The notes beneath the pieces were generated by a model. The model did not search any database. It was not told where the DNA came from and worked only from the letters and a program-made list of their open reading frames with translations. This document shows, piece by piece, positions 1 to 25,824 of a stretch of 25,824 nucleotides of DNA; the first letter of the stretch is position 1; each line of letters begins with the position of its first letter. The stretch lies in contig JBBQXH010000001.1 of NCBI GenBank assembly GCA_038209835.1, forward strand, positions 1-25,824. The letters are read 5' to 3'. The stretch comes from Gaiellales bacterium. GTDB lineage: Bacteria > Actinomycetota > Thermoleophilia > Gaiellales > Gaiellaceae. Made by a program: the position numbers and the translations under genes.

Positions 1-696
1 AACGGCGAGGTCGTCGACGCAACACGTGCGCGCGTTTTCGTGGCGAAAGGGGGCCTCGACGCGGTTCCTTCGATCGACGGAACCGCCGAGAACCTTCCCG
101 TTGGCGTGACCGAGGCGCAGGGTCAGGAGCTCGAGAGCCAGAGCGTCTGGGTCTCGCAGCTGGATCTCGACGAGCCCGGGCAGTACTCGATTCTCGTCGA
201 GCCTGACGGAGCGGAGATCCAGGGAAACGCGCAGATCGAGGTCGCCGACAAGTCGAGCGCACCGGCGATCGGAGCCCGTGCCATTCCCTCGGACAACCCG
301 ACCGTCGAAACCGATTTCCCCGACCGGATCACGACCGCCCGTCCACCCGACGTCGAGCTCCTGCGCTCCTCGATTGCGGAGGCGATCGCCGCGAACTCGC
401 CCTTCGTCGTCACCTTCTCGACGCCGCAGTACTGCGAAAGTCGTGTCTGCGGCCCCGTGGTCGACGTGGTCGACGCCGTGCGCAAGCGGTTCGCGGACAC
501 GGGTATCCGCTTCATCCACGTGGAGATCTACCAGGACAACGACCCGGGTCTCGGCTTTAACCGGTGGGTCAAGGAGTGGAACCTCCCGACCGAGCCGTGG
601 ACGTTCGTGGTCGACGGCTCGGGGATCATTCGCGACAGGTTCGAGGGCCTCGTCACCGTGGGGGAACTCGAGCAGTCGGTACGACAGCACCTCTAG
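1..696 (+). CDS. Thioredoxin-like fold protein, 5'-partial
   Basis: Frame 1 is open from base 1 (NGEVVDATRARVF...), so the track start at 40 is probably internal. C-terminal part FVVTFSTPQYCESRVCGP...FIHVEIY...WNLPTEPWTFVVDGSG resembles a redoxin fold with CxxxxC and a cis-Pro-like EP motif. TAG at 694-696. Confidence 0.65.
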   Translation, partial: NGEVVDATRARVFVAKGGLDAVPSIDGTAENLPVGVTEAQGQELESQSVWVSQLDLDEPGQYSILVEPDGAEIQGNAQIEVADKSSAPAIGARAIPSDNPTVETDFPDRITTARPPDVELLRSSIAEAIAANSPFVVTFSTPQYCESRVCGPVVDVVDAVRKRFADTGIRFIHVEIYQDNDPGLGFNRWVKEWNLPTEPWTFVVDGSGIIRDRFEGLVTVGELEQSVRQHL

Positions 697-785
697 CAAG
701 GAGCGAAGCGACGCGCAGCATCCGCGGCCGAAGGCCGCCAGGATGCGAAGGATTCACGGGCCGGCTTGTCCGGCTCGTACACGCG
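696..785 (+). repeat. Structured three-way-junction repeat, copy 1
   Basis: gcaaggagcgaagcgacgcgcagc (696-719) is identical to 4091-4114. It is followed by hairpin gcatcc-gcggcc/gaa/ggccgc-ca-ggatgc, then gaagg, hairpin acgggccgg/cttgt/ccggctcgt, aca and cgcg. Confidence 0.85.
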
Positions 786-1173
786 AACCCGCGAGACGAA
801 GCATCAGTTCGAGCGAGGAAGCCGGTCCCGGCCAGTGCTCCTCGATCAGTGACCGTCCGGAACTCCGGACGAAGAGTCGCAGCACGAGCGCGACGAGAAT
901 CACGTCATCGAGCTGGCCCGCGACGGGGATGAAGTCCGGGACGAGGTCGAAGGGAACCGCGAGGTAGACGACCAGAGCTCCGAGCAGCAGCTTGGAGGAT
1001 CGCGGCACACGCCCATCGCGCATGAGCCGCGAGAAGAGCACGACGCAGTCGGGGACGAATCGGGCGAAGGCACGCGCCTCGTCGCCACGACCCGTGACGA
1101 CGAGGGCGAGAACGAACCCAGCGTAGACGACCAGAGCGCTGCCCAGCCCGATCAGAATCCACGTGACACTCAT
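754..1173 (-). CDS. DUF1232 (YkvA-like) membrane protein
   Basis: Family motif YLAVPFDLVPDFIPVAGQLDD; hydrophobic N-terminal helix. Confidence 0.9.
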   Translation of the reverse strand: MSVTWILIGLGSALVVYAGFVLALVVTGRGDEARAFARFVPDCVVLFSRLMRDGRVPRSSKLLLGALVVYLAVPFDLVPDFIPVAGQLDDVILVALVLRLFVRSSGRSLIEEHWPGPASSLELMLRLAGSRVRAGQAGP

Positions 1174-1177
1174 GGCG

Positions 1178-2008
1178 CTACGCTCGAAGGATCGGCCGGG
1201 TCAGGCAAGTTGGACCGCCGTCGCCCTTTCGTGAGATCTCGTCGCCCTGATAGACGACGACGTCGACTCCCGCGCGCTCCATGCGCCTCCTCGTCTCGTC
1301 GTTCCCGGCGAGCGCCAACGCGACATGGGGTGCGACTGCGAGGACGTTCGGCCCCATCGTCTCGAACTCCTCGTCGGGCACATCGATACACCGGATTCCT
1401 CGATCGTCCAGGAGCTGTAGGAGCCTCACCGGCATCAGTGGGCGGTACACGACAGCGAGGTCCACCGCGAGCGGCGAGATGAACGACATGAGGTGGAGCA
1501 CCTCTCCCGGGCCACGGAAGTGGGGCAGATCGAAGGGCACGACCTCGACTCCTGGGAGAGCGGCCGCAAGTGATGCAATACCGTCTGCGTTCGTCCGGTA
1601 TCCGTGGCCGACGAGCAGCGTCCGCTCGTCGAGCCAGAGCGTGTCGCCACCCTCGACCGTTGCGGGCTCCTCGACCCGTGACGCGACCGGCACTCCCGCA
1701 AGGGCGAGGTCGCGCGCGATGGCCTCGGGTTCGCCGCGACGCCCTTCCTTTCCCGGACGAAGGAGAATCGCGCCATGGTTGGAGATGAGCGCGGGATCGT
1801 AGGCGTAGATCGCGTCCGGATCGCCCGGAACCTCGGTTCTGCCGAGGACCACGTCTACGCCCGCTCCGGCGAGTGCGACGCAAAGCGCGTCGTGCTCGAG
1901 CTCGAGGCGGCGAAGATCCGGCGCGCTGCGCCACCCGTACGCTTGCCAGGCCGCGACCGCATCTGCCGAGGGCGGTTTCACGAGAACGCGTCGGAGTCGC
2001 GCCGTCAT
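1178..2008 (-). CDS. Dimethylarginine dimethylaminohydrolase / amidinotransferase (pentein) family hydrolase
   Basis: Start reassigned to ATG 2008 (MTARLRRVLVKPP); the upstream part of track ORF 1178..2791 is antisense to selD. Motifs VEGGD, LHLMS, and C-terminal GGPTCLTRP with the catalytic Cys. 276 aa. Confidence 0.85.
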   Translation of the reverse strand: MTARLRRVLVKPPSADAVAAWQAYGWRSAPDLRRLELEHDALCVALAGAGVDVVLGRTEVPGDPDAIYAYDPALISNHGAILLRPGKEGRRGEPEAIARDLALAGVPVASRVEEPATVEGGDTLWLDERTLLVGHGYRTNADGIASLAAALPGVEVVPFDLPHFRGPGEVLHLMSFISPLAVDLAVVYRPLMPVRLLQLLDDRGIRCIDVPDEEFETMGPNVLAVAPHVALALAGNDETRRRMERAGVDVVVYQGDEISRKGDGGPTCLTRPILRA

Positions 2009-2037
2009 GTCCTGACAGCCGTAAGCAGCCGTCTCGC

Positions 2038-2043
2038 TAGTCT
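2038..2043 (+). promoter_or_regulatory. Putative -10 hexamer (TAGTCT) of leaderless selD transcript
   Basis: TANNNT lies 7 nt before GTG 2051; no Shine-Dalgarno in between. Confidence 0.55.
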
Positions 2044-2050
2044 GCATCGA

Positions 2051-3082
2051 GTGGAGGGTAACGCCACCAGGCTCACCGATCTCACCGTTGCCGGGGGATG
2101 TGCGGCGAAATACTCGGCGGCGAAGCTCGAAGCGTTGCTCGCCGGGTTCCTTCCCGTCGAGTCGGAGAACCTTCTGGTCGGCCTCGCTCCTGCCGACGAC
2201 GCCGCCGTCTACAAGCTCGATGACGAGCGGGCGCTGATCTTCACGGTCGACTTCTTTCCGCCACTTGTCGACGACCCCGACGACTTCGGCGCCATCGCCG
2301 CGACGAACGCCCTGAACGACGTCTTCGCGATGGGCGGTACACCGATTCTCGCGCTCTCGGTCGCGGCCTTCCCGGAGGAGCTCGCCGGAGAAGACGTCGC
2401 CGCGATCCTCTCCGCCGCGGATCGAAAGGTTCGGGAAGCGGGCGCCCTCCTGGCCGGCGGCCACACGATCCGGGACCCCGAGCCGAAGTACGGACTCGCT
2501 GTCGTCGGAACCGTCCACCCGGAGGGTGTTTGGCGCAAGAGCACGGCACGACCCGGAGACGCGCTTTTCCTCACGAAGCCGCTCGGCACCGGGCTGGTGC
2601 TTGCTGGGGTGAAGATTGGTCTGCTGGCACGCGACCTGCTGGCCGGGGCCGTGCAACAGATGACGACGCTGAACGCCGCGGCCGCGAATGTCCTCCGAAC
2701 GAGAGAGCCGCACGCTGTCACCGACGTGACGGGCTTCGGGCTCTTCGGCCACGCGATCGAGGTCGCAGAGCGAAGCGGTCTCGCGATCCACCTCGTGGCG
2801 GATAGGATCCCGGCCCTTCCCGGGGCGCTCGAGGCAGCGGCGGCGGGAATCGTGACCGGAGGCGACCCGAGAAACCGGGAGTTCGCAGCGGGAAGGATCG
2901 ACCTCGAGGGGGTTTCGGCGGAGCTCGGCCTACTCGGATTCGACCCGCAGACTGCAGGCGGTCTCCTCGTGTCCCTCCCAAGCGGGCACGCGGCCGTCCT
3001 CGAGGCGGAGTTCCGCTCGCGCGACCTCTTCCTCGCCCGGATCGGCCACGTTGCCGAGGGCGAGGGCGTTCACGTCGCCTAA
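2051..3082 (+). CDS. selD: Selenide, water dikinase (selenophosphate synthetase), Cys form
   Basis: LTDLTVAGGCAAK aligns with the SelD GxC/UxxK motif (Cys is residue 17, codon TGT at 2099-2101). Also DDAAVY, FTVDFFPP, FGAIAATNALNDVFAMGG, GGHT, LTKPLGTG, TDVTGFGLFGH and DPQTAGGLL. 343 aa. Confidence 0.93.
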   Translation: MEGNATRLTDLTVAGGCAAKYSAAKLEALLAGFLPVESENLLVGLAPADDAAVYKLDDERALIFTVDFFPPLVDDPDDFGAIAATNALNDVFAMGGTPILALSVAAFPEELAGEDVAAILSAADRKVREAGALLAGGHTIRDPEPKYGLAVVGTVHPEGVWRKSTARPGDALFLTKPLGTGLVLAGVKIGLLARDLLAGAVQQMTTLNAAAANVLRTREPHAVTDVTGFGLFGHAIEVAERSGLAIHLVADRIPALPGALEAAAAGIVTGGDPRNREFAAGRIDLEGVSAELGLLGFDPQTAGGLLVSLPSGHAAVLEAEFRSRDLFLARIGHVAEGEGVHVA

Positions 3083-3108
3083 CCCAACAGCCAGCTCGGG
3101 CGCGACCC

Positions 3109-3114
3109 TAGACT
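3109..3114 (+). promoter_or_regulatory. Putative -10 hexamer (TAGACT) of leaderless COX15/CtaA transcript
   Basis: TANNNT lies 7 nt before ATG 3122. Confidence 0.55.
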
Positions 3115-3121
3115 TGTAGCG

Positions 3122-4090
3122 ATGCTCGCCCGCGTCCGGAGCCGTCGCGTCTCACCGCAGGGCTTCCGGCGTATCGCGACGATCTCGGTCGGCGCGCTGC
3201 TGATCGTCGTCGTCACCGGCGCAGTCGTCCGTCTGACAGCGTCAGGGCTCGGCTGTGACAACTGGCCTCGCTGCGGCGATACGCCCTTTCCGGAGAAGGG
3301 CTTCCACGCGTTCGTCGAGTTCGGAAACCGGATGGTCGCGCTTGTGGCGATCGTGATCGCGATCGTCACGTGGATCGCATCTCGACGAGTGGACGGGCTA
3401 CCTCGCTGGGTCTCCTGGACAGCGGGAGCCGTGGCTCTCGGCACGATCGCGCAGATCCCCCTCGGTGGGCTCACGGTGATCCTGGATCTGCACCCGCTCG
3501 CCGTGATGAGCCACTTCTTCCTCGCCCTGGCGATGCTCGGACTGGCCGTTCTCGTCGCGCTCGAGGCGCGCGCCTTCGAGGTGGGGAGACCAGACTCGAC
3601 CGTCCCTCGGGCACTCGGCTGGCTGTCGCTCGCCCTCGTCCCTGTGGGGATCGTTCTGCTCGTCACGGGCACGCTCGTTACCGCGGCCGGCCCTCACTCG
3701 GGTGGTGCGGACATCCGGCGCCTCGGCAATCTCGAGGATGCCGTCTACGTTCACGTGAGGGCCAGCGCGATCTTCGGCGTCGCATTCTTGATCCTCGTGA
3801 TCGCACTCCTGCGATTCCGGCGCACAGCCCGACCTGAGCTCCTGCTTGCCTGCGGTGCTCTGCTCCTCCTGCTCGTCCAGATGGGAATCGGCGAGTACCA
3901 GTGGCGCAATCAGCTTCCCTGGCAGGTCGTCCTCGTTCATGTCTCGCTCGCGGCAACCATCTGGGCGGCGCTCGTGGCGCTCGCCGTCCGTGTCGTCTGG
4001 GCCGGGCAAGGCGCGAAGCGACGCGCAGCGGCCGACCAGGCCGCGAAGGCCCACGGACCGGACGAAGTCCGGGCCGTACAGAACGCGTAG
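3122..4090 (+). CDS. ctaA: COX15/CtaA family heme A synthase
   Basis: About 8 hydrophobic segments; SGLGCDNWPRCG, EFGNR, SHFFLA, AGPHSG and later His residues (YVH, LVH). The last 27 codons come from repeat copy 2. Confidence 0.85.
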   Translation: MLARVRSRRVSPQGFRRIATISVGALLIVVVTGAVVRLTASGLGCDNWPRCGDTPFPEKGFHAFVEFGNRMVALVAIVIAIVTWIASRRVDGLPRWVSWTAGAVALGTIAQIPLGGLTVILDLHPLAVMSHFFLALAMLGLAVLVALEARAFEVGRPDSTVPRALGWLSLALVPVGIVLLVTGTLVTAAGPHSGGADIRRLGNLEDAVYVHVRASAIFGVAFLILVIALLRFRRTARPELLLACGALLLLLVQMGIGEYQWRNQLPWQVVLVHVSLAATIWAALVALAVRVVWAGQGAKRRAAADQAAKAHGPDEVRAVQNA

Positions 4091-4175
4091 GCAAGGAGCG
4101 AAGCGACGCGCAGCGGCCGGCCAGGCCGCGAAGGCCCACGGACCGGACGAAGTCCGGCCCTTACAAGACGCGTAG
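4006..4175 (+). repeat. Tandem pair of 85-bp structured repeats (copies 2 and 3)
   Basis: 4006-4090 and 4091-4175 differ at 6 of 85 positions by manual alignment; both end in acgcgtag. Confidence 0.95.
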
Positions 4176-4207
4176 ACCAGCCCGGATAATCCGCGGGGAC
4201 CGGCTAG

Positions 4208-4213
4208 TACACT
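4208..4213 (+). promoter_or_regulatory. Putative -10 hexamer (TACACT) for PAC2 gene
   Basis: TANNNT lies 6 nt before the in-frame ATC at 4220. Confidence 0.5.
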
Positions 4214-4219
4214 CCGCGG

Positions 4220-5119
4220 ATCGGCGACCACCTTCGTATCGAGAGCCGGCCGGTGCTGCGCCGGCCGGTCATGATCGCCGCGTTCCGCGGCTGGAACGAC
4301 GGGGCACAGGGGGCATCCCTCGCGGCGAGTTTCCTCGCGCGTGCTTGGGACGCGACGAGGTTCGCAGACATCGATCCGGAAGAGTTCTTCGACTTCCAGG
4401 CGATCCGCCCGCACGTCTCGCTCGAAGACGGGCAGACGCGCCGAATCGACTGGCCGGAGAACGTCTTCTACCATGCCGCGATCCCTACGGCCTCGGAGCA
4501 GGACGAGCGAGACGCTGTACTCATCCTCGGCGTCGAGCCGAACACACGGTGGCGGACGTTCACGAGCGAGATCGTCGGGCTCGCCCAGGAGCTCCGCGTC
4601 GAGCTCCTCATCACGCTCGGGGCTCTGCTCGCCGACGTGCCCCACACGAGGCCGAGCCCGGTGACGGGGGCGGCGACCGATCCTGCGCTCGTCGAGGAGC
4701 TCGGTCTCGCCAACTCGCGCTACGAGGGCCCGACGGGGATCGTCGGAGTTCTTCACGATGCGTGCCGTGAAGCTTCGATCGCTTCGGCGAGCCTCTGGGC
4801 GGCCGTTCCGCACTATGCGTCGCTCGCACCCAGCCCACGGGCTGCCGGGTCGCTCTGTACCCGACTCGGCGAGCTTGTCGGCGCCGAGCTCGACCTCGAT
4901 GAGCTCGAGCGGGCGAGCGAGGTCTACGAACGCCAGGTGAGCGAGGCAGTCGCTTCCGACGAGGAGACCGAAGCGTACGTCCGCGAGCTCGAGCGCCGGG
5001 CCGACCAGTACGAAGCAGAGGCGGACCTCCCCTCAGGCGATACGCTCGCGGCAGAGTTGACACGCTTCCTGCGCGAGCACGAGGCGCGCCGTCGGGAAGA
5101 GGAAGAAGAAGAGGACTAG
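4220..5119 (+). CDS. PAC2 family (proteasome assembly chaperone-like) protein
   Basis: AAFRGWNDG, DPEEFFDFQAIRP, GVEPN, TLGALLADVPHTRP, YEGPTGIVG, WAAVPHY. The first canonical start is GTG 4253, but gene-like sequence extends to ATC 4220 (see findings). Confidence 0.9.
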   Translation: MGDHLRIESRPVLRRPVMIAAFRGWNDGAQGASLAASFLARAWDATRFADIDPEEFFDFQAIRPHVSLEDGQTRRIDWPENVFYHAAIPTASEQDERDAVLILGVEPNTRWRTFTSEIVGLAQELRVELLITLGALLADVPHTRPSPVTGAATDPALVEELGLANSRYEGPTGIVGVLHDACREASIASASLWAAVPHYASLAPSPRAAGSLCTRLGELVGAELDLDELERASEVYERQVSEAVASDEETEAYVRELERRADQYEAEADLPSGDTLAAELTRFLREHEARRREEEEEED

Positions 5120-7593
5120 CCGGCGGGCGACGCTACGCCGTCGCTCACGGGTTCGACCGGCTCGGGCAAGACGGCTTCAGATGTTTCGGCCGCTCCCTCG
5201 GGAGTGACCGGAGATCCGCCGTTCTGAGTGACCCGCGCCGGCCCATCCTGCGAGCCATCGCGCTTCTTCCGCCGCCGGCGGCGACGTGACTTCCCGGCCT
5301 GATTCTTCGGCGCGGGAAGGTTGTCCGCCAGCGCCTCGGCGACCTGCTCGTTCGTCCCGACCCGCGCGCGGGCCTTCTCGATCAGCTGTTGCGCTGTCGG
5401 GGTGTATCCCTCGGCGGAGGCCAGGAGGGCCGAAGCAACCTGGGGCGTCTGCTCGAGCGCGACGTTGACGAGCCGCGCCGAGTTCTCCTCATGGCGATGT
5501 CCACGGGAGTTGGCGAGAGCTCCGAGCAGGCGCTTGGCATCGGGCAGCTCCGCGCTCGCTCGACGGTCCTGCAGCTTTCGGGTGGCCCGGGCGAGCTTCC
5601 AGGTCCACCTGGTGATGATGTCTTCCGGCGCTTCGACTTTGCCGTTTGCGATTGCCCGCAACAGGATGCGAACGCCTTGCACGCGATCCTTCTCCCAGGT
5701 CGGCGACGAGATCACGATCGTGACCAGGTCGTCGAAGCTCGCGCGGTCGATCATCGTGGCGACCCGGTCGCCAAGCGCTTGGAGCCGAAGCCTCCGGTTC
5801 GGATTCTCGGCCGCGCAACTCATGAGGAACATCTCACGGCAGTCTCGGCTCGCCCGCGCGAGCTTCTCCGCGAACTGCTGCCGCTCGTCGTAGCGGAGCT
5901 GGCGGCCCGCGATGCGCGCCCATAGCTCCTGCTCGTCATCGGCGAGCCGCGAAGGATCGACGCGCTGCCATTCGCGAGCGATGACGGTGAGACGCCTCCG
6001 CGGGTCGGGCGTCACAGGGACGAGCCAGGAAGCGGGCGAGAGCTTACGGCGGGCCCGCCGCTGCATACGTCGGCGCGGCGCCGGCGTAACCCGCGCGCCA
6101 GGCCGGTAGAAGTCAGAGTCGAGGAGGGTGTGCAGCGTGATCGTCCGGTCGTTGTGCGTCGCCGCGGGATCGATGAAGTCGACGACGATCCCGGCCTCCT
6201 TGCGCGGGTGGATTCGCATGATTCGCCCGATCCGCTGCTGGTAGACGCGGCGGCTCGCAGTAGGGGCCAGATGCATGCACACGGTGGCTCGCGGCGAGTT
6301 CCAGCCCTCGGCGAGCAGCTGGGCGTTGATGAGCACGTTGATCTCGCCGCGCTCGTAGGCGGCGAGCGTCTCGGCGAGCCGGAGGGGAGGCGTCCGTCCG
6401 CTTACGGCCTCTGCCTTGATTCCCGCGGCCCGGAACTCCCGGGCGAGGTTGTAGGCATGGTCGACCCCGGCCGCATAGACGATCCCGGGCGTGGCGTCGA
6501 AGCGATCCCGGTACAGGCTCGCCGCCGCCTGGTTGATCAGCTCGTGGTCGAGAACCTTGGCGAGCGCTTCCTGGTCGTAGTCCCCGCCGACGATCGGAAC
6601 GGTCGAGATGGCGGCCGCGGGCGGGACGCGAAGGCAGCGAAGGGGGGCGATCAGGCCGCGCCGCGCCGCATCGCCGAGCGGAAGGTCGTCGACCGAAGCG
6701 GGGAAGACGTCTGAGACCTGCTTCGCGATCAACTGCTCCGTCGCGGTCATTCCGATGTAGATCGGCTCCGTGAGGCTTCTGATCGCTGCGCTCGTCTTCT
6801 CACCGAGCGCCGTGTGCGCTTCGTCACAGATCACGAGTTGATACGCGGTCCGGCTCAGCGACGTAACATGACGCGCGAACCACGCGTAGGTCTGGATCGT
6901 GATGGGGTTACCCCTCAACGGGTCGGTTCCCTCGAGGACAGGCGCTGCAAAGCGAGCCCCATACCCCTCGGTCGTCAGGTCGCTCGTGAACTGGTTCACG
7001 AGGAGTCGCCGATGGGTGAGGATCAGGACCCCCATGGTGCGCGCCGCCTCGACGAAGCCCGCCGCCGCGATCGTCTTGCCCGATGCGGTGGGGTGACGGA
7101 ACCGGTAGCGGCGCTCGGCGCCCGGATCGTCCGCGACCCGATCGACGTCGTCGTCGAGGTCGTCCTCCAGCTCCTCCGGCTCGTCGTCCTCCTCTGGCTC
7201 AGCCTCGGTGCCGTTCCCGTTCGGCTCGGCGGGCTGCTCCTCATGCGCAATCAACTCCGTCAGCATCCCCGCCAACGCATCGGACTGATGCCGGCGTAGC
7301 TCGGTGCCGGACGCGAGGTGCGGGCTCTCCTCGCTCAGCACTCGCTCCAGCCCGAGCATCAGCGCAAAGCTCACCTTCCACGCCGACGAGGGCGCGCGAC
7401 GCCCCTCGTCCATCTCGGCCAGGGCAGCGTCCAGTGCGCGCCGGCGTGCCGACTTCTCGGCGAGGGCCTCGACGGGATTCTCGTCAGGGCGCAGGAAAGG
7501 CTCACCGGCCCATTTCTCCGCCCTCGCGGCGTCGGCCACGAGTACGTCGACCTCGGCCGACATCAACGTCGAGTGCTCTGAGTGTTCCTGCAT
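5116..7593 (-). CDS. SF2 DEAD/DEAH-box helicase (ResIII-like core) with N- and C-terminal extensions
   Basis: Motif I PTASGKT, II DEAH, III MTAT, V LAEGWN, VI QRIGR. Acidic linker before the core, long helical C-terminal region and an RRRRRRKKR tail. Start uncertain (ATG 7593 or 7563). Confidence 0.88.
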   Translation of the reverse strand: MQEHSEHSTLMSAEVDVLVADAARAEKWAGEPFLRPDENPVEALAEKSARRRALDAALAEMDEGRRAPSSAWKVSFALMLGLERVLSEESPHLASGTELRRHQSDALAGMLTELIAHEEQPAEPNGNGTEAEPEEDDEPEELEDDLDDDVDRVADDPGAERRYRFRHPTASGKTIAAAGFVEAARTMGVLILTHRRLLVNQFTSDLTTEGYGARFAAPVLEGTDPLRGNPITIQTYAWFARHVTSLSRTAYQLVICDEAHTALGEKTSAAIRSLTEPIYIGMTATEQLIAKQVSDVFPASVDDLPLGDAARRGLIAPLRCLRVPPAAAISTVPIVGGDYDQEALAKVLDHELINQAAASLYRDRFDATPGIVYAAGVDHAYNLAREFRAAGIKAEAVSGRTPPLRLAETLAAYERGEINVLINAQLLAEGWNSPRATVCMHLAPTASRRVYQQRIGRIMRIHPRKEAGIVVDFIDPAATHNDRTITLHTLLDSDFYRPGARVTPAPRRRMQRRARRKLSPASWLVPVTPDPRRRLTVIAREWQRVDPSRLADDEQELWARIAGRQLRYDERQQFAEKLARASRDCREMFLMSCAAENPNRRLRLQALGDRVATMIDRASFDDLVTIVISSPTWEKDRVQGVRILLRAIANGKVEAPEDIITRWTWKLARATRKLQDRRASAELPDAKRLLGALANSRGHRHEENSARLVNVALEQTPQVASALLASAEGYTPTAQQLIEKARARVGTNEQVAEALADNLPAPKNQAGKSRRRRRRKKRDGSQDGPARVTQNGGSPVTPEGAAETSEAVLPEPVEPVSDGVASPAG

Positions 7594-7666
7594 GCTGTGC
7601 AAGGGCCTCGCGCCGCCGGGAAACAGAGGTAGGAGGCGCGCAGAGCAGATTGTGCTGCTCCCCGTA

Positions 7667-7672
7667 AGCATA
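7667..7672 (-). promoter_or_regulatory. Putative -10 hexamer (TATGCT) for helicase gene
   Basis: The minus strand reads ggggTATGCT about 70 nt upstream of ATG 7593, followed by a gagcag/ctgctc hairpin (7643-7660). Confidence 0.4.
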
Positions 7673-7717
7673 CCCCACCGGTCGGCGTGCGCAACGCGGG
7701 CCGGTTACGCTCGTGTC

Positions 7718-8374
7718 GTGGAGCGCTGGGCGGCTCACGTGGAACGCGAGGCAGCCCGCTATCGAGACGGGCTGGCGCGGCTACCCTCCGAGCCGGACGC
7801 ACGCCAGAAACAGCTCGTTCGGATCGCCAACGCCGCATCCGGCTGCGGCCTCGCCTCCCTCATGATGGGCGATCAGGAAGCCTCCGCCCGGTGGTTCAGC
7901 CTCGCTGCGGCGCGGTATCGCGAGAGCTACGGTGACGCTCCGCAAGGAAGTTGGGGGCGGCCGATCGGAGCTGTCAAAGCGCGGCTTCTCGCAGGGGATG
8001 TCGAGGGAGCGCAGGATGACGCCCGCTGGGCGCTCGCCCAATCGCCGCAGGAGGCTCACTCGCCGATCGGGATCTACGCTGCCGCCCTGGCAGCGCTCGC
8101 TCTCGACCGCGACGCTGACGCCGCAGTCCTTGCGGGCGAGCTGACTCGTCTCCGCGACGAGGAGTTCCCGCAAGACGTCGCGCTCGCACTCGACGGTCTC
8201 GCCCGCTCCGACCAACGTCGCTACGAGGATGGGCTGCAGCGAACCCTGCAGTCCTTCGAGGGGAGAGACGCGTATCTCGAGGACGTCCCGGTCGCGGACA
8301 CCGTCCTCGTCCTCGAGGCACTCGCGGCATCCCGAGGCATCGCGGTCCTCCCCGAGTCTCCGCTCCTACCGTAA
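7718..8374 (+). CDS. Hypothetical alpha-helical protein
   Basis: Start set at GTG 7718, 6 nt after TACGCT (7706-7711); the upstream part of the track ORF is antisense to the helicase. Ala/Leu-rich helical pattern, C-terminal YLEDVPVADTVLVLEALA. 218 aa. Confidence 0.7.
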   Translation: MERWAAHVEREAARYRDGLARLPSEPDARQKQLVRIANAASGCGLASLMMGDQEASARWFSLAAARYRESYGDAPQGSWGRPIGAVKARLLAGDVEGAQDDARWALAQSPQEAHSPIGIYAAALAALALDRDADAAVLAGELTRLRDEEFPQDVALALDGLARSDQRRYEDGLQRTLQSFEGRDAYLEDVPVADTVLVLEALAASRGIAVLPESPLLP

Positions 8375-8407
8375 CGCAGCCGGCGCCGACCACTATTCTC
8401 ACACCTA

Positions 8408-10072
8408 GTGGCACCGGTGGACTACTACGACCTCGGAACCCATGGCCGCGTGGTGTCGACGACGTCCACCGAGACGCAGCTCTGGTTCGATCGCGGGCTC
8501 GTCTGGTGCTACGGATTCAACCACGGGGAGTCGGTCCGCTGCTTCCGCGAGGCCGCCGGGCACGACCCCGAGTGCGCGATGGCGTATTGGGGAATCGCCT
8601 ATGCCGCCGGCCCGAACTACAACAAGGCGTGGGATGCGTTCGACGACGTCGACAGGGCAACTGCGACGCATGAGGCGCATCAGGCCGCAAGAACGGCGTT
8701 CGACCTCGCCGACGGGGCGTCGCCGGTCGAGCGGGCGCTGATCGAGGCCGTCCAGCATCGCTATCCCTCGGACGTCCCGATCGAGGACTGCTCGATCTGG
8801 AACGACAACTACGCGAACGCCATGCGGCAGGTCTACACGTCATTCCCCGATGACCACGATGTCGCGACGCTCTTCGCGGAAGCGCTGATGAACCGCACGC
8901 CGTGGCAGCTGTGGGACCTCGAAACGGGGGAGCCTGCCGACGGCGCCGACACGCTAGAGGCAATCGAGGTGCTCGAGCGCGCCCTGCAAAGCGTCGAGGC
9001 CTCCGGTGCGGATCCCCACCCGGGTCTTCTACACATGTACGTGCATCTCATGGAGATGTCCCCTCATCCGGAGCGCGCCCTCCGGGCGAGCGACCAGCTA
9101 CGGGATCTCGTGCCGGACGCTGGACACCTGAGGCACATGCCGACCCACATCGACGTCCTCTGCGGCTACTACCACGACGTCGTCGTCGGGAACGAGAAGG
9201 CGATCGTCGCCGACCGGAAGTTCCTCGAGCGCGAGGGGGCGGTGAACTTCTACTCCGCCTACCGCTGTCACGACTACCACTTCAAGCTCTACGGGGCGAT
9301 GTTCCTCGGCCAGCTCGCGCCGGCGCTCGAGGCCGCAGACGAGATGGTCTCGACGCTTCCCGAGGAGCTGCTGAGGGTCGAAGTACCGCCGATGGCCGAC
9401 TGGCTCGAGGCGTTCGTGCCGACGAAGATGCACGTTCTGATCAGGTTCGGCCGCTGGCAGGACATCATCGACGAGCACCTACCGGACGACGCGGAGCTCT
9501 ATTGCTTCACGACGGCCCTTAAGCACTACGCCAAAGCCGTCGCGTACGCCGCGACGGGTGACGTCTCGGCTGCCGAGGGGCAGCGCGGACTCTTCTCCGA
9601 GGCCATCACACGGGTTCCGTCAACTCGGTACCTGTTCAACAACACGTGCCTCGACATCATCGCGATCGCAGCGGAGATGCTGAACGGCGAGCTCGAGTAC
9701 CGCAGGGGAAACGTCGACCTCGCGTTCTCGCACCTGCGACGATCGGTCGAGCTCGACGACAACCTGCCCTACGATGAGCCCTGGGGCTGGATGCAGCCGG
9801 CGCGCCACGCGCTCGGAGCGCTCCTGCTCGAGCAGGGTCGCGTCGAGGAGGCCGAAGCCGTGTATCGCGCAGACCTCGGGCTGGACGGGACGCTCTCACG
9901 GGCGTGTCAGCATCCCGAGAACGTCTGGAGCCTGCACGGGCTCCACGAATGCCTGACGAGACTCGGCAAGGAGACCGAGGCGGGAATGCTGAAGCCGCGG
10001 CTCGACCTGGCCGTCGCCCGGGCCGACGTCCCGATCCGTTCCTCCTGCTACTGCCGTCTCGACGCGGCATAG
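8408..10072 (+). CDS. TPR-like helical repeat protein with clustered His motifs, function unknown
   Basis: 554 aa. TPR-like segments (WCYGFNHGES...CAMAYWGIAYA; ARHALGALLLEQGRVEEAEAVY), His clusters HPGLLHMYVH, GHLRHMPTH and CHDYH, and C-terminal SSCYCR. Confidence 0.85.
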   Translation: MAPVDYYDLGTHGRVVSTTSTETQLWFDRGLVWCYGFNHGESVRCFREAAGHDPECAMAYWGIAYAAGPNYNKAWDAFDDVDRATATHEAHQAARTAFDLADGASPVERALIEAVQHRYPSDVPIEDCSIWNDNYANAMRQVYTSFPDDHDVATLFAEALMNRTPWQLWDLETGEPADGADTLEAIEVLERALQSVEASGADPHPGLLHMYVHLMEMSPHPERALRASDQLRDLVPDAGHLRHMPTHIDVLCGYYHDVVVGNEKAIVADRKFLEREGAVNFYSAYRCHDYHFKLYGAMFLGQLAPALEAADEMVSTLPEELLRVEVPPMADWLEAFVPTKMHVLIRFGRWQDIIDEHLPDDAELYCFTTALKHYAKAVAYAATGDVSAAEGQRGLFSEAITRVPSTRYLFNNTCLDIIAIAAEMLNGELEYRRGNVDLAFSHLRRSVELDDNLPYDEPWGWMQPARHALGALLLEQGRVEEAEAVYRADLGLDGTLSRACQHPENVWSLHGLHECLTRLGKETEAGMLKPRLDLAVARADVPIRSSCYCRLDAA

Positions 10073-10103
10073 CGTCCGCGTCCTGGCGAGCTACAGCGGG
10101 AGC

Positions 10104-10224
10104 CCGCGCATGTGCCGAAACCCTCCGGCTTTCGGCGATCCTTCGCAGCCGGCCTTGCCGTCTGCTGCGCGGCCCGCTTGCGCGTGCCTTACGGCGCGGC
10201 CCGCTCTCGCGGGCCTTGCCTTGC
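10104..10224 (-). repeat. Structured three-way-junction repeat, diverged copy 4 with duplicated head
   Basis: The minus strand reads gcaaggcaagg...gtaaggcacgcgcaagcggg-ccgcg-ca-gcagacggc/aag/gccggctgc-gaaggatc-gccgaaagcc/ggag/ggtttcggc-acatg-cgcgg: same junction bases as copies 1-3, different stems. Confidence 0.7.
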
Positions 10225-11454
10225 CACCCAGGCGATCGTCCGGTCGGCTAGGCGATCGAGTGCCTTCACACAGAGCTCGAGGTGCTCCGGCTTCGTGTCC
10301 TCGAGCTTCGTGTGCGAGAGCCCCCGCAGGCTCTGCACGAACAGCATCACCGTCGGTATCCCGGCCCGCGAGACCTCGGCGGCGTCGTGGAGTGGGCCGC
10401 TCGGAAGCCGATGGGAGGTGCCGGCGACCTCGACGATCGCCTCCTCGCAAAATCCGATCAGCGTCTCGTCGAAGAGGATCGGCTCGATCCCCCAGATCCG
10501 TTCCCACTCGACATCGAGTCGCTCCTGCGCGGCGAACCGCTCGCTCGCCTCCTTCGCCTGCGTGAGCATCGCCGCTAGCGTCCCCGCCTCGAGGTGACGC
10601 TGGTCGAGCAGGCACGCAGCCTCCTCGACGACCGACGTGACGATGCCGGGCTTCGTCACGACCGAGCCCATCGTGCAGACCGCCCCGCCGCCTGTCCGGC
10701 CCGCGATCTCCCGGATCTCGAGCTCGAGCCTCGAAGCGCCGGCGAGCGCATCGCGCCGCTCAGCCATCGGCGTCGATCCCGCATGAGCTGCCTGGCCGCG
10801 GAACGTGACCCGATGCCGCTCGACGCCGAACGTGCCGAGGACCGCACCGAGCGGAAGGCCCATCGATTCGAGCACCGGTCCCTGCTCGATGTGCAGCTCG
10901 AGGTAGGCGGCGGCGCTCTCTAGATGACGGCCGGCCTTCACCATCTCGTCGAGGTTGACGCCGTGCTCGCCGAGAGCATCCGGAAGCTCGACGCCGTCGC
11001 GGTCTCGGAGCGCTCGAAGCTCGTCCTGATCGCGCATCGAGCCGGCAGCCGCGCTCGAGCCGAGGAGGCTTCGGCCGAATCGCGCGCCTTCCTCGTCGGC
11101 CCAATCGACCAGCCGGACCGTGACCGGCGGGGTGCCCTCGCCGGCAATCCGCCGGAGCACCTCGAGCCCGCCGACGACGTTGAGACAGCCGTCCAGCCAG
11201 CCGCCATTCGGAACGGAGTCGATGTGGCCGCCGATCAGCACTGCCCGCTCCGTCTCGCCGCGCAAGGTCGCCCACTGGTTGCCAGCCTCGTCGATCTCGA
11301 CCTCGACCGGGAGCTGCGCCAGCTTCTCGCGCATCCAGGCGCGTGCCGCGGCCCACGTATCGGTCCAGCAGACCCGCTGAGCCCCGTTCTCGTCCCCCGT
11401 CAGCTCCTGGAGCTCGCGAAGCTCGACAACGGTACGAGACGGATCCAGAGGCAC
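10189..11454 (-). CDS. M20 family Zn amidohydrolase, N-carbamoyl-amino-acid hydrolase / allantoate amidohydrolase type
   Basis: GGHIDSVPNGGWLDG, DEEGARF, YLELHIEQGP, AHAGSTPM, SGPLHDA and GLSH. TAGATT (11466-11461) lies 6 nt before GTG 11454. Confidence 0.92.
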   Translation of the reverse strand: MPLDPSRTVVELRELQELTGDENGAQRVCWTDTWAAARAWMREKLAQLPVEVEIDEAGNQWATLRGETERAVLIGGHIDSVPNGGWLDGCLNVVGGLEVLRRIAGEGTPPVTVRLVDWADEEGARFGRSLLGSSAAAGSMRDQDELRALRDRDGVELPDALGEHGVNLDEMVKAGRHLESAAAYLELHIEQGPVLESMGLPLGAVLGTFGVERHRVTFRGQAAHAGSTPMAERRDALAGASRLELEIREIAGRTGGGAVCTMGSVVTKPGIVTSVVEEAACLLDQRHLEAGTLAAMLTQAKEASERFAAQERLDVEWERIWGIEPILFDETLIGFCEEAIVEVAGTSHRLPSGPLHDAAEVSRAGIPTVMLFVQSLRGLSHTKLEDTKPEHLELCVKALDRLADRTIAWVARQGPRERAAP

Positions 11455-11499
11455 GGCCGAAATCTATAAGACGACCGCTATCCGCTAGAGTCCCGCCTC

Positions 11500-11604
11500 A
11501 TGGGACGCGGCTCCAGACCGATCAAGCGCTGGAAGAACGATCGTCAGCGCAAGAAGAAGGCGCGCGAGAAGAAGAAGGCCGCGGCGCCCTCTCGCCGCAC
11601 CTAG
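11500..11604 (+). CDS. Very basic 34-aa microprotein (not in ORF track)
   Basis: ATG 11500 to TAG 11602-11604: MGRGSRPIKRWKNDRQRKKKAREKKKAAAPSRRT. Fills an otherwise empty gap; TAGAGT (11486-11491) lies 8 nt upstream. Confidence 0.65.
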   Translation: MGRGSRPIKRWKNDRQRKKKAREKKKAAAPSRRT

Positions 11605-11625
11605 TACTCCACCTCTCGGAGGCCT

Positions 11626-12015
11626 GTGGGCTACGTCACCGCCATCCATCTGTACGTCACCGACCTCGATTACGCGATCGACTTCTACACACGCCTGCTC
11701 GGATACGGGCCGCAGGCGGCCTACGACGAGGGCGCCAACGCCCACAGCGCGTTCTTCGAGCTCGAGAGCCGCGCCTATCTCGTGCTGACGTGGGATACCG
11801 ACCGCGGCAAGGAGGTCGGCGGGAGCGTCAGGCTCGAGCTGGCGGCGGAGGATCTCGAGCACGAGGTTGAGGAGCTCCGGCAACGTGGGATCTCGGGCGG
11901 CCGCATCACCCGAACCCGCTTCGGCACGAACGTGTACGACCTGACGGATCCCGACGGGCACCTCATCCGCCTCGGCCCCGCGTGGGAACTCCACGCGATC
12001 GACGGCGCTGTCTGA
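11626..12015 (+). CDS. VOC / glyoxalase family protein
   Basis: HLYVTDLDYAIDFYTRLLG...TDPDGHLIRL; GGAGG Shine-Dalgarno just upstream of the GTG. Confidence 0.88.
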   Translation: MGYVTAIHLYVTDLDYAIDFYTRLLGYGPQAAYDEGANAHSAFFELESRAYLVLTWDTDRGKEVGGSVRLELAAEDLEHEVEELRQRGISGGRITRTRFGTNVYDLTDPDGHLIRLGPAWELHAIDGAV

Positions 12016-12020
12016 CGGGC

Positions 12021-12920
12021 CTAGGACGCGGGTCGCGCCCGCTTTCCGAAGGGGAACCGCTTCCCGAAGTCGTTCGCGATCCGGTCGAACGTCGCCCAGC
12101 GCACGCCCGCGTGGCGGCTCACGTGCTCGATGATCCGCTCGTGCATCAGGAGCACCTGCGGGCGGCCGCTCACGTCGGGATGGATGGTGAACGTCACGAC
12201 GGCGTAGTCGTACTCGCGGTAGACCCAGTCGAACTGGTCGATCCAGATCTGCTCGAGCTGGCGCGGGTTTACGAAGCCGTGGCTGTTCGGTGACCCCTTG
12301 ATGAACATCATCGGCGGCAAGTCATCGAGGTACCAGCTCGCCGGAATCTCGATCAGCTTCGTCTCCTTGCCGCGCCGCAGAGGCTTCATCCAGGCGTCGG
12401 CCGACTTCGAGTAGTCGATTTTCGTCCAGCTGTCCCCCACCCTGACGTAGTACGGGTGGAAGTCGTTGTGCATGAGCGAGTGGTCGTACTTGATACCGCG
12501 CTGGAGGAGGAGCTCGTTCGTCACCTGGGAGAACTCCCACCAGGGCGCCACGTAGCCGCTGGGCCGGCGGCCGGACACCTTGGTGATCAGGCCGATGCAC
12601 TTGTCGAGAACGGCGGCCTCTTGCTCGCGCGTCATCGCAATCGGGTTCTCGTGGGTGTACCCGTGAATCCCGATCTCATGGCCCGCGTCGACGACCATCT
12701 TCGTTTGCTTCGGGAACGTCTCGATCGAGTGCCCCGGGATGAACCACGTCGTCTTCAGGCCGTGCTTCTCGAAGAGCCGCAGCAGCCGCGGCGTTCCGAC
12801 CTCGCCCGCGAACAGTCCGCGGGAGATGTCGTCAGGCGAGTTCTCGCCGCCATATGAGCCGAGCCAGCCTGCAACCGCGTCGACATCGACGCCGTACGCG
12901 CAGAAGATCTCCTTCGCCAT
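12021..12920 (-). CDS. Polysaccharide deacetylase family (CE4), HP0310/PgdA-like subgroup
   Basis: N-terminus [42 protein letters not shown] closely resembles H. pylori HP0310 as I recall it. Metal motifs VDVD, HGYTH and TIHPD. AAAGGAGG lies 9 nt before ATG 12920, supporting this start over 12926. Confidence 0.92.
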
Positions 12921-12984
12921 CCTCATCAGCCTCCTTTGTTCGCGTCCGACCGACCGTAGACCGCGGGCGTGCTAGAACGCAACC

Positions 12985-13272
12985 ATGTGCGCGCTCTGCG
13001 GCGTCCTCCAGAAGAGCCACTGGGCCGAGAGCGGCGGCTCCCGCCGCGAGCGTGTGTTCAGGGTTGAGCTCCTCAACCGCGTGCTCGAGCACTTCGGCCT
13101 TCGCCTCGACGACTGGAGCGGCAGCGTCTACGTCCTTCGGGATCGCAAGGGCGGTACCCGCGTGGTGACAGACATCGGCTCGCTCTGGACGGCGGCCGAG
13201 GAGCTTACCGGGCGACCGCTCGACCCGCTCGACCCTGCGCTGGTCGCCACGCTCGCGAACGCTCGTGGCTGA
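12985..13272 (+). CDS. Small conserved-looking protein with N-terminal MCxLCG motif
   Basis: 95 aa; CxxC at residues 2-5, His nearby, C-terminal DPLDP. Overlaps the COG0523 start by 8 nt. TG-c-TAGAAC lies 6 nt upstream of the ATG. Confidence 0.8.
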   Translation: MCALCGVLQKSHWAESGGSRRERVFRVELLNRVLEHFGLRLDDWSGSVYVLRDRKGGTRVVTDIGSLWTAAEELTGRPLDPLDPALVATLANARG

Positions 13273-14224
13273 GCGGTTGCCGGTCTCGATCCTCACGGGC
13301 TTCCTCGGGAGCGGGAAGACGACACTGCTCTCGCGGATGCTCGCAAGTCCCCGGCTCGGCGAGACCGCGGTGATCGTGAACGAGATCGGAGAGGTCGGAA
13401 TCGATCACCACCTCCTGAGGCGGGTCGACGAGCGGACGGTGCTGCTCGCGAGCGGCTGTGTCTGCTGCACGCTGCGCGGCGACCTCTCGGAGGAGCTTCT
13501 CGACTTGCTCAGTCGCCGGACCCGCGGCGAGATCCCGCGATTTCGGCGGGTGATGGTCGAGACGACCGGCCTCGCCGATCCAGCTCCGATCCTCTCGACC
13601 CTCGTCTCTGAGCCGGTTGTACAGCATCACTTCGAGCGCGGGCCTGTGATCACGACGGTCGACGCTCTGAACGGCACACGCCAACTCGACCGCCAGCCCG
13701 AGTCGCTGAAGCAGGCGGCTGCCGCCGACCGGCTCGTCATCACGAAAGGCGACCTTGCAGATCGCGAGGTGGTGCGGGCGCTCAAAGAGCGGCTGGGCAC
13801 GCTCAACCCGGCGGCCAGCGTGATGGAGGCGTCCTTCGGTGACGTCGACCCTTTTCAGCTGATCCGGCGGGCCGAGCATGTTCGCCCCGTCCAGTCGGCC
13901 GGCTCGCTTGTGATCTCAGCGCACGACGTCCACGCGTTAACGCTCACCTTCGACGAGGAGCTCGACTGGACAGCGTTCGGGATCTGGCTGACGATGTTGC
14001 TCCAGGCTCGCGGCGAAGATCTGCTGCGGGTAAAGGGGCTCCTGAACGTCGGCGGCCCCGGCCCGCTCGTCCTCGACGGCGTCCAGCACGTCGTCCATCC
14101 GCCAACTCACCTCGACGAGTGGCCGGACGGCGACCGCCGCTCCCGGATCGTCTTTATCGGTCGCGGAATCGAGCGCGATGCAGTCGAGGCTTCGCTCCTC
14201 GCGTTCAACCACGTTGCCGGCTAG
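13265..14224 (+). CDS. CobW/COG0523 (G3E) GTP-binding metallochaperone
   Basis: GFLGSGKTT Walker A, GCVCC (CxCC), ETTGLADP, ITKGD and C-terminal RVKG; no His-rich insert. Confidence 0.93.
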   Translation: MAERLPVSILTGFLGSGKTTLLSRMLASPRLGETAVIVNEIGEVGIDHHLLRRVDERTVLLASGCVCCTLRGDLSEELLDLLSRRTRGEIPRFRRVMVETTGLADPAPILSTLVSEPVVQHHFERGPVITTVDALNGTRQLDRQPESLKQAAAADRLVITKGDLADREVVRALKERLGTLNPAASVMEASFGDVDPFQLIRRAEHVRPVQSAGSLVISAHDVHALTLTFDEELDWTAFGIWLTMLLQARGEDLLRVKGLLNVGGPGPLVLDGVQHVVHPPTHLDEWPDGDRRSRIVFIGRGIERDAVEASLLAFNHVAG

Positions 14225-14370
14225 CTTCGGGGATCGTCTGGCTTCTGGATCTCGTCCTCGAGCTCTCTCGCAGCGCGCTTCGCACCGCGCCCAAGGCCAC
14301 GCCAGCGCTTCGTATTGGTCAGCAGAATCCCGAGGACGATGACGACGACGAGAATGACGAGGATGGTCAT
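14221..14370 (-). CDS. 49-aa single-pass membrane microprotein, TatA-like architecture (not in ORF track)
   Basis: ATG 14370 is 3 nt after the SDR stop: MTILVILVVVIVLGILLTNTKRWRGLGRGAKRAARELEDEIQKPDDPRS. Its stop overlaps the COG0523 stop in CTAG 14221-14224. Confidence 0.65.
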   Translation of the reverse strand: MTILVILVVVIVLGILLTNTKRWRGLGRGAKRAARELEDEIQKPDDPRS

Positions 14371-14373
14371 GCT

Positions 14374-15138
14374 CTACCCAGCAGTGTAGCCTCCGTCGAC
14401 CGAGATCGTTGCGCCCGTGACCGACGCGGCCTCGTCGGATACGAGGTACAGAATCGCTGACGCCACCTCGGCTGGATCGGCGAACCGCCCTTGTGGGATC
14501 GTGTCCGTGACCCCCCGGCGAAAGGCTGCCGGATCGTCCTGCTCCGTGATCCAGCGCCGGATCAGCGGCGTCTCGGTCAAGCCCGGAGCGACGCTGTTGA
14601 CGCGGATTCCGAGCGGCGCGAGCTCGACCGCGGCTCCGCGGGTGAGGCTCTGAAGGGCTCCCTTCGACGCTCCGTAGACGACCGACCCCGGCAGCCCGAT
14701 GATTCCCGCGCGCGACGTCACGTTCACGATCGATCCGCCGCCGCGTCGCTGCATCGATCGAGCCGCCTCCTGGAGCATCAGGAGCGTACCGATGACGTTG
14801 ACGTCGAGAACCCGACGAGCATCGTCGAGCCCGGTGGCCAGAAGCTCGACGCCGGAGAGGTCGATGCCGGCGTTATTGACGAGCACATCCGGGCCGCCGA
14901 GCGTCTCGGCCGCCGCGACGACGGCCGGCGCGGTCGCGGGATCGGCGACATCGCCCGCGACGAAGGTCGCGCGATCGGAGCCAAGCTCCTCGACCAGACG
15001 GGCACCGGGCGCAAGCCGCCGGGCAACGAGGACGAGCGAGGCTCCTTCCGCGCAGAACAACCGCGCGACCTCGAGGCCGATTCCCTCCGTCGCCCCGGTC
15101 ACGATCGCGACCTTGCCGGCGAGGCGGCCAGTCGTCAC
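14374..15138 (-). CDS. Classical short-chain dehydrogenase/reductase, probably NADP(H)-preferring
   Basis: TGATEGIG, NNAG, Ser in NVTS, YGASK, NSVAPG and DGG. The VARR segment after strand 2 lacks the acidic NAD determinant. GTG 15138 overlaps the GntR stop (GTGA). Confidence 0.92.
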   Translation of the reverse strand: MTTGRLAGKVAIVTGATEGIGLEVARLFCAEGASLVLVARRLAPGARLVEELGSDRATFVAGDVADPATAPAVVAAAETLGGPDVLVNNAGIDLSGVELLATGLDDARRVLDVNVIGTLLMLQEAARSMQRRGGGSIVNVTSRAGIIGLPGSVVYGASKGALQSLTRGAAVELAPLGIRVNSVAPGLTETPLIRRWITEQDDPAAFRRGVTDTIPQGRFADPAEVASAILYLVSDEAASVTGATISVDGGYTAG

Positions 15139-15812
15139 GAACCTCGAAGCCCGTCGGCTGCGAGCTGCGCCGAGTACCGCAGATGCTCGCGGAGCAGAGC
15201 TCCCGCATCCGGGGATCGGGCGATCAGCGCGGCGAGGATCTCCCGATGATCGGCGACGTTCGCGCGTGGTGAATACGGCGGGTATCCGTAGAGGATCATC
15301 CGGGTCTCGGCGGCGAGGGTGGAGTACATGCGAACCAGCCTGTCGCTGCCGCTCAGCCGAACGAGGGCTTCGTGGAAGGAGACGTCCGGCTCGACCACTT
15401 CCCTGAACGATCCTCCGTCGCGCGCCGCGGCGTCGTTCATCTCGGCCATGCACTCCTCGAGTGGTGCCAGGTCGGGCTCATCCTCCCGGGCGAGCAGCAA
15501 CCCGAGTGCGCACAGCTCGACCGCCTCGCGGGCGCGGTAGACGTCGAGGGCGTCGTCTGGAGCAATCCTCCGGACGAAGATGCCCCGATGCACCTGATGC
15601 TCGACGAGGCCTTCTTGCACGAGTTGTCTGAGCGCCTCGCGGAGCGAGCTGCGACTGACGTGGAACTCCTCAGCGAGCCAGGCTTCGCGAAGCTGCTCGC
15701 CCTGCGGGATCGTTCCTCTGACGATCGCGTCACGGAGCAGCGAGACGATCTGGTCAGGTGTCGAGAGGCGTTCGACCGTTCCGAGCCGGGACGGAGCCGG
15801 CGCTGCGGTCAC
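15135..15812 (-). CDS. GntR family transcriptional regulator, FCD (FadR-type) domain
   Basis: HTH LREAWLAEEFHVSRSSLREAL; FCD motifs DVSFHEAL and DHREIL. GTG 15812 overlaps the upstream stop (GTGA). Confidence 0.92.
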   Translation of the reverse strand: MTAAPAPSRLGTVERLSTPDQIVSLLRDAIVRGTIPQGEQLREAWLAEEFHVSRSSLREALRQLVQEGLVEHQVHRGIFVRRIAPDDALDVYRAREAVELCALGLLLAREDEPDLAPLEECMAEMNDAAARDGGSFREVVEPDVSFHEALVRLSGSDRLVRMYSTLAAETRMILYGYPPYSPRANVADHREILAALIARSPDAGALLREHLRYSAQLAADGLRGS

Positions 15813-16006
15813 GCGATCTCCGGGATCCCGGCCAGCGCCGCGTCGCCGTACTTCGGCTGTTTGTAGGTATCGAAGATCCGGACGCACTGGTCGGAGCAGA
15901 ACTGCACGGGCCGGCCGAGTCGTTCCGCGCGAATCCCGTCCACCGGGAGCAGCTTCCCGCACGATGCGCACTTGGGCATCTCGTTGACCTCGCGATAGAC
16001 GGTCAT
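15809..16006 (-). CDS. 65-aa TRASH/YHS-like Cys4 metal-binding microprotein
   Basis: CASCG...FCSDQC pattern; ATGA overlap with the hyuB stop and GTGA overlap with the GntR start. Confidence 0.75.
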   Translation of the reverse strand: MTVYREVNEMPKCASCGKLLPVDGIRAERLGRPVQFCSDQCVRIFDTYKQPKYGDAALAGIPEIA

Positions 16007-17811
16007 CGCTGACCCTGCCGCTTCTCGGCTCGAAGCTCGTCCGTCGCGGCACGATCGAGGGCGCCATTCTCTGGATCCACGACGACTCCGTAGACGTCCT
16101 GTGCGACCGCGGTTGTGATCAGCTCGAGCCCGCAGTCCTCCAGAACGAGCTCGGGATCGCGCTCGAGCGGGTCGCCATAGCCACCGCCGGAAGGCGTTAC
16201 GAACAGCATCTCGTCGCCGGTGTTCATCGTGATTCCCGAGAACTTGCCGTAGGACTGAACGCCGAACGCCTCACGGGCCCGGACCCAGTCTGTTTCGCCC
16301 TTTCGCCGGAACGCGATCACCGTATTCGTTCCGTCCTGGCCGCCCTCGAGTCCCCACGCTCGCGCACGATGGCGGTTCGTGTGGGAGGCGATGTTCACGC
16401 CGTCGGTCAGGAAACGGAAGACTCGGCGACTCCCGAACCCTCCCCGATGCCGTCCGTGTCCGACCGCGTACGGCTCGAGCTGGTACTCCATGTTCAGCCA
16501 CGGGTACCTCGTCTCGGCGACTTCGACCGGCGTGTTCGGGCAGTTGCCGTTCTTCACGAACTGGACGTCGTTGCCGTCGTGCTTGTCACGTCCGCCCCAC
16601 CCGACGCCCTCGAGGTGGAGGTGCGCGTAGGCCTCGCTCGTCCGCGGATCCTCACCGCCAAAGCCGATACATCCGCACGTTCCGCCGTCGGCTGCGCTCG
16701 ACTCCTCCGAGAACTGCGAGAACGCGCGAAGGATGATGTCCACGGTCGTCGGATGGGTGTCGGAGTTGCCCCCGACGGTCGACCCCGGGTAGTTCGCGTT
16801 GACGAACGTCCCCGGCTCGGTGACGATCGCGATCGGTCGGTAGCAGCCGTGGTTGTACGGAATCTCGCTCCGGCACATGTGGAGAGCGCCGTTGTACGCG
16901 GCCGACGCGGTCGTTCCGAATGTCTGGTTGGCCGCGCCCATGCACTGGGGGTCAGACCCCGTGAAGTCGACGATCAGCTCGTCGCCACGGATCACCACGG
17001 TCACCTTGATCTTCCACGGCCTGTCGGGCACGACACCGTCGTCCTCGATCAGCCCCTCGGCTTCGTACTCACCGTCCGGCCACGATGCGATCTCTGCGCG
17101 CATCAGGCGCTCTGAGACCAGCTTGATGTCTTCACAGGCCTGCGTGAACGTGGCCGCTCCGTACCGCTGGACGAGTTCGTCGACACGCCGCTCGGCGAGA
17201 TAGAGCGATCCGATCATCGCCTTCATGTCCCCGTACGAGTGCTTCGGGGTCCTGACGTTCGAGATCAGGATACGGAAGATCTCCTCGACCTCCTCGTCCT
17301 CGCGGTAAATCTTGAGCGGAGGGAAGCGGATGCCCTCCTGCCACGTGTTCCGTGTGTCACCGAAGGCCGCGGGAACCATCCCTCCGACATCTGTCATGTG
17401 GGCGATGTTGACGGAGTACGCCAGAATCTCGCCCTCGTGGAAATACGGCTTGATGACGCAGAACTCGGGCAGGTGGGCGTCGCCCCGGTAGGGGTCGTTC
17501 GTGAAGACGACGTCACCGGGATTCAGGTTCTCGGGGCCGATCTCGCCGATCGTGCTCGGAATGAGGTGGACGGTCGAGCCGATCTGAGCCGGGCAGTAGG
17601 GCGCCTGCGCGGCCATCTCGCCCTTGCCGTCGAAGACGAGACACGTGAAGTCGAGCGCCTCGTTGAACATCGGCGAGTAGCTCGTTCGCATCATCGCGAT
17701 CCCCATCTCGCGACAGGTGGTGATCAGGTGGTTACGGATGATCTCGAGCAGGAACGGATCGGTCGCGATCTCCTGGTCGCCCGAGCGGGTCGTGGGTTCG
17801 GCGAGAGACAT
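16003..17811 (-). CDS. Hydantoinase B / oxoprolinase family subunit (metal-binding)
   Basis: DPFLLEII, SPMFNEALDF, NDPYRGDAHLPE, AHMTDVGG, QEG, DFTGSDPQ and TPSGGGYGDP; AAGGAG upstream. Confidence 0.93.
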   Translation of the reverse strand: MSLAEPTTRSGDQEIATDPFLLEIIRNHLITTCREMGIAMMRTSYSPMFNEALDFTCLVFDGKGEMAAQAPYCPAQIGSTVHLIPSTIGEIGPENLNPGDVVFTNDPYRGDAHLPEFCVIKPYFHEGEILAYSVNIAHMTDVGGMVPAAFGDTRNTWQEGIRFPPLKIYREDEEVEEIFRILISNVRTPKHSYGDMKAMIGSLYLAERRVDELVQRYGAATFTQACEDIKLVSERLMRAEIASWPDGEYEAEGLIEDDGVVPDRPWKIKVTVVIRGDELIVDFTGSDPQCMGAANQTFGTTASAAYNGALHMCRSEIPYNHGCYRPIAIVTEPGTFVNANYPGSTVGGNSDTHPTTVDIILRAFSQFSEESSAADGGTCGCIGFGGEDPRTSEAYAHLHLEGVGWGGRDKHDGNDVQFVKNGNCPNTPVEVAETRYPWLNMEYQLEPYAVGHGRHRGGFGSRRVFRFLTDGVNIASHTNRHRARAWGLEGGQDGTNTVIAFRRKGETDWVRAREAFGVQSYGKFSGITMNTGDEMLFVTPSGGGYGDPLERDPELVLEDCGLELITTAVAQDVYGVVVDPENGALDRAATDELRAEKRQGQR

Positions 17812-17820
17812 CGACGCTCC

Positions 17821-19848
17821 TTAGATGGTGACGTGGAGGTTGCCGTAGTCGTCGACACGGGAGCGGCTTCCGGGTGGAAGCAGCGTCGTGGCATCGACCT
17901 GCCCGATGAGCGCGGGCCCTTCGATCAGCGCATCCGCCGGAAGTTCCTCACGGCGATACAGAGGTGTGTCGATCGACTCGTCATCCCCGCTGAAGACAAC
18001 CGGACGCCGAGCGATCGGGTCAGGCATCGACCCGGAAGCCACCCTGGGAAGCTCGAGCTCGTGGCGTGTTCCGAGCGCCGCGAGCTTGAACGTCAGGATC
18101 TCGAGCTCCTCGCCCGGTAGGTGGTAGCCGTAGAAGCGCTCGTGCTCGGCCGCGAAGCGCTCCTCGACGTCAGCGAAGTCGTCGCGCGTCACCGAGCCCG
18201 AGGGCAGCTCGATCGAGAGCTCCCAGTTCTGCCCCACGTATCGGAGGTCGACGGCTCGCCGAACGAGCGGCGCCTCCGCGAACCCCTCAGCCAGGAACTC
18301 GTCCGCGGCTTGGCGCTCGAGCGCCGCGAAGAGCTCGTTCGCCCGATCGACGTCGAGGTACCGCATCCTCATCCAGTAGGTCGTCGCGTAGTCGAAGCGC
18401 GCGTCGGCGAGGAGCGCTCCGAGCGCCGAGAACGCACCCGGATAACGGGGCACCAGCACGGAGGTCATCTGGAGGGCGCGGGCCAGCTCGCAGGCGTGGA
18501 GGGGACCCGCGCCACCGTAGGCGACGAAAGTCGCACCGCGCGGGTCGTAGCCCCGATCCGTCGACACGAGGCGAAGCGCCTGCGCCATGTTGTTGTTCGC
18601 GACGTCGACGATGCCCTGGGCGACGCGCACGCGGTCGAGTCCAAGCGAGCTTGCGAGCGTGTCGACCGCGGTCGCCGCCGCGCCGAAATCAAGCTCGAAA
18701 TCGCCGGCGAGTCGGAACTCCGGCGCGAGCCGGCCGAGGACGGCGTTCGCGTCGGTCACGGTCGGCTGCGTGCCTCCGCGCTTGTAGCAGGCGGGTCCCG
18801 GATCGGCCCGCGCGCTGTCTGGACCCACCCGCAGGATCCCGGCCGCGTCTACGCGAGCGATACTGCCGCCTCCCGCGCCGATCGATCGTGCGTCGACCAT
18901 GGTGAGCGCGATCGGGATCCCCCACTCGAGCTCCTCCCGGTTCGTGAACGTTGGCTCGCCGCCCGGGAGAAGGCATGCTTCGAAGCTCGTGCCGCCCATG
19001 TCCGCGGCGATCAGGTCGCCGATCCCGAGCAGCTTTCCGAGTTGCTGGCAGGCCATGATCCCGCCCGATGGGCCGGAGCGCACGAGCGAGACCGGCTGCT
19101 CGCTCGCTCGCTCGGAGGTCATGACGCCGCCATTAGAGCGCAGAACGAGCACCTGCCGGATCCCTCCGGCTTGGCAGTCGCGCTCGAGGTTGCGCATGTA
19201 GTCGCGCATGAACGGCTTCAGGTACGCGTCGATCACCGTCGTCGACGTACGCTCGTACTCTCGCCAGCGGGGCAGGACATCGGAGGAGAGCGAGATGCGG
19301 GCGTCGGGCCAGACCTCTTGCACGATCTCGGCCGTTCGACGTTCGTGCTCCGGGTTCATGAAGGAGAAGAGGTACGAGACCGCGATCGCTCCGACCTCTC
19401 CCGCGTCCCGAAGCGCGGCGACGCTCTCCCGCACGCGATCCTCGTCGAGCGGAATCAGGACCGTGCCATCCTTGAGCATCCGCTCCGGGATTCCAACGCA
19501 GCGTGACCGCGGGACGAGAGGCTTCGGCTTCACCCAGTGAAGATCGAAGTGATCCGGCCGCACCGTCCGCTGCATGTGCAGGACGTCGCGGAACCCCTCG
19601 GTGATGAGGAGCGCCACCGGCGCACCGCGGCGTTCGATCAGCGCGTTTGTCGCAACCGTCGTGCCGTGGACGAAGTAGTCGATCTGTGAGGTCTCGAGCC
19701 CCGCCCGGCTGAACGAGTCGAAAACGGCGCGCGACGGATCGTGCGCGGTGGACAGCGCTTTCGCCATCCGGAGCTCGCCCGTCTCCTCGTCGTACGCGAC
19801 CAGATCGGTGAACGTCCCTCCGGTGTCGACACCTGCGCGAACCGCCAT
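17821..19848 (-). CDS. Hydantoinase A / oxoprolinase family subunit (ATP-binding)
   Basis: GVDTGGTFTD, HGTTVATNA, SGPSGG, DMGGTS, GAGGGS, PGPACY, TVTDA and YGGAGPLHA. Start ATG 19848 with GGGGAGG upstream; 675 aa. Confidence 0.93.
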   Translation of the reverse strand: MAVRAGVDTGGTFTDLVAYDEETGELRMAKALSTAHDPSRAVFDSFSRAGLETSQIDYFVHGTTVATNALIERRGAPVALLITEGFRDVLHMQRTVRPDHFDLHWVKPKPLVPRSRCVGIPERMLKDGTVLIPLDEDRVRESVAALRDAGEVGAIAVSYLFSFMNPEHERRTAEIVQEVWPDARISLSSDVLPRWREYERTSTTVIDAYLKPFMRDYMRNLERDCQAGGIRQVLVLRSNGGVMTSERASEQPVSLVRSGPSGGIMACQQLGKLLGIGDLIAADMGGTSFEACLLPGGEPTFTNREELEWGIPIALTMVDARSIGAGGGSIARVDAAGILRVGPDSARADPGPACYKRGGTQPTVTDANAVLGRLAPEFRLAGDFELDFGAAATAVDTLASSLGLDRVRVAQGIVDVANNNMAQALRLVSTDRGYDPRGATFVAYGGAGPLHACELARALQMTSVLVPRYPGAFSALGALLADARFDYATTYWMRMRYLDVDRANELFAALERQAADEFLAEGFAEAPLVRRAVDLRYVGQNWELSIELPSGSVTRDDFADVEERFAAEHERFYGYHLPGEELEILTFKLAALGTRHELELPRVASGSMPDPIARRPVVFSGDDESIDTPLYRREELPADALIEGPALIGQVDATTLLPPGSRSRVDDYGNLHVTI

Positions 19849-19868
19849 CCGCCCCTCCCCGGTTTGCC

Positions 19869-19885
19869 TGATCGTCGGACGATCA
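19869..19885. promoter_or_regulatory. Palindromic operator, candidate GntR site
   Basis: Perfect 8-bp inverted repeat TGATCGTC-G-GACGATCA overlapping the -10 box of the hyuA promoter. Confidence 0.65.
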
Positions 19886-19910
19886 TGGCGCGCCGACGGA
19901 ACGACGTCAA
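19882..19910 (-). promoter_or_regulatory. Sigma70-type promoter of the hyuA operon
   Basis: The minus strand has TTGACG (19910-19905), a 17-nt spacer and CATGAT (19887-19882). Confidence 0.65.
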
Positions 19911-19943
19911 GCGGCCTTGCGCGGAGGCTGTCAACATGCCGCG

Positions 19944-20756
19944 ATGACGATCGAGGAGCCGCTGTCGAGCAGCTTGAACGCCGCTCGCGGTGTCGTGCGT
20001 GTCGGTGACACCGTTCGTTCGCCGGCGGGCGAATCATCCTCCGCGATCCGGGCGTTGCTGGACCATCTCGAGGCCGTAGGGTTCGCCGGCGCACCTCGCC
20101 ACCTCGGCCATGACGAGCAGGGCCGGGATGTTCTGACCTTCATCGACGGCAGCGTGCCGCTGCCTCCGTATCCCGCGTGGTCGATGACGGACAGCGCGCT
20201 CATCGAGCTCGCCCACCTGCTGCGGCAATTCCACGCCGCCACGGCGACGTTCGACCTCGAAGCGGTCTCCGGCTGGTCGACCGAGTGGGCCGATCCGCTC
20301 GGCGGCCCAGTGATCTGCCACAACGATCTGTTTCCGGAGAACGTCGTGTTCCGTGACGGTCGGGTCGCCGCCCTGATCGACTTCGACGAGGTCGCGCCGG
20401 GACGTCCGTTCTGGGACGTGGCGATCGCAGCCCACGAATGGGCACCCCTGAAGGCCCCGGCGCCCGGACGGGACTATCGGCCGGAGCTCGATGGTGTCGT
20501 CCGGCTTGGCCTCTTCTCCCGCGCCTACGGCGTGAGGCCGGATCAGGCCGAGGAGCTCTTGAGCATCATCTTCGCCGAGCGGGAGCAGTCGACGGCTCGC
20601 ATCCGCAGCGAGATCGCGGCCGGCGACCCTGTCTGGGCAGACCACTGGTGCGAATCGGGAGGCGACGAGCAGGCGGCTGCCGACGACGCCTGGCTCCAGG
20701 CGAACCGGGACGCGCTCGTGGCCGCAGTCGCCGGGCGTCGACTCGACTGCTATTGA
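19944..20756 (+). CDS. Aminoglycoside phosphotransferase / choline kinase-like (APH) family protein
   Basis: Brenner motif CHNDLFPENVV and IDFD. Start placed at ATG 19944 (MTIEEPL); substrate unknown. Confidence 0.88.
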   Translation: MTIEEPLSSSLNAARGVVRVGDTVRSPAGESSSAIRALLDHLEAVGFAGAPRHLGHDEQGRDVLTFIDGSVPLPPYPAWSMTDSALIELAHLLRQFHAATATFDLEAVSGWSTEWADPLGGPVICHNDLFPENVVFRDGRVAALIDFDEVAPGRPFWDVAIAAHEWAPLKAPAPGRDYRPELDGVVRLGLFSRAYGVRPDQAEELLSIIFAEREQSTARIRSEIAAGDPVWADHWCESGGDEQAAADDAWLQANRDALVAAVAGRRLDCY

Positions 20757-20770
20757 TTGATTACTCCGGT

Positions 20771-21024
20771 TTGATCGACCCGGAGATCGCAGCCGTGCTC
20801 AGGGGCCATCTCGCGTTTCTCTACCGCTACGTCGCCGGCCTCCTCGAGCTGGACGGCACGAGCGACCCCAGGACAAGGCGGTCGGCTTTCCTCGCTCGGG
20901 CCTCATCAACGCCGCGATGGCGATCGGGCAAGAGAGCGAGCTCTCGGCCGAGGAATGGGCCGGAATCTGCGGGCGTACCGACGTGGCGCGAATCGAAGAT
21001 CGGCTCGAGCAGCTGGCGTCCTGA
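20771..21024 (+). pseudogene. Possible frameshifted remnant, resembling a regulator (TetR-like) C-terminal domain
   Basis: LIDPEIAAVLRGHLAFLYRYVAGLL...SAFLAR in one frame continues as GLINAAMAIGQESELSAEEWAGICG...LAS* if one G is added near 20897-20900. No good start and no HTH seen. Confidence 0.35.
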
Positions 21025-21075
21025 GGATTCCCCCTTTTCCAACCTAACGGAGTAATCGATCACAACGGAAGTGTC

Positions 21076-22158
21076 ATGGGGACGAGATCGACCACAGCCA
21101 GCCGTTCCGTTCGCTTCCCGTGGGCGAATATCGCGCTTCTCGTCTTCCTCGTGCTGCAGCTCGTCACGGGCCTGGTGGGCCTACTCGGCAGCTCCGACCC
21201 GTACCGCATCGTCTTCTGGCTCCACGCGATCGGGGCCTATGGGATCGTCACGCTTCTCTTCGCCAAGTCGATGCTCGTCCTCAATGCCCTGCGACGGCGT
21301 CCCGGCGTGACTCGGGCGCGGATCACGCTCTCACTGATGGCCGTGCTTCTGCTGACCATCCTCGTCACGGGCCTGATCTGGATCTCCGCCGGCGACACCA
21401 TCTACGTCTTCAAGTCGAGTCTCTACTGGAGCTTGATCAACGTCCACGCCTACCTCGCGCTCATCTTCTTCGCCTTTCTCGTCTGGCACGTCGTCGACCG
21501 GCGTTGGATCGTCCGAGTCCCGGCTGCGCGTGACCGCGCGGCCTTCCTTCGACTCGCAGCCGTCGCCGCCACTGGCGTCGTGCTCTGGCAGCTCGAACGC
21601 ACTGTGCAGAACCTGCTCGACACGGGAGGCAGCCAGAGACGGTTCACCGGCTCGTACGAGCGAGGGACGAGCTTCACAGACGTCTTCCCGGACGTGAGCT
21701 GGATCAACGACGACCCCGATCCGATCGACGCGGTCTCGTGGCGCCTCGTCGTCGACGGCGAAGTCGCCCGGCCGCTGGAGCTCACCCACGGCGACGTGAC
21801 CGGCCTCTCCGCGGGGCCTCTCGTCGCGGTGCTCGACTGCACGGGCGGTTGGTACACGGAACAGGAGTGGCGTGGGCCGTCGCTCGGCGCCGTGCTCGAG
21901 CTCGCCGGCCCAACGGACAAGGCAGAGAGCGTCCTCGTCGAGTCCGTGACAGGCTATGCGCGCCGGTTCTCGCTCGACACGGCAAAGGGACTGACGCGCG
22001 CGACGCACGTCGCGGACGCCCCACTCTCGCACGGGCACGGGTTCCCCGCCCGACTGATCGTTCCGGGCGAACGTGGCTTCGAGTGGGTGAAGTGGGTCAC
22101 CCGGGTGAGCGTCCTCAACTCGAACGACCTGCTGCAGCTGCCGCTGCCCTTGTCTTAG
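21076..22158 (+). CDS. Sulfite-oxidase-family (MsrP/YedY-like) molybdopterin oxidoreductase with N-terminal cytochrome b-like membrane domain
   Basis: Four hydrophobic helices with His (WLH, NVH, VWH); Moco domain LDCTGGW...HGFPARLIVPG...WVKW. Confidence 0.85.
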   Translation: MGTRSTTASRSVRFPWANIALLVFLVLQLVTGLVGLLGSSDPYRIVFWLHAIGAYGIVTLLFAKSMLVLNALRRRPGVTRARITLSLMAVLLLTILVTGLIWISAGDTIYVFKSSLYWSLINVHAYLALIFFAFLVWHVVDRRWIVRVPAARDRAAFLRLAAVAATGVVLWQLERTVQNLLDTGGSQRRFTGSYERGTSFTDVFPDVSWINDDPDPIDAVSWRLVVDGEVARPLELTHGDVTGLSAGPLVAVLDCTGGWYTEQEWRGPSLGAVLELAGPTDKAESVLVESVTGYARRFSLDTAKGLTRATHVADAPLSHGHGFPARLIVPGERGFEWVKWVTRVSVLNSNDLLQLPLPLS

Positions 22159-22772
22159 CGCTGAAGAGCCAGTGTGTCGACCCGAGCCGAATGCGTCTGC
22201 TCGTACTCCGCGATCTCGGGGTCGTGAAGCAGCGCGCGGCCGATGTCGTCGAGGCCATTCAGCAGGCAGCGTCGCTGGAACGGGTCGAACGGGAACGCGA
22301 GCATCTCCCCGCCGGGTGCCGTGATCGTCAGCTGCTCGAGGTCGACCGTCATCTCCGAGCCGTTCTCGCGGTCGACGAGATCCATGAGCATCTTCACCTG
22401 CTCCGGAGGGAGGACGATCGGCACGAGGCCGACCTTCACGCAGTTCGAGACGAAGATGTCCGCGAACGACGGGGCGATCACGACCTCGAACCCGTAGTCC
22501 TGGAGCGACCAGGGGGCGTGCTCGCGCGAGGAGCCGCAGCCGAAGTTCCGGCCGGCGAGAAGGATCTTCGCGCCCGCGAAGGCCGGGTTGTTCAGCTCGA
22601 ACTCCGGACGCGGGTTGCCGTCCTGGTCGAGACGCCAGTCGTAGAAGAGGTACTCGCCCCAGCCCGTCCGCTCGATGCGCTTGAGGAACTGCTTGGGGAG
22701 GATCTGGTCGGTGTCGACGTCGGCCCGTTCGAGCACCGCCGCGCGGCCCGTCGTGCGAACGAACGGGTTCAT
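22155..22772 (-). CDS. leuD: 3-isopropylmalate dehydratase small subunit
   Basis: [41 protein letters not shown]; ATGA overlap with leuC. Confidence 0.95.
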
Positions 22773-24181
22773 CTCGTCCCGACGAGGTCGAGCTCGCGAG
22801 CATCGACGAAGTGCCCGGCGATCGCAGCGGCCGCAGCCATCTCGGGACTGACGAGATGCGTCCGTCCACCGCGGCCCTGCCGCCCCTCGAAGTTGCGGTT
22901 CGACGTGGACGCACAGCGCTCACCCGGCGCCAGGACATCGGGATTCATCCCGAGGCACATCGAGCAGCCGGCCTCGCGCCATTCGAAACCCGCGTCCTTG
23001 AAGACCCGGTCGAGGCCCTCGGACTCGGCGGCGACCTTGACCTGCGCCGAGCCGGGCACGACGAGCGCCGTGACGCTGTCGGCAACGTGATGCCCGCGGG
23101 CGATCGAGGCGGCAGCGCGTAGATCCTCGATGCGGGAGTTCGTGCACGATCCGATGAAGACGCGATCGATTTGGATGTCGCGGATCGCCGTTCCGGGCTC
23201 GAGCGCCATGTACGCGAGCGCACGCTCGATCGCGTCCTGCTCGTCCGCATCGGCCGCGTCATGAGGATCGGGGACGACGCCGTTCACCGGAACGACCATG
23301 CCCGGGTTCGTCCCCCAGGTGACCTGCGGGACGAGCTGCTCGACGTCGACGACCACTTCGCTGTCGAAGACCGCGTCGTCGTCCGTGCGCAGAACGCGCC
23401 AGCGCTCGGCGGCTGCGTCCCACTCGGCGCCCTTCGGTGCCCCGGGGCGCCCTTCGAGATACGCGAAGGTCTTCTCGTCCGGGGCGATCATTCCGGCCCG
23501 CGCGCCGGCCTCGATCGACATGTTGCAGATCGTCATCCGGTTCTCCATCGAGAAGTCGCGAATGCACTCGCCCGCGTACTCGACGACGTAGCCCTGACCG
23601 CCGGCGACTCCGATCTGGCCAATGGCGGCGAGGATGCAGTCCTTGGCGGTCACGCCCGGCGGCAACGAGCCCTCGAAGGTGATGCGCATCGATTTCGGCT
23701 TGGGCTGCGGCAGGCACTGCGTCGCGAGGACGTGCTCCACCTCGGAGGTGCCGATGCCGAACGCGAGCGCCCCGAATGCGCCGTGAGTCGATGTGTGGCT
23801 GTCTCCGCAGACGATCGTCATGCCGGGCTGCGTGAGCCCGAGCTCGGGGCCGATCACGTGGACGATGCCTTCCCGACCGCTGCCGGTCGCGTAGAGCGGA
23901 ACACCGAACTCGGCACAGTTCGCCGCGAGCGCGTCGAGCTGCGCCTTGGCGAGCGGATCGGTGACCGGCCCGCCGTCCGTCGGGACGTTGTGATCCATGG
24001 TCGCGATCGTGAGATCCGTCCGGCGTACAGGCCGTCCGGCCAGGCGCAGACCGTCGAACGCCTGCGGTGAGGTCACCTCATGGGTCAGGTGCAGATCGAT
24101 GAAGAGCAGCGGTGGCTCACCCGCCTCTTCCCAGACGACGTGCGTCTCCCACACGCGATCGAACAGCGTTTTGGAACTCAT
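22769..24181 (-). CDS. leuC: 3-isopropylmalate dehydratase large subunit
   Basis: [28 protein letters not shown], and three Fe-S Cys (GSCTN, GCSMC). Start ATG 24181 lies 7 nt after TAGATT (24194-24189). Confidence 0.96.
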
Positions 24182-24202
24182 TGCATGCAATCTACCAGCG
24201 AC

Positions 24203-24622
24203 CTAGAGCGCTTCGGTGACCTGCTCGGCGGCCTGTCGCAACTCGTCGATCTCGCCCGCTGTCCAGTCCCTCGGCGTCGCCGCGTGGTGCACCGAGATGA
24301 TCCCGGCGAGGCGCCCGTCTCGGAGGATCGGCGCGAGCATCTGCGCGCGGACACCGTAGAGGTCGATCAGCTCCTGCGGTGCGACGGGCTCGTCAACCAG
24401 GCAGTCGCGCTGGACGAGCAGCTCGTGCTCGCGGTCGAGGTACTGGAACGTCTTCGCAGCCCGGAGGTCGATCTCAGTCGCATCGCGGATCGAGCGAACA
24501 CCGGGCGCACAGGCCTCGGCGACGACCGGGAAGACCTGCCCTGGCGTGTCGAGGCGGAGCGTCGTTCGACTGGCCTTCGTGGCCGCGAAGAGATCGGCCA
24601 TGGCCACGTCGAAGGTCGACAT
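24203..24622 (-). CDS. Stand-alone GAF domain protein
   Basis: ASRTTLRL...YGVRAQMLAPILRDGRLAGIISVH...PRDWTAGEIDEL GAF pattern. ATG 24622 is 1 nt after the upstream stop; 139 aa. Confidence 0.8.
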   Translation of the reverse strand: MSTFDVAMADLFAATKASRTTLRLDTPGQVFPVVAEACAPGVRSIRDATEIDLRAAKTFQYLDREHELLVQRDCLVDEPVAPQELIDLYGVRAQMLAPILRDGRLAGIISVHHAATPRDWTAGEIDELRQAAEQVTEAL

Positions 24623-24623
24623 G

Positions 24624-25076
24624 TCAGGAGCGGTACACCTCCACCTTTGTCCCGCTTTTCCCACGCTTGAAGTCGGGCTTCAGGATCAGGTCGATGAGCG
24701 CGTTGGCGATCCAGATGAAGACCGCGCCGCCGAGGGCCCACCAGTAGTTGTCGACGTGGAAGCCCGAGACGATCTGCGCGGTCAGCCAGAGCATGAACGC
24801 CTGGATGAACAGCAGAGCGATCCCGAGAGTGATGATCACCGCGGGGAGCGTCAGGAAGATGATCAGCGGGCGCAGGATCGCGTTGACGATGCTGTAGACG
24901 AGCGCAGCGAGGACGAGGTTGCCGAAGCTCCCGTACGAGATGCCGGAGAAGACGAGCGAGGCGAGCCAGATCGCGACGATATTCGAGAGGAAGCCCCAGA
25001 CGAACCAGATCAGGATCTGGGCTCCGAGCGAGCGGCGCTCCGCAGGGGCGCGCGTTCCCTGTGGCGAGATCGTCAC
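24624..25076 (-). CDS. YvlD/DUF360 ('phage holin family') 4-TM membrane protein
   Basis: IVNAILRPLIIFLTLPAVIITLG...WWALGGA; GTG 25076 overlaps the cyclase stop (GTGA). Confidence 0.85.
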   Translation of the reverse strand: MTISPQGTRAPAERRSLGAQILIWFVWGFLSNIVAIWLASLVFSGISYGSFGNLVLAALVYSIVNAILRPLIIFLTLPAVIITLGIALLFIQAFMLWLTAQIVSGFHVDNYWWALGGAVFIWIANALIDLILKPDFKRGKSGTKVEVYRS

Positions 25077-25801
25077 CAGGGAAGCTCCGCGACGGCCCTG
25101 ACCGGTGAGCCTGTCCCGCCCTTCCAGAGGAGCGGATAGCCGGTGAACTGGAACTCGCCCTTGCCGACGAGCCGTTCGAGGTTCACGAGCCACTCGTAGT
25201 GGATGATGCTGCGGTCGCGGCAGGCTCGGTGGCTAGGGAAGCCCTTCGTCCCAGCCTTGTCTGTCGAGGGCCCCTCGACCCCGTGCGCCCGGGAGTTCCG
25301 GTCGGCGAGCCAGTGTGTCGCGGCTGCGGTCATCCCGGGGTTCATCGTAACGACTTCGCGGTTCGGCCAATGGCGCGCGTGGAAACCGGTGCAGAGGAGA
25401 ACGATGTGACCCTGAATCCCGACTCCCGCCTCCTCCTCGGCCCGCGCCAGGTCGTCGACGTCGATGTCGCCGAGGTCGGGGATGTGACGGAGATCGAGGC
25501 AGACCGCCTTGCCGGTGAACCAGTCGATCGGCATCTCGTCGATCGAGGAGCGTCCGGCACCCATGTGGAGAGGTGCGTCGACGTGCGTCCCGACGTGCTC
25601 GAGCATCGAGATGTAGTTGACCGCGTAGGTGAACGGGTCGTCCGGATCGCCGAGACCCGCTGCCTTCGCCTGCTCGTGGTCGACGTACGGGAGGATGATC
25701 GGCGAGGGGAAGAGGGCGTGTGCCGGCATCCCGTTCGAGATCTCGAGCGAGAGATCGACGATCTCGGTGTTGCGGTCGGACTTGACGGGACCCGTCGACA
25801 C
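25073..25801 (-). CDS. Cyclase / kynurenine-formamidase-like metal-dependent hydrolase
   Basis: HVGTHVDAPLH signature, IVDLS, HYEWLVNL and GGTGSPVRAVA; GGAGG just upstream of GTG 25801. Confidence 0.92.
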   Translation of the reverse strand: MSTGPVKSDRNTEIVDLSLEISNGMPAHALFPSPIILPYVDHEQAKAAGLGDPDDPFTYAVNYISMLEHVGTHVDAPLHMGAGRSSIDEMPIDWFTGKAVCLDLRHIPDLGDIDVDDLARAEEEAGVGIQGHIVLLCTGFHARHWPNREVVTMNPGMTAAATHWLADRNSRAHGVEGPSTDKAGTKGFPSHRACRDRSIIHYEWLVNLERLVGKGEFQFTGYPLLWKGGTGSPVRAVAELPW

Positions 25802-25824
25802 GGCGCCTCCAGCGGATGTGACAG

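Follow-up and report, generated by a model that had tools for sequence, protein, structure and literature searches.

Three-hairpin repeats at gene 3' ends in Gaiellaceae, probably a lineage-specific family of the REP, BIME and MIRU kind

REP and BIME elements of Proteobacteria are high-copy, non-coding, hairpin-forming sequences that lie mainly downstream of genes (convergent or co-directional ORFs), build mosaics of variant hairpins and linkers in tandem and inverted clusters, carry an xTAG or xAAG tag ahead of the palindrome and are occasionally found in coding tails (Di Nocera et al., 2013, PMC3733652). Many REPs have been argued to work as RNA, and Actinomycetota are not among the phyla named as hosts of GTAG repeats (Di Nocera et al., 2013, PMC3733652). 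The Gaiellaceae repeat analysed here resembles these elements in most of these traits, and possibly also in the tag: it is high-copy, extragenic and mainly downstream of genes, and it forms clusters of alternative hairpins and linkers in varied combinations. A REP is one palindrome of 20-40 nt, whereas the Gaiellaceae unit joins three distinct hairpins in fixed order by conserved single-stranded linkers, is sense to the adjacent gene with its 5' end abutting the stop codon or tRNA end, and was not found flanking any RAYT gene.

Three other systems were compared. MIRUs reportedly carry short ORFs in phase with their neighbours and are inserted inside operons at stop/start junctions. Actinobacterial host, tandem sense units of 50-100 nt and ends overlapping the stops of flanking genes are common to both families. 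Membership was rejected: stop overlap is common in the Gaiellaceae repeat, but the tandem described below has a period of 85 nt (no multiple of three), copies do not restore a start codon, and they lie mostly at the ends of transcription units, with the space between convergent genes as the commonest context. MITEs (Neisseria Correia elements) are likewise small, non-autonomous, co-transcribed with their neighbours and folded as RNA. They were rejected because the 5' end (GCAAGG...) and 3' end (...ACA-N-GCGCG or GTATCC) of the Gaiellaceae repeat are not complementary, giving no terminal inverted repeats, and because filled and empty sites (ctaA tail, C175 locus) differed without TA or other target-site duplication at the junctions examined. 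The integron attC site is a structured, strand-specific imperfect palindrome of variable sequence and conserved fold, placed in sense behind or overlapping the stop of the preceding ORF, as in the Gaiellaceae repeat. An attC array was rejected: instead of forming one cassette array, copies make up 92 islands scattered across at least 85 contigs, where they follow housekeeping and tRNA genes (ctaA, M20 peptidase, tRNA-Leu/Arg), and the GTTRRRY core was not seen in the repeat.

Gaiellaceae rank with the most abundant uncultured actinobacteria of soil. The source genome (G000; Gaiellales bacterium, GCA_038209835.1) is a Gaiellaceae MAG of 2.77 Mb, 82% complete, at 68% GC. The window (the whole stretch of DNA analysed, 25,824 nucleotides) covers positions 1 to 25,824 of the forward strand of contig JBBQXH010000001.1. 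Relatives were searched in two samples of 61 and 151 genomes, G000 included.

Copy 1 (696-785, +; 31.3 bits) was located from the sequence and with nhmmer. It consists of GCAA (696-699), hairpin H0 (700-712, with tandem G.A pairs and a GAA loop), GCGCA (713-717), hairpin H1 (718-746, the long form with a CA bulge), GAAGGATTC (747-755), hairpin H2 (756-778), ACA (779-781) and a CGCG box (782-785). Its first base is the G of the TAG stop (694-696, +) of the upstream ORF at 1-696, and the convergent DUF1232 gene (754-1173, -) terminates within its H2. Copy 2 (4006-4090, +) lies within the 3' end of a ctaA/COX15-like ORF (3122-4090) and comprises H0 (4010-4022), GCGCA (4023-4027), H1 (4028-4044), GAAGGCCC (4045-4052), H2 (4053-4077), CGCG (4084-4087) and TAG (4088-4090). 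The final ~28 residues of that ORF are encoded by the copy; ctaA orthologues align only to residues 1 to ~290-310 of 322, and the native stop region is still present at ~4205-4207. Copy 3 (4091-4175, +; 38.9 bits) ends in CGCG-TAG (4169-4175) and forms a direct tandem with copy 2, with a period of 85 nt.

Copy 4 (10105-10192, -; 56.3 bits) begins with the head GTAAGG (10192-10187), followed by GCGCA (10170-10166), H1 (10165-10145), GAAGGATC (10144-10137), H2 (10136-10114), ACA (10113-10111) and GCGCG (10109-10105). The TAA inside the head (10191-10189) is the stop codon of an M20 peptidase gene (10189-11454, -). A partial extra head (10193-10224, -; GCAAG-GCAAGG, a CCCGC-GAGA-GCGGG hairpin, then GCGC) falls in the final ~11 codons of the same ORF, in which the Pfam M20 domain stops at residue 404 of 421. 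The original prediction had placed four copies of one layout in the window; all were found where expected, the fourth resolving into the full copy (10192-10105) and the partial head (10224-10193), and the shared linkers (GCAAGG or GTAAGG, GCGCA, GAAGG, ACA) and the proposed pairings of its stems P2 and P3 could be read directly from the sequence. All four copies also lie in sense at a gene 3' end. No T-run was present behind H2 in any of them or in 70 parsed tails from the family, which agrees with the absence of a U-tract noted earlier, and an intrinsic (Rho-independent) terminator was rejected on this ground.

The non-coding, modular unit is ~70-100 nt long and runs GCAA, H0, GCGCA, H1, GAAGG-YYC, H2 and a final ACA or GTATCC, behind which GCGCG is frequent. 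Between genera, the unpaired linkers are conserved and the stems co-vary, strongly so in all three hairpins, both within G000 and across three other genomes. Both-sided changes were found in 18-19 of 23 hairpin base pairs. Paired cells in the hairpins amounted to 91-92%, against 71-73% in shuffles, and none of 500 shuffles matched the observed values, although these statistics overstate independence because the model shaped the alignments and copies have a common ancestry within subfamilies. The predicted combination of conserved junction bases and compensating stems was borne out, with covariation of H0, H1 and H2 beyond every shuffle. Folding energies taken alone were unimpressive (z-scores of -0.9 to -2.6, the shuffled sequences folding almost as well).

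The three-way junction that had been proposed was kept in part. Its linkers and co-varying stems stand, but the fold that proved robust consists of three hairpins in succession. The closing helix P1 can be drawn in all four window copies but is optional in the family: a GCGC/CGCG box occurs within 14 nt past H2 in 31-34 of 70 parsed copies (~45%), against 13-16% of random 14-nt genome windows, and both strands of P1 are invariant. The proposed head GCG(C)AAGCG proved to be the co-varying hairpin H0, which pairs by either tandem G.A or Watson-Crick pairs. Each hairpin is preceded by xxAG (CAAG, GCAG, GAAG or GTAG); the tag of H2 lies 4-5 nt from the stem and is GAAG in most copies, with GTAG in its place in roughly half of the members of the youngest subfamily.

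In G000, 130 matches were obtained with nhmmer, and a covariance model built as had been suggested gave 131 matches at E<=0.01 among 150 scored candidates. Median pairwise identity between copies was 71%, and hairpin variants recombine freely: H1 comes in short, medium and long forms, these are joined to five or more types of H2, and extra modules occur in some copies. Dispersed copies of one young subfamily (H2 = GGCCGC-GGA-GCGGCC-GTATCC) are 93-96% identical. Single copies, direct tandems and convergent pairs were seen, along with truncated or partial copies. Seven of the 61 genomes in the first sample of the order carried the repeat. Among 89 Gaiellaceae genera sampled, seven gave matches and four were multi-copy (g1, g9, g12, g77); no match was found in 24 genomes from four sister families. 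Rfam 15 yielded no match at the gathering score over the whole window and none at E<=10 over 3950-4250, in line with the earlier failure to place the element in a familiar family.

Docking was analysed with our own crude ORF/GC3 gene calls. Of 104 arrays, 41 overlap the stop of a co-oriented ORF (at least 300 nt long) or begin no more than 8 nt past it (random intergenic positions, 2.5%), part of this adjacency being trivial because convergent genes in the compact G000 genome are often less than 20 nt apart or overlapping. In a further 25 of 104, a co-oriented ORF reads into the element (random intergenic positions, 14%). Another 30 arrays could be assessed, and most of them have a co-oriented ORF whose stop is 9-27 nt upstream, often reached via a partial head. 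Three tRNA genes (tRNA-Leu/Arg being among the host genes) carry a sense-oriented element 2 nt downstream. The same docking was observed in G001, G012 and G009. With few exceptions, the element is in sense to the gene that it abuts, and + copies lie left of - copies in 20 of 20 convergent gene pairs. Docking is polar, sharp at the 5' end of the element and broad at the 3' end, where the distance to the convergent stop ranges from -25 to +299 nt (median ~40). Nearly all surviving copies have their 5' end at the last functional bases of a co-oriented protein or tRNA gene, or slightly inside them. Copies often provide the stop codon (TA|G, G-TAA-GG or the loop GTAG) or a new C-terminal tail. About 15 islands were in seemingly wrong gene contexts, mostly overlapping ORFs on both strands, as called by the same crude procedure.

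Orthologous sites were compared between genomes. The C175 locus is empty in G001 and filled in G000, 1 nt past a conserved TGA. Two copies lie ~75 nt before the native stop in the ctaA tail of G000, two different ones lie ~25 nt before it in that of G001, and the orthologue in a third Gaiellaceae MAG (L072) is empty. At the level of sequence comparison, the filled and empty sites and the differing insertion points in two congeners show turnover. Mobility was inferred from such comparative patterns only, because neither a transposase nor terminal inverted repeats nor a target-site duplication was found.

The family is new and its kind familiar, a selfish or semi-domesticated repeat. It is probably a lineage-specific, non-autonomous family of the REP, BIME and MIRU kind. 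The REP-like mobile family put forward in the original prediction was supported by high copy number, lineage restriction, modularity, tandem and convergent arrays, filled and empty sites and the lack of an Rfam match. The comparisons show that the family multiplies and turns over within genomes as DNA, and its units would be co-transcribed as the beginning of a 3'-UTR or tRNA trailer. Selection acting on the sense strand in its folded form may maintain the stems, whether as a recognition feature for a mobilising enzyme or as a barrier to 3'-to-5' RNA decay, the role that REPs play in E. coli. Polar docking could reflect a strand-specific insertion or conversion step together with purifying selection against copies that do not end translation quickly.

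The strict sense orientation agrees with a possible RNA-level role (stabilising or processing 3' ends), and together with the conservation of linkers across genera it would suit a selected RNA function equally well. In its strongest form, the element would be primarily a functional RNA 3'-end module (a U-tract-less terminator, a 3'-exonuclease barrier, or a fold recognised by an RNase or RNA-binding protein that sets the ends of transcripts and tRNA trailers), and its spread as DNA would be secondary, as a self-propagating gene-end cassette. REPs reportedly stabilise upstream mRNA and, close to a stop codon, affect translation. Sense orientation that extends to the three tRNA genes, 5'-sharp docking, and linkers kept while stems co-vary all point the same way. 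Folding of the sense strand is favoured because stem mismatches are strand-asymmetric (75 G.A against 2 C.T; 13 G.T against 6 A.C), but the G.A excess traces to about three inherited positions and few independent events. The missing U-tract and modest z-scores speak against such a module, as do the ~82 of 89 sampled Gaiellaceae genera that manage without the family. Differing positions in the same gene tail of congeners, and partial copies, resemble insertion debris more than a tuned signal. RNA function as the primary explanation was considered unlikely, if the most serious competitor to a mobile repeat.

Somewhat less likely still is a gene-end-homing element, whose sense-strand three-hairpin fold would be recognised by a dedicated factor, whose insertion or conversion would be coupled to gene 3' boundaries (stops, tRNA 3' ends), and which would deliver a stop codon and a 3'-end RNA structure. 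If true, this would be a target choice and a host-element bargain undescribed for REPs, MITEs and IS200/IS605 derivatives.

That the repeat is a genuine REP/REPIN family, moved in trans as folded single-stranded DNA through the RAYT-like (IS200/IS605-type Y1) transposase of the genome, was judged quite improbable. The tag before each hairpin speaks for it, and in the youngest subfamily GTAG stands four bases ahead of the palindrome (GCG-TAG-TYCA-GGCCGC...), resembling GTAG-tagged REPs (PMC3733652). RAYT-like genes were found in G001 and G012 (NCBIfam NF047646, ~72 bits, slightly below the 80-bit cut-off), and G000 has a weak, stop-interrupted match. The RAYT/IS200-type link suggested earlier nevertheless failed: such genes are widespread in the order regardless of the element (Y1_Tnp, PF01797, in 42 of 61 genomes, with or without it), and Y1_Tnp was not found in element-rich G009 (63% complete) or in G026 (7 element matches). 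No RAYT-like gene in G001, G012 or G000 had a copy closer than ~5 kb (best E=0.33-0.44), and 57-nt palindromes of a separate, unrelated kind flank the gene in G012. Single copies and direct tandems predominate, unlike the inverted doublets typical of REPINs. The mobiliser is probably not this transposase.

A fortuitous likeness between GC-rich hairpins, or an assembly error in a fragmented MAG, might be suspected from the GC content, from shuffles that fold nearly as well and from the numerous copies at contig ends, but is refuted to near certainty by more than 130 copies with identically ordered linkers, by the family on long contigs of MAGs from other studies and by independent public soil-metagenome contigs that span copies 1 and 4.

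The sharp polar docking at protein and tRNA gene ends, the stops made from the first bases of the element and the independent insertions in one gene tail amount to a clean set of natural data on how small repeats select gene ends or persist there, and on whether they also serve as 3'-end RNA structures in high-GC bacteria without classical U-tract terminators. The family makes up a sizeable share of intergenic DNA in G000 and some related genera, and a covariance model would allow annotators to mask it. Short-read assemblies are broken by it: many G000 copies are at contig ends, and public contigs terminate within the tandem pair of copies 2 and 3. Gene calls acquire false or extended C-termini, the cases in the window being ctaA, the M20 peptidase and the DUF1232 protein.

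The window is the entire contig C1 of a Gaiellaceae MAG (G000; 2.77 Mb in 459 contigs, 68% GC, completeness 82%, contamination 3%). The four stretches named in the original prediction were all present, with linkers in a common order, at 696-785 (+), 4006-4090 (+), 4091-4175 (+) and 10105-10192 (-) (copies 1 to 4). The further genomic copies for which it had called were found in G000 by iterated nhmmer seeded with the four window copies (130 matches) and by a covariance model, R1 (at least 131 matches at E ≤ 0.01); the true copy number is higher, as scoring with R1 covered 150 of the 3224 first-look candidates and contig ends carry many of the copies. The proposed Rfam check was also run, and no known family was matched by the whole window at the gathering score or by the tandem pair (copies 2 and 3) even at E ≤ 10. 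Literature searches turned up no repeats described from Gaiellales or Gaiella. Median pairwise identity between copies was 71%, yet one subfamily was 93-96% identical between dispersed copies, so the family is old and has been recently active. A second covariance model, R2, made from an alignment of 44 copies, was used to search two samples, one of 61 relatives and one of 151 family genomes; G000 is in both, and jointly they cover 89 Gaiellaceae genera. The family was found in 7 of the 89: many copies were present in g1 (G000, G001), g9 (G009, G118), g12 (G012) and g77 (G088, G145), and g22, g25 and g26 gave 1-7 matches (all per-genome counts are lower bounds). R2 gave no match in 24 genomes of four sister families. 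None of the conclusions draws on the unpublished genome G029. The repeats form a new lineage-restricted family of modular hairpins, similar to REP, BIME and MIRU elements, with an unusually sharp polar tie to gene 3' ends.

In all window copies GCAAGG (GTAAGG on the minus strand) is followed in turn by a small hairpin, GCGCA, a hairpin opened and closed by GC, GAAGG with 3-4 further bases, another hairpin, ACA and, some bases further on, CGCG; copies 2 and 3 adjoin exactly head to tail with an 85-nt period. About 130 copies were compared side by side. The linkers and the hairpins P2 and P3 of the predicted layout were borne out; its "head" proved to be a hairpin, and the robust form is three consecutive hairpins (H0, H1 and H2). 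H0 is most commonly GG-AGC-GAA-GCG-AC, in which tandem G.A/A.G accompanies two Watson-Crick pairs and a closing G-C; elsewhere G-C/C-G takes the place of the G.A pairs (GGCGC-GAA-GCGCC), some stems are longer (e.g. GGCGCCCC-GCTA-GGGGCGCC), and the loops are GAA or GNRA-like. H1 comes in three sizes, a short one of 17 nt, a medium one of 21 nt that has a conserved A.G, and a long one of ~29 nt with a CA bulge; H2 shows no fewer than five stem types, and its loops are of 3-4 nt. H2 is preceded by a GTAG or GAAG tag that resembles those of REPs. In some copies H2 is followed by a fourth hairpin, GGCCGCGACCCC-N-TTTTCAGC-GGTGGC-GNAG-CCACCG-GTATC (L035:1592-1660 on G000 contig C175, and on contigs C356 and C372); this further conserved module makes the family more of a mosaic than its three-hairpin core would suggest. 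Direct tandem arrays of 5-7 units were seen in relatives (G012:C3:2004551-2004975; G088:C1:442647-442957 and 1875359-1875796); in some the period is shortened to ~68 nt, and the loci are VNTR-like.

Pairing was evaluated on covariance-model-fitted alignments of 44 own-genome copies and of 55 copies from G001, G012 and G009. Paired cells amounted to 91.0% (shuffled 73.3%) and 92.4% (shuffled 70.7%), both-side changes were found at 18 of 23 and 19 of 23 pairs, none of 500 shuffles reached the observed value in either set, and sliding the partner by 1-3 columns gave 28-43% and 28-40%; these figures are upper bounds, because the alignments lean to the model and the copies share ancestry. The covariation anticipated for the stems was obtained within those bounds, and stems of different copies, plainly unrelated in sequence, nevertheless pair. 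The closing helix P1 of the original prediction fared less well: of the 70 parsed copies, 31-34 have a GCGC or CGCG box in the 14 nt that follow H2, which exceeds the 13-16% of random 14-nt windows but is under half, and the helix is weaker than the hairpins. Both P1 strands are invariant, which places this helix out of reach of covariation. In the shuffle-fold check z-scores were modest (-0.9 to -2.6), so that folding energy by itself argues little for structure, and the opposite strand folds about equally well. Stem mismatches were strand-asymmetric (G.A 75 versus C.T 2; G.T 13 versus A.C 6) and derive from a few inherited positions. A K-turn reading of the tandem G.A pairs was rejected on inspection, as the bulge geometry does not fit and copy 1 has Watson-Crick pairs instead. 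We know of no resemblance of the element to the hammerhead, twister, pistol or hairpin self-cleaving ribozyme cores.

Positions relative to genes were determined for 104 arrays, with ORFs called by length and third-position GC, a crude procedure, though stop codons are unambiguous. Forty-one arrays start overlapping, or within 8 nt after, the stop codon of a co-oriented ORF of at least 300 nt (2.5% for random intergenic positions and strands), most commonly with a TAG whose G is the first G of the element (10 arrays) or with gaps of 0-3 nt. In another 25 a co-oriented ORF reads in and stops within the element (14% at random), 8 of them at GTAG in the H0 loop. The remaining 38 include 8 within 300 nt of a contig edge; in most of the others a co-oriented ORF ends 9-27 nt upstream, often via a truncated extra head. 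All three stops adjoin the element (TAG 22, TAA 14, TGA 5, versus 36%, 9% and 55% genome-wide), with TAG and TAA enriched (36/41 versus 45%). Docking recurs in G001, G012 and G009, where the upstream ORF ended at an in-frame TAA in 7/7 sampled copies headed GTAAGG; the M20 peptidase gene (10189-11454, -) likewise ends at the TAA in the GTAAGG head of copy 4. Since a sense-oriented element also begins 2 nt after 3 of 35 tRNA genes (tRNA-Leu(tag), tRNA-Arg(tct) and a tRNA-Arg on contig C396), its partner is the gene end and not the stop codon as such. Convergent gene pairs holding copies had plus copies left of minus copies in 20/20, so every copy points away from its own gene. The 3' side is undocked, the distance from H2 to the convergent stop being -25 to +299 nt (median ~40). 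Convergent genes without elements are often less than 20 nt apart or overlap, so part of the stop adjacency is a consequence of genome compactness. On the minus strand the convergent DUF1232 gene (754-1173) has its end inside H2 of copy 1, and its final ~12 codons and stop (754-790, -) are read off the antisense strand of the element. The commonest head variant contains the perfect Shine-Dalgarno core AAGGAG right after the stop codon (698-703, 4093-4098 and in about half of all copies); no start codon was found at a suitable distance downstream, and the motif might hold or pause terminating ribosomes.

In E. coli, REPs near stop codons affect mRNA stability and translation, and the sense orientation, polar docking and conserved linkers seen here would fit an element that acts in the transcript, for example in blocking 3' exonucleases or signalling RNA processing. 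Many REPs have been argued to act as RNA (PMC3733652). The element, however, has no U-tract, most Gaiellaceae genera lack it, and copies that are partial or differently placed resemble insertion debris; the window locus was matched in none of the RNA runs searched.

Of the two alternatives put forward originally, a REP-like family or a 3'-end RNA motif, the former is supported by copy number and by filled and empty orthologous sites. Orthologues of the ctaA/COX15-like ORF (3122-4090, +) in 80 related MAGs match residues 1 to ~290-310 of 322 only. In a third Gaiellaceae MAG (L072) the orthologue ends at TAG followed by TAGACTCC..., and this native stop region persists at ~4205, downstream of copies 2 and 3. 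Insertion of these two therefore took place ~75 nt ahead of the native stop, and the TAG between them now terminates the ORF. In G001, of the same genus, the ctaA tail holds two different variants, inserted ~25 nt before the native stop with TAG at the junction. At the contig C175 locus G000 and G001 share a TGA; the G000 copy starts 1 nt past it, and the G001 site is empty. This native TGA rules out that the element always brings its own TAG. The element follows tRNA-Leu(tag) in both G000 and G001, with differing H0 and H1 sequences, and is missing after this gene in G012, G003, G009 and G002. The neighbour of tRNA-Leu(tag) is tRNA-Arg(tcg), divergent from it in G001, G012, G009 and G003 (L200-L203); in G000 the two genes are co-directional with two element copies between (L026:1417-1770, contig C3), either by inversion of the tRNA-Leu and element unit or by misassembly at the repeat.

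An association of this REP-like family with a RAYT/IS200-type Y1 transposase, as had been suggested, was rejected. Of 61 genomes sampled from the order, 42 have Y1 genes, irrespective of the element, and no copy lies near the RAYT-like genes of G001 and G012 (~72 bits on the NCBIfam RAYT model, cut-off 80). The G012 gene (L070:4903-5727) is flanked on both sides by a near-perfect 57-nt palindrome, CGGGGTCAGGTCTTGCAATGCAA... (L070:4781-4837 and L070:5748-5804), which is unrelated to the present family, and the gene resembles a REPtron that has a REP of its own; a weaker CGGGGTCAG motif lies upstream of the G001 gene. The sole Y1 match in G000 (C348:1934-2191) is weak (25.8 bits) and TGA-interrupted, and may be a gene in decay. 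Searches for terminal inverted repeats, target-site duplications and Y1 genes yielded no mobiliser. A MITE reading was dismissed, as neither terminal inverted repeats nor a target-site duplication was found at the ctaA and C175 sites, an apparent 'TA' duplication at the G001 ctaA junction being dropped since that subfamily conserves the 3' GTATCC.

Copies 1 and 4 are bridged by contigs from four soil metagenomes, which break off within the tandem pair; the joints were noisy, and no clean empty-site allele was seen. Public soil-metagenome contigs carry 1-2-nt insertions (G, CG) in the H1 loop region of copy 4 (10154-10156), which is strain-level variation within the element.
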